From Saccharolobus islandicus REY15A (lineage in GTDB: Archaea > Thermoproteota > Thermoprotei_A > Sulfolobales > Sulfolobaceae), in assembly GCF_000189555.1 (NCBI RefSeq), contig NC_017276.1: a stretch of DNA of 64,000 nt. One strand, written 5' to 3'. Under the pieces are notes generated by a model. The model saw only the letters and a program-made list of their open reading frames with translations, was not told where the DNA came from and searched no databases. Positions 1-64,000 of this stretch are shown piece by piece (within the stretch, counting starts at the first letter, position 1; every line of letters begins with the position of its first letter). A program made the position numbers and the translations under genes.

Positions 1-329
1 AATTCACTTAAGACATAAGCAGCTTTGTTCACTTCTTGATATAAATCTTGGAAGGATATTGACCTAAAACTATCTAATCTTTCATTGGTCCAATAAAATG
101 CCACCTTATCTTTCTTATCTGGTAAATGCCTATCTATAGCGTTATAGGATATATTTGTGGTTCCTCCAACGAACCACTTCTCGTACGGTGGTTCTCCCTC
201 AAGTATTTTCTCTGGTTGCCTAAACCAAGTTATGTAATTAGCCTTATCTCGCCAGAAGGCTTCTGGATTTTCCATAGAGAATTTCGCCAATGCTTTAATC
301 TGATCTAGAGAATATATTTTCCAACTCAT
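1..329 (-). CDS. Acetyl-/acyl-CoA synthetase, N-terminal part (runs off window start)
   Basis: Manual translation from ATG at 329: MSWKIYSLDQIKALAKFSMENPEAFWRDKANYITWFRQPEKILEGEPPYEKWFVGGTTNISYNAIDRH..., the typical ACS N-terminus (WF.GG..N..YNA.DRH). Confidence 0.85.
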   Translation of the reverse strand, partial: MSWKIYSLDQIKALAKFSMENPEAFWRDKANYITWFRQPEKILEGEPPYEKWFVGGTTNISYNAIDRHLPDKKDKVAFYWTNERLDSFRSISFQDLYQEVNKAAYVLSE

Positions 330-429
330 GTTATCATATACATTTGTAAATTAAAAATTATATATACCTTTCGTTCAATAATGATAGATTGATATAAGAT
401 TTAAAAGTTATTAAATGTAGGATAAATAT

Positions 430-1545
430 ATGAGCGAAAAAGAGCTTTTTATAGAATCACTGAGGGAATTCCTCAAAAGAGATGTTGAAAAAATAGCAAC
501 TAAAATAGACAAAGAAGATTACTACCCTAGAGATTTAGTTAGGAAACTCGGAGAGTTAGGCTTTCTAATCCCTTTAACTAATGGACTTTCACACTACGAT
601 ATGATGACAATTTTAGAAGAAATTGCCAAGGTTAGCGGGTCCTTAGCGTTAATTGCTGACGCTCAAGGAGAATTGGCTGGCGAAATGATTAGATTATATG
701 CAGACGAAAGACAAAGGAAGGAGTTTCTAGAACCGATGAGTAAGGGAGAGATGATAGGTAGTTTTGCCCTAACTGAACCTTCTGGTGGAAGTGATATAGG
801 CTCCATGAAGACTTTCGCTGAGAAAAGAAATGGATTATGGAGAATAAAAGGACATAAGATGTGGATAACTCAAGGACTTTACGCTGATATTTTCGTCACA
901 GTTACGAGAACTGGCTCATCTAGGCATGATTTATCCGTTTTCATAGTGCCTAGGGGTAATTGCGTTGAGACTAGAAAAATAGAAGTCATGGGTAATAGGG
1001 GAACTGGAACTGCTGAGGTAATCTTTCATGATTGTGAAGTGTCAAAAGATTACGTAGTTGGAGAAGTAAATAATGGGTGGAATATGGTAAATTCAGTACT
1101 AGAGATAGGGAGACTTGCTATATCTGGGATTGCAATAGGTTTGGCTGAGGCTGCGTTGGAAGAAGCTCTTAAGTGGGCTAGATCTAGAACAGCATTTGGC
1201 AATTCAATTTATGATTTTCAAGGGATAAGATGGTACTTCGCCGATTCCGTAGCTAAACTCAACGCGGTAAAATCAATGGCTAAGGATGTTAGCAATAAGT
1301 TTGATGAGAATTCAAAGGATAAGGGAGTTTACGTAGCAATGTTAAAGCTATTATCGGCGATTATCGCTAACGAAATAGTCGATATCTCCTTGCAAGTATT
1401 TGGTGGTATGGGTTACGCTAAGGGAACCACTATTGAACGAATATATCGTGATGCCAGATTACTTAGGATAGGTGAGGGAACTGATGAAGTACAAAGACAC
1501 ATTATTGCTAAATATATTGAACGGTATGGAATACCGTATATTTAG
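430..1545 (+). CDS. Acyl-CoA dehydrogenase
   Basis: FALTEPSGGSD, KMWITQG, QVFGGMGY and RIGEGTDEVQR motifs. Confidence 0.95.
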   Translation: MSEKELFIESLREFLKRDVEKIATKIDKEDYYPRDLVRKLGELGFLIPLTNGLSHYDMMTILEEIAKVSGSLALIADAQGELAGEMIRLYADERQRKEFLEPMSKGEMIGSFALTEPSGGSDIGSMKTFAEKRNGLWRIKGHKMWITQGLYADIFVTVTRTGSSRHDLSVFIVPRGNCVETRKIEVMGNRGTGTAEVIFHDCEVSKDYVVGEVNNGWNMVNSVLEIGRLAISGIAIGLAEAALEEALKWARSRTAFGNSIYDFQGIRWYFADSVAKLNAVKSMAKDVSNKFDENSKDKGVYVAMLKLLSAIIANEIVDISLQVFGGMGYAKGTTIERIYRDARLLRIGEGTDEVQRHIIAKYIERYGIPYI

Positions 1546-1608
1546 TTACTTTCGATCCTTTCATAGGTAAGGCTAAAAAGCTTTAATAAGTACGTCAAGA
1601 GAATATAT

Positions 1609-2750
1609 TTGGGGACTTTTTTGAATCGAATTGCCATAATAGGCATAGGTTGGTTCGGCTTTAGGTCTACAACTCCAGAAGTCTCATTTAGAGAGATGGT
1701 TTTCGAGGCTGCGTCTAGGGCATATAAGGATGCGGGAAATATAAATCCTAGAAATAATGTGGACTCTTTTATATCCTGCCAAGAGGACTTCTGGGAGGGA
1801 ATATCGATAGCTGACGAATTCGCGCCAGACCAAATGGGAGGAGCAATGAGGCCAACCATGACTGTAGCTGGAGACGCGCTTCAAGGATTAGCTCACGCTG
1901 TAATGCATATTAATTCCGGTGTAGCTAACGTAGTGTCAATTGAAGCCCATTCTAAGGTAAGCGACATACTAACGTTTAGTGACTTAGTGAAATTCGCAAT
2001 GGATCCCATATACGTTAGATCCATTAATCCACCAAATTTCCATTTTATTGCAGGGTTAGATGCGGTAAAGTTCATGCAAAGAAAAGGGATAACAAGGGAA
2101 GACTTAGCATTAGTAGTGGAAAAGAATAAGAAAGCTGGTCTATCATCTCCTAGAGCGTCTTATGCTAGTAATATATCAGCTGAAGACGTGTTAAAGAAAG
2201 ATTACGTAGTTTACCCTCTTAGTGAGTTGGATATGGCGCCTTTTGTTGATGGAGCAATAGTTATAGTAGTTGCTGATGAGGAAGTTGGTAAAAAGCTGAA
2301 AAAAGATGATTATCTAGTAATCAAGGGACTGGGATTCGTAACTGATTCCTCAAACCTAGAAACTGCAGAGCTAGGAAAGGCAAACTACATGAGGATAGCC
2401 TCAGATATGGCATATAGAATGGCTGGAATTGAGTCGCCTAGAAGGTATTTTGATGCTGTTTTTGTTGATGATAGATACAGTTACAAAGAATTACAGCACT
2501 TGGAGGGATTGAGAGTTTCTGAGGAACCATCAAAGGACTTAAGGGAGGGAAATCTCTCTCCTCAAGGAGAAATTCCGGTAAATCCCTTAGGTGGGCATAT
2601 AGCTAAGGGAGTTCCTTTAGAAGCTTCAGGTTTTTCATTACTGTTAGACGCAATAGATTATATTAAGCAAGGGAAAGGTGAAAGGGCACTTGTCGCGTCT
2701 TGGCGTGGAATTCCCACTCTTACTGGATCAGTTGTGGTGGTGGAAAAGCC

Positions 2751-2754
<4 letters not shown>
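1609..2754 (+). CDS. Thiolase-fold (SCP-x/archaeal acetyl-CoA acetyltransferase-like) protein, subunit 1
   Basis: IAIIGIGW, PF.DGA, NPLGGHIAKG; canonical catalytic Cys and His not evident. Confidence 0.8.
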
Positions 2755-3929
<1,175 letters not shown>

Positions 3930-3940
3930 GGTGATATGAG

Positions 3941-4438
3941 ATGGTAACTCCTCTAAAAGAAGAAGACTTAAGCAAACATTATATACTCTCATATAAACCA
4001 AACGCTAAATACGCATACACTGCGGGACAAGCTCAGAGCAAATATCTACTTGGACTTAAGGAAGGAAAAATTTATGGAAGGAAGTGCAATAAGTGCGGTA
4101 GAATTCACGTACCGCCAAAAATGTATTGTGAGGAATGCTTTAGACCAACTGACGAGTGGGTTGAAGTAAAAGATGAAGGAATAGTAATGACTGCAGTTGC
4201 TAGCTTCATAAGTTGGACTAGAGCTAAGTTGGAAGAGCCAGAGATAGTCGGGGTTATAAGGCTATTACCTTCTAACGATAGGGATTTCGTATACCCTGGA
4301 ATATTCCACAGAATATGTGCAAGTTATGAACAAGTGAAGAGTATGGAAATCATAGGGAAGAGGGTTAAGGCGGTGTGGAAGCCAAAGGAGGAAAGGAAAG
4401 GAAGTATTGAAGATATCCAATGCTTTAAGGTGATCTAA
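3941..4438 (+). CDS. DUF35 Zn-ribbon/OB-fold acyl-CoA-binding partner
   Basis: CNKC-x10-CEEC followed by an OB-fold-like region; directly after the thiolase genes. Confidence 0.85.
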   Translation: MVTPLKEEDLSKHYILSYKPNAKYAYTAGQAQSKYLLGLKEGKIYGRKCNKCGRIHVPPKMYCEECFRPTDEWVEVKDEGIVMTAVASFISWTRAKLEEPEIVGVIRLLPSNDRDFVYPGIFHRICASYEQVKSMEIIGKRVKAVWKPKEERKGSIEDIQCFKVI

Positions 4439-4873
4439 ATGTCTTGGGAGAAGAGTGGAAAAGAAGGAAGGCTATTAAGATGGTATGACGTAATGGAAGC
4501 TGAAAAATACGAGTATACAGTAGGCCCAGCGGGAGAACAGTTCTTTAACGGGCTGAAACAAGGTAAGATTGTAGGAAGTAAGTGTAGTAAGTGTGGAAGA
4601 ATCTTCGTCCCTGCTAGATCCTATTGTGAACACTGCTTCGTCAAGATAGAGAATTACGTGGAAGTAAATAAGGATGAGGCTTACGTGGATTCGTATACAA
4701 TAATCTACAATGATGATGAAGGTAACAAATTAGCACAACCAGTGTTTATTGCCCTAATTAGATTTCCAAATGTTGAAGGAGGATTGCTGTGTTACGCTGA
4801 AGGAAATGTTAAAGTGGAGGCAAAGGCTAAAATTACGAGCTTTGAATGGCCTCTACGAGTCAAGGTTGACTGA
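4439..4873 (+). CDS. DUF35 Zn-ribbon/OB-fold protein (second copy)
   Basis: CSKC-x10-CEHC. Confidence 0.85.
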   Translation: MSWEKSGKEGRLLRWYDVMEAEKYEYTVGPAGEQFFNGLKQGKIVGSKCSKCGRIFVPARSYCEHCFVKIENYVEVNKDEAYVDSYTIIYNDDEGNKLAQPVFIALIRFPNVEGGLLCYAEGNVKVEAKAKITSFEWPLRVKVD

Positions 4874-5049
4874 TTTTTTCGAAAACATTTTAACCCTTAT
4901 ATATGTATTCTGTATTCATATCCAACTCAACATTGCAAGGAATCATTCCGTATAACGTACTACCGGATAAAAATATGCAGACATCTTCAACTCTACGCAT
5001 AAGTTTAACTGCGATATTTGAGTTTTCTCGTGAACTACCCTGCCCTTAC

Positions 5050-6256
5050 CGGTAGACCCAAAATCATATTAGAAAAAATATTTCTGGTAGGATAATATCG
5101 AATTTATAAAAGATAAAGAAATTTATAAGAGTATAAAGAATTCAATTGAAGAAAGGGTTTAAGGTGAGGGAGATGGCGTATTACCACGTGACATAGGAAG
5201 ATGGTAACACCAGGTCTCCCTCACCAAAATAACATTCAACAAATAGGATATAAATTACTTTCCATGTTGAACTTCCAAGGGGAAAAGGTAGAGGAGGTAG
5301 CGAAAACTCTCATCTCCGCGTGTTTGTGGAACGATTCAGTAGAGAACAAGTCCAGAGCGTATGACGTATCCCCACAGACCGTGAGGAATTACGTAGAGAA
5401 ACAAGGGATGGAAGTGACTGAAAAGCTATTGGAAAGAGCTAGGAAAATATCCTTGGAGATATTAAAGGGAGTGAATGAGATAGATCTCTCAATAGACTGG
5501 ACAACCAAGACATGGTACGGGAAACCAGTGAAAGGGCTCGGGAGCTCTGAAAAAGGAAACTCGTGGAACTACGCAACTGCAACAACCAAGTATAAGGGGA
5601 AAGTGCTTTTACTTGCCGCAAGTGAACGGTATGACTAAGGACGAGATAGTGAAGGCTCTTGTTGAACAAGTAATGGGATTCAAGATAAGGTTGATAACTC
5701 TTGACGCTGGTTTCTATACTGTTGACGTGCTCAACTTCATTTCACAGTTTAAGTACATAATTGCTGTTCCGGTTGGGGACGTGAAGGTGTACGAGGAGTT
5801 TGACGGGGATTACACAACTAATAGTAAGAGGCATAGGAGGGATGAGCAGGTCAAATTCAGGCTTCTCGTGTACAGCAAGGAAAAAGTGGGGAGAAAGAAG
5901 AAGAGTCTTGTTTACTTCGCTAGGGCTACTAACCTAGACCTATCCAAGAGGGAAGTGTTGGATTTGTACAATAAGGTAAGAGGTCCCATAGAGACCTCTT
6001 ATAGGAACATTAAGGCTTTTCTTCCATTTACTAGTTCTACTAAGTTTGTTTTCCGCACGTTGATCTTCGTGCTGGCCCTTGTACTCTACTCCTTATATAC
6101 CATATTCAAGGGGGAGGTGGGGAGAGAGGAGTTTAGATTATTATTAATTCTTTTATTTCCTGATTTATTCAATCCAGAGACTTTTACATTTAATATAATT
6201 GAAACGCTTATTTATACTATAGATTTATTTTTAAGGAGGTGATTTTGGGTCTACCG
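5050..6256 (+). mobile_element. ISH3-family IS (ISC1200-like), 1207 bp
   Basis: Perfect 17-bp terminal IR CGGTAGACCCAAAATCA (5050-5066 / 6240-6256); TTAC target duplication (5046-5049, 6257-6260). Confidence 0.9.
5201..6242 (+). pseudogene. ISH3 transposase, frameshifted near 5615
   Basis: Split into ORFs 5201-5638 and 5613-6242; SIDWT, TLDAGF and PIETSYR DDE-type motifs. Confidence 0.85.
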
Positions 6257-6621
6257 TTACGGACAGGGCATCTCCACCTCACGATGGGGATTTCCTGCTT
6301 CTCAGAGCAACCTCGATCCCCCTTCACCCACAGCGGAGGTTCCATCGAACGGAACCGTTCTGTAATGCCCCGTGTGGAAGAGGGGTTACGGAGGGTTGCT
6401 CTCCACAGGCGTAAGTTCCCCCAGTCCCAAGGGTACGGCCCAGCTCTTACAGCCGAGGCCTAAGAATTATCTATTTTTTGCAATAAAAAGGTTTCTATAA
6501 GGGGGCTATTCATCCCCTACCTTACGGAAGGGGACTTTCGCCCCCTTAACCCCTAATTAAGTTAAATTCAATTTCCTTAGCACTGGCGAAGCTTATCATA
6601 ACATTTACAACTTTTCCGTCC

Positions 6622-7617
6622 TTATCCCTTATCTTGCTTATAGAAAACTTCTCCAAGAAGTCTCTTATTTTTTACTTTATTCTCCTCGTCTAACAACAAT
6701 TTCAACGCAGTATAAAGTCTAAAACTCTCGGAGAATTTCCTCTCATTTTCGCTTAGTTCACTAATTTTTAACTCGTATATATTATTGCCAAGAATTAAAT
6801 TAAAAGCTTCATTCCTTATTATTAAAAATGCTTCGTCACTATCTCCTTGTATAGAAACCAAGTAATTAATTAGAGCCTTTTTCATATCACTGATTTTTTC
6901 AAGAGTCCTCCCCAATTCTACTTCCTTAGTCTTACCCTTATTAAGCTCCAATAAATAATGTTCAAATTCTTCCAATTACTTCCATGCCAAATCGACGTTA
7001 TTTTCCATTACTATTCTGCTAAGTTTATCCATGAAAAGATAATATAACTCTGGAGTGATAGATGTTGATTCTAACCATAAATATACGTTGCTTAGACCTT
7101 CTTTTATCTTCTTAGTTTTATCATTACCAAATTTTCTCCTTCTCAATTTCTCCCCGCCCTGGAAGGGCGATGGTTCCCCTCAAGAGGGATCATCGTTCCC
7201 ACCATCGATTCGGGATTACATCTCTCATCTGGTGGGCAGACGAGTGGATCAGAGATCCACTCCCGTCTGAATAGAAGGGGACTTTCATCCATAACGTCTA
7301 GTCCCTTAAGAGATGCTAGATGATCCTCCCACAGTCACATTAAGCCCTCAATTGAGCTGGGGAGGAGCGTCATTAACATCACTAAAAGAATTTCAGAAAA
7401 AAGGATTATTTAAATATAAGGGGGCTATCCATCCCCGCTAGCGAGGCTTTCCGCCCCCTTAACCCCCAATTTTTGTAATTCCTATGGATAGATCTACTGC
7501 AATATCATTTGATACTTTTACAAGCTTTTCCAAGTTATTTGCATCGATCTCAATATTCAACAATTCGCTCACTATTATTAATTTAGGAAGGCTATTCAAG
7601 AATTTCGGGTCATTCAC
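6622..7617 (-). pseudogene. Hypothetical protein gene split by the 7142-7474 insertion, with an in-frame TAA at 6976-6978
   Basis: Removing 7142-7474 restores one frame (...VDLSIGIT|RRKFGNDK...LAWK*LEEFEH...); the track ORF 6622-6975 is the C-terminal part. Confidence 0.6.
7142..7474 (-). mobile_element. Non-autonomous tnpB-derived element (~333 bp), second family
   Basis: Right part matches the tnpB 3' end at 39160-39264; left end GGGGGTTAAGGGGGCGG resembles the left ends at 6561 and 22029; excision restores the host reading frame (boundary ambiguous by 1-2 A). Confidence 0.75.
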
Positions 7618-7947
7618 GCATCCTTTGCGAATTCAGTTTATTTAAAGAATCGTAATGAATTTAATTAAATATCGCCGCTCTGACTAGGTGGAGATCCACG
7701 CTCAGTAGTTTACTTTATTATGCCAATCTTATTCACAAATTACAATTCGCAAAAGAGACCTGAATCGCCCAGAATTTCTCTAGTATTTCGTGAGTTTGAA
7801 CCATGCAATATATTATGCAAAGATAGATTAAAAAGATTAAACCATATATGTACTAAAATAAACTTTACTTCTGAAGTTTAATCAAATTATTAAGATCTTA
7901 AACTTTAGAAAGTAACGCTTATTAACGTTTGAACTATAATTATAAAT

Positions 7948-9786
7948 GTGATTGAACTTTCTACAACTAAGAGAGTAATTTTGGGAAATGAGGCAATAGC
8001 TTTTGGTGCATTAAGTGCTGGAGTATCCATAGCTGCAGGATATCCAGGCACACCATCCACAGAAATAATAGAAACTTTAATGGCATATGGAAAAATATAT
8101 ACCGAATGGAGTGCTAACGAAAAAGTGGCGTTTGAAACGGCTTATGGAGCGGCTATCAACGGAGCTTTTGCCCTAACTACAATGAAACATGTGGGGTTAA
8201 ACGTGGCAGCTGATCCTTTAATGAGCTCATCATATACTGGAGTCGAAGGAGCATTAGTCATAGTTTCTGCCGATGATCCTTCCATGTGGTCATCACAAAA
8301 CGAACAAGATAACAGATACTACGGTTTACATGCGTTAATCCCAGTTATAGAGCCATATGATCCACAATCTGCTCATGACTTAACCATAGAGGCCTTTAAG
8401 CTAAGTAACAAAGTTAAACATCCAGTAATTCTTAGATCAACTACCAGAATAGGTCACATTAGAGGACCAGTAGAACTTAAGCCTCCATCTCGACCAATCC
8501 TGGGTAAACTTATCAAAGACCCTAAACGTTACGTGTTAGTCCCAGAGAACGCAAGAAGAAATAGAGTTGAACAGTTAAAGAGATGGGAAAAAATTGAAGA
8601 AGAGGTAGAGGGTTTAAATGAGCTAATTGACAACGATAGTGAAAATCTAATAATTGCCTCGGGTATTTCATTCGGTTACGTAATTGATGCCATGAAAGAG
8701 TTGGACATTAAGGCAAATGTATTAAGGTTATCCACCCCCGTCCCTATACCTAAAAGACTGTTTCTCAAGGCTGTAAGCAACTCCAAGAGGGTTCTAATAG
8801 TAGAGGAAGGTGAGCCAATTGTTGAATATCAAATAAAGGATCTGCTGTATGATCAGGGGATAAGAGTTGAATTACATGGAAAGGATCTAGTAAGTAGAGT
8901 TGGAGAGATGACATTAGACAAGGTATACTATGCTTTTAGCAAATTCTTTGGGTTAGACCTTGTAACGGAATACTTAGAAGTTCCCCAAGATATACCACCA
9001 AGACCTCCAGCACTATGCCCAGGATGTCCACACAGAAGTTCATTCACAGACTTAAAGAAAGCAATCACAATGGCTTCCTTTAAGCCTAATGAAACGTTCA
9101 TCTCTGGTGATATTGGATGTTATACATTAGGATTGTTACCACCCTTCGACACTCAAGACTCTTCTACCGATATGGGTTCTAGTATTGGGATTGCCAACGG
9201 CGTTTATAGGGCCACTGGGAATATACCGATAGCAGTTATTGGAGATTCTACATTCTTCCACAGCGGGATTTCAGCACTTGCAAATGCTGTCTATACTCAA
9301 ACTCCTATGCTCGTGCTTGTCTTAGATAATAGGTCTACTGCGATGACCGGACAACAGCCAAGCCCATCTAAGGAAATAGATATAGGAGAGGTTGCTAAGG
9401 GTTTAGGAGTAAAGTATGTAAAGTACATTGATCCTTTTGACGTTAATTCTTCAATAAAGGAATTATCAAATGCATTAAAGTGGATTAGGGAAAATAAGCA
9501 ACCGGCAGTTGTCATAGCTAAAAGAGCTTGTGCGTTATTAGTTATGGATAACGTAGAGGAGAACAATCTACCAAAGGCCATAGTTGATCTAGAGAAATGT
9601 ACCGGTTGCAGCATATGCTATGACTACTTTACGTGCCCCGCCATAATTCCTAGAAAGGATAAGAAGGCTGAGATAGATAATTATACGTGCATAGGCTGTG
9701 GGGCTTGTATACCAGTTTGCCCATTTAAGGCAATATCCTTAAAGGGTGACAAACCAGAAAAATGGGACGAATTATGGCTAGGGTAA
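7948..9786 (+). CDS. iorA: Indolepyruvate:ferredoxin oxidoreductase alpha subunit
   Basis: [34 protein letters not shown] (TPP) motifs; C-terminal 2x[4Fe-4S]. Confidence 0.93.
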
Positions 9787-10358
9787 ACATTCTGATAGCA
9801 GGTGTGGGAGGGCAAGGTATAATAACTGCTGGTAAGATAATAGCTGAGGCTGGAAACTACTCCAATACTAAGGTCTTAATAGCAGAAACCCATGGTTTAG
9901 CGCAGAGAGGCGGAGGAGTTAATATTCATGTGAGGATAGGCGACGTTAACTCTCCATTAATACCATTAGGAAAGGCTGATTACCTAGTTGGTTTAGAGGC
10001 TACTGAGGTTTTAAGAAACTTAAACTATGCTTCAAGAAAACATACCACTATCATTATAAATAACTACGTGGTAAGGCCAGTTTTACCTAAAGTTAGGTTA
10101 CTTAGTTTACAAGAGGTTCTCGATAAATTAAAAGGGTGCAAAGTTTACGTAATTGACGCTAATCAAATAGCCATAAATGCTGGAAATATTAAGGCTGCAA
10201 ATGCTGCAATCCTAGGGTTTTTATACTCACTGGGAGCGTTTGAGGGGCTAATAAACGAGGAATCTTTCATCAAAGCCTTAAAATACGAGAGCAATATAAA
10301 AGCGTTTAAAATTGCCCAAGTTATAAAAATTAATGGGATAGATATTAATGGTATTTAA
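9774..10358 (+). CDS. iorB: Indolepyruvate:ferredoxin oxidoreductase beta subunit
   Basis: [16 protein letters not shown]; likely ATG at 9774. Confidence 0.92.
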
Positions 10359-12171
10359 TCCAGATAAGGAATGGATAGAGAATAGCAATGTATACAAGTT
10401 CATGGTTGAAAAGAACCTCGATAAACTAGAAGACTTCATTAAATATACGTACGAGAATCCAGAATTTTGGGATGAGTTTGTAAAGTTAATAAACGTGAAA
10501 TTTCCAGAACCTTATACGAAGGTTCTAGATCTAAGTAGGGGAAAGCAATGGCCTCAATGGTTCATAGGGGGAAAGTTAAACATTGGTGACCAATTACGCG
10601 ATAGTTCTGATGTGTTTATTAAGTGGATGGATGAGAGCTTCAACACTAGAATGGTAACCTATTCTCAAATACTAAATGAGAGCAAGTCAATTGCAAGTTG
10701 GTTAAAGAGAATAGGTTTAAAGAAAGGAGATAGGGTTGCCATTTACATGCCAATGATCCCGGAAATAGTATCGGTAATGTTAGGTGCAGTTAGAGCAGGG
10801 ATGATACTCGTACCTCTATTTTCTGGGTTTGGCCCAGAGCCAATAAGAGTTAGAATAGAGGATAGTGAGGCTAAAGTAATCTTCACGGTCGATAAAAGCA
10901 TTAGAAGGGGAAAAGAAGTTGGTATGTTGAGAAATCTGGAAGGACTAAATATAGCTAAAGTAGTATTGAATAGGGGAGGTACTAAGGGTGATTTTTATGA
11001 CTATAAGGATGTAATAAGAACTAGTGGAGACTATGTAGAAAATACTGGTACTGAAGACCCAATGATGATAATTTACACTTCTGGAACTACTGGAAAACCC
11101 AAAGGATGTGTTCATACTCACGATGGATTTCCAATAAAGGCATCTGCTGACATTTACTTTCAGTTCGATCTGAAAAAAGATGAGACCTTAATGTGGGTTA
11201 CCGACATGGGGTGGATGATGGGACCGTGGATGGTATTTGGATCACTCTTACTAGATGCTAAAATGGGGATGATTGAAGGGTATACGGGTGGGGAAGTCCT
11301 ACAGAAATTCATTGAAGATATGAAGGTTGATGTTTTAGGAGTCTCAGCTAGTCTTGTTAGAGCGTTAAGAAGTCAAGGTGAAGTTAAACTAAACGTTAGG
11401 CTAACAGGAAATACTGGAGAACCAATTGATCCGGAAAGCTGGTATTGGTTATTTAACGCTAGTGGAAAGAACCCCATTATAAACTATTCTGGAGGTACTG
11501 AAATCTCTGGAGGTATTTTAGGGAATTACGTTATAAAGAAAATAAAGCCATCTTCATTTAATGGTCCTTCCCCGGGAATTAATGCTTCAGTATTTAATGA
11601 GGAAGGAAAAGAAGCTCCACCAAATGTTGAGGGGGAATTGGTTATATTGAGTGTCTGGCCAGGTATGACCAGGGGATTTTGGAGGAATCCCGAGAGGTAT
11701 ATTGAGACTTATTGGTCAATTTGGAAAGATATATGGGTTCACGGAGATTTGGCTTATAGAGATGAAGAAGGGTATTTTTATATTGTTGGAAGAAGTGATG
11801 ATACGATAAAGGTCGCTGGAAAGAGAGTAGGTCCAGCCGAAATTGAAAGTGTGTTAAATTCCTTTCCAAATGTAGTTGAATCAGCATGTGTTGGAGTTCC
11901 AGATCCAATGAAGGGAGAGAAAATAGTCTGTTTCGTAGTCTCAAAGGTTGGCGATATTGAAAAGGACTTGATAAGATATACAGAGGATAAACTGGGTAAA
12001 GTATTTGCACCATCAGAAATAAAGATCGTTAAGGAGTTACCTAAAACTAGAAATGCAAAAATAATGAGAAGACTGATAAGGGCAGTATACTTAAATAAAC
12101 CCTTAGGGGATATCTCCTCACTAGAAAATCCATCAGCTTTAGAGGAAATAAAGAGGGCCTTGATTAGCTGA
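10348..12171 (+). CDS. Acetyl-/acyl-CoA synthetase (AMP-forming)
   Basis: [35 protein letters not shown]. Confidence 0.92.
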
Positions 12172-12625
12172 TCTCTTCCGCTTTTATTTGCTTTAATGTC
12201 TTAAGAGCCTCATTAACGTGATTGGCTGGATTAGTTTGCGAATTATAAATATGCCTTATTATCCCCTTCTTATCAATAACGAAAGTAATCCTTGCTGGTA
12301 ATATGAATCCTTTAGCACCATAAAGTCCTCTTATTTTCTTATCCGGATCGCTAACTAGAATAAAGGGTAACTTGTATTTTTCTTTAAACTTCTTGTGAGA
12401 GTTGATATCATCCGAACTAACTCCTATTACTACAACGTCGTAATCCTTGAGGAGATCCCAATTATCTCTAAAAGCACAAGCTTCCCTCGTACAGCCTGGT
12501 GTATCGTCTTTAGGGTAGAAATAAAGGACTATATTATGTTTCCCTATGAAATGGGATAGGGAAATCCTCTCACCATTATCCGCTATTCCCTCAAAAAGAG
12601 GTGCCTTATCTCCGACTTTAACCAT
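12164..12625 (-). CDS. bcp: Peroxiredoxin, bacterioferritin comigratory protein
   Basis: [15 protein letters not shown]. Confidence 0.93.
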
Positions 12626-12967
12626 AAATAAGATATATCTAATTGTGGTAAAAAGATTATCTTATAAATTTTTCTAATTTTACATAGTTTGAGAAAGAAT
12701 TTCACTTAGAGATTGACTCCTATGTCCAACTCACTTAATTCAAGTTTTACTCTTTCATAAACGTTCTTAGCTCTTTCCAATTCCAACCTATTAATTGTAT
12801 TTAGTCCAGAATTACATCAACCCATTTTATTGGTCTTGCAAGAGTTTTCTAATCTAAATGGCAATTTGCCTTTATTACAAGAAGAGGAAATGATACTGGA
12901 CCGGCAAAAGGTGCTGTTATAAGTATAATTTAAAAAATATTTTTAATGATTTTAAAATATTTTCCTC

Positions 12968-13709
12968 TCAAATTACACCTTCTAAATTCTTCCTTATATA
13001 CTCATCAAACTCTTTGGGCTTAGAAATTTTAACTTCTCTAACTCTATTTATGAACTCGTCTTTTTCGTTTATTCTAAATAAAGTATTGAATCTCTTTTCA
13101 AAGCCTATTGTGGAACTAGGTTTTCCACTTATCCCAACACCACATACTGAACCGGCAGTATGTGTTGGGTAAATTTCAACATAATCTGGCAATCCTTTCA
13201 GCTTGGCTAGACTATAGTATAAATTCTCCTCCGCATTTTCCCCACCTATATCAATTCTTCCAACACCTCCTACGAACAAAGTATCCCCAGTTAATACAGC
13301 CCACGGCTCATTCCAACTCTCATCCCTCCTTTTATCATATACTAGAACTGAAATGCTATCTGGAGTATGTCCAGGAGTATGAATTACCTTTATCTTCACA
13401 TTTCCTGCCTTTATCTCCTCTCCATCCTTAATCCTCTCTACCTTAAATTTGACTTGTGACTCCTCATGATAGTAAATGTTAGCGTTAGTTAATGCTTGCA
13501 ATTTCTTTACACCAGATAAGTGATCAGCGTGAGTGTGTGTCTATTATATAAGCTATCTTCATATTACCTAAGTCTTGAGCTAATCTAACTATTTCATCTA
13601 CCATCTCGTACCTAGGATCGACTACAAACAATTCTCCAGCTTGAGTACAGCCAAAGATATAAGTAGCACAACCACCACTTTTGCTTATAATTTGCCTGAA
13701 TATCATCAT
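12968..13709 (-). pseudogene. MBL-fold hydrolase (persulfide dioxygenase/ETHE1-like), frameshifted in the HxHxDH motif
   Basis: ORFs 13524-13709 (...IIDTH) and 12968-13501 (HTPGHT, TGDTLF, YPTH); adding 2 nt near 13530-13540 restores DTH(T/S)HADH. Confidence 0.85.
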
Positions 13710-13793
13710 TTACTTTAAATAAATATAAATTAGGAGCCAAACTTAAAAACTAGTTAAAAAATGATTTATGGGAAAATGTATTTTTTAATTTAT

Positions 13794-15566
13794 CTAAAAT
13801 ATATTGTATTTTTTAGTGATATCATCTAAATATAATAGTATCGGAATTATAGTTGAATAAGGCAGTATATTCGTATTAACAACAGTATCTGTTTTTTGAG
13901 CTTTATATTGCCCTTGACTTAACTCCTTTAAATATGGTAGCAAATAGTGAGGTGGATGTATTAAGAATAAAGGCACATAACTTGAGTTGTAAGTATACGT
14001 AGAAGGATTCACCCATGGTGGTAAATAGTCACCAAACGGTTCTCCTCTTATACCTACAAATCCAAAGCCGTCTTTAGCTGCCAATTGCCATTCGTGGAAG
14101 GTCATATTTTCAGCCTTTAGTAAAGCAGCATTAAATGTTGGAATATAAGACAAACCTTGTTCTTGTAAATTAAGTTCTTGGCTAATTAAATAATAAAAAA
14201 CGTCATCAAACAGACTACCATCAGCAAAAGCCCAAGTAAAGTCTTGAGGAGCAGTATGCAATAAATCTTGATAATCGTACCACTGAATAGGTGTCTTATA
14301 ATAGTCAGTAGCATTATCCCAAATGGAAACAGCTCTAGGATACGTCCATATTTTCATTCCATCATATGATGCGACAAATTTCACAAAGTTCACTGCAGCT
14401 TGCAGCTGAGGATTATTTAAAGCAGGGACTGCTATAGCATCTACATCTATTACGTATATGCCTTGTGTTCCTGGGAAGGGCATGGCCATTAGGCTAATGT
14501 TTGTCCAATTTAAGTAAGGAGAGGCTGCTGGGTAAGTAGTAGTATTGTACCAATTAGTAGCATAGCCGGCCAACCAGTTTCCTCCTGCTTCGAATACTGC
14601 TTGTCCTTTTATTACTAGTGCTAAAGCGGACCATATAGATTGACTTTGCCAGCTCGGAATCACACTGCTTTGACCTACAAACTGCAAGAATACGTTATCA
14701 GTTTCGTTAATAATCTTTTGAACTGTTACGTTATTTAAGTTAAGCACTCCATACATTAACTCATTTGATAATTTAGCAGCTCCTGCAGCTCCATAGTATT
14801 GCGCAGCTACAGATAGGAATATTGCGAACCACAAATGTAATTGTTCATAACCACCCTCTGCACCGGAAACTGCCCAAGGAGTTATACCATGAGATTCCAA
14901 CTGTTGAGTATCGTAAATCAGCATACTCAAATTCGTGGGAATGGGCAAATTATACTCCCTAAGAATCTTGGGATTAAAATAGAGTTCCTCACCCCTATCA
15001 ACACTCATGGGAGAACTGAATATTGTACCATTATAAGATATGGCAAGTAGAGCACTTCTTACACCATATTTGAATAATCCTTCTTGTTGCAATACTGGAG
15101 TTAAGTTATATAAATCATGAGGATTAGGTAATAATTCTACGTATGATAAGACTTCAGGACCTGCATGGGTCCAAAAAGCTCCTTCTAATTTTCCAGCTTC
15201 AATATCATTAACTATTACATATCTTACTTCTACACCGCTAGCTCCTGGCAGTCCCTCAGACTGCATTATATAACCTGGATAGTAAATTGAAAAGTTACCT
15301 TGAAGATATTTTAATCCTATCGGATCTTCAGAACCGAAAGTATTTATAAAATCTACTACTTGTGATGCTGATGAGGAAGAAGTAGATACTGGTATTGATG
15401 AGAAAGTAGATGTGCTTACTGATGAAGTTGAGGTAATAGATGATGTAGGTGCTCTAGTTAAATAGTATGCACCTATCCCTCCAACTATAGCAACTATAAT
15501 AACTATTATTATTATTGAAATTATAGCTCTTGAGATTGCTTTATACTTTTTATCTTTTTTTAACAT
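13794..15566 (-). CDS. Sugar ABC transporter substrate-binding protein, GlcS-like, orphan
   Basis: Class III (pilin-like) signal peptide, Ser/Thr linker, similarity recalled to Sulfolobus GlcS (HAGPE..SYV, PFPGTQ, QWYDYQ.LL); no permease or ATPase adjacent. Confidence 0.75.
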   Translation of the reverse strand: MLKKDKKYKAISRAIISIIIIVIIVAIVGGIGAYYLTRAPTSSITSTSSVSTSTFSSIPVSTSSSSASQVVDFINTFGSEDPIGLKYLQGNFSIYYPGYIMQSEGLPGASGVEVRYVIVNDIEAGKLEGAFWTHAGPEVLSYVELLPNPHDLYNLTPVLQQEGLFKYGVRSALLAISYNGTIFSSPMSVDRGEELYFNPKILREYNLPIPTNLSMLIYDTQQLESHGITPWAVSGAEGGYEQLHLWFAIFLSVAAQYYGAAGAAKLSNELMYGVLNLNNVTVQKIINETDNVFLQFVGQSSVIPSWQSQSIWSALALVIKGQAVFEAGGNWLAGYATNWYNTTTYPAASPYLNWTNISLMAMPFPGTQGIYVIDVDAIAVPALNNPQLQAAVNFVKFVASYDGMKIWTYPRAVSIWDNATDYYKTPIQWYDYQDLLHTAPQDFTWAFADGSLFDDVFYYLISQELNLQEQGLSYIPTFNAALLKAENMTFHEWQLAAKDGFGFVGIRGEPFGDYLPPWVNPSTYTYNSSYVPLFLIHPPHYLLPYLKELSQGQYKAQKTDTVVNTNILPYSTIIPILLYLDDITKKYNIF

Positions 15567-15608
15567 TTTCTCACAGTCTTCTGTTAGGTTCTACTATTAT
15601 ATATTCCA

Positions 15609-15689
15609 TATATTTTACATATAAAGTAGCTATGTTAAGAAATATGAACAGTGTAAATATCTTTATATTTTACATATAAAGTAGCTATG
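15609..15689. repeat. 26-bp perfect direct repeat upstream of the binding-protein gene
   Basis: TATATTTTACATATAAAGTAGCTATG at 15609-15634 and 15664-15689. Confidence 0.9.
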
Positions 15690-15858
15690 AACTATATAAG
15701 CATAAATTGTTAAAACCAGCCTAAGTAGACTAATGCTTATTATAACCTATATAAAGGTCTAGTAAGAATCTTATTAACTCGATTGAGTAGTACAGTTAAT
15801 ATGAAAGAGAAATCGATAAGTTTTAAGAGTAAATAGGGTGTTTATCGTTTATCTATCC

Positions 15859-16189
15859 CTAAGCTATCTCTATAACCTTAGAATACTTTAGGTAGTCCTT
15901 AAATCCCTCCTTATCAGTAACATGTAATTCGACCGGGGCATCAAAGGGAAGGCCATAAATGTCAAAAGCTCTCTTAAATACTTCCAACTTAAACTTAACG
16001 CTCTCCTTTACTTCAGAAACAATCAGAATTTCAATATCGCTTAAAAACCGTAAACCCTATCTCTGCAACACCACCAAATACGTAAACTTTAGAATTAGGG
16101 TCGATGTCCTTTGAAGCTTTAGCGATAATCTCAGCGTATTCTCTCCACCTCCTTAAATGTTCAAATTTTCTTTTAACCCAGCTTGACAC
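15859..16189 (-). pseudogene. Minimal nucleotidyltransferase (MNT) antitoxin, frameshifted
   Basis: Manual translation ...KVYVFGGVAE / SDIEILIVS...PVELHV; 331 nt (+1 frameshift); overlaps the HEPN stop. Confidence 0.7.
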
Positions 16190-16589
16190 TTTTAGCCACC
16201 TCCTCCAGAAGGTTAATTAACTCAATGACTACTTTAATAGCATCATTTGTAAATGCCTCTTCCAAATCCTCCTCACTATATCTGCTTCCAACATAACTTT
16301 CCTCTAGGAGGAGTAGAGTATCACGGTTTCTGACAATGAAATCCTTAAGTTTCTTAACCTCTTCTGTAAACCCGTTCTTTTCGAGTTCTAATGCTAACTG
16401 ACCTATAAGTCCTCTTATCTGATGACCTCTTAGTTTATCGCCAATTAACTCGTTATACACGACCTTAACATAAAGGTGCACTGCTTGCTCTGCAAGAAAT
16501 ACTTTCCAATTAAGGTAACTCGTATTCTTAGCTATATTAAGCGCATTTATAGCCCTCTCCTTAAGCTTTTTTACGTAATTTCCGCTCAC
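16173..16589 (-). CDS. HEPN-domain protein of an MNT-HEPN pair
   Basis: GTG at 16589; FLAEQAVHLYVK, RGHQIRGL and SRY features of MNT-associated HEPN. Confidence 0.7.
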   Translation of the reverse strand: MSGNYVKKLKERAINALNIAKNTSYLNWKVFLAEQAVHLYVKVVYNELIGDKLRGHQIRGLIGQLALELEKNGFTEEVKKLKDFIVRNRDTLLLLEESYVGSRYSEEDLEEAFTNDAIKVVIELINLLEEVAKSVKLG

Positions 16590-16997
16590 AACTGATAATA
16601 AGTTGCAAAAGCTACTATATTTTGCAACAATTTTACCCAATCTAGTCTCATAACGTCTCAACTCCTTAAGCTTAAAATCCTCAAAGATTGCTACGGTAAT
16701 ATTATTCTCGTTAACGTCAATAGAAAGATAATTACCATCCCTCGACTCTACCTCAACCTCCTTCTCAAAGGTTAGCCAAACGAGAACTTTCCTACCCACT
16801 AACCTCAACCTCAGTTGTTGTGAAACCTTCCAGCCATTGTACACGCAATGGATAAACTGTTTAGTGGACTTGAGGGGAATTTCAGCCCAACTCTTGTGAG
16901 TTAGAACGCCGAGCGAAACCTTGTTAAACCTCCAATTTACCGTGTTTGGTATAGTGATTGCAACCCTCTTGTACTCTGGCTTATCCTTCCTAGTCAA
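16590..16997 (-). pseudogene. tnpB: tnpB internal fragment, read in frame into the HEPN gene
   Basis: ...VWLTFEKEV...YLSIDVNENN (RuvC-I-like)...ETRLGKIV. Confidence 0.65.
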
Positions 16998-17213
16998 CCC
17001 CTAGAGTGGTTTGTTACAACCTCCCACATGGAGTTTTTATCCCCTCTTGTTAGATCGTTCTAGGGGCTTCACAGCCTTATGGTGAGTATTTATATTCTTG
17101 AATAATCTGGAATCATATTATTTTTCTCCTTACTTGCTTATTTCTTTTATTCTTATAATACTCGATTTTATTCGTTAACTTGTTAAAAGTATCGTTATTG
17201 GGATACATATTTA

Positions 17214-17525
17214 TTAATAATTTATATTGCTGACTAATTTAAAGTATTCTTTAATTATTTCTTTTCCTTTATCCGTAATTCGTATAAACATCCTTATTCC
17301 ATTTACTGTGAAATCCTTTTTAGAGTTTACTAAACCTTCATCTTCTAATATCTGTATGTGCATCATTAAAGAACTTTTAGGAATTCTAGAATACTCCAAG
17401 AGCTCTGAAAAGGTCATCTGATTAAATGTATATAAACTTATTAATATTGCTAATCGTACAGAATTATTTAAAGCTCTGTTGTTGAGGAATTTTATTAGTT
17501 CCTTAATTTTCTCTTCATTACTCAA
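17214..17525 (-). CDS. Winged-helix (ArsR/MarR-like) transcriptional regulator
   Basis: RLAILISL...FSELL...KSSLMMHIQILEDEGLV...ITDKG; likely TTG start at 17525. Confidence 0.8.
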   Translation of the reverse strand: MSNEEKIKELIKFLNNRALNNSVRLAILISLYTFNQMTFSELLEYSRIPKSSLMMHIQILEDEGLVNSKKDFTVNGIRMFIRITDKGKEIIKEYFKLVSNINY

Positions 17526-18135
17526 TAGCAGACACCTCAAGGAAAGAGCTAATAGAAGCATATAGCCATACAATATCGAAGACTATGAAGATTGCGTTAA
17601 ATAAAGATGTGACTATGTTTAAGGGTGTTAACAAAAGTACTATTATAGCTATCATATCATAATATCTAGGTTCCGCGAGTCTATATTTGGAGTATAAGAA
17701 GCGATATAAAGAATAAGCCACGAAAAGTATATATACATAAAAGGATAATATAAGGTAGATTAGATCTATATTTAGATATGTAACTATAGCGAAAGATATG
17801 ATTAACTGTGAAATGAGTAAGACCCAAATATAATTAATACGCTTGTAGATCTTATCATTTTCTTTATTTTTAACAAGTTTTAAATAGTCAATTCTAATTC
17901 CCCTAAACAGCCCTATCGTGTAATATATAAATGGGATAACAGCAATAAATGGAATAATCCCATTTATTAGCGAATTATTTATTCCTATATTTGATAGTAA
18001 AGTATATATCAAAGCCAAAACTAGACTATATATTACCCAAGTAGCGTAATAAATACCTAATGTTCTTCTGGCTTTTTTCATTATGATAATTCTAGCGAAT
18101 TTCTCACTATCTCTAATTAACTCTCTATATTCCAT
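17518..18135 (-). CDS. Multi-pass membrane protein
   Basis: About six hydrophobic segments; coupled to the ABC ATPase and regulator genes. Confidence 0.75.
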   Translation of the reverse strand: MEYRELIRDSEKFARIIIMKKARRTLGIYYATWVIYSLVLALIYTLLSNIGINNSLINGIIPFIAVIPFIYYTIGLFRGIRIDYLKLVKNKENDKIYKRINYIWVLLISQLIISFAIVTYLNIDLIYLILSFYVYILFVAYSLYRFLYSKYRLAEPRYYDMIAIIVLLLTPLNIVTSLFNAIFIVFDIVWLYASISSFLEVSAIE

Positions 18136-18912
18136 TTATGCGACACCATAAATTCTATTAATACTGCCTAATATACTAAGTTTTATCCCCTTACTTAAGT
18201 CCTTAATCAAAGATATTTTCTTCCCATTTGGGAGATCTATGACAATTATAGCTCCGCTAATATTACCTTCTACTACACTAGCCTCTATAAGGTCATTAAC
18301 CATTATAGGTCCATAAAGTCTTCCATTAAGAATAATATAAGAATCCCAGTCATTAAACTTCTTAAGCATATCTAATTCGTGGGTAGTTAAAAATCCCCCA
18401 GTGAAGTACTCCTTAATCCAATTAGTTATGGTCATTCTTCTATCGGGATCTAGATTCTCAAAAGGTTCGTCAATTAGGCAATTTTTACAATTTGATGATA
18501 AGGCTAAGGCCAATCTTACAATTGAAGATTGCCCCGTTGAGAGTTTATGTAATGGTTTATTGATAACTTGTTCGTATATTCTCGCTTCTTTTAAGAACTT
18601 GTTAAATAAGCTCTGGTCTAATCCTTTTATTTCCTCTAGAATATACGCCACATCCCTAACCGTTATACCTATACTGTATACCTCTGAGAGGTTAGTAGAA
18701 AGTTTAAGATAATTTTTAACTTTTCTAACTTCTAATCCATCTACGTATATAAAACCCTTATATTTTATTAATCCACAAGTGGCTCTGATTAATGTAGTCT
18801 TCCCAGAGCCATTGGGTCCTAAAATTAAAGTTTTTCCCTTAATGTCAAAGCTGATATTTCGAAATAATGTATTATATTTGAAATCAATTGTCACATTCTT
18901 GTATTCTAGCAT
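18136..18912 (-). CDS. ABC transporter ATP-binding protein
   Basis: GPNGSGKT, LSTGQ, LIDEP, THE. Confidence 0.92.
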   Translation of the reverse strand: MLEYKNVTIDFKYNTLFRNISFDIKGKTLILGPNGSGKTTLIRATCGLIKYKGFIYVDGLEVRKVKNYLKLSTNLSEVYSIGITVRDVAYILEEIKGLDQSLFNKFLKEARIYEQVINKPLHKLSTGQSSIVRLALALSSNCKNCLIDEPFENLDPDRRMTITNWIKEYFTGGFLTTHELDMLKKFNDWDSYIILNGRLYGPIMVNDLIEASVVEGNISGAIIVIDLPNGKKISLIKDLSKGIKLSILGSINRIYGVA

Positions 18913-19011
18913 GATTATTATCTTATATTATATAAATAAAAATGATCAAGCTGGTTCAGGTTTTGAACTATTATCATATCTTATATTTCCGATTTGTACT
19001 TACTAATAACC

Positions 19012-19839
19012 ATGAAAAGGGTTTTAATTTACACTACAAAACGCATACTTAAAAGTCCATCCGTAATAGGCTGGGGGATACTCTTTATACTCTTCTGGGG
19101 ATTCATTGGAGCCTATATATTCGCTCCTAGTTTTGCTAAGGAAATACCAAGTGAATATCTAAATAGAAGTTATCAAAGCTATACTGCTGCTTATTATGCG
19201 GATCTTATAATACTCTCACTGAGCTCAATAGCTGTCTCTATCTCTTTTATGATCTTTTATCAAACCGGTACACTACCTTATTTACTTAGATACAGTAAGA
19301 TGAAAATAAGCAGTTATCTAATATCAATATACTCTGGTATAATGATCGCTGTGTTAATTATAGGGCTACTCATTACATTTTCTATATCTATAATGTTCTC
19401 TAACAATGGATTAGGCATATCCACCTATCCTTCGAAACCTTACATAATTATCCCAGTTATCGTCCTAGGAACCTTATTTTTTACATCATTCTCCATATTT
19501 TTAGTGTTAATTCAAGTAAAATTAGGTACAATGAAATTGCAAAACCTCTTTGGCTATATACCCTTAATCTTAGGATTCCTCTTTTACTCTTTATATACCT
19601 TTTCCACCAACTATCCACAAATTTTAGACTACATCTCACCATATTTACTTATAATTCTCTTGCTATACTACGGATATAGCGGAGGCATTCCTCCCGTTAA
19701 TATTCAAAATTCAGATACTGTATCACTTTCAACTGTTGTGCTATCATCACTAGTATGGACAATTGCATTCACTGTAATAGATATGATGTTACTTAGGAAA
19801 ATACAATTCGTAGATATAGAAGAGGCCAGACAACTCTGA
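19012..19839 (+). CDS. ABC-2-type permease-like membrane protein (divergent from the ATPase)
   Basis: Six TM segments; ATG at 19012. Confidence 0.7.
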   Translation: MKRVLIYTTKRILKSPSVIGWGILFILFWGFIGAYIFAPSFAKEIPSEYLNRSYQSYTAAYYADLIILSLSSIAVSISFMIFYQTGTLPYLLRYSKMKISSYLISIYSGIMIAVLIIGLLITFSISIMFSNNGLGISTYPSKPYIIIPVIVLGTLFFTSFSIFLVLIQVKLGTMKLQNLFGYIPLILGFLFYSLYTFSTNYPQILDYISPYLLIILLLYYGYSGGIPPVNIQNSDTVSLSTVVLSSLVWTIAFTVIDMMLLRKIQFVDIEEARQL

Positions 19840-20005
19840 TAGCTAATAATGATACTCCAGATAACTTAGATTATCAAAGTGATATCATCCAGTCACTAAA
19901 ACAGCAGCATTTATTTCTTCATCTAGAGAAATAGAAGGAGAAACTACGGTAGAAATACTAAGGGGAAAATTCAGGTAAGTCCACATCGATATTATTTAAT
20001 AGTCC

Positions 20006-20275
20006 TCACCTTGCACCTAAAGCAGTAATAATAGTTTCTAATCTTTTTATATCGTCTTTTGTTGCAAAACTCTTTAAACTCTCTTTTACTTCCCCTATGT
20101 CTTTTTCTATCTATTGAGTATGAGTTTTGAGTTCATCAATATCACGAATAATGGTTTGCCAAGGCATTAACTTAGCTAATGCCTCATAGAGAATTTCCGG
20201 TTTCTCCATTAATGCGTCAACTATAATCGATGGATTTTACTTTAGGGTCTTTTCAATCTCTTCAGCCAGCGACAT
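20006..20275 (-). pseudogene. Degraded coiled-coil/PD-(D/E)XK (DUF3782-like) gene, N-terminal part
   Basis: Manual translation MSLAEEIEKTLK / NPSIIVDALMEKPEILYEALAKL...*IEKDIGEVK...FATKDDIKRLETIITALGAR*, with a frameshift and stops. Confidence 0.5.
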
Positions 20276-20285
20276 CTTCAATTAG

Positions 20286-20500
20286 ATCTTCATTATTACT
20301 AGCTTGTGAACTACCCCGCCCTTACGGACGTGGCATCTCCACCTCACGATGGAGATTTCCTGCTTCTTCCAGGAAACCTACTATACACACCCTCAGAGAA
20401 GGGTATGTATAGCAGAGGTCCCCTGTCCACAGGCTCTAAGGGCTGTCCCGACCCCGCACGAAGAATATTTAGAGAAGCATTATAGTCACGATCTACAGCC
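20286..20500 (-). ncRNA. Predicted omegaRNA (tnpB 3' end + right end + ~20-nt flanking guide AAGCTAGTAATAATGAAGAT); 5' boundary approximate
   Basis: Established TnpB architecture; stems CTATAC..ACCCT/AGGGT..GTATAG and the right-end hairpin are visible. Confidence 0.55.
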
Positions 20501-21549
20501 CAACCACACTTGGGGCATACAAACACACGGTCAGCCAAAGCCAGGTCCTTCTTAACGTAACCGCACCTAGCACACGTCTTAGAAGTATTCCTCGGATCTA
20601 CTTTCACTACCCTCCTACCAGCTCTTTCAGCCTTGTAGGAGAGATAGCTCACAAACTTAGAAAAGTTGGAGTGAAGGATATGCTTTCTCAAAACTTTACT
20701 TTCACTGCCCTCAACCATCTCCTTGACATCAAGATCTTCCACGTATATCTCACCATACTGTTCTACTAACCACGAAGTTACCTTATGAATATAATCACTC
20801 ATCAAGTTCTTCACATGCTCGTGAAGCTTAGCTAGTTTTTTCCTAACCTTCTCGTAGTTTCTAGATCCCTTCTTCTTTCTAGATAATGATTTTTGTAAGA
20901 TCTTTATCCTCCTCTCGACCTTATCAAAGACCTTAGGGTTCTCTACCACTACACCGTCAGAAGTAGTTACTAGTTTATCCACTCCTAAGTCTATTCCAAC
21001 TACTTTCCCAGTTTTCTCAAGAGGCTTCTTTTCAACCTCGACTTGAAAGATAGCATACCATCCAGTTACACTCTTCTTTATTATTACCCCTTTTACCTCG
21101 CCTTCTAACGGTCTGTGAAAGAGTACTTTTATCTCTCCTATCTTTGAGAGGATCAGCTTGTCTCCCTCAACCTTGAAACCAGATTGATTATAATTGATGA
21201 TCTTCAAGATCTTCTTGTACCTCAGTTTCCCCACTTTCTTCCCTTTCTTCTTCAGTTCGTGAAGAGAGTTGATGTTGTACCATAATTGGTTGTTAACCAT
21301 TTGAAGGGCTTTAGAGTAAACTAGTTCCTTCCCTTCTATTTTCAGATCTTTCAGCATGTTTTGAGTATCCTTAGGTGTTATCTTTTTCCCTTCTTTCCTC
21401 GCGTTATTCACCACGTCTAGCAAGGCATTGTATACTTTAGCCTCAATTTGCATCACTTTGATGAGTTTCTCCTCCACTTCTCTCGTTGGGTAAATCTTGT
21501 ACTTGAATGAGAGTTGGGTCTTGTCATTCTTCTCCTTGGCTCTCCACAT
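20344..21549 (-). CDS. tnpB: RNA-guided endonuclease TnpB (401 aa)
   Basis: RuvC D (GIDLG), E (VEDL), D (DRDYNA); Zn finger CARC...CPKC. Confidence 0.95.
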   Translation of the reverse strand: MWRAKEKNDKTQLSFKYKIYPTREVEEKLIKVMQIEAKVYNALLDVVNNARKEGKKITPKDTQNMLKDLKIEGKELVYSKALQMVNNQLWYNINSLHELKKKGKKVGKLRYKKILKIINYNQSGFKVEGDKLILSKIGEIKVLFHRPLEGEVKGVIIKKSVTGWYAIFQVEVEKKPLEKTGKVVGIDLGVDKLVTTSDGVVVENPKVFDKVERRIKILQKSLSRKKKGSRNYEKVRKKLAKLHEHVKNLMSDYIHKVTSWLVEQYGEIYVEDLDVKEMVEGSESKVLRKHILHSNFSKFVSYLSYKAERAGRRVVKVDPRNTSKTCARCGYVKKDLALADRVFVCPKCGWAVDRDYNASLNILRAGSGQPLEPVDRGPLLYIPFSEGVYSRFPGRSRKSPS

Positions 21550-21931
21550 ATTTTTTCAGTACCTCCAGTGTTACTTGTCCGCTCGTAGCTAGGAAATAAG
21601 AAGGAGACCAGAAGTGTCCTTTCCATAATTTTTCCTTTACTTGTGGAAATTTTCTCTGTATTTCTCTAGACGTGATGGTCTTGATTGCGTTCACGTACCT
21701 GGGTATATTTAGGGTTGGTTTTGCCTTGAATAACATGTGGAAGTGGTCTTTGTCTACTCCTATATCTATGACTTCAACTTCGAATGTTTTGCTTATTTCC
21801 TGAATTTGTTCCTTTAGGAAGTTGATTATTTCTTCATTATCGAACACCTTTCTGCGGTACTTCACCACCTGGACATAGTGGTAATAAAGAGCGTAAACTG
21901 AATGGGATCCTCTGTCCAATCTGTACCGCAT
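21524..21931 (-). CDS. tnpA: Y1 HUH transposase TnpA
   Basis: DHFH HUH motif, W..SYF and catalytic KKYVESQ. Confidence 0.95.
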   Translation of the reverse strand: MRYRLDRGSHSVYALYYHYVQVVKYRRKVFDNEEIINFLKEQIQEISKTFEVEVIDIGVDKDHFHMLFKAKPTLNIPRYVNAIKTITSREIQRKFPQVKEKLWKGHFWSPSYFLATSGQVTLEVLKKYVESQGEE

Positions 21932-22150
21932 AGTTATATCTATTTTTTAATAACTATAAAAAGGTTTCTATAAGGGGGCTATTCATCCCTCACGGAAGGG
22001 GACTTTCGCCCCCTTAACCCCTAATTAAGTTAAAAATATCTTCTTGATTCAGAGAAACTTTATCTAATTCACATAATATCCTAATTGAACAAGTGCTAGC
22101 AATTGAATTCAAAAAAAATCTGATAGCACCCAAGGTTCTATTCAGCTAAC

Positions 22151-22221
22151 CTGACTCCTCTTCACCTTGGAAGGGCGATGGTTCCCTTCCAACGGGTTCA
22201 TCGTTCCCACCATTGATTCGG
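22151..22221 (-). mobile_element. Solitary right-end remnant of the 7142/39264 tnpB family
   Basis: GAATCAATGGTGGGAACGATGAACCC...GGAACCATCGCCCTTCCAAGG...GGAGTCAG on the minus strand, similar to 39195-39264. Confidence 0.7.
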
Positions 22222-22249
22222 TGTCTAATTTAGTGAGCAATAGGGTATC

Positions 22250-22370
22250 ATGAGAAGGAAGAAGAGAAAAAGAGTTAGGTAAATAGCTAGGTCTACTAAC
22301 CTTGAGCAAGAATCAAGTGTTAAAACTAAATGATGAGATAAGAAATCCAATAGAGACGTTTTATATTATG
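22250..22370 (+). pseudogene. Degenerate ISH3 transposase fragment
   Basis: ARSTNL / KNQVLKLNDEIRNPIETFY versus ARATNL / KREVLDLYNKVRGPIETSY in the 5.9-6.0 kb copy. Confidence 0.55.
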
Positions 22371-22659
22371 GGAACACTAAGTCTTGTCTCTAGTTCATTA
22401 GTTCAACTACGTTCGTGTTTCGTATTTTAGCCTATTTAGGTTATCTTTGAACAGCGTAAAAGAAGGAATAGGTTAAGCATTATCGTCATGAAGGCAAGAT
22501 TTCAGATTTCTATTCTCTCTCACTTATTAATATGACGTCTAATATAGAGGATTATTTAGTCAAAGTTCAAAGTGAAGGAAACGTCTTTTAATACTATAGA
22601 TTTATTTTTAAGGGGTGGATTTACATCTACTGGAAAGTGAAAGTTTAAGATAATAACTG

Positions 22660-22741
22660 GTTTTATGTGAGCTTTCTTAACGTATTCTCTCAGCAGTAAG
22701 TATGAGATTCCTACACGTTTTCGTATTTCTTTACGTTTCAT
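22660..22741 (-). pseudogene. IS607-type serine-recombinase TnpA N-terminal (MerR-like HTH) remnant
   Basis: KEIRKRVGISYLLLREYVKKAHIKPV resembles my recollection of Sulfolobus ISC1904/1913 TnpA (KE.CQRLGISY.TLREYVKKGYIKPV). Confidence 0.55.
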
Positions 22742-22861
22742 ATTCTATAAAAATTTGTGATGAACTAATTTAAACCTTACGATTTATTTGAAACTGCTGA
22801 CTTCTGGGTATCTTGAAATGACGTTCCTTTTATCTGTAGCCTAGATTTCATCTTGGCTAGC

Positions 22862-23992
22862 TTATGCTTTCTTTTCTCCTCTATTTGGCATAATTATATT
22901 TTCCTTAATCATATCTTCTATTTCATTTTCTGAATACTCAAGCTCCTTTAATATATTTAAAGTATCTTCCCCTAAATCTGGTACATCTTGGTTATTCAGA
23001 CTCCCCGGTAGAGGAAGGCTAGGAATCTTAACGTTTCCAAATATATCCCATTCCACTAATTCATTACTAACTAGATCTTTTACATTATTTAGTTTACCTA
23101 TGGGTATATCATTATAGCGTAAAATGTTTATTATCTCTTCCAGTTTCATTGAGCTGAATTTCTGTTGAAGCTTTTCATGTAATATTTTTCTATTCGTAAC
23201 CCTATCCGCATTAGTTTTAAACCTTCCATCAACCAATAGATCGTCTAATCCTAATGCCTTACAAAGTTTTGTAAATTTTATATTGTCATTTACGGCTAGA
23301 TAAAATTCCTTTCCCTCAGAACTTTTGAATAGCTCGTAAGGAGCCCAGAAGGGAAGTTCGTCTTTTCCTCCTTCAAAGAGCTTACCATATTTCTGAAATG
23401 CTATGAAATAATATCCTAACCAAACTGTATTGGTTTGAATAATGTCTACCCTATAGTGTCCGGGTTTCTTCATAAGCAGTGCCCATAAAATCGTAATTAC
23501 ACAATATGTGGACGCATTCATATCGGTTATTGAAGCCGGTAGTCTAGCTTTTCCATTAGCATCCATGATTCCGCTTTCCGCTTCAATTACAGTACCAAAA
23601 GCAGGCAAGTTTTCGTATTTTCCCTTAGGATATCCCTTCACAGAGCAATATATTAAGGAAGGATTAGTTGAAAATATAACATCATCCGATAATCCTAGTC
23701 TATCCATGGCGTAAGGAGATAAGTTCTCTATCAAAACATGGGAGTTCTCTATTAGTTTTAGGAAAACTTCCCTTCCCTTATCCTTTTTTAAATCTATGGA
23801 AATGGATCTTTTACCTCTATTATTGAAGATAAACATCGAATCTCCTAAAACATCATCTGTCCTGCTTGGATCACCTAGTAGTGGTTCCACCTTTATTACC
23901 TCAAATCCTAAATGCCTCAAAATCTCTCCTGCAAATGGTACTGAAATTACATGTCCTAACTCAATAACCCTATACATAAAGCCTTTTCCCAA
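22862..23992 (-). CDS. Class III CoA-transferase (CaiB/BaiF)
   Basis: LGFEVIKVEP..GDPSR, NRGKRSISIDLK, YCSVKGY. Confidence 0.92.
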   Translation of the reverse strand: MGKGFMYRVIELGHVISVPFAGEILRHLGFEVIKVEPLLGDPSRTDDVLGDSMFIFNNRGKRSISIDLKKDKGREVFLKLIENSHVLIENLSPYAMDRLGLSDDVIFSTNPSLIYCSVKGYPKGKYENLPAFGTVIEAESGIMDANGKARLPASITDMNASTYCVITILWALLMKKPGHYRVDIIQTNTVWLGYYFIAFQKYGKLFEGGKDELPFWAPYELFKSSEGKEFYLAVNDNIKFTKLCKALGLDDLLVDGRFKTNADRVTNRKILHEKLQQKFSSMKLEEIINILRYNDIPIGKLNNVKDLVSNELVEWDIFGNVKIPSLPLPGSLNNQDVPDLGEDTLNILKELEYSENEIEDMIKENIIMPNRGEKKA

Positions 23993-24077
23993 TTTATATT
24001 TAAAAACTTAACTTGTCATCAATTTAATACTATCATAAATAATAATAGTTATATACTGGAATTGAGATAATCTTCTT

Positions 24078-25712
24078 ATGCTCGAGGTAGATTTGAGAGA
24101 AATTAGATTTCATAGTTATGATGAGCTCGTAAGAACATTCAAATGGAATATTCCATCACACTTTAATATAGGAGAATCGATATTAGACAGAAAAATTAAG
24201 GAAGGGTTAGGAGATAACATCGCAATATACTATGAAGACGAGGAAGGCAATCATTTTGCTTATACTTTCACTCAATTGAAGAATCTTAGCGATTCTTTAA
24301 TAACAATTTTAAGAGAAATAGGAGTAAAAAGAGGGGATGTCGTTGGTATTTACTTACAGCCTAGGGTGGAAACTGTAATAAGTATTTTATCGCTATATAG
24401 ACTTGGAGCAATAAGTTTGTCGATTTCACCATTAATGGGTGCAGAGTCTGTTGAATATAGAATAAGGCAAAGTGATGCCAAGGCCATAATAATTGAAGGT
24501 TCAAGAAGAGAGGTTAGACAAAAATTAAGGAATATAACTAAGATCATAGTTGCTGATAGTGCTAGAGATGAAAGTGAAATTGATTTCGATGAGGTTAAAA
24601 GGACCTCTGGAGTGTACTATGCGGTAGATACTAAGAGCGATGAACCAGCCCAGCTCTTTTATACATCTGGTAGTACTGGGGCACCAAAGGGAGTCCTTCA
24701 TGCTCACAGATTTCTGTTGGGACATATTCCAGCTTATCAGCTCTATTTTGAAATGGCACCAAAAGAAGAGGATGTATTTTACACGCCCGCGGATTGGGGT
24801 TGGATTGGAGCTATAGGTGACGTGCTATTGCCTAGCCTCTATTTTGGGAAGCCAATAGTAGCATATAGAAGGCTAGGGAAATTCTCACCTAAAGACGCAC
24901 TAGCCATAATGCAGAAATATAAAGTTACTTGTGCTTTCATCCCTCCTACTGCTTTAAGAATGATTAGAAGGGAAGTTATTAATCCAAGGAGAGATTATGA
25001 CTTAAGATTAAGGGCAATTAGTAGTGCTGGAGAGGCTGTGGGAGAGGATCTGCTTGAGTGGGCAATCAAAAAATTGTCTCCTAATGTTAATGAATTTTAT
25101 GGCTGTACAGAGGCTAATTTAGTTACCGTAAATAACTCCATGTGGCGTAAGATAGGATCTATAGGCAAAGCTACTCCTGGTCATGAGATAGCAGTCATTG
25201 ATGAAAAAGGCAATAAGGTAATAAATCAAGTGGGAGAAATAGCAGTAAGGATGGAAGACCCAGTATTGTTTCTAGGATATTACAAGAATCCAGAAGCTAC
25301 TGCCAAGAAGTTTAGGGGATACTGGTTCCTAATGGGAGATCTAGGTTTAATGGATCAAAATGGGTATATTTGGTTTAAAGGGAGAGGAGACGACGTAATA
25401 AAGGTTTCTGGATATAGATTAGGACCGGAGGAGATAGAGAGCGTAATATTACAACATTCCGCAGTTCAAGAAGTTGCGGTAATAGGTAAGCCAGATAAGT
25501 TGAGAGGAAATATAATTAAGGCATTTATAGTACTAAAGGATGGATATTCGCCATCTGATAACTTAATACAAGAAATTCAGGAATTTGTAAAAAATAGACT
25601 AGCTTTATATGCATATCCTAGAGAAATAGAATTCGTTAAGGAATTACCTAGAACCGAGACTGGTAAATTAAAGAGATTTGAGCTAAGAAAAAAAGAAGAA
25701 GAAAAAAGTTGA
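24078..25712 (+). CDS. Acyl-CoA synthetase/CoA ligase (AMP-forming)
   Basis: YTSGSTGAPKG, YGCTE, GRGDDVIKVSGYR, PRTETGK. Confidence 0.92.
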   Translation: MLEVDLREIRFHSYDELVRTFKWNIPSHFNIGESILDRKIKEGLGDNIAIYYEDEEGNHFAYTFTQLKNLSDSLITILREIGVKRGDVVGIYLQPRVETVISILSLYRLGAISLSISPLMGAESVEYRIRQSDAKAIIIEGSRREVRQKLRNITKIIVADSARDESEIDFDEVKRTSGVYYAVDTKSDEPAQLFYTSGSTGAPKGVLHAHRFLLGHIPAYQLYFEMAPKEEDVFYTPADWGWIGAIGDVLLPSLYFGKPIVAYRRLGKFSPKDALAIMQKYKVTCAFIPPTALRMIRREVINPRRDYDLRLRAISSAGEAVGEDLLEWAIKKLSPNVNEFYGCTEANLVTVNNSMWRKIGSIGKATPGHEIAVIDEKGNKVINQVGEIAVRMEDPVLFLGYYKNPEATAKKFRGYWFLMGDLGLMDQNGYIWFKGRGDDVIKVSGYRLGPEEIESVILQHSAVQEVAVIGKPDKLRGNIIKAFIVLKDGYSPSDNLIQEIQEFVKNRLALYAYPREIEFVKELPRTETGKLKRFELRKKEEEKS

Positions 25713-25717
25713 CTTTT

Positions 25718-27007
25718 TCAACTAAGTTGCATTCCCACTTTATCCTGGGGCGATAGTAATGCAGCTATTCCTCCCAATATTGAAGCAGATATATCAAAAA
25801 TTGCAATACCTAAAACTGGATTATGAAAAATTAACCCTAGCGCTGTTACTATGTACGGTGCAAAAGACGAAAGTGCTACTCCTAAATTGATTGAGAAAGC
25901 TATGTATGAATATCTCACATTAGTAGTTATGTTTTCAGATAACCAAGCAGGAAATATTGAATATTGAAATGCGAATAAAAATCCTACTAGCATACCAACT
26001 AAAATGCTTAAGATATATGAGCCGGTATAAAGCAAATTTATTATTGGATATATTAGGATACCAATTACGAATCCTATTATTGCTATTAGTATTTTTCTCA
26101 TCTTCAATACATCGCTTAAATAACCAGTCAATGGAGATAGGAATAACCATATTAAATTGGTTGCCAATACAATGTTATCTATTTCATATATCGATAAATG
26201 TGTGTAAAGTTCAAAAAACGTGGGCATATAAGCTATAATTCCGTAATATATGGATCCACTACTAAACAGCACTACAGCAGCTATTATAACCAGCTTCCAC
26301 CATTTCTTAAGAACAGTTGCAATAGGAATTTTTTCAGGTTTATCTGCTACCTTAGTTAGCCATTCAATACTTTCCCCAACCTTCCATCTTACAGTTAAAG
26401 CTATTATTAATGGAATAATACCAAACCAGAACATAATTCTCCAACCATATTTAGTAAAGGCAGCACCAGGAGCTAAAGATGAAGCTATTTCACTAGCAAT
26501 TACTGCAAATATTAAACCCAAGGCTGCTCCTCCTTGCTGTATACCACTCATTAATCCCCTTAAATTACTTGGAGAAAACTCATTAACTAACGTCATTCCT
26601 CCTCCCCATTCTCCTGCCAAGAAAAAGCCTTGTAATATTCGTAACAAAATCAGTAATAAGGTGGCAAGTATACCAGCTTGATTATAAGTGGGCAAAAATC
26701 CTATTAGCGTAGTTGCAATACCCATTCCAAGCAGTGAAACAAACCATATTCGCTTCCTTCCTATCTTATCTCCATAGTGTCCAAAGAATATACCTCCTAA
26801 AGGTCTAGCAAAATATCCAATAACTATAGTTAGTAAAAAAAGCAATAAGCTAGCTATTTTGCTTGAAGAAGGAAAGAATAGAGGAGATATTGTAGTTGCA
26901 ACATATAGGTAAACTACTAAATCAAATAGTTCAAATCCCCAACCCAAATTGGCTGATATGGCTACCTTTAGTGCTGTTCTCCAGTCCTTTCCTCCACTAT
27001 TTGACAT
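25718..27007 (-). CDS. MFS transporter (metabolite:H+ symporter family)
   Basis: FELFD, RPLGG..FGH.GDKIGRK, RILQGF.LAGEWGG. Confidence 0.92.
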   Translation of the reverse strand: MSNSGGKDWRTALKVAISANLGWGFELFDLVVYLYVATTISPLFFPSSSKIASLLLFLLTIVIGYFARPLGGIFFGHYGDKIGRKRIWFVSLLGMGIATTLIGFLPTYNQAGILATLLLILLRILQGFFLAGEWGGGMTLVNEFSPSNLRGLMSGIQQGGAALGLIFAVIASEIASSLAPGAAFTKYGWRIMFWFGIIPLIIALTVRWKVGESIEWLTKVADKPEKIPIATVLKKWWKLVIIAAVVLFSSGSIYYGIIAYMPTFFELYTHLSIYEIDNIVLATNLIWLFLSPLTGYLSDVLKMRKILIAIIGFVIGILIYPIINLLYTGSYILSILVGMLVGFLFAFQYSIFPAWLSENITTNVRYSYIAFSINLGVALSSFAPYIVTALGLIFHNPVLGIAIFDISASILGGIAALLSPQDKVGMQLS

Positions 27008-27139
27008 GGTAAATAAATATATTATTTTAAAATTTAAATACTTATGTTTCCCGACGAAAAACTTGAAATGGAATTCAACTGTTAAGACAAATTTATTGTG
27101 TTCACAACAATTTTAGGCAATGATGAAGTTATTCCCCTA

Positions 27140-27480
27140 AATCTTAAGCCGAAAGGTAGGTAGGGCTTTTAGGTATGAGAAGTGTGGGTTAACTCTGGAT
27201 AGACAATTGAACGCATCCCTTAATATTTTCCTCAAGACGTGCGGTAGTAATTCCACAAAGTTCTTATTCGTTTGGATATCATAAAATAAGAAGTAATAAT
27301 ACAAAAACTTACTGGGAGTACTAGGGTTTCCCCACATTCTTGATATTCCAAGGGTATGGGTTGGGGTTACCCCGCTAAAGGGGTGGAGGAGTATGTGCGG
27401 GTTTTCCCGTGACTTTGGTGAAGCCCAAGGGCTGAGGATTGATATTAAATATTATGAAATCCTATGAAGCCCAAATCCCA
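27140..27480 (+). pseudogene. tnpB: tnpB 3' remnant (ISC1316-like) with right end
   Basis: KCGLTLDRQLNASLNIFLKTCG / FPHILDIPRVWVGV...RDFGEAQGLRIDIKYYEIL*. Confidence 0.8.
27245..27323. mobile_element. 79-bp MITE (SM1-like) inserted in the tnpB remnant
   Basis: Imperfect terminal IR TAGTAATTCCACAAAGTT / TAGTACTCCCAGTAAGTT (14/18); GG on both flanks; removal rejoins TGC GGG TTT CCC (CGFP). Confidence 0.65.
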
Positions 27481-27720
27481 AATAAATAATTATGATAACA
27501 AGGAGGCCATTTTCCTCTTTAATTTATTTAGCTAGCATAGAACCAAATGATAAGGAAAAAGTGTTTTCTTCAAATTGCAAGATACAATTTTTACTTTAAA
27601 ACTTAAGAAGCGCATTTAAAAAAGAGATAAATCCTTCCATAAAGTACTTCATATATCTAATTGAAACTTTTTTAGAAAAATTTAATAGTATACTCTAACT
27701 TTTGAAATTTGGGGGATCAA

Positions 27721-30201
27721 ATGTCTTTTGGCCTTAAAATCTCTGAAGATGTATATCAAAAGTATAGTGACCTCTTCGGAGAAAAGACCATAAACGATAG
27801 GATTGTAAATGTCGAAAAACTCATTGAAGAGCTTGCAGTTGAGTTCTCGGATGAGATAAGAAGGGTTATTAATAAAAGGAGACAATGGTTAGAATCAAAA
27901 GATCCCGTGACCTCTAAGGGTGCTTTCCCATCCTTCGACGAAGTTTTTGTAGACGCTGATGGAAATAAGAGAACCTTTAGGGAAATCATTCAAGGGATGA
28001 TAGACAATTTCCTAGGAGTACAGTCGAAGCTGCGGTGGAGGTTAAATGAAAATGTACCTATACCAAAAGACGCACACCCCCTTAATAACCCGGGATTAGA
28101 AATCACTGGACCTTGGTATCCTCTAAGTAGGGCATATAATCAAATAAATTCAGACGTGGCATGTGTTATGGAAGATGAGGAAGATGCCTCACCTGCATGG
28201 TATATTCCCTTTGGTTCTGGTAAAACAACTGCTGACGTATGGGAGGGAAGAAAGAACGTAAAACTCTTTCTCTCCGGTAAGGCTCCAAATCCTTACTACG
28301 AGAAGGGGAAAACGTATAGCCTAAACAAACCTAGAGATAAGTGGCCTGTGATTTTTCACAGACTTCCTGGATTGCACCTCTTAGATTTTGACATAACGCT
28401 AAATGGTAAACCAGTACCGGCTATAATTGTTTCTGCCGTCATATATACCCTAAATAATTACAATAGCCTAAAGAGCGCAGGCTCTGGGGTATATTTCTAT
28501 CTGCCTAAAACACAGACACCGGATGAGGCATTGGTAATAGAAAAGATCTTGAGAAGAATTGAGTCTAAACTAGGGCTTAAGATAGGTACACTTAAGATCG
28601 CTCTCCTTTACGAAGAGGTTAATGCGGGAAGATTTTTCCCTATAATACTGTGGATATTTCGTGAGAGGCTCATTAAATCAAATAACGGTAGATGGGACTA
28701 CTTGGGAAGTTTAATTGAGATGTGGTTACAAGAGAAAGTACTTCCCGATCCCCAAAACATTACCATGACCTCACCAAACATGATGGCTTATCAAAAGTAT
28801 AACGCACTTATGATGCTATTGGCTGGGGCAAAGAATGGTGAAGCCGATTCAGCTCCAGTAGGTGGTATGGCAGCAGTAATGCTTTATCCTCAAACTGATC
28901 CGTTCGGGAGAAATAGATACAACTTAAAGGCATTAAGGGGAATGAAGTTAGATAAGTTAAGAGAGAGGCTAATAGGGCTTATTTTTGTAGCAGAGGATAA
29001 AGTTGAAGGTAAAGTTACTTTAGAGGAGGTAATTAATGGCAAAGTAAAGGGTAAACTTTATGATATGTTTAGACAGAGTTGGGTTGCAACCAAGGAAGAG
29101 GCTTACGTAGAAGCGGGAAGTAAACCCTTAAGGGTAAGCCTAGAGGAATTGCAGAAAATAATTGATGCACCAGTTAACTATATTGAAGTAGAGGGAACCA
29201 AATTACCTACTGTGGATAGTGGACTAACACCAGAGGAAAGAGCATTATTCCAAAAACTCGGTCTAATTAATGAAAGAGGAAAAATAACACCTTGGGTTAT
29301 AACTAAGGAAATGATTAACACTCCCGAAAAGTTACTATTTAATAAGGAATTATGGGGTGGAAAAGACCTATGGCATTCGTTATATGACATCCCGGAGGGG
29401 GACATTACACCAGAGCACGTTCAACACGCATTCTATATGGCAGCAAATTATGGTTTCCAATTGCTTAATGGTAACTTAGCAGCAGCAATAGATGATTATG
29501 AATTAAAGCAAAGATTCATGAATGATCTAGCTACCTATAGAATATTCACTTCTTGGCTATGGAGTGTGATAAATAGAGACGCTAGCTTCACAAAGGATGG
29601 ATATATTAAGGGACCAAAGCTAACTAAGGACGGTGTAATTCCAGCTGAAGATGTTCTAAAGGTTACAAAGGGGACTAAGATAAAGGACATATTCGAGAAG
29701 TTATGGGAGTTACACTTAGATTGGACATATGAGTTTTACAAAGAACAAGATATGAGAGCAGCTAGGAAAATAGCGGAAACCTTTGGAAAGACAAATAGTA
29801 CTTCCACAGTGGAAGAGGTATATAAGGTAGTTTCCGAGGCTTATAGGTCAGGTCCGTTTAGAGAAATGTCGGCTAAAGAAGCTGCACAGAAGTTGGCAAA
29901 AATTCTTAACGCTGACGCCTCTGAGATCGAGGAAGAGCTTATTAATTTAGCCCCAAGGTTTGACAGAGCTATGGCTCCAGTAATAATGGAAATTTTAATG
30001 AAACAGATGCTATATCCCAAGTACATTATGAATAGTGGGAAGATTCTCTTCATACTATCGCCGTTAGATCCAGAGAGGAGGTCAAAGGTCATGGATAGTA
30101 TATTCTCGTTTAGAAAAATGGTTGAAGATAAGGTAAGAAGAGGGGAACTAGATAAGTGGGTATTGGAGTTATATGACTACGTTTATGATAATTACTGGTA
30201 A
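27721..30201 (+). CDS. aceB: Malate synthase (large Sulfolobales type)
   Basis: EDEEDASP, NNGRWDYLGS, PVGGMAA, MNDLATYRI; adjacent to isocitrate lyase. Confidence 0.9.
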   Translation: MSFGLKISEDVYQKYSDLFGEKTINDRIVNVEKLIEELAVEFSDEIRRVINKRRQWLESKDPVTSKGAFPSFDEVFVDADGNKRTFREIIQGMIDNFLGVQSKLRWRLNENVPIPKDAHPLNNPGLEITGPWYPLSRAYNQINSDVACVMEDEEDASPAWYIPFGSGKTTADVWEGRKNVKLFLSGKAPNPYYEKGKTYSLNKPRDKWPVIFHRLPGLHLLDFDITLNGKPVPAIIVSAVIYTLNNYNSLKSAGSGVYFYLPKTQTPDEALVIEKILRRIESKLGLKIGTLKIALLYEEVNAGRFFPIILWIFRERLIKSNNGRWDYLGSLIEMWLQEKVLPDPQNITMTSPNMMAYQKYNALMMLLAGAKNGEADSAPVGGMAAVMLYPQTDPFGRNRYNLKALRGMKLDKLRERLIGLIFVAEDKVEGKVTLEEVINGKVKGKLYDMFRQSWVATKEEAYVEAGSKPLRVSLEELQKIIDAPVNYIEVEGTKLPTVDSGLTPEERALFQKLGLINERGKITPWVITKEMINTPEKLLFNKELWGGKDLWHSLYDIPEGDITPEHVQHAFYMAANYGFQLLNGNLAAAIDDYELKQRFMNDLATYRIFTSWLWSVINRDASFTKDGYIKGPKLTKDGVIPAEDVLKVTKGTKIKDIFEKLWELHLDWTYEFYKEQDMRAARKIAETFGKTNSTSTVEEVYKVVSEAYRSGPFREMSAKEAAQKLAKILNADASEIEEELINLAPRFDRAMAPVIMEILMKQMLYPKYIMNSGKILFILSPLDPERRSKVMDSIFSFRKMVEDKVRRGELDKWVLELYDYVYDNYW

Positions 30202-30657
30202 TCAGTTTATTTTTCTTTTTTCCCTTACTTTTTAAAGTAAATACACTTTTTAGTAAAGTTTGGAATCTATATAAGGCTACCTTAATGCATTACTTCTTGT
30301 TTGAATACTTTTTATTATCTCTAATTTTATGTTAATGAAATTCATAAGTTAAGACTGACTCACGTCAGGATTTTAAGTCAGTTAAAAACTGTTTAATTTC
30401 TACAATTAAGAGTAAAGAAAATTCTAATAATGACGTTAAAAATTTCATCCTAATTTCCGTTTTTAGGACGTACTAAAAAATTTATTTTCTAACAATATTA
30501 CATAGAAACGTAGACTATGAATCCCTTTTAATATGAAAACTTTTTAGGTTATATCATGAGATTAGTAAAATATCTTTAAATAAGATACGTGAGAATATAT
30601 ACCCTTAACGTTAAAGTTTATATATTAAAATATGTGTATATAGATTAGGATATAAAA

Positions 30658-31971
30658 ATGAACATCCGAGATAAATGGAGTGAAGAGGAAAAAAGACTTG
30701 AATACGAGTGGTCCGAAGATCCAAGGTGGAAAGGAATAAAGAGAAATTATAAGCCCTCGGATGTGGTAAAATTAAGGGGATCTATCAGAATTGAGTATAG
30801 TATAGCTAAATTAGCCTCACATAAACTTTGGAACTTGCTAAATACTGAGCCCTATATAGCAACATTTGGGGCATTAACGGGTTCCCAAGCAGTTGAAATG
30901 GCAAAAGCGGGCCTTAAAGCAATTTACGTAAGTGGATGGCAAGTAGCTGCTGATAACAATTTATCAAATCAAACTTATCCAGACTTGAGCTTATATCCAT
31001 CTAACAGTGTTCCAAACTTAGTAAAGAGGTTAAATAACGCTCTTTTAAGGGCTGACCAAATATCTTGGAGTGAGGGTAAACGCGATATCGATTACTTACT
31101 GCCTATTGTTGCAGATGCTGAAGCTGGTTTCGGTGGTCCAATTCACGCTTTCGAACTAACAAAAGCCTTAATAGAGGCAGGGGCTGCGGGCGTACATTTT
31201 GAAGATCAATTAGCAGCGGAGAAAAAATGTGGACATTTAGGAGGAAAAGTTCTAATTCCAATAAGTGCATTTATAAGAGTACTAAACGCTGCAAGACTAG
31301 CATCTGACGTATTAGGAGTACCCACAATACTAATAGCAAGGACAGACGCACTAAATGCGAAATACTTATCTAACGATGTAGATGAGACTGATAATCAATT
31401 TTTAACTGGAAAAAGAACATCAGAGGGATATTATGAGATTAGGGGAGGTATCGAATACGCTATTGCCAGAGGATTAGCTTATGCACCCTATGCGGACCTA
31501 TTATGGTTTGAGACTTCTAAGCCAGATTTGGGAGAGGCTAGACAATTTGCAGAGGCTATCCACACTCATTACCCCGGTAAGTTGTTAGCGTATAACCTAT
31601 CCCCCTCATTTAACTGGAAGAAATTTATGGATGATTCCAAAATCAGTAGGTTCATGAACGAATTAGGAGAAATGGGCTATAAATTCCAATTCATAACCCT
31701 TGCAGGTTGGCACTTAATTAACTACCATACATTCAAATTGGCGAGAGCATATAGAAACGAAGGAATGCCAGCATATGTAAGACTACAGGAGTCAGAGTTC
31801 CAGGCTCAAGCAGAAGGATATACGGCCGTAAGTCATCAGAGAGAGGTTGGAACAGATTACTTCGACCTAGTGTTAACAATAGCATCTGGGGGAGAAGCGT
31901 CCACTACTGCAATGGAAGGTTCTACTGAAGCTGAACAGTTTGTAGAGGCAAAACAGAAAGTATTGAAATAA
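30658..31971 (+). CDS. aceA: Isocitrate lyase
   Basis: KKCGHLGGK signature, [12 protein letters not shown]. Confidence 0.97.
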
Positions 31972-32781
31972 AAGGTTAGATAAGAGGTCTTCCACACATA
32001 TTAACTTAATTAACATTTTTATTTTAAAATATAGAATTATCTTAGTTATATGCATATATTTACATAATGGAATGTATTATAAGGTATATAAATTAGGGAT
32101 TTGGGTTTCATCTTTTCATGAAATCACACTTAATCCCTTACCCTTAAATAAAAATTAAAATTGAATTTAGACTTTAGTTTCTTCTCGCCTAAGGTCTATA
32201 TCTTTAGGCTCTCTTAATATCAGAATTCCTAACCTGTTATAATTTTACTATAAGATATCGATAGGATAACTATAGTCTTTTTCTTAGTAAATGCGAATGG
32301 GAAATGACATTTGCTAATACGAAATATATCTTGTTGCTTCCATTAACTCACTCATTTTAACATCTTAAGTTAAAACGAGCCCTTTTACTCCTTTGCAACT
32401 ATTATGAAAAAGACTATAAGAGTATTTCGCACTTTTAAACTTTTAGAGTATACTCCAAAACTAATTGAGCGAACAAGTTCCATTCAGTAAGTCTAAAAGT
32501 GTTAAATATTCTTTAATAGGTATTGTCAAAGTTTCGCTTTTTTTGCCATGCTAATACAACGGCAGTAACTTGATTGTAGCTTACGGTTATTCGCTTAAGA
32601 GTGAGAGAGAGGCTGGGGCTCCGGGTATTGGGGTATGAGTTTGAGAATAACGTTGAAATAAATATTAATTGCTGAAAAATTCTCCTTATGTCGTATCATA
32701 CTTATGAAACAAATTGAAGATATCAACAAAGCAGCTAGTTAAGATAAAAACTTATATTGGTATACCTATATAATATATCAT

Positions 32782-33027
32782 ATGTCAGTAGTAATAACGA
32801 TTAAAGTGGACAAGCGTATTTCAGAATTAATAGAAAAGATGATAAGTTTAGGCATTGCTAAAACCAAAAACGAGGCCGTAAACTTGCTAATAGAGTATGG
32901 TAGAAATGAGATCGAGAAATGGATAAACAAAGAGGAGAAAGTTGAGGAACTGATAAATAAGTGGCTTAAGGATGGTTTCCCATATAAGGGTTTAGACACG
33001 TCAGATTTAAGGGAAGAAAGAGTATGA
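32782..33027 (+). CDS. vapB: VapB-type antitoxin (RHH)
   Basis: Small RHH-like ORF overlapping a PIN gene (ATGA). Confidence 0.75.
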   Translation: MSVVITIKVDKRISELIEKMISLGIAKTKNEAVNLLIEYGRNEIEKWINKEEKVEELINKWLKDGFPYKGLDTSDLREERV

Positions 33028-33437
33028 GCGTATTTGTTGATACTAACGTCATAATTTCTTTTGTGGAACAAGATGTGAACTATAACAAGGCCTTAAAAAT
33101 TAGGGAAATTAACGATCTAATGACATCAGAGGTTACAGTACTGGAGCTGTATTCCTTTTTCTCAAGAAAGTTAAAGGACGAAATTCTGGCAGAAGCCTCA
33201 ACAAAATACGCACTTAAAGCCACTAACGTTAAGGTTGTCGAACTAGATATGAACAAGCTGTTTAGAAAGTCATTAGAGCTCTCCACTAAATTGCAACTAA
33301 AGACACTAGATGTTCTTCAGATATCTTCAGCTCTATTACTTAATGCGAAATCTTTTATCACTTTCGATAAGGACATATTGAAAAAGAGAGATCTCATAGA
33401 AAAAATTGTTAAGATATCTGTTTCTGAGCTATGGTAG
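33024..33437 (+). CDS. vapC: VapC PIN-domain toxin
   Basis: VFVDTNV, E, LKTLD, ITFDK. Confidence 0.9.
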   Translation: MSVFVDTNVIISFVEQDVNYNKALKIREINDLMTSEVTVLELYSFFSRKLKDEILAEASTKYALKATNVKVVELDMNKLFRKSLELSTKLQLKTLDVLQISSALLLNAKSFITFDKDILKKRDLIEKIVKISVSELW

Positions 33438-33580
33438 CAGAGTAGTATCTAGCGGTACTTGACTCCTTGTACAAACTTTTGGGAGAGAAAGTTGATCTCT
33501 AAATTTGTGGCTTAATGATGACATTGTCTCCAGACTGGTAGTAACAATGCTTTATATCTAAAGCTTGTAAGGGATTAAAT

Positions 33581-34318
33581 ATGAAGTGTAAGATACCTTT
33601 CGTCGAATTGCCAAACAGTTTTCCCAAACCTGATGTAGACGTTTACAGGGTATTGGAGGAGGATGGGAAATATTATATTAGACTTGAACTGGATGGGAGG
33701 CCAATATATCTAACCTTCAGTGCCAATGAAATAGTCTTGCACTCCAAGGAATTGTACGAAATGGTCTCAAGGGAGGAGATTGATGATTGTTCCCCGTTGG
33801 GAATTTTAGACGAAATCTTCTATATTATTTTATATCAATTGGGTACTAAGAGAACTCAACTCTTCTTAGAATTCGATAACCTTTTCGATCTCATAACATC
33901 TGGGAAGATAAAGGACTCAAAACGTATAATACTGTTAAGGAAAAGGATACTGGCGAATTATTCCGATTCAACGGTAATATACTACGTTAGCAGAAGGTTA
34001 AGCAAATTCCTCTCAGCTGAGAGCATAGAGGACGTTAAGTTTAATTACGAAAGGGCCGAGTTGCTAGTCACCAGATCTGGTGATTTATACAACATCTATC
34101 TCACAGAAATCCAAAACGACTTAAACGAGATAATCAAAAAGCTTACTTCAATATCGTTCATATTTATGCCCATAACGGCAATTGCAAGCATTTATGCAGT
34201 TGACTACACAAATGTATATAATACACTCATAAACTGGCAGAGCTTGATCTTTTTATCTCCCGTTTTAATATTAACAGTTCTTCTAGTAATTTATTTGAGG
34301 AGGATAAAATGGTTGTGA
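33581..34318 (+). CDS. CorA-family Mg2+/Co2+ transporter-like protein
   Basis: Acidic soluble domain, then LTSISFIFMPITAIASIYAV (degenerate YGMN) and a second TM segment. Confidence 0.75.
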   Translation: MKCKIPFVELPNSFPKPDVDVYRVLEEDGKYYIRLELDGRPIYLTFSANEIVLHSKELYEMVSREEIDDCSPLGILDEIFYIILYQLGTKRTQLFLEFDNLFDLITSGKIKDSKRIILLRKRILANYSDSTVIYYVSRRLSKFLSAESIEDVKFNYERAELLVTRSGDLYNIYLTEIQNDLNEIIKKLTSISFIFMPITAIASIYAVDYTNVYNTLINWQSLIFLSPVLILTVLLVIYLRRIKWL

Positions 34319-34449
34319 AAATTTCTAAAGGCCTATGTTGATAACAACCACTTCAACCATGGTATAGCCTTAATTCCCCTTTCCAATTCCCCTTCATAAT
34401 CCCAGGTAATACTCTCTTCGGCTATTAAAACCTATATAGGCGGGGTAGT

Positions 34450-34980
34450 TCACTTAAAGACTTCTGCCTTTTCTAAGGGCGGGCATTGTAAATCCTTATC
34501 GCTTATAATAAATTCCTTTATTGGCCAGTCTACATAAGAGTAGTTTACGCATCTCTCGTGAGATTTAGAGTATTCGTTGTGAGTTAGGAAGTAGACTACT
34601 ATTGAATCTTCTAATGCTTGAAATCCATGGGCAAAACCCGGAGGTATCCATAGTATGTAGTGGTTCTCATCGTTAAGCTCAACTTTAACGTATTTCCCGA
34701 AAGTAGGTGAGGATTTTCTTAGGTCTACAGCAACGTCCAATATTTTACCTTTAGGAACAAATACTAACTTGCCTTGTTCCTTGGGAGTTATCTGATAGTG
34801 CAATCCTCTAACTACTCCTTTAAGAGAGGACGACATATTAACTTGTACGATATTAGGAATTTCTGCTTTAGTGAAGTCTTCAGATTTAAATACCTCTAGA
34901 AAGAAGCCTCTTTTATCTGGGAAGACTTTCGGCTTTATGAGGACAATACCCATTCCTAAGTTTTCGAATTCAAACGGCAT
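34450..34980 (-). CDS. rfbC: dTDP-4-dehydrorhamnose 3,5-epimerase
   Basis: D.RGFF, RGLHYQ, DVAVDLRK.SPTFG, PPGFAHGF, SDKD. Confidence 0.95.
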   Translation of the reverse strand: MPFEFENLGMGIVLIKPKVFPDKRGFFLEVFKSEDFTKAEIPNIVQVNMSSSLKGVVRGLHYQITPKEQGKLVFVPKGKILDVAVDLRKSSPTFGKYVKVELNDENHYILWIPPGFAHGFQALEDSIVVYFLTHNEYSKSHERCVNYSYVDWPIKEFIISDKDLQCPPLEKAEVFK

Positions 34981-35026
34981 ATGATTATATTACGCACGAT
35001 CTATAAAGAGCTATCTGAATGATTAT

Positions 35027-35342
35027 GGGCTATCCATCCCTTAAGGAAGGAGGACTTTCACCCGTTTGTCTCTACACTTTCATTCATTTCACTCATTTCA
35101 TGATCATTCATGATCGAGTGTAGGGACTTAGCCCTCAACCACCTACCAAACTTAACGGTAGGTGGGTCATGGGACTCCTTCGAGCCCAACGGCACGGGAC
35201 TCACATCTCTGCAATCCCTCTCACCCTTTTGGGCATAGCCCACATCGGCGTGAGAGTTTATTTCTAATCAAGAAAAGTTTATTATAAATAAATATAAAAA
35301 GATTTCTATTAACGCGAAAAAGGATTCACCCCCTTAACCTAT
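35027..35342 (-). mobile_element. Non-autonomous tnpB-derived element (~316 bp), third family; ends approximate
   Basis: Carries a tnpB C-terminal tail (SPVPLGSKESHDPP...WLRAKSLHSIMN), a terminal hairpin and a degenerate left end (CACCCCCTTAACC, AAAAAGATTTCTAT). Confidence 0.55.
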
Positions 35343-35397
35343 ATGGAAAGGTTTATTTACTGAACGTCCCACTAAAGTTAAATTGCTATACGGAATG

Positions 35398-35610
35398 AGC
35401 CCATGTGGGAGGGTTTAACAAATCAACCTAAGGGCCGAAAACTTAACACTATAAAGAACAAGGTATTATGATTACAAAGAATATATTAGGGATACATGAT
35501 TAACACCCATAGATTCTCGATTCCGAGTGGGGCATTGCTCCGTGACTTTGGTGAAGACCAAGGGCTGATGATTGATATGAAATAGTATGAAATCCTATGA
35601 AGCCCAAACC
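35398..35610 (+). mobile_element. ISC1316-like internal-deletion remnant
   Basis: 35520-35610 resembles 27410-27480; CCATGTGGGAGG..TAACAAA resembles the sequence upstream of the tnpB fragment near 17030. Confidence 0.5.
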
Positions 35611-35806
35611 CCTATAAAAACCAACTTCCTGTTTAAGGAGGCCAAGCTCCCAAATAGCTCTAAGTCCGAGGAAGTCAACGGCTTGCATCCCCCAGTTAGG
35701 TCTGTATTACTCAGACTTGACTAATATGTTTTATATAAGGAAGTCAGACTCAAGGGTACGTAAATTAAACATTAGATATTTTAACTAGTTTAACTAGTTT
35801 AACTCT

Positions 35807-36139
35807 ATGAAAGTGCTTATAAAAGATGTTGATGAAAAGCTTTACAGAATGTTAAAGGCTAAAGCATCAATTGAAGGTATTTCCGTAAGTGAGGCTATAA
35901 ATGAGGCAATAAAACTTTGGTTAATAAATAAAGATTTAGACAGAATTATGGTAATAAAGAGTAAGGACTTTTGGGACGCTGTGAATGAGGGTAAGTATGC
36001 ATTATTCTGTGATGGCAATTTTATAGGCAGCTTTGAAAACGAGGATGAAATGATAAAGGAGGCTAGGAAATACAAGAAGTGTTACGCTCTAAGCAAAAAG
36101 TGGTTAGTTGGAGAGGGTGAACTCACTGGAGTGTTTTGA
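35807..36139 (+). CDS. RHH/CopG + DUF5678-like putative antitoxin
   Basis: MKVLIKDVDEKLYRMLKAKAS.EG.SVSEA RHH N-terminus; GKYALF.DG.F.GSF C-terminal domain. Confidence 0.6.
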   Translation: MKVLIKDVDEKLYRMLKAKASIEGISVSEAINEAIKLWLINKDLDRIMVIKSKDFWDAVNEGKYALFCDGNFIGSFENEDEMIKEARKYKKCYALSKKWLVGEGELTGVF

Positions 36140-36497
36140 TATAAATGAAAAGCCTATACTGCACGTAAAAGTATCTGACCCTAAGAATGAAAATTCTGCT
36201 GAGATAGATGTAGTAGTTGACACTGGATTTTCTGGTTGGTTACTCCTCAACTACGAAATTTATACGAAACTTAACTATATGGAGATTCCTATTACTAGGA
36301 AATACAGAAGCATTTTAGGTAATATTGAAGTTTACATGGCCAAAGCTAGTATTTCTATCAATCGTTTAAATATAGATGCATTTATTGAGTCCTCTCCTTA
36401 TGTAGAAATGAACCTACTAGGGAGAGAAATATTAAAGAAACTAAATATATGCTTCTATAGAATGAATAAAATATGCATCTACTCTGATGTAGTTTAA
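36108..36497 (+). CDS. Clan AA aspartic protease-like protein
   Basis: VVVDTGFSG and LLGR motifs. Confidence 0.8.
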   Translation: MERVNSLECFDINEKPILHVKVSDPKNENSAEIDVVVDTGFSGWLLLNYEIYTKLNYMEIPITRKYRSILGNIEVYMAKASISINRLNIDAFIESSPYVEMNLLGREILKKLNICFYRMNKICIYSDVV

Positions 36498-36564
36498 CAC
36501 TCGCAGACACTAAATTTTCCTTACAAATTTAGAAGAGAGGAAAAAAGAAGAATATAGTTCTTGA

Positions 36565-37836
36565 TTATAATAGACCTCTGGCCTTCATTGCCTTTACTAC
36601 TCTATCCACAGCTAAAGCCATTGCCACAGTCCTCAAATCTTGATCAGCAAACTTCCTCTTATGAAAATCGTATAAAGCGTTAAAAGCGTTAGTCATTCTA
36701 TCAATAATAAGTTTCTTAGCCTCCTCATCACTAATTATCCCACCAGACTTATTGTTAGCCCACTCCACATAACTTCCAACGACTCCACCAGCATTAGCTA
36801 AAATGTCTGGTATAACAACTATACCCCTTTGTTTTATTACATCGTCTGCATCTGCAGTCAATGGACCATTTGCACCTTCAACAATAAGCTTAGCCTTAAC
36901 CTTGGGTGCATTAAATTTATTTATGACATTTTCCACTGCGGCTGGAATTAATATATCACAATCACTTATTAACAGCTCTTCATTTGTAACCTTTTTACCC
37001 TCTGGATAATTCACAACACTACCCGTTCTCTGAGCAACTTCCAACGCCTTATTAACGTCTATTCCATTCCCATTAATTACCCCTCCCCCAATATCGCTAA
37101 CTCCGATTATTTTAGCCCCCATTTCGCTCAAGAATTTAGCGGTAAAAGAACCAACGTTTCCGAAGCCTTGAATTATAACCCTTGATCCTTCAATTCCTCC
37201 TATGAACTTATTAGCAGCCTCTCTAGCAATTGTTGCTACACCTAATCCTGTACTGTATAATCTAACACCTATCCCTCCTAGTTCAGAAGGCTTACCGGTA
37301 AACACTGCGAAATCAACTTCACCAGTTATCTTTATGTATTCGTCTAGGAACCAAGCTATAGTTTGAGGATTAGTGTTAATGTCAGGCGCTGGGATGTCCA
37401 CATTACTACCCAAATAGTTGTGAATTAATTGAATATATTTTCTAGACAGATCCTCCAATTCCTTTAATGTTAGCTCCTTAGGATCTACTCTTATCCCACC
37501 CTTTCCTCCACCATAGGGTAATAATAATAAGGAATTCTTCCACGTCATAATCATTGATAATGCTATTACTTCTTCTTGTGTAACATTGGGACTGTATCTA
37601 ACTCCTCCCTTATATGGGCCTAAGGCCGAATTGTGTTGACTTCTCCAACCCACAAACGTCCTTAACTTACCATCAGAACCCCTAATTTGTATCTTAACTT
37701 GTATAACCCTTTCCGGCTGGGAAAGGGCTTCTAGAGTATCAATATCTAAACCCAACAATTCTCCAACTTTATACAACTTCTTAACTTGTTGGACGAACAA
37801 ATTCGAGGTAAGGAGTTCTTCCATCGCTTTAGTCAA
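36565..37836 (-). CDS. gdhA: Glutamate dehydrogenase
   Basis: GPYKGG, GGGKGG, QGFGNVG, EGANGP. Confidence 0.96.
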
Positions 37837-38069
37837 CTACTTTAAGAATAAAAAATTATTCCAACTCAATTTTAAAAATTTTTTAATATACAATTCTCCT
37901 AAAGTGAGAAAGACAAATTGATATTAGAGGTCTTCTCAAAGTGCAAAAACTAAATATAAGGTTTTTAGCAACTCTTGAATACTTTTAAGTATACTTGAGG
38001 TAACAAGGACTTTCCTATAAGCACTTTTTTCGATCAAAAAGTTTAAATATTTACTCTACCAAAGTAAAG

Positions 38070-38528
38070 TTGAGTGAAGAAAAAATGAGTGAAGAAAATC
38101 CATTTGATAAGATTATGCATATTCCTCTTGATAAAGTAAGAGAAATACTTAATAGAACAAACCTGGAGAGGCAAGTATTTAATGAAATTGTCGGAGATAA
38201 CTGGAAGGTAAAAATCATAGAAACAAAAGTGAATAAAAATAATTATGAAACTATATATAGATTATATGGTATTTATCTCGGAGATAAATCCGTAGCAGTA
38301 AGTGTTACAAGTGACGGAAAACTTAGACATATAATATTAAATGACGTAAAAGTAGTTAGTGAAACAGACCAGACTGTAAAGAAGAAAAATACCATGCTAT
38401 TACTGGACTATGAAAATCAGAGGGCGGTATTTACTGAAGGTGAAATGGAACTATGGAAAGGTAAAACTGGTTTTGACGCAATTAAGTCAATTAATATCCT
38501 AAAGAACGAATCAAGGGACTTGCAATGA
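38070..38528 (+). CDS. Hypothetical protein
   Basis: 152-aa ORF overlapping the next gene. Confidence 0.6.
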   Translation: MSEEKMSEENPFDKIMHIPLDKVREILNRTNLERQVFNEIVGDNWKVKIIETKVNKNNYETIYRLYGIYLGDKSVAVSVTSDGKLRHIILNDVKVVSETDQTVKKKNTMLLLDYENQRAVFTEGEMELWKGKTGFDAIKSINILKNESRDLQ

Positions 38529-38921
38529 ATATAAGTAGTCAGAATAAAATTTATACAATGAAGAGAAATTTAATACTTGAATATTGCAAGACTCCTAAAT
38601 CCTTCACGGAACTAAGGGATCTAACTGGAATGTCTGATGCGGGTCTATCTAAGGCACTAAACGACCTTATAAAGAAAGGGTACTTGCAGAAGACTTCGGA
38701 TGGAAAATATGTGATAACCGATAAGGTAATGCAAAGCTATAAGGAGAGAATTGTTAATAGGATTTGGTTTAAATATCAAGGAATCTCAGATGAGAAAATT
38801 GAAAAAATAGCTGATCTTTTGAAGGACGAGGGAGAATTTTATATTCTAGCTTCTAAAGGCAAGGATAAGACAGACGACTTAACGCTTCTGCTACAATATC
38901 TATTTCTACTTACATACGAAA

Positions 38922-38932
<11 letters not shown>
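38525..38932 (+). CDS. Winged-helix transcriptional regulator
   Basis: [32 protein letters not shown]. Confidence 0.75.
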
Positions 38933-40775
<1,843 letters not shown>

Positions 40776-40872
40776 TCTTAAAGCGAGGATTTTTATTGCT
40801 TCTTCTACTGCTTTATAATACTTCTCGCTAGCTTGAACAATATCATTTCGAGCTAGTAGCTCATCAGCTTCG

Positions 40873-41238
40873 TCAAGCCATTTCTTTATTTGTTGAGGCG
40901 AGCTTGACAATATCCATCACATAAGCGGATAATTCTTTTATCGCTTCGATACTTAAATTAAGTGTAATTAAACTTACTGCTGCAGACCAATCTGTAATAA
41001 TTCTATCGCCGTAAATCTTAGCTAGCTCATCTACAGCATCATTAAGCAACTTTAAATCCCATTCTCCTTTTTCTTTAGCTTCCTTAAGAGCTTTAATATT
41101 ATTTTTTAAAGCGAGGATTTTTATTGCTTCTTCTACTGCTTTATAATACTTCTCGCTAGCATTTACGGTATCTCCCTTGGCTAAAAATTCTTCAGCCTCT
41201 TTTAAGTAAGCTTCCGCTGAGGTTAAAGGTCTTAACAT
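40873..41238 (-). CDS. PaREP1-family protein
   Basis: GD.VNASEKYYKAVEEAIK, G.W, DAVDEL. Confidence 0.85.
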   Translation of the reverse strand: MLRPLTSAEAYLKEAEEFLAKGDTVNASEKYYKAVEEAIKILALKNNIKALKEAKEKGEWDLKLLNDAVDELAKIYGDRIITDWSAAVSLITLNLSIEAIKELSAYVMDIVKLASTNKEMA

Positions 41239-41522
41239 ATTTTAAATCTCTCTTCTATCTATATTTATTTTCTTCTATTTCCATAATGGCAGTTTATATT
41301 GACATTGGTAACAGACTTTAGTTGTGAGCTTAATACTTCACATAACGCGATAAGCTTTAAAGTGTCTTGACTACTAAAGGAATGAGACTTAAGAATTACG
41401 ACAAAATTTAATTGACTCATAAGCTAAAGTTAAACTGAGAAAAAGTGAAAATATTTCTATCTAGATATTAATATTTTTATCAAAGCTTCATAATGCATAT
41501 TAGTTGTTCATAATTCTTTACT

Positions 41523-42548
41523 TTATAAAGATCTTCTTACTCTGATTTTATACAAGACTAATCCAGAAATTGAAAGCAGGCTAGTAATCTCTATCATGAA
41601 AACGCTTAAAGACCCAAAATCCAGAGAAGTATAAAAACCGTAAACCACGATTGCGAGGCTAACAATCGAAGACGCTCTCAGAACTATATTTCCACTCTTT
41701 GAGAAAGCTATTGAGGAAAAGAATATCCCTAAAGATACATATAGAGCGGATAAAGACGGTACTATTGTGTATAAATAGTACTGGTAAGGATTTATTAAAC
41801 TTACAAGAGTCATTGTCGAAAAAAGCAATAATATTATTAGGAGCTTCCTAGGTACAATCTTCTTTATTGCATAAAATTCAACTATAATAAGGGAAAAAGC
41901 ACTAATCGATGAAGCATAATAAATGATCTTGGGAACAACAAAAAGCGTAGAAATCGCCATTAAGCTTACAGCAATTGCATATGCGTAAAAAATAACCTTA
42001 GCATTACTATTTTCAGTTTTAGCGAAAGGAGCTAAAGTTATGCAAACAAAAGCTTCAGAAGTTGGTAAAATTTGTGAAAAACTAACGCTATCGGTCAAGC
42101 TTATCTGCCAGCCTATAGGAATTGAAAGGAACAGCTGAATAAAGGAGGAGAAAACGAGAAACCACAGTTCTGACTCAGTTAACGTTAACAAGCTTACGCC
42201 AAGCGTAAGTAAGACAAGAGTAACTGTAGCCAGAAAGCCGTCAAGTTGTAAAATATAATAAACAACGTAATCCACAGTATAACTTAAATAAAGGAAATAG
42301 GAAAAGAACCAGAAATAGAGGAAAGCTGTAGAAATTTCACAACGATTTAATAAGTATTCATAAAGACCTTTATCTCCTTTTATTTTCTTAGTAACGTGGT
42401 AAATAACGTAGACAGTAGGGAGGAAAAGAATAGAAGATAATATTGCGTCTAGAGGGGAAAGCCCTCTAGAAAACTGAGCAACTAAGGCTAAAAGACCTCC
42501 TATGGATGAAAAAGAATAAGAAAAGAGAAAAATATCTGACTTTTTCAT
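41523..42548 (-). CDS. Uncharacterised polytopic membrane protein (~10-11 TM)
   Basis: Hydrophobic 341-aa ORF. Confidence 0.7.
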   Translation of the reverse strand: MKKSDIFLFSYSFSSIGGLLALVAQFSRGLSPLDAILSSILFLPTVYVIYHVTKKIKGDKGLYEYLLNRCEISTAFLYFWFFSYFLYLSYTVDYVVYYILQLDGFLATVTLVLLTLGVSLLTLTESELWFLVFSSFIQLFLSIPIGWQISLTDSVSFSQILPTSEAFVCITLAPFAKTENSNAKVIFYAYAIAVSLMAISTLFVVPKIIYYASSISAFSLIIVEFYAIKKIVPRKLLIILLLFSTMTLVSLINPYQYYLYTIVPSLSALYVSLGIFFSSIAFSKSGNIVLRASSIVSLAIVVYGFYTSLDFGSLSVFMIEITSLLSISGLVLYKIRVRRSL

Positions 42549-42758
42549 TTAACCCCACGTATAGCCAGAAGACCATGATGAGCTTGTAGAGGTCGAACTA
42601 TTGGTAGTAGTAGATGATGAAGATGAGCTCGTAGTACTAGTAGATGTACTACTCATTGACGGTGAATGACTTGTTGTAGTGACTACGTGGCTCATTGCCA
42701 TACCGAAGAAAACTCCTCCTATTATTAGGATTATTGCAGAGAGGCCTAAGAGGACCAT
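42549..42758 (-). CDS. Small membrane-anchored Ser/Thr-rich protein
   Basis: One TM helix, S/T tract, aromatic C-terminus (SSGYTWG); abuts the next gene. Confidence 0.6.
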   Translation of the reverse strand: MVLLGLSAIILIIGGVFFGMAMSHVVTTTSHSPSMSSTSTSTTSSSSSSTTTNSSTSTSSSWSSGYTWG

Positions 42759-42880
42759 TTTTTCTTATCCATTTCTATCGAGATAATCTTTTCATCAATT
42801 AATATAAATCTTTTCCCAATTTATGTAATTTAATTTTAGATTTGGGAAGAGATTTTAAAATAGGGTAAGAAGAGTAGCTC

Positions 42881-43192
42881 ATGCTAAAACAAAATTCAAT
42901 TATATTGGGAGTTGTAGGAGGTATATTATCTTTCATCTGGGCCTACGATCATTTTCCATTATATAACATTAGTTTACTACCTTACGGAATAAGGTTATTC
43001 TTCGTAATAGATTCAGTAATTGCAATAGTTGCAGGGATAATTATGATCATGATTTTCAAGCTTGCTTACCTCAAGGTACTTTACGTGCTTAACTTAGTAT
43101 TTTGGTGGATAAATTACCTACTCTTAACTCTTACTAGAATATTACCCGCTCCATTAATAGGGAAACCATTACCTTATTCCTTTGGTGTGTAG
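42881..43192 (+). CDS. Small membrane protein next to the array trailer
   Basis: Three hydrophobic segments; stops 16 bp before the terminal repeat. Confidence 0.6.
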   Translation: MLKQNSIILGVVGGILSFIWAYDHFPLYNISLLPYGIRLFFVIDSVIAIVAGIIMIMIFKLAYLKVLYVLNLVFWWINYLLLTLTRILPAPLIGKPLPYSFGV

Positions 43193-43208
43193 TCGGGGAA
43201 ACGTATGA

Positions 43209-46200
43209 CTTTCAATTCTATAGTAGATTAGCCAGCTGTTTCAGATCATAAGTAATTTGTGCTATTATATAGTCCTTTCAATTCTATAGTAGATTAGCTT
43301 AGAATGAAAATTGTCTCATTGCCTCTTCTTTAACTTTGTCCTTTCAATTCTATAGTAGATTAGCAGGGTTCGATTTGACTTATGCCCCTAGTGACTCGAT
43401 GGCACTTTCAATTCTATAGTAGATTAGCACGCGGTGAACTTTCTGTCTTTCAGGAATTCGGAAATCTCTCTTTCAATTCTATAGTAGATTAGCGAGAGAT
43501 GTACAAAATCAGAAGGACAGACCCTGGAAGAACTTTCAATTCTATAGTAGATTAGCGCGTAGTTGAGGAGTTTTTTCCTAATTTTTGCCATAAGAACTTT
43601 CTTTCAATTCTATAGTAGATTAGCCGGCAATGAGTTTTGGGTAAATGTGGTGGAAATTGATACTTTCAATTCTATAGTAGATTAGCCTGGGACACTGAAA
43701 GAGAGTTAGTGAGTCTGCACTTTACTTTCAATTCTATAGTAGATTAGCAAGGAGTCACTGATTGGATTATTCGTATTTAGTAAAAAGAACTTTCAATTCT
43801 ATAGTAGATTAGCTAGGGGCTTCAAACGAACTACCGACTGAAGAAGAATTACCTTTCAATTCTATAGTAGATTAGCATAAACTTTATATACCACCAAACA
43901 AACAATATATTGTAGATCTTTCAATTCTATAGTAGATTAGCCGGATATACAAAGCAGAACTAGGAAAGATCTAATTCATTATAGTCTTTCAATTCTATAG
44001 TAGATTAGCCACGCCCGATATGTCTATACCTGTAACTTCTTTGGAAAAACTGCTTTCAATTCTATAGTAGATTAGCTTACTTAACTAAAGTTCTGAGCCA
44101 AGTCTTAAACCTAGACTTTCAATTCTATAGTAGATTAGCTGAATTTCTTACAAACATATAAATTGTAATTGATGAATTTGCTTTCAATTCTATAGTAGAT
44201 TAGCTAGTAAAAACGTACTATTTTTTTGATTCGCAAGATGATACTCTCTTTCAATTCTATAGTAGATTAGCATGGCATACTACGACGTCAGTAGGGAACT
44301 AGAGATTTACATCTTTCAATTCTATAGTAGATTAGCCTAACATGGTAGCTTTCATGGCAGGCGACGTCACTAGTGTCTTTCAATTCTATAGTAGATTAGC
44401 TAGTAAAAACGTACTATTTTTTTGATTCGCAAGATGATACTCTCTTTCAATTCTATAGTAGATTAGCATGGCATACTACGACGTCAGTAGGGAACTAGAG
44501 ATTTACATCTTTCAATTCTATAGTAGATTAGCCTAACATGGTAGCTTTCATGGCAGGCGACGTCACTAGTGTCTTTCAATTCTATAGTAGATTAGCAAAA
44601 ATTCGCTACTACAAATCTTAGTTAAGTCCTGTTGCTTTCAATTCTATAGTAGATTAGCCATCACTCGTAGCTATATACCTTGGGACAAGGACTCTGGCTT
44701 TCAATTCTATAGTAGATTAGCAATTGCCTAAACTTTTCGCCGCTTATCTCTTCTTAAATACTTTCAATTCTATAGTAGATTAGCCAAATTTCTGGCCGGG
44801 GGGCCAGAATATCGGTAATCGATCTTTCAATTCTATAGTAGATTAGCGATATTGTTAATAGAGTTGTAATTGAAGTAATTGGAAAGGACTTTCAATTCTA
44901 TAGTAGATTAGCTAGGCGTCGCAAAGTTCTTCCGTGACATTGCAGACTGGACTTTCAATTCTATAGTAGATTAGCTGAATGGTGCGATAAATATCCTACA
45001 TATCCCCGAGTCTCTCTTTCAATTCTATAGTAGATTAGCATGATAATAGAGAGAATAAAGAGAGAAACTGGGGAGTTAAACTTTCAATTCTATAGTAGAT
45101 TAGCCGTGTCAATATCGATTGGGAAGACTTCAAGAAGGATCAAGCTTTCAATTCTATAGTAGATTAGCAATAATCGCTCGCCTTCTTAGCCTCTGCAATT
45201 ATCTGCGACTTTCAATTCTATAGTAGATTAGCTTTATTAGCCCGCGAGGGCTTTACAATTAAAGAAATAGCGTTCTTTCAATTCTATAGTAGATTAGCCC
45301 ATAGAACTAAACGGAAAAATTGTCACTGTTGAGGGTGACTTTCAATTCTATAGTAGATTAGCAGAAAGGGTAGGGAGACTAATAAAAATGCTTCCCAGTA
45401 TCTTTCAATTCTATAGTAGATTAGCCGAGGTCTCTCCTCATCTATACTTTTGATAATTGATATTAGTCTTTCAATTCTATAGTAGATTAGCGGTATTAAC
45501 GGTTGACGATAAACAATTAGAAGACAGAATACTTTCAATTCTATAGTAGATTAGCACTATTGATTAGATTTTTTGAGTCTGCCCAGAAAGATGAAACTTT
45601 CAATTCTATAGTAGATTAGCAGAAAGATCTGAAAGGACCTGAACGAAATTGGGCAGAATTGCTTTCAATTCTATAGTAGATTAGCCATTTTTGCTATTTA
45701 GCCATCCCAGACCGCGAAGGACTTCCTTTCAATTCTATAGTAGATTAGCTAGATGAGATTGTTGACCGTTGGCGGTGGGGAATATACTACTTTCAATTCT
45801 ATAGTAGATTAGCTAAGTTTAGGGAAAGGTTTAAAAACGCCTAAAAAAGAGAGTCTTTCAATTCTATAGTAGATTAGCGATATGAATGGAGAATTACTCC
45901 ATAATTTGATCCTAAAATCACTTTCAATTCTATAGTAGATTAGCCATTCATGGGGAATTCCTCCATCTTCATCTTCACCACCACCTTTCAATTCTATAGT
46001 AGATTAGCGGGTAATAATGGGCATAGGCATAGGGGTTGCTATCGGCTTCTTTCAATTCTATAGTAGATTAGCGATAAGCGATAAGCCCCGCGACTGCGAA
46101 GATGACAAAGAAGACTTTCAATTCTATAGTAGATTAGCTGGTAGTACAACTGTTACAAATCCTATTGGCAGCTTTAACTTTCAATTCTATAGTAGATTAG

Positions 46201-49200
46201 CCAGTTGATAAGTATCCATACATTCAAGCACGAGGATGCTTTCAATTCTATAGTAGATTAGCCGGTGCTGCGGCCTTCTTCATACTTTTGTTGTTAGCGG
46301 TCACCTTTCAATTCTATAGTAGATTAGCAACTTTTATAACTGATGATAATAGAGAATTCGTATTTTGTACTTTCAATTCTATAGTAGATTAGCAGGGAGA
46401 GCTGTTAAAGGATCTTCAGCATCTCCGTGAAATAGCTTTCAATTCTATAGTAGATTAGCCACCCCAAAACAAATCCAAACCCATGGAAAAGGTAATGAAC
46501 TTTCAATTCTATAGTAGATTAGCTTGGGAGTATATAGTAGAAATACGGTGCATTGGGTAAAACTTTCAATTCTATAGTAGATTAGCTGAGTTCTTTAACG
46601 GATTCATGTGGTGATTAAAAAATACTTTCAATTCTATAGTAGATTAGCATATAGGTTGCCAAATGATTCTATAACAATTAGTATTCTCTTTCAATTCTAT
46701 AGTAGATTAGCCATTTCTGCTTCTATGCAATAAGACCACTGCTCTGCTTTTCTTTCAATTCTATAGTAGATTAGCTTAAAGCACCGTTCAGGTCACTATG
46801 AAGCTTGTGTCCTCTCTTTCAATTCTATAGTAGATTAGCTGCTACCGTACGGAGTGGCGACCCGTACGGTAAAGAGCGCTTTCAATTCTATAGTAGATTA
46901 GCACTTCAATTACGCTTTTGTCGCCATATGTTATCAGTCTTCTTTCAATTCTATAGTAGATTAGCCCAGGAATGTAAGAAGATTAGCAATTCGAAAAAAG
47001 AATTCCTTTCAATTCTATAGTAGATTAGCTTCACTATCAGCTTTATGTGATAATTTCAGTCCGATTTAACTTTCAATTCTATAGTAGATTAGCTTGTCTC
47101 ACCATCTAATTCTATTGCTTTCTCATAATCATCTTTCAATTCTATAGTAGATTAGCAAAATAAAAATCATTTTACAATCCTTTCTATTTTATCAAGAACT
47201 TTCAATTCTATAGTAGATTAGCAAATTAGAGCCATTAGTACGATTAATATTAGACGTAACTGACTTTCAATTCTATAGTAGATTAGCTAATGTGTTAAAT
47301 CCTCCCTGGATTTACTTTGTACATCTGCTTTCAATTCTATAGTAGATTAGCTTGGGTTATGTAAGTCGGGTCGAAGAAGAACAGCATAGAAGTAATCTTT
47401 CAATTCTATAGTAGATTAGCAAAGACCTCTTCAGAGTGGCAAATGTACCTATCATTTTGGTACTTTCAATTCTATAGTAGATTAGCATGAGAACTCTATA
47501 TTTGACCATCTCCACATAGAATAAAACTTTCAATTCTATAGTAGATTAGCGGTCACGAAAAAATAAGAAAGAAATAGTAGAATTTGAAGCTTTCAATTCT
47601 ATAGTAGATTAGCGGTTTGCAGACCCCGCCACTTACTCTCTGTCTTCTCCTCTACTTTCAATTCTATAGTAGATTAGCCTGGTCTAAATAGTGGATTTTT
47701 AGGAGCGAAATCATTAACCTTTCAATTCTATAGTAGATTAGCTTAGTAATTATCACAACAGTAAAGTCAGTGCCGAAGCTTCCTTTCAATTCTATAGTAG
47801 ATTAGCTAAGTCAGAGAATCACAGCGGAACTTTATCAATTATTGCTTTCAATTCTATAGTAGATTAGCGGTAATGGAGTCGTAGGCGGATCAGTGCCCAC
47901 TACAACAATATTTCTTTCAATTCTATAGTAGATTAGCACGCGACGATATGGCAAACTTCTCCGCAACAGACTGCACAATCTTTCAATTCTATAGTAGATT
48001 AGCCTGTCAGAAGAGGGATTTATGTTTATGAGCTTACAGAGAAGGGTCGGCTTTCAATTCTATAGTAGATTAGCTCAAGGAATTCTACAATGTCATAATT
48101 TCTATATTTTTTATCTTTCAATTCTATAGTAGATTAGCCCGGTATTTGGATTTATCGCATACACTAATTGTTCAACCCTTTCAATTCTATAGTAGATTAG
48201 CAGAGCGATCTATCCAGTAGAGATTAACGAAAAATAATTTTTTTCATCTTTCAATTCTATAGTAGATTAGCCTATACTGTAGGACGTTTTCTGAGTTACA
48301 CGAGAGCTTTAGACTTTCAATTCTATAGTAGATTAGCGTTGTCATGGATGACGAGCCAAGAAAATGCGATAATAGTCTTTCAATTCTATAGTAGATTAGC
48401 CACACTCACTTCGTTACGCATTAATTAGCTATTTAGCGAGCTTTCAATTCTATAGTAGATTAGCATAATTTGGTTGCTAACGTTAATCATCAACAAAAGA
48501 TTGTCAACTTTCAATTCTATAGTAGATTAGCATCGCAATGCTGGGAATTGGGTGGTGGCTAGGTTCTTCATTCTTTCAATTCTATAGTAGATTAGCCTCC
48601 ATAGGAATTAAATCTAGATTGTCCATGACATTGATCTTTCAATTCTATAGTAGATTAGCACAATTTCAGCATGCACTGCGGACGCTTATGTTTGTTATTC
48701 CTTTCAATTCTATAGTAGATTAGCTTTATATACCAATAGAAGAACGTGAACAGATACCGCCAGATGCTTTCAATTCTATAGTAGATTAGCTTATAAAGAG
48801 AAATTTTTAGGTTAAGGGAGAAAATTACTTTCAATTCTATAGTAGATTAGCCTGATCTTTCTTGAAATCTTCCCAATCAATGTTTACTCTAATCTTTCAA
48901 TTCTATAGTAGATTAGCCATAAATATGAGTAAGACATTAGAATACATCAAAAAAATGTCTTTCAATTCTATAGTAGATTAGCCTGAAACTACTGTCGTTT
49001 CTGTCGTTAGCGTCAACTAGAACTTTCAATTCTATAGTAGATTAGCATACGCCGAATTAGAGCTAATCACTGAGAAATACGGTATATCCCTTTCAATTCT
49101 ATAGTAGATTAGCTTACTCTATAGCTAGTGTCATACTTTAAGGCAAGAAAATCCTTTCAATTCTATAGTAGATTAGCTTTTGCATACTCTCCCCCTCTGT

Positions 49201-50590
49201 CTATTTAATTATTCGTTTGCTTTCAATTCTATAGTAGATTAGCACGTCTATTTCTTCCTACCGGAGCAGATCGATAACTTTACTTTCAATTCTATAGTAG
49301 ATTAGCCTATTAAAAGCACAAATTCAGGAATATGTTTAAAAATTTGCTTTCAATTCTATAGTAGATTAGCAGATGTAGTTAGCCCACCTATTGGTGGAGG
49401 ATAATTATTTTGTTCTTTCAATTCTATAGTAGATTAGCCGGCTGCAAAGTATCATATATTCAGTTTTTCGCACTATTGCTTTCAATTCTATAGTAGATTA
49501 GCTCAACTTTGTATCGTACCTTAACGGTGTGATTTATATCGCCTTTCAATTCTATAGTAGATTAGCTACGTTACAAAAACTGAATAAACACCCCAGTTTA
49601 CAGAGCTTTCAATTCTATAGTAGATTAGCACGACTTCAACCCCACCACCTAACGATAAACCATATTTCTTAGGCTTTCAATTCTATAGTAGATTAGCAAG
49701 TTTTTATTTTTTCTGATAATTTATTGAACGAAATGGACCTTTCAATTCTATAGTAGATTAGCCACTGATAGGGATTGCCATTACTGTGATTATTGCACTA
49801 CTCTTTCAATTCTATAGTAGATTAGCTTTAAAGTCTAGCTTACCGTTGTCGAACTTCATAAAGAACTTTCAATTCTATAGTAGATTAGCGCCTTTGCAGG
49901 AATTTCTAAAGGATAAGAATAAACAGGAACTTTCAATTCTATAGTAGATTAGCAAGAAACTACAACACCACCGTCAATTTCGAAGTTCAAACCCTTTCAA
50001 TTCTATAGTAGATTAGCAAGAACAGAAAGGAAAACGATCTGAAAAGGAGAATAATACTTTCAATTCTATAGTAGATTAGCATAAATTATCTTCAAGAAAG
50101 AGGAAAAAGTGATATACAACTTTCAATTCTATAGTAGATTAGCTAGTCAATAAATGTCTGATTGTTGTTTTCCAACTCTAAACTTTCAATTCTATAGTAG
50201 ATTAGCCATACCCGACACAAGAAAGTATGTTGAGGATTATGCCAACCTTTCAATTCTATAGTAGATTAGCTTATTCTCAGCGACAAGGTCTTTGAAATAG
50301 TAAAATGGAAAGCTTTCAATTCTATAGTAGATTAGCCTAGATATAATATATTATATTTGGTCCATAGGAGGACCAGCTTTCAATTCTATAGTAGATTAGC
50401 TCTTTAAATCTCATTTCTTTCACCATTTATCTTTTCTCACTTTCAATTCTATAGTAGATTAGCAAGAAAATAAAAAGATTGAAATTCTTAAAGCTTACAA
50501 GAGCTTTCAATTCTATAGTAGATTAGCTTGGAATATTTTTACAAGGTGTAGAATTAATTGGAATTTCTTTCAATTCTATAGTAGATTAGC
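43209..50590 (-). CRISPR. CRISPR array 1: 115 repeats / 114 spacers (manual count)
   Basis: 24-bp repeat GCTAATCTACTATAGAATTGAAAG on the minus strand; spacers about 37-47 nt; leader on the right. Confidence 0.98.
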
Positions 50591-50796
50591 TGAGGGTTTT
50601 TTAACCCTCTATTTGATCTTTTCTTCTCCCTTTCTTATAAGTTTTTCTTCTCTACTCTTCGATTAGTATTATATTACTCTTTCTTATCTTTTTTACTATT
50701 CCCGGGTTTTCCCGGGATCTTAAGGAATTCTTCATAAAGATAATGAATTTAGGATAACAACCTAACCCAAAACGAAACAAGGAAAAAGGAAAACAA
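50591..50796 (-). promoter_or_regulatory. CRISPR leader 1
   Basis: Reverse-complement identical to 54436-54641; BRE/TATA (GAAAAACTTATAAG); palindromes GAGGGTTAAAAAACCCTC and CCCGGGAAAACCCGGG. Confidence 0.92.
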
Positions 50797-50914
50797 GGAT
50801 CGTATACGGGAGAACACTTTCCCTATATTTTCCATTATTCTTCATCAAGAGGAAAATCGTCGTTTATTAAGATTATCCTTACTAAAGTCGGGAAGAAATT
50901 TACAAGGATCATTA

Positions 50915-51793
50915 TTGTGTATTTTAGATTCTTTTTGCATAATGTATAATGTGAGGTCGCAGATAATTAGACAGGTTAGGAGGCTTCACTCCTATAGGGC
51001 TTCTGACCCTATAGAGGAGGAACTAAGGGGTTGGAATTATCATATGCCTCCAATAAAACCCAGAAGATATCTAGGCTTGTCCATGTCTGACGTGGCTTAT
51101 AGATATTGTGATACTAAAAGGGATGTGTATCTGAGAAGAGTTTTAAAGGTTCAAGGTGAGCAGAGAAGTGCTTTAGTATTAGGGCAATCGGTTCATGAGG
51201 TTCTAGCGAGTGTTTCTAACGAAATAGTTAAGCTTTTGTCTCTGGGCTATAAACCTTGGGCTGCTATAGAAGCTATCTTCAGAAAGGCAAATAAGGTAAG
51301 TAATTTATGTCCTCAACAGTTCTTTAAGTTCTGTGAGGAGGTTTATAAGGCTTTTGCGTTGGATTTAATTTCCGACTTTTCGGACTCAACTTCTTTCTTA
51401 CCTATAATATCCGAATTTAGAGTAGATGGAACTCCACTGGGTTTATCACCTAGGCTTTCAGTAGATGCTATAACTCAGCTATCATTGGTAGTTGAGATAA
51501 AAGTGGCTAATATGCAAGAGTTTCATAAGTTAGCCTTAGCTGGATATGCTTTAGCCCTTGAAAGTGCTTTAGAATTACCAATAGATTTCGGTAGTCTAAT
51601 TTATATAAATGGCATAAATAAAAATACGCCAGAGTTCAAGTACGAAGTATACTATATTTCTCCAGATTTAAGGAAGGAGTTCATAGATGCTAGGGATGAG
51701 GTTATAGATATGGTATCTGAAGGGAGAGATCCAGGAATGCCTACAGCATGTTCTCCTTCATGCCCGTTTCTCAATTACTGTAATAAGGGGTGA
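50915..51793 (+). CDS. csa1: Csa1 (Cas4-like, type I-A adaptation); exact start uncertain
   Basis: YRYC, VDA...VEIK nuclease motif, C-terminal CSPSCPFLNYC. Confidence 0.9.
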   Translation: MCILDSFCIMYNVRSQIIRQVRRLHSYRASDPIEEELRGWNYHMPPIKPRRYLGLSMSDVAYRYCDTKRDVYLRRVLKVQGEQRSALVLGQSVHEVLASVSNEIVKLLSLGYKPWAAIEAIFRKANKVSNLCPQQFFKFCEEVYKAFALDLISDFSDSTSFLPIISEFRVDGTPLGLSPRLSVDAITQLSLVVEIKVANMQEFHKLALAGYALALESALELPIDFGSLIYINGINKNTPEFKYEVYYISPDLRKEFIDARDEVIDMVSEGRDPGMPTACSPSCPFLNYCNKG

Positions 51794-51799
51794 GGGGAA

Positions 51800-52708
51800 A
51801 TTAAGACCTTAATAATATCGGAATATGGGGTGTATTTGACGGTAAAGAAGGGAATGTTCGTAATAAAAAAGGGAGATAATAAGGTTGAAGTTTCCCCTTC
51901 TGAGGTTGACGAAATATTAGTCTTATCTTCCTCTCTGATTTCAACTAAGGCCTTAATGGTAGCGGTAAGTCACGGCATTGGTGTTATATTTTTAGATTCC
52001 AGGGAAAATCCTTGGGGTATATTATTACCTTCAGTGGTAACTGAGACTGTTAAAACTAAAAAGGCTCAATATGAGGCTGTATTAAACAACGATACCAGAT
52101 ACGGTGAGGAAATAATTAAATGTAAAATTTTTAATCAACATGTTCATTTAAAACACTGGACTAGGAGCGGTATTAGAACGGACTATAAGGAACTTATAGG
52201 AAGAGATGAATCCACTGCAGCTAGAATATATTGGCAAAATATTGCTTTACTATTGCCTAAGGATATACATTTTGATGGAAGAGATACGGACTCGGCTGAT
52301 CAATTCAACATGGCGTTAAATTACTCTTACGCTATTCTATATAATAGAATATTCAAGTATCTAGTTATTGCTGGCTTAGATCCCTATTTAGGTTTCGTTC
52401 ATAAGGATAGGCCAGGTAGTGAGAGCTTGGTTTACGATTTTTCTGAAATGTTCAAGCCTTATATAGACTTCATCTTGGTTAGGGCTTTCAGAGAGGGATT
52501 TAGACTAAAAATCAAAGATGGACTTATAGATAGAGAAAGTAGATCAGCATTGGCTAGAATAGTAGTTAAGGGAATGGATGATAAAGTTAAGGAGGAAAAC
52601 GATCACAATCCTAAAACTTTAGTACAAGCAATTAGGGCTCATACGGTGAAATTAGCGTCTAGCATAAGAGAGAAGAGACCCTATAACGGATTTAAACTAG
52701 TTTTGTAG
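51800..52708 (+). CDS. cas1: Cas1 (conserved region begins at ATT 51800; first canonical start is GTG 51830)
   Basis: KTLIISEYG, DESTAARIYW, NMALNYSYAILY, GLDPYLGFVH, LVYDFSEMFKP. Confidence 0.95.
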   Translation: MKTLIISEYGVYLTVKKGMFVIKKGDNKVEVSPSEVDEILVLSSSLISTKALMVAVSHGIGVIFLDSRENPWGILLPSVVTETVKTKKAQYEAVLNNDTRYGEEIIKCKIFNQHVHLKHWTRSGIRTDYKELIGRDESTAARIYWQNIALLLPKDIHFDGRDTDSADQFNMALNYSYAILYNRIFKYLVIAGLDPYLGFVHKDRPGSESLVYDFSEMFKPYIDFILVRAFREGFRLKIKDGLIDRESRSALARIVVKGMDDKVKEENDHNPKTLVQAIRAHTVKLASSIREKRPYNGFKLVL

Positions 52709-52717
52709 GGTGACATT

Positions 52718-52822
52718 TTGAAGATAGCTTCTAGTATATCACTAATCGATAAAGTCTTTCTACCATCAGTACTTAAAGATGATCACACCTCAATAGATGA
52801 TGAATCAAGGTGGTTATATTGA
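52718..52822 (+). CDS. Putative 34-aa microprotein between cas1 and cas2
   Basis: SD GGGTGA, TTG start, open to TGA overlapping the cas2 TTG (TTGA). Confidence 0.35.
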   Translation: MKIASSISLIDKVFLPSVLKDDHTSIDDESRWLY

Positions 52823-53088
52823 AAATAATTGTAGTTTATGATATTTCTGATAACGGAAAGAGAAATAAATTAGCTAATGAACTTAAGAAATTTGGGCTTT
52901 ATAGGATTCAAAGGAGTGCATTTGAGGGGGATATAGATAGTCAGCGAGTCAAAAACTTAATTAGAGTAATAAATGGTATTGTGGACATTAAAACTGATAT
53001 AGTGCATGTAATTCCCTTAGGCATAAGGGATTGGGAAAGAAGGATAGTCATAGGTAAAGAAGGGGTTGTGGGAGAATGGTTAGTGTGA
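52819..53088 (+). CDS. cas2: Cas2 (TTG 52819 with SD AGGTGG; the track gives GTG 52810)
   Basis: IVVYDISD, RIQRSAFEG. Confidence 0.95.
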   Translation: MKIIVVYDISDNGKRNKLANELKKFGLYRIQRSAFEGDIDSQRVKNLIRVINGIVDIKTDIVHVIPLGIRDWERRIVIGKEGVVGEWLV

Positions 53089-53603
53089 CCGATTTAAAGG
53101 ATTTTACGTTATGCCCAGTAATCCCTTGGATAAGGAAAAAATTGGGTTGGAGAGAACCAGTTACTGAAGGACAAAGGATAGCTAAGAACGTTAAACCTAG
53201 AGAACTAGCAAATGACCTACCAGATCCCAAATACTATGAGGTTTATATGAGGGATAAGAGTACCGGCTTAAGCGGAATCGTAGATGTATTAGCAAAGGAC
53301 ATTGTAGCCGAAATAAAGGCATTTAATAGAAGATTTTACGGACATTTTAGAATACAATTACTTTCATACGCTTATTTAGCTGAAAGGAATGGCTTCAGAG
53401 TAAAAGACGCGATTCTTATTTTAGGAAGAGAAAAGAGACTTAAAATCGAAATTAGGAAAGAGCATATAGAATATGTAGAGAGAATTACTAATAAACTAGT
53501 AGAATCCTTAGAAGAAGATAGCCCACCTGTGGCTAATCCATCTCCTAAATTATGTGAAGCTTGCCAATATAGAAGGGTCTGCCCCTTATCGGTAATCCTT
53601 TGA
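53076..53603 (+). CDS. cas4: Cas4
   Basis: LCP, GIVD...AEIK, QLLSY, CEACQYRRVC. Confidence 0.95.
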   Translation: MVSVTDLKDFTLCPVIPWIRKKLGWREPVTEGQRIAKNVKPRELANDLPDPKYYEVYMRDKSTGLSGIVDVLAKDIVAEIKAFNRRFYGHFRIQLLSYAYLAERNGFRVKDAILILGREKRLKIEIRKEHIEYVERITNKLVESLEEDSPPVANPSPKLCEACQYRRVCPLSVIL

Positions 53604-53677
53604 TTTTTGTTAAATACTAGAGACCTCATTTTCGCCTAGTATAGAATTCGACAATCTTAATTTATTATTTATTAAAA

Positions 53678-54352
53678 TCATTGAATTTCATTTTCTATAT
53701 ATAATTTTGAATTTTTAATTAATTTAATTACATTAAGCCCGAGCGATGTAAGTTCTACTGTTCTATCTTTTCCTTTCTGCGTTAATATGCCTAGTTTCTT
53801 TAACTCAGATATCTTATTCTGAATTGTTTTTTCACTTTTCCCTAAAATTTTTGACAATTCAAATGTACTTATCGCATTGTTTCTGAATATAGAATATAGC
53901 ATCTTAAACTCTTCTGAAGAATATTCCTTAAATAACGCATTTATATCCGAACTGGTGAAAGATACTACTCTACTACCACCATTTTCATCTCTTAAGTAAA
54001 TTGTAAACTTCTTCCTACTAACTAAAATTGCTATCAGAATCAGTGTATTCATAAGCCTCATTCCCATAGTTAAATCGGAAATTACAGGCTCTTGCAGAGG
54101 TAATAAATTATCTAGAAGCTGGGAAAGAATATCATCAAAACTACTAATTTTAATTTCAATAATTTCCGGATTAGGATAGCGAAGTCGTAGAGTTTGGATT
54201 TTTAAGTTTTCTATAGCGGCTTTAGTTCCTTCCACTATGGGACTAGGAACTACTATAAGTAATTTATCCTCCTTTTGAGCCGAAGTCTCATTAAGAAGTC
54301 TTAGAAGATAAGTTTCATTAAATCCCAAAGTTACAAAGTATGACTTCATCAT
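53678..54352 (-). CDS. csa3: Csa3a CARF-wHTH regulator (adaptation activator)
   Basis: FVTLGF.E, DLTMGMR, C-terminal HTH; ATG at 54352. Confidence 0.92.
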   Translation of the reverse strand: MMKSYFVTLGFNETYLLRLLNETSAQKEDKLLIVVPSPIVEGTKAAIENLKIQTLRLRYPNPEIIEIKISSFDDILSQLLDNLLPLQEPVISDLTMGMRLMNTLILIAILVSRKKFTIYLRDENGGSRVVSFTSSDINALFKEYSSEEFKMLYSIFRNNAISTFELSKILGKSEKTIQNKISELKKLGILTQKGKDRTVELTSLGLNVIKLIKNSKLYIENEIQ

Positions 54353-54435
54353 TATATATGGTAATATCATAAATAAATAATTTTTGATTACTTTCGAGGA
54401 ACTCTAATTACAATTTTTGTTCCCTACTATTTCCG

Positions 54436-54641
54436 TTGTTTTCCTTTTTCCTTGTTTCGTTTTGGGTTAGGTTGTTATCCTAAATTCATTATCTTTATGA
54501 AGAATTCCTTAAGATCCCGGGAAAACCCGGGAATAGTAAAAAAGATAAGAAAGAGTAATATAATACTAATCGAAGAGTAGAGAAGAAAAACTTATAAGAA
54601 AGGGAGAAGAAAAGATCAAATAGAGGGTTAAAAAACCCTCA
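54436..54641 (+). promoter_or_regulatory. CRISPR leader 2
   Basis: 206-bp inverted copy of leader 1. Confidence 0.92.
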
Positions 54642-57600
54642 GCTAATCTACTATAGAATTGAAAGACACTGGGCGATAACGGGAACGACAGGGGCGGGAA
54701 AGACGCTAATCTACTATAGAATTGAAAGTTTATTTTTTCAAACTAATTCGCAAAAATTGAAAGTCGAAGCTAATCTACTATAGAATTGAAAGTATAATTA
54801 TCTTTAGTCTTCCATCCATGGTATTTCAGAAAAGCTAATCTACTATAGAATTGAAAGTATAAATATGGTGTCAGTGACGAATTAAAAATAACATAACCAG
54901 TGCTAATCTACTATAGAATTGAAAGTTACTTCTTAGTGTTTTTACGAAAGTGAAAGCATTATCGCGCTAATCTACTATAGAATTGAAAGTCAATATATCT
55001 TCCAATGCTGTTTTTGATATAGTCGACAACCGCTAATCTACTATAGAATTGAAAGGAAATAGAAAAAAGCTTTAAGAATTAAATATCTCTTCTGCCGGCT
55101 AATCTACTATAGAATTGAAAGAAAGAAGATCAAGATTTAAGATATGTAATGACCTTTGGACGCTAATCTACTATAGAATTGAAAGCAACTTTAACACCAA
55201 TTTTTTGGTTAATGGCACATAAAAGCTAATCTACTATAGAATTGAAAGTCATCTAAAACGTAGATATTGTATAATGGGGGCATTCTATGCTAATCTACTA
55301 TAGAATTGAAAGATATTGCTTTAATCCTCGACCTACTGTCCTTAGTTATGCTAATCTACTATAGAATTGAAAGCACTAATTATTGAACTAAGATGGGTTT
55401 TGTAAACTGTCCGCTAATCTACTATAGAATTGAAAGAAAAAATAGATATTACTTTATGCTTTGTCTCCTAGAGCGAAGCTAATCTACTATAGAATTGAAA
55501 GTATAATAAATATTATGTATATGGTTTGATTTACTTGTTAGCTAATCTACTATAGAATTGAAAGATGTTGATTATAGTTAACTGTCCATTTTGATAAATT
55601 TCTATTCGCTAATCTACTATAGAATTGAAAGTTAATTTTATCATCACCCTATTTTCTCTTGCTAATAACTTGCTAATCTACTATAGAATTGAAAGAATGT
55701 ATACACTTGATAAATTGGAATTATAACTTTCAATCCAGCTAATCTACTATAGAATTGAAAGGTCTCAAATATGTAGCTATTGCTGAACGTTATGAAAAAG
55801 CTAATCTACTATAGAATTGAAAGTGACTGTTGATATAAGCCGTATCATTAATGCGTATAAGGTGCTAATCTACTATAGAATTGAAAGTTATTATATACGA
55901 TAATATCATAGCCAACGTCTTTCAACAGCTAATCTACTATAGAATTGAAAGCCACCTGGCGTGATATAGATATTCTTATATTCAAGCAGCTAATCTACTA
56001 TAGAATTGAAAGTTACTAAGAAATACTGAACCATACATATTATTTCTAGGCTAATCTACTATAGAATTGAAAGATTATAGAGATATGGACTCTCACAAAC
56101 AAAAGAACTGTAAACTGGGCTAATCTACTATAGAATTGAAAGATATTGATTGATTAAAATAGCGTTGTTTAGATAGTTGTTAATGCTAATCTACTATAGA
56201 ATTGAAAGGTTATCGTACTTAATTAATATGTTGAATGGTAACGTTATGTCTAGCTAATCTACTATAGAATTGAAAGTCATACACCTTGTGATTAATTTTG
56301 TTTGACTTTAACGCTGCTAATCTACTATAGAATTGAAAGAAGTTTATTACCATTTTTGCTGAAAACGAGGATGAGGCAAGCTAATCTACTATAGAATTGA
56401 AAGTTAACACTAGAATTTTAACGTCTTCGTCACCGATATGATATTCCTGCTAATCTACTATAGAATTGAAAGCTTGTTCTTGTACTAGTTGGTCTGGCAC
56501 CTCGACTATAACTTTGGCTAATCTACTATAGAATTGAAAGTCATCAGAGACCCCATCCTTAACTTTCTCATCGCCTTGGAAGGGCTAATCTACTATAGAA
56601 TTGAAAGTCTATTCTTCCAATACCTCTCTAATTCTCTAAATTCCTCCTGCTAATCTACTATAGAATTGAAAGAGTTCATAGAGCCCTATGGGAATCCCTA
56701 CTAATCCCGCGCTAATCTACTATAGAATTGAAAGTTTGTGCTATATATAATGTAAGCTTCTGATGAATTGAAAAATATCTGGCTAATCTACTATAGAATT
56801 GAAAGTTTTTCAGCGTCAGGCCAGACAGAAGCGATAGTTCTATTCCTGCTAATCTACTATAGAATTGAAAGTTCTCTATTCCAGCCATCTCAACAACTCC
56901 TCCTCTTTAACCGCTAATCTACTATAGAATTGAAAGGTTTCACTAGACCGTGACTGTCGTTTAGCTCCAGCGGACTCGGCTAATCTACTATAGAATTGAA
57001 AGAAAAATATTTATAGAGAGAGATGAGTGAAAGTATATGGCAATAGGGCTAATCTACTATAGAATTGAAAGTTTTTCAATATAAAACTACATTCCTGCCA
57101 TGAACCATCTGCTAATCTACTATAGAATTGAAAGGAGAAAGATACGTGTTATCTATTCGTAGAGCTTCTTATTCCTGCTAATCTACTATAGAATTGAAAG
57201 TCGTTTTTTAGGGAAGAGTTTGGCGAGTGTGCAGCTTATTAGCTAATCTACTATAGAATTGAAAGTCGCTATTATTGTCAAAGAAATAATATACTTTTAT
57301 CTCCTGGCTAATCTACTATAGAATTGAAAGTTTTTATCAACAATAACCTGAAATTCCTCGAATCTAAATGCTAATCTACTATAGAATTGAAAGCTCAATA
57401 TTTTCAACCGACTGGAATAATATAATAAATCTGAAAGCTAATCTACTATAGAATTGAAAGTCATTTCCTAAGATCCCTTACATTTTCCAAGTAAGAGAAG
57501 CTAATCTACTATAGAATTGAAAGTTAGGAGTCGTAGCACAGGGAGCTGTACAGTCACAGAAGCTAATCTACTATAGAATTGAAAGACTATATACTCATAA

Positions 57601-60600
57601 TCTCCTATTATTTGCCTCTCGGCAGCTAATCTACTATAGAATTGAAAGTAAGTGTTACGATCTTTTTTACCGACCCTTTTTCTGATTGCTAATCTACTAT
57701 AGAATTGAAAGATTCTGTTCTTTGAGAACGGGTATGAGACTATCTTTAGGCTAATCTACTATAGAATTGAAAGAATATAATTCTTGTAAGCCTAACACAA
57801 TTTTTCTAACTTGGCTAATCTACTATAGAATTGAAAGATTCTGTTGTAATAGTTCTTGTAATTCTTGTAATGTTAACAGCTAATCTACTATAGAATTGAA
57901 AGTCACTCTATTAGGCTATTGTTGTTTGTGCTTCTTCCCTGTGCTAATCTACTATAGAATTGAAAGAAAATGTTAAACATTCTAAGATCTTGAAAATCTG
58001 TTCTTGGCTAATCTACTATAGAATTGAAAGTCTTCTTAGTTACTTTGTTTACGAAATCAATTGCATCCTGCTAATCTACTATAGAATTGAAAGATTTTGG
58101 GTTGAAAAATAATTATATAATTAATAACTAGCTAATCTACTATAGAATTGAAAGGGCTGGATAAACTGCACGTGCACCGGTGTTTGGCTAGCGGGCAGCT
58201 AATCTACTATAGAATTGAAAGGCGGGAATTGGTGTGGAAACTCTATCACAATCCACCTTCTCCAGGCTAATCTACTATAGAATTGAAAGATGGAATTCTT
58301 TCTATATACGCGACCTTTAGGATAACTATAATGCTAATCTACTATAGAATTGAAAGGCTAGCTGCGAAATTTGTATCGTTAGCTCGTAAGGCAGACGCTA
58401 ATCTACTATAGAATTGAAAGCATTGACCTTAAACGTTACAACTCTCACGGGATCACCTCATAGCTAATCTACTATAGAATTGAAAGTTATTTTATCAGTA
58501 GGTACACCTCTGACTATTTTTAATTGCTAATCTACTATAGAATTGAAAGACACTGTATGTTATGATATGAAAACCTGGAAGGAACTCGATGCTAATCTAC
58601 TATAGAATTGAAAGTTTTGATTTATTTATACTGTTTATTAACCTTAAGATTTTTTTCAGCTAATCTACTATAGAATTGAAAGAGGAATGTAAAATGTACC
58701 GCCCTAGGAAACACGAAACTCCGCTAATCTACTATAGAATTGAAAGTCGGAAGAGATAGTTAATTCAATAGTTGTTTTTTCAGTCTTGGTGCTAATCTAC
58801 TATAGAATTGAAAGAACGGTAAAAACGCGTAAAACAACCTATTTTGGGTTGGCTAATCTACTATAGAATTGAAAGTTCTGCACTACTCCTAACCTTAGTT
58901 AATACGACACCTATTAGCTAATCTACTATAGAATTGAAAGAATTTAATTTCCAAAATTACAATTCCTAATGGAATAGCGGGAAGCTAATCTACTATAGAA
59001 TTGAAAGTTAATTTCAACAAAGAAAGAGCCGAATTACTTAACGATCTGCTAATCTACTATAGAATTGAAAGTATACTGGAATGAACCCAATACTAACTTC
59101 TACATATGCACAAGCTAATCTACTATAGAATTGAAAGGCAGGGTTCGTAGATACTTAAAAGAGCTGTACGGGGAAGCTAATCTACTATAGAATTGAAAGT
59201 CCTCTGATGTTGGTGCTAGTTTTACTATCAGCGATGGCAAGCTAATCTACTATAGAATTGAAAGAATTTGCATCTTTATATAGAGAGTACAAGTTCTTTA
59301 TCTGCTAATCTACTATAGAATTGAAAGTTTCCAGAACACGAATCTCGTCTTTTAGTTTATTTAATTTGCTAATCTACTATAGAATTGAAAGTAAATTGTA
59401 TACATTTCACCTGCTAATTTATATATAACAACATGCTAATCTACTATAGAATTGAAAGATTACTGGATCTTTGAGTCCTATTATTCCTATTACTTTGTTA
59501 TGCTAATCTACTATAGAATTGAAAGATGATCATACATCATGTCATAACTTTTCATGAGTTTCTACGCGCTAATCTACTATAGAATTGAAAGTTAGCAATA
59601 ATTACGCCCGAGATCATAGGACTGGCTTATGGGCTAATCTACTATAGAATTGAAAGTCTGTTACGCCGAGTGCCGGTAACACTTGAGCCATTTGCGCTAA
59701 TCTACTATAGAATTGAAAGCAGTTAATGTCGTTAAGTTCTAGGTTTAGCAAAAGTCGAGCTAATCTACTATAGAATTGAAAGTATATTAAGGAGATTCCT
59801 AATTCTGAATGCTAACTCTTTGCTAATCTACTATAGAATTGAAAGGGTCTAGCCGTAATTAATGGGAAAAATTGATATGACTGCTAATCTACTATAGAAT
59901 TGAAAGTTTGTAAATTGTATTATATATCCATTCATATCTACAGATCGCTAATCTACTATAGAATTGAAAGGCTCCACCGCCTTTTACCATTCCCTGAATA
60001 TGATAATAGTGCTAATCTACTATAGAATTGAAAGCTTTCTTTCTGCTTTTCGTACTAGGTTTTTCTTCTTTTTCTGCTAATCTACTATAGAATTGAAAGA
60101 AAGTTTCACCGAGTGGTCTATGGTTATTAATAAAATATGCTAATCTACTATAGAATTGAAAGGAGTAAAATCCTAACTTTGAAAGGTAGGCGTCTAAAAA
60201 ATTGTTGTCCAGCTAATCTACTATAGAATTGAAAGAAAAAAGACTTAATAGTTACAGCAAAAATGGTCAAAAAAATACAGGCTAATCTACTATAGAATTG
60301 AAAGATACTTTTTAACGTTTTCATTTATCATGTTTCTATCACTAAGCTAATCTACTATAGAATTGAAAGCTCCTTTTTCTCCTATAGTAGGAATAGATAA
60401 ACAACTTCGCTGCTAATCTACTATAGAATTGAAAGTTCGTACTGTCCTCTCAGCAAAGCCCTATATTTTTTCGTGCTAATCTACTATAGAATTGAAAGAA
60501 AGGAACACCAATTCCTATTCCTACAGCTGCAGCTGTGCCGGCTAATCTACTATAGAATTGAAAGTTATTGAATAAAACAGAGTACAAAATATTTAGTGGT

Positions 60601-60629
60601 GATAAGCTAATCTACTATAGAATTGAAAG
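54642..60629 (+). CRISPR. CRISPR array 2: 93 repeats / 92 spacers (manual count)
   Basis: Same 24-bp repeat on the plus strand; spacers about 37-49 nt. Confidence 0.98.
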
Positions 60630-60803
60630 TATTATGGCCTATGATTTTGACACACTTTCCTCAATTTTCCTTTCATAATCAAATTATTATATAAATTAAT
60701 AAATTAAACGAGAAAACTCTTTAGTGAATTTACTGCACGTAATACGGGATATCTTTTTCCGTTGATGAGAAAAATTTAATACTTTATTTTTCGGATTTAG
60801 GGT

Positions 60804-61415
<612 letters not shown>

Positions 61416-61456
61416 TTTTTCCAGGTTTATGAAAAATCTTTTCGTTCACAAGAAAT

Positions 61457-61471
61457 AGAAAGTTTTATATA
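61457..61471 (+). promoter_or_regulatory. BRE/TATA of the Cascade (csa5) operon
   Basis: AGAAAGTTTTATATA ending about 23 nt before the csa5 ATG. Confidence 0.6.
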
Positions 61472-61493
61472 TTGGGGTAGTAAAGAGAATAAT

Positions 61494-61925
61494 ATGGCAC
61501 AACAAGTAAAAGAAGAGAAGGAGGGTATCATAGGGAGGGTAGCCAACTTGTTGGCTGTGGGCTTCCTCTATAGTGAGTCTCCAACACTAGTGGATAGGTT
61601 TGCTAATGCCTTATCCAAAGAGGCTGTGACTAAGGTTCTATATGATGTTCAAAGGATTGTACAGATGGGTATTGATAGGAGTGAGATAGTGAGCACAACA
61701 ACTATGATTCAAGGAAAGGAATATCCCGCTGTTAACGTGTCTTCAAGTGAGGGGAAGTACACGGTAGTAGGTTATCTACCGACTAACCAAGATATAGAAT
61801 ATTTTCTTAGGATAATTGAGGAAGATGTGTATTATGCTAGGAAGGCTGGTGCGTTAGCCATGAGTATAGCAAATAGGATTAAGTTAGGTAGTAAGAGTGA
61901 ACAAGGTGGTGGTGAGAAGAAATGA
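61494..61925 (+). CDS. csa5: Csa5 (Cas11) small subunit
   Basis: [18 protein letters not shown]; position before cas7. Confidence 0.9.
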
Positions 61926-62887
61926 TAAGTGGTTCAGGTAGATTTTTAGTAAATCTGGAGTCGCTGAATGGTGTTGAGAGTATAGGGAACTTAACCAAGC
62001 ACAGAACCGCTCCAGTTGTGTTAAAGACTTCAACCGGTTATTTAGTGAGGTATGTTCCAGTGATTTCCGGAGAAGCCTTAGCTCATGCCTATCAGGCAAG
62101 CCTAGTGGATATAGCTAAAAAGGAGGGATTGCCTGTAGGTAATTTATCTTCTCAATACGAGTTCATAAAGTTCTCAACTGATGAGGCGTTAAAGATTGAA
62201 GGGATAAAGGAACCCAAGGATTATAACGATGCGAGGAGGTTCGAGGTAGAGGTAATGCTTAAGGACACTATCGCTGATATTGGAGGTTTCATGTACGCTG
62301 GAAATGCTCCGGTAAGAAGGACGTCAAGGATAAAGTTGGGTTACATGATACCGGCCTTAAGAGGGGACGAAATACCTGCACAACTAGAAGCGCAATTTCA
62401 CGTGAGGTTCTCAAATAAGCCTGTTAGGGGTTCTCAAGCTATCTTCAACGTGGAAGTGTCCTCTGCCCTCTACACGTTTTCGTTTGAACTTGACGAAGAC
62501 TTGATAGCAGTTCCATCAACTGTGGGGGAAAAGGTCAAGGGTGAAGAGGAGTTAGAAAGGCAAAAGGCTCGAAGGGTTGACTCTGCAATTAAAGCTCTTT
62601 ACTCTTTGCTAGCGGGTAATTTCGGAGGGAAGAGGTCTAGGTTCTTACCATCCATGAAGTTGATGTCTTTAGTAGTAACGAAGACTGATTTCCCATTTGT
62701 ACCGGAACCTGGGCATGACGATAGTTACATTAAGACCACTGTTATGAGGTTAGAGAAGGCTAAAAGTGTATTGAACGGAAATGTGGCTAAGGTCTATGTA
62801 ATCAACAACGAGGGTATAGAAGTGGGTGAAGGGGCCACAGTACTGTCAAGTGTTGAGGATTTGGTAGGTAAATTAAAGGAAAAGTAG
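61922..62887 (+). CDS. cas7: Cas7 (Csa2)
   Basis: [37 protein letters not shown]. Confidence 0.95.
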
Positions 62888-62902
62888 AGGGGCAAGAGAG
62901 AT

Positions 62903-64000
<1,098 letters not shown>

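Follow-up and report, generated by a model that had tools for sequence, protein, structure and literature searches.

TnpB7 of Saccharolobus islandicus is active, recognises TTTAA as its target-adjacent motif (TAM) by experiment, and uses a guide that begins right after UUCAC (PMC11043419). In strain REY15A, which holds eight IS605-type tnpB genes, its minimal guide RNA (reRNA) comprises 151 nt, of which 113 nt are coding sequence and 38 nt belong to the right end of the element, and TnpB7 also edits with reRNA expressed in trans from a separate plasmid, with just 10–20% editing in this dual-plasmid test (PMC11043419). In the omegaRNA of ISDra2, stem 3b is dispensable and its deletion improves activity (PMC10097598). 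Guide RNAs that travel apart from the nuclease gene are also known: in bacteria, stand-alone omegaRNAs that have been mobilised act in trans (Altae-Tran 2021, as summarised in PMC10691335), and PATEs encoding omegaRNAs have already been described (Meers 2023, PMC10055086).

SMN1 is an element of approximately 320 bp that lacks inverted terminal repeats and has the ends of ISC1733 (Berkner and Lipps 2007, as cited in PMC3718332). Mobilisation of SMN1 in S. islandicus REN1H1 is reported in literature cited by the same article, which states that transposition needs the ISC1733 transposase (PMC3718332). The literature searched, the original 2007 description being outside its scope, makes no mention of an SMN1 guide RNA and treats SMN1 solely as a MITE that the transposase of ISC1733 mobilises. 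In Acidianus hospitalis, another member of the Sulfolobales, MITE-like repeats described in 2011 and thus before omegaRNAs (PMC3119797) carry a tnpB (orfB) 3' end at one end, which is the anatomy of SMN1 and of the further families reported below, a likeness drawn from their description only.

Here, we analyse an SMN1-type copy from S. islandicus REY15A, located at positions 5030–6561 (minus strand) of a 64,000-nucleotide stretch of contig NC_017276.1, hereafter the window. Over a 2600-nt alignment, the window shows full identity with the REY15A record CP002425.1. An earlier note on this DNA had proposed that the copy is a promoter-driven, protein-free guide-RNA cassette for a TnpB encoded elsewhere in the window.

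Identity and ends of the element

Judged by its sequence, the element at 5030–6561 is an SMN1-type non-autonomous IS200/IS605 element and a protein-free derivative of ISC1733 type. The window copy is SMN1 itself, differing by a nested insertion sequence (IS) of the ISH3 family. Its putative partner is an intact ISC1733-like IS200/IS605 element on the minus strand at 20306–22029, with tnpA at 21524–21931, tnpB at 20344–21549, a right end that extends 38 nt past the stop codon, and a TTTAA flank at 22030–22034. The ends of the SMN1 copy are homologous to this element of the same genome, which encodes a Y1_Tnp (HUH) TnpA, and these homologous ends bear out the derivation that the earlier note had proposed, the distance between the two being 14 kb. 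The partner TnpB shares 95% identity with TnpBs of S. islandicus, aligns with ISDra2 TnpB over residues 14–365, and contains the motifs GIDLG, VEDL and DRDYNAS, which we take to hold the RuvC catalytic residues.

The left end (6467–6561, minus strand) is 88% identical to 21937–22029 by BLAST over approximately 95 nt, an indel of 5 nt falling within the subterminal hairpin, and is directly preceded on its 5' side by the TTTAA target/TAM at 6562–6566 (minus strand), as is every intact copy. A left end and TTTAA flank shared by the two elements, as previously claimed, were thus confirmed. On the element strand, the right end stops at ...GGGTAGTTCAC (position 5030). Once the nested IS is removed, it differs by reading at four positions in the last 61 nt from the intact element at 20306–22029, in agreement with the claim of some 60 near-identical nucleotides, while BLAST gives 92% identity over 49 nt and 84% over 68 nt. 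Both ends carry subterminal hairpins of the TnpA type, CCCCTTCC-GTAA-GGTAGGGG in the left end (6514–6533, minus strand) and CCCTGTCC-GTAA-GGGCAGGG in the right end, the third pair of both hairpins being a mismatch or a wobble, and terminal inverted repeats are absent. The hairpin and the TATA region of the left end are conserved across 25 MITE left ends and two full-length elements.

A precise empty site, ...TGCGATATTTGAGTTTTCTC|TTAAATTCAAT..., was found in two other S. islandicus genomes, LAL14/1 (L076) and CP046616.1 (L075). The empty alleles are exactly 1532 bp shorter, with TTTAA followed directly by the right flank and no target-site duplication. The SMN1 sequence within 5030–6561 encodes short open reading frames only, and stop codons close the tnpB frame, of which the last seven codons alone are recognisable.

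Promoter and scaffold parts

A TATA box, CCTTTTTATTG (6481–6490), occupies the same place as the tnpA TATA box of the intact element (CCTTTTTATAG), as the earlier note had observed, and is conserved in the 25 SMN1-type left ends; together with the region up to the tnpA start, it is retained in all MITE left ends. Downstream follows a MITE-specific hairpin, GGCCUCGGCU-GUAAG-AGCUGGGCC (6437–6460, minus strand), which is absent from the full-length element and whose arms, by reading, vary by subfamily (GGCC../..GGCC versus GACCUC../..GAGGUC) with their complementarity kept. This hairpin would mark where a transcript driven from the TATA box is expected to begin, the start being placed by TATA spacing only.

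The sequence beyond this hairpin can be assigned part by part to the predicted omegaRNA of the parent. Stem 1 (CCC-UUGGGACU-GGG; 6420–6433, minus strand) has the same loop as the full-length scaffold, GGGG-UYGGGACU(G)-CCCC, with the stem itself flipped: across the sequences its pairs are C-G in 31–32 and G-C in 14–17, and 100% are paired. The MITEs have C-G and the full-length elements G-C. Stem 1 and its loop form the most conserved module among those not forced by the search pattern. The motif GCCUGUGGA (DNA GCCTGTGGA; 6402–6410, minus strand) provides CCUGU, which pairs with GCAGG (within 6289–6301) as stem 2; this helix is invariant in the Sulfolobales set, and L070 has CCCGU/GCGGG, a compensatory change. 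The central hairpin, stem 3 (6304–6402, minus strand), is enlarged; its outer stem AGAGCAACC/GGUUGCUCU is homologous to CAGGGGACC/GGUUUCCUG of the full-length scaffold and shows compensatory changes in six of its eight pairs. The distal part has been replaced and makes the hairpin 41 nt longer than that of the parent, and indels among the copies cluster distally. The larger nested stem and the conserved GCCTGTGGA recognised in the earlier note were accordingly recovered at 6304–6402 and 6402–6410. Finally, GAAGCAGGAAAUC and a further hairpin, hairpin 2 (AUCCCCA-UCGUGAGG-UGGAGAU), occupy 6270–6301 (minus strand) and span the last tnpB codons and the stop codon of the parent. Hairpin 2 has one C.A mismatch in the S. 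islandicus SMN1 copies and covaries in the full-length elements. A candidate pseudoknot between GGACU of the stem-1 loop and AGUUC of the right-end tail is paired in 94% of cells and almost invariant; one of its pairs shows a compensatory change (A-U to G-C) in two MITE copies, and 21 of 500 shuffles reach its score.

The enlarged hairpin was also considered as the 3' end of a divergent tnpB, an assignment that was dropped, as a tblastn comparison of SMN1 with 121 TnpB relatives revealed no trace of coding sequence in it beyond the last seven codons. A search of the whole window against Rfam at the gathering threshold matched no family.

Compared with the TnpB7 reRNA (PMC11043419), which comes from the same strain and element family, SMN1 aligns over the whole reRNA. 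The TnpB7 reRNA overlaps the tnpB coding sequence, whereas the SMN1 scaffold does not code for protein, has a stem 1 of opposite polarity and a stem 3 of different length, and has a predicted promoter of its own. The layout of the ISDra2 omegaRNA, known from cryo-EM (PMC10097598), can likewise be mapped to SMN1, with a stem 1, a pseudoknot (a candidate only in SMN1) linking the nucleotides immediately 5' of the guide to the stem-1 loop, a long stem 3 closed by stem 2, and a distal stem 3b, dispensable in ISDra2, the position of which would by analogy be occupied by the enlarged hairpin of SMN1. The two RNAs share no detectable sequence similarity, however, and the mapping is one of analogy and not derived from a solved structure. 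Hairpin 2 is an addition relative to ISDra2 that is confined to the Sulfolobales lineage and absent in L070, L066 and L057.

Either the C.A mismatch in hairpin 2 or the 41-nt-longer stem 3 could weaken TnpB binding, and this bears on a different role for the RNA, namely that it mainly titrates TnpB off the full-length elements or otherwise modulates TnpB. The evidence for a scaffold speaks for such a competitor as much as for a guide, the mismatches and the enlarged stem 3 could yield a poorer guide RNA, and the SMN1 copy number in REY15A (seven, compared with nine in LAL14/1, both Icelandic strains) is near the number of IS605-type tnpB genes (eight, PMC11043419). At the sequence level a decoy is indistinguishable from a guide, but intact copies strictly preserve their UUCAC end and TTTAA target, features that would be superfluous for a pure decoy, though TnpA needs both. 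Overall, we regard a decoy as improbable.

Covariance of the scaffold

The 3' ends of full-length tnpB genes contain six helices, in which 97.5% of cells are paired and 10 pairs show compensatory changes, and none of 500 shuffles reached the observed score. A covariance model built solely from 11 such full-length ends matched approximately 45 SMN1-type copies end to end (positions 1–158) with 77–106 bits, except for one degenerate copy with 49 bits; for comparison, an independent full-length scaffold from a TnpB just 56% identical scored 91.9 bits. In the joint alignment, which was fitted to the covariance model and hence favours the structure, 94% of cells pair and 27 of 48 pairs show compensatory changes, a result reached by 0 of 500 shuffles, with 46–54% pairing in slid controls. 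The right-end hairpin covaries in the full-length set as well as in the joint alignment. Counted from the right end, the homology between SMN1 and tnpB extends for 151 nt, the length of the minimal TnpB7 reRNA (PMC11043419), and has the first base of stem 1 as its 5' limit.

Together, these data indicate that the SMN1 family keeps the full, structurally conserved TnpB guide-RNA scaffold (omegaRNA/reRNA), as predicted from sequence comparison. The proposal that structure had been kept while sequence had not holds beyond the terminal 60 nt, the whole scaffold being retained with compensatory changes.

Single-sequence minimum-free-energy folds of SMN1 recovered stems 2 and 3 and the terminal hairpins, and stem 1 was not among the helices recovered. 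Two helices suggested by RNAalifold were not adopted: GAGCUG/UAGUUC (MITE set) is almost invariant with one-sided changes only, and GCGGGGU/GCCNCGU (full-length set) conflicts with the stem 1 that the MITEs support. Alternative pairings between G-runs and C-runs may exist beside the adopted stems.

The same data bear on the simplest account of SMN1, in which it is an internal-deletion derivative kept mobile by TnpA DNA signals alone, with the tnpB 3' sequence carried passively and any transcript irrelevant. The reported, ISC1733 transposase-dependent mobilisation in REN1H1 fits this account (PMC3718332). Both subterminal hairpins are kept and covary, as recognition by TnpA would require, and the near-identity of the S. 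islandicus copies fits a recent burst better than long selection. As known from IS608, however, TnpA needs only the subterminal hairpins and short adjacent sequences, whereas conservation with compensatory changes here extends 100–190 nt from the right end into DNA that no longer codes. Moreover, the most conserved unforced module is the stem-1 loop, the deletion stops where the functional reRNA has its 5' limit, and the scaffold is retained by four MITE families of different parentage. We therefore consider passive carriage unlikely, though the most serious of the alternatives to a functional scaffold.

Copies and related families

Five intact 320-bp SMN1 copies, each at a different TTTAA site, were located in LAL14/1 via an exact 59-aa spurious open reading frame inside the scaffold (a single protein cluster). 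Since these copies are almost identical, they provide no covariation as a set. Approximately 45 SMN1 relatives were found in hot-spring metagenomes with a search pattern that forced intact GCCTGTGGA and GAAGCAGGAAATC, so that decayed copies were not sampled. A 20-nt word from the right end matched three loci in the genome contig collection, no Sulfolobales genome being among them, too few for a copy count, and the viral contigs gave zero matches to either the right-end word or the MITE-specific word.

Scaffold retention does not appear to be peculiar to SMN1. A second MITE in the window, MITE2, consists of a left end and the last 126 nt of its tnpB-only parent, and two further MITE families represented by metagenome loci retain their scaffolds. 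By sequence comparison, at least three MITE families besides SMN1 also retain the parental scaffold, which gives four families of different parentage in all.

Interruption by a nested insertion sequence

The disruption of this copy, already recognised in the earlier note, is due to a 1207-bp IS of the ISH3 family (5050–6256, plus strand), which has 17-bp perfect terminal inverted repeats (CGGTAGACCCAAAATCA) and is flanked by a TTAC duplication (5046–5049 and 6257–6260). Its transposase is split between open reading frames at 5201–5638 and 5613–6242, and these two halves align to profile positions 2–120 and 122–298, and the domain matches are DUF4322 and DDE_Tnp_1. The insertion splits the right-end hairpin 20 nt from the SMN1 end. 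The 5' half of the TnpA hairpin, GCCCUGUCCGUAA, lies at 6257–6269 (minus strand), where 6257–6260 represents one copy of the TTAC duplication, and GUAAGGGCAGGGUAGUUCAC (5030–5049, minus strand), the terminal 20 nt of the element, contains the 3' hairpin half and the UUCAC end. The flank in guide position, GAGAAAACTCAAATATCGCA (5010–5029, minus strand), is the sequence that directly follows TTTAA in strains without the element, and the target of this copy, TTTAA plus flank, therefore exists in sister strains.

Scaffold and guide, which are contiguous in intact family members, are thus separated by 1207 bp, and the covariance model scores this copy at 61.7 bits, compared with 92–97 bits for intact S. 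islandicus copies. With its scaffold cut from the last 20 nt and the guide, and with the TnpA hairpin interrupted, this copy is expected neither to guide nor to move. The SMN1 copy at 5030–6561 is dead, and the functional proposals below concern its intact relatives.

Proposed mode of action

The explanation we favour, with a probability of roughly 0.6, is that the protein-free SMN1 family carries a left end with promoter, a hairpin of its own and a complete omegaRNA scaffold, and exploits the TnpA as well as the TnpB of its parent, the copy in the window being a dead member. The TnpA of a full-length element would move an intact SMN1 as single-stranded DNA to TTTAA sites, consistent with the movement reported in the literature. 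The retained promoter would drive transcription through the scaffold into the flank, and TnpB from full-length elements would bind the SMN1 RNA in trans. Since the guide is the right flank, its sole TTTAA-preceded match is the element's own empty site, which could arise by excision or be present on an unoccupied homologous chromosome. Cleavage of this site, followed by repair from an occupied copy, would restore or spread the MITE, which would in this way profit from two enzymes of the parent, the transposase and the homing nuclease.

In being protein-free, mobilised and equipped with transposon ends, SMN1 resembles the bacterial stand-alone omegaRNAs and PATEs, whose omegaRNA is usable by a TnpB or IscB encoded elsewhere (PMC10691335, PMC10055086). 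Those systems are bacterial, whereas the host of SMN1 is a crenarchaeon, and SMN1 differs in its predicted flipped stem 1 and enlarged stem 3b and in a putative drive from the tnpA promoter.

The earlier note had further suggested that such MITEs form a dispersed guide repertoire beside the CRISPR system, in effect arming TnpB against foreign DNA. CRISPR arrays do lie in the same window, and stand-alone omegaRNAs have been said to "provide for targeting additional sites" (PMC10691335). Yet the guides are not acquired but simply host chromosomal sequence adjoining the insertion on its 3' side, the single guide examined corresponds to the empty allele of the host itself, and no mechanism for choosing invader sequence is apparent. 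The suggestion thus went unsupported, the guide matching only the element's own empty site, and we consider a host-beneficial repertoire very improbable. A guide of this kind, taken from the DNA beside the insertion, points instead to selfish retention or homing.

More tentatively, and at somewhat less than even odds, IS200/IS605 MITEs of the Sulfolobales may repeatedly have been reduced to a left end with promoter, a complete omegaRNA and a right end, surviving in the long term through borrowed TnpB homing and TnpA. On this reading SMN1, whose guide matches the unoccupied allele of sister strains, might behave as a small gene drive, given that chromosomal DNA is exchanged within the species, and compete with its parent elements for TnpB.

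Conclusions

Stand-alone, trans-acting omegaRNAs are already known as a concept; the guide-RNA scaffold of SMN1 is not previously noted in the literature searched, and it connects an archaeal MITE known for many years with the RNA-guided homing of the transposon from which that MITE derives. As REY15A is the strain whose TnpB has been genetically and biochemically characterised, the strains, plasmids and public RNA-seq data with which to test the prediction already exist. With regard to annotation, scaffold-bearing MITEs would constitute additional TnpB guide loci that gene-based surveys have overlooked. If the proposed reading is correct, the non-coding scaffolds would serve as natural experiments on the variable parts of the omegaRNA (stem 1 polarity and stem 3b length), which would be useful in the design of thermostable TnpB guides, and MITEs of the IS200/IS605 type would depend on two parental functions rather than one.

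Boundaries and state of the SMN1 copy

Read on the minus strand (6566-5010), the sequence runs from TTTAA through the left end to a right end closing in ...GGGTAGTTCAC, followed by the flank GAGAAAACTCAAATATCGCA, which agrees with the limits of 5030-6561 assigned in the earlier note. The element is interrupted at 5050-6256 by a separate insertion sequence of 1207 bp, with 17-bp perfect inverted repeats at its termini (CGGTAGACCCAAAATCA), a 4-bp target duplication (TTAC, at 5046-5049 and 6257-6260) and two overlapping ORFs corresponding to two halves of one ISH3-family transposase. Minus this insert, the host element measures about 321 bp. Five intact 320-bp copies in S. islandicus LAL14/1 match it at 96-97% identity; all are preceded by TTTAA, and no two share a right flank. 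The host element is SMN1, a MITE linked to ISC1733 in the literature (PMC3718332), with 7 copies in REY15A and 9 in LAL14/1. Over a 2600-nt stretch, the window sequence is identical to that of S. islandicus REY15A (CP002425.1). Both boundaries are fixed by unoccupied alleles (...TGCGATATTTGAGTTTTCTC adjoining TTAAATTCAAT...) in LAL14/1 and CP046616.1, which are exactly 1532 bp shorter and place the insertion 3' of TTTAA without duplication, the signature of IS200/IS605 elements.

The disruption by a nested element that had been proposed earlier is borne out, as the ISH3-family sequence sits in the loop-proximal part of the SMN1 right-end hairpin. Because it splits the TnpA hairpin and parts the scaffold from both the guide and the final 20 nt of the end, this copy is predicted to be incapable of either transposition or guiding.

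The parent-type element and its TnpB

The intact ISC1733-like element (20306-22029, minus strand, TTTAA at the left flank) carries a Y1 transposase gene (21524-21931) and tnpB (20344-21549), which encodes a 401-aa TnpB and is followed after the stop codon by a 38-nt right end. The protein is 95% identical to S. islandicus TnpBs, and its alignment with ISDra2 TnpB spans residues 14-365. Its translation contains GIDLG, VEDL and DRDYNAS, which we take to hold the RuvC catalytic residues. For TnpB7, an IS605-type protein of the same strain, the TAM is TTTAA, the guide begins immediately 3' of a conserved UUCAC, and the RNA, which is active from a separate plasmid with 10-20% editing, must include the 38-nt end and no fewer than 113 nt derived from the CDS (PMC11043419).

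The left-end hairpin of the full-length element (21969-22029; CCGT-----GAGGGATG) is 5 nt shorter than that of SMN1 (6496-6561; CCGTAAGGTAGGGGATG), and the short form recurs in L004 and in the MITE copies L021 and L066 (L numbers denote loci in other genomes or metagenome contigs). ISC1733-like elements with 95-97% nucleotide identity to the window on a Streptomyces gamaensis contig (L001, 2.1 kb) and a Planomonospora alba contig (L003, 32 kb) look like Sulfolobus DNA contamination rather than native sequence. Another, with 90% identity and a different right-end hairpin (CCCCACUCUUAUGGACGGGG), lies at 1297-3032 on an 82-kb contig of a Thermoplasma MAG (L002); this MAG is euryarchaeal and comes from an acidic habitat, and the presence of the element there may reflect inter-phylum transfer or a binning error.

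SMN1 retains every module of the guide-RNA scaffold

SMN1 was aligned with eleven full-length tnpB 3' ends, whose TnpBs are as little as 63% identical, and with a twelfth at 56%, and every scaffold module was found to have a counterpart in the MITE. The roughly 60 shared nucleotides and the conserved GCCTGTGGA noticed previously were recovered, but represent an undercount. Stem 1 keeps its loop while its polarity is flipped, from GGGG-UYGGGACU(G)-CCCC in the full-length elements to CCC-UYGGGACU-GGG in SMN1. Stem 2 (GCCUGUGGA) pairs its CCUGU with GCAGG, and the outer part of stem 3 is retained through several paired substitutions (CAGGGGACC/GGUUUCCUG becoming AGAGCAACC/GGUUGCUCU), while its distal part has been exchanged for one 41 nt longer (a gap of 100 nt vs 59 nt). 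The 3' modules are GAAGCAGGAAAUC, hairpin 2, the right-end hairpin and UAGUUCAC. Homology to tnpB starts at the first base of stem 1, 151 nt from the parent right end, a point that coincides with the minimal reRNA length measured for TnpB7 (PMC11043419); SMN1 holds no coding remnant of tnpB past the last seven codons.

By analogy, this layout may be mapped onto the ISDra2 omegaRNA, where a pseudoknot forms between nucleotides -5 to -3 and the segment separating the stem 1 arms, and where a long stem 3 is closed by stem 2; the distal half of stem 3 (3b) is disordered, and activity improves on its deletion (PMC10097598). In the present scaffolds the conserved stem-1 loop GGACU can similarly base-pair with the tail AGUUC (-7 to -3), which is invariant, as a proposed pseudoknot. 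These bases are paired in 94% of cells, with weak statistical support because the positions are almost invariant; two copies of another MITE family (L057, L043) carry A-U to G-C changes on both sides (GAGC with GCUC). The replaced and enlarged part of SMN1 would, again only by analogy, be the counterpart of stem 3b.

Structure tests and covariance model

Across the eleven full-length sequences, a six-helix structure was paired in 97.5% of cells (slid controls 45-57%), with compensatory changes in 10 pairs and a covariation score reached by none of 500 shuffles. Since much of the structure lies inside the tnpB reading frame, this signal reflects a constraint on the RNA in addition to that of coding. 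A covariance model (R1) built from these sequences only, then applied to the MITEs, matched every SMN1-type copy over model positions 1-158 with 77-106 bits (49 for the degenerate copy L026), compared to 91.9 bits for the independent full-length scaffold L070 and 61.7 bits for the disrupted window copy. In a joint alignment of 51 distinct sequences, itself fitted to the model, 94% of cells were paired (slid controls 46-54%), 27 of the 48 pairs had changed on both sides, and all four covariation measures exceeded every shuffle. The three core pairs of stem 1 were C-G in 31-32 sequences, G-C in 14-17 and unpaired in 0. Single-sequence folds did not return stem 1; G-run/C-run pairings are alternatives to it.

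LAL14/1 copies were located via an exact ORF match inside the scaffold, and metagenome copies were gathered with the pattern GCCTGTGGA-N(85-115)-GAAGCAGGAAATC, so that these two motifs cannot vary within the sample and decayed copies are missed. The stem-1 region was the most conserved unforced module among the MITE copies (0.069 differences per site vs 0.13-0.20 for the hairpins), and indels concentrated in the distal central hairpin. The highest R1 score of all MITEs (106.5 bits) came from an SMN1-type copy at about 560-700 of L059, despite its partly inverted left end (GGGGGCTATCCATCCCCCACCTTACGGAGGGGGACTTTCGCCCCC) and duplicated TATA segment.

A retained putative promoter

In 25 MITE left ends and the full-length elements, conservation of the left end extends from its junction with TTTAA, across a TnpA-type hairpin and a TATA (CCTTTTTATA/T), as far as the site of the tnpA start codon. 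The parental TATA ends 23 nt upstream of the ATG, a spacing typical of leaderless Sulfolobus genes, which in the MITE would place the start just 5' of a family-specific hairpin (6437-6460) whose arms vary between subfamilies and stay complementary. We infer that SMN1 is transcribed from this TATA.

Scaffold retention in other MITE families

The window contains a second MITE, unrelated to SMN1 and about 328 bp long (7147-7474, minus strand), which follows TTAC and resembles a tnpB-only, ISC1316-like element (L005, 4402-5689) in its left end (90%) and last 126 nt (89%); it retains the likely guide-RNA scaffold of its parent. It also has a strong TATA (TTTAAATA). The window copy of this tnpB-only element, near 38070-39264 on the plus strand, is 90% identical in its 3' end (38951-39264) to L005 5382-5694, with an apparently broken coding region (ORFs of 152 and 135 aa). 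A 57-nt fragment at 22165-22221, 88% identical to the scaffold part of the second MITE family, is found beyond the left end of the intact ISC1733-like element, at a distance of about 135 nt, and may be the remnant of an older insertion. Two segments resembling left ends (GGTTAAGGGGGTGAATCC... and ...GGGTGAAAGTCCTCCTTCCTTAAGGGATGGATAGCCC) flank about 300 nt at 35027-35345 (minus strand); this region may represent a further degenerate IS200/IS605-derived repeat.

R1 also matched a 385-nt MITE type in metagenome loci (L057, 10216-10600; L043, near 2700-3087), whose scaffold resembles that of the full-length element L066 8211-8337, and one more type in L047 (about 6570-6936). These hot-spring-metagenome MITEs combine an IS200/IS605-type left end with a short omegaRNA-like 3' domain lacking hairpin 2. 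MITE-like repeats with the downstream end of orfB were described in A. hospitalis in 2011 (PMC3119797). Since several families keep the scaffold of their parent, retention is, as far as their sequences indicate, the rule in these IS200/IS605-derived MITEs. Such retention is hard to explain by the needs of TnpA alone, which makes it rather unlikely that the SMN1 scaffold is a passive remnant with no role as RNA.

SMN1 as a candidate stand-alone omegaRNA gene

The best-supported reading, to which we assign a probability of about 60%, treats intact SMN1 copies as stand-alone omegaRNA genes on a TnpA-mobilisable chassis. It draws on the anatomy and insertion chemistry of the element, the conservation of its scaffold, the intact partner nuclease and the published trans activity of TnpB7. 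Mobilised stand-alone omegaRNAs that function in trans have already been published, according to the summary of Altae-Tran 2021 in PMC10691335, and PATEs "often encode omegaRNAs" for use by the TnpB of other elements (PMC10055086). In the literature searched, what appears to be new is the placement of SMN1 and its sister Sulfolobales MITEs in this class, together with the variation seen in their scaffolds. Neither TnpB nor guides come up in a 2024 review of prokaryotic MITEs, and SMN1 and MITEs are both absent from the paper on REY15A TnpB (PMC11043419).

As an omegaRNA gene, SMN1 would be transcribed, its RNA loaded onto TnpB and a target cleaved; that the RNA instead serves as a TnpB decoy seems improbable to us. 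The earlier suggestion of a dispersed guide repertoire beside CRISPR found no support and is very improbable, because each guide is set by where the element inserted and is not acquired, though CRISPR-like arrays are present in the window in both orientations (44181-44596, 45855-46008, 55031-55185 and 55413-55565; repeat CTTTCAATTCTATAGTAGATTAGC). In the first of these, a unit of 196 nt occurs 2.1 times with 100% identity, corresponding to duplicated repeat-spacer units.

For a stand-alone omegaRNA gene, the guide would be the right flank of SMN1, so that the only match preceded by TTTAA would be the element's own empty site, which exists naturally (LAL14/1, CP046616.1). Cutting of the empty site, followed by repair with an occupied copy as template, would restore the MITE or let it spread, a homing role that has been demonstrated for full-length elements in bacteria (PMC10055086).
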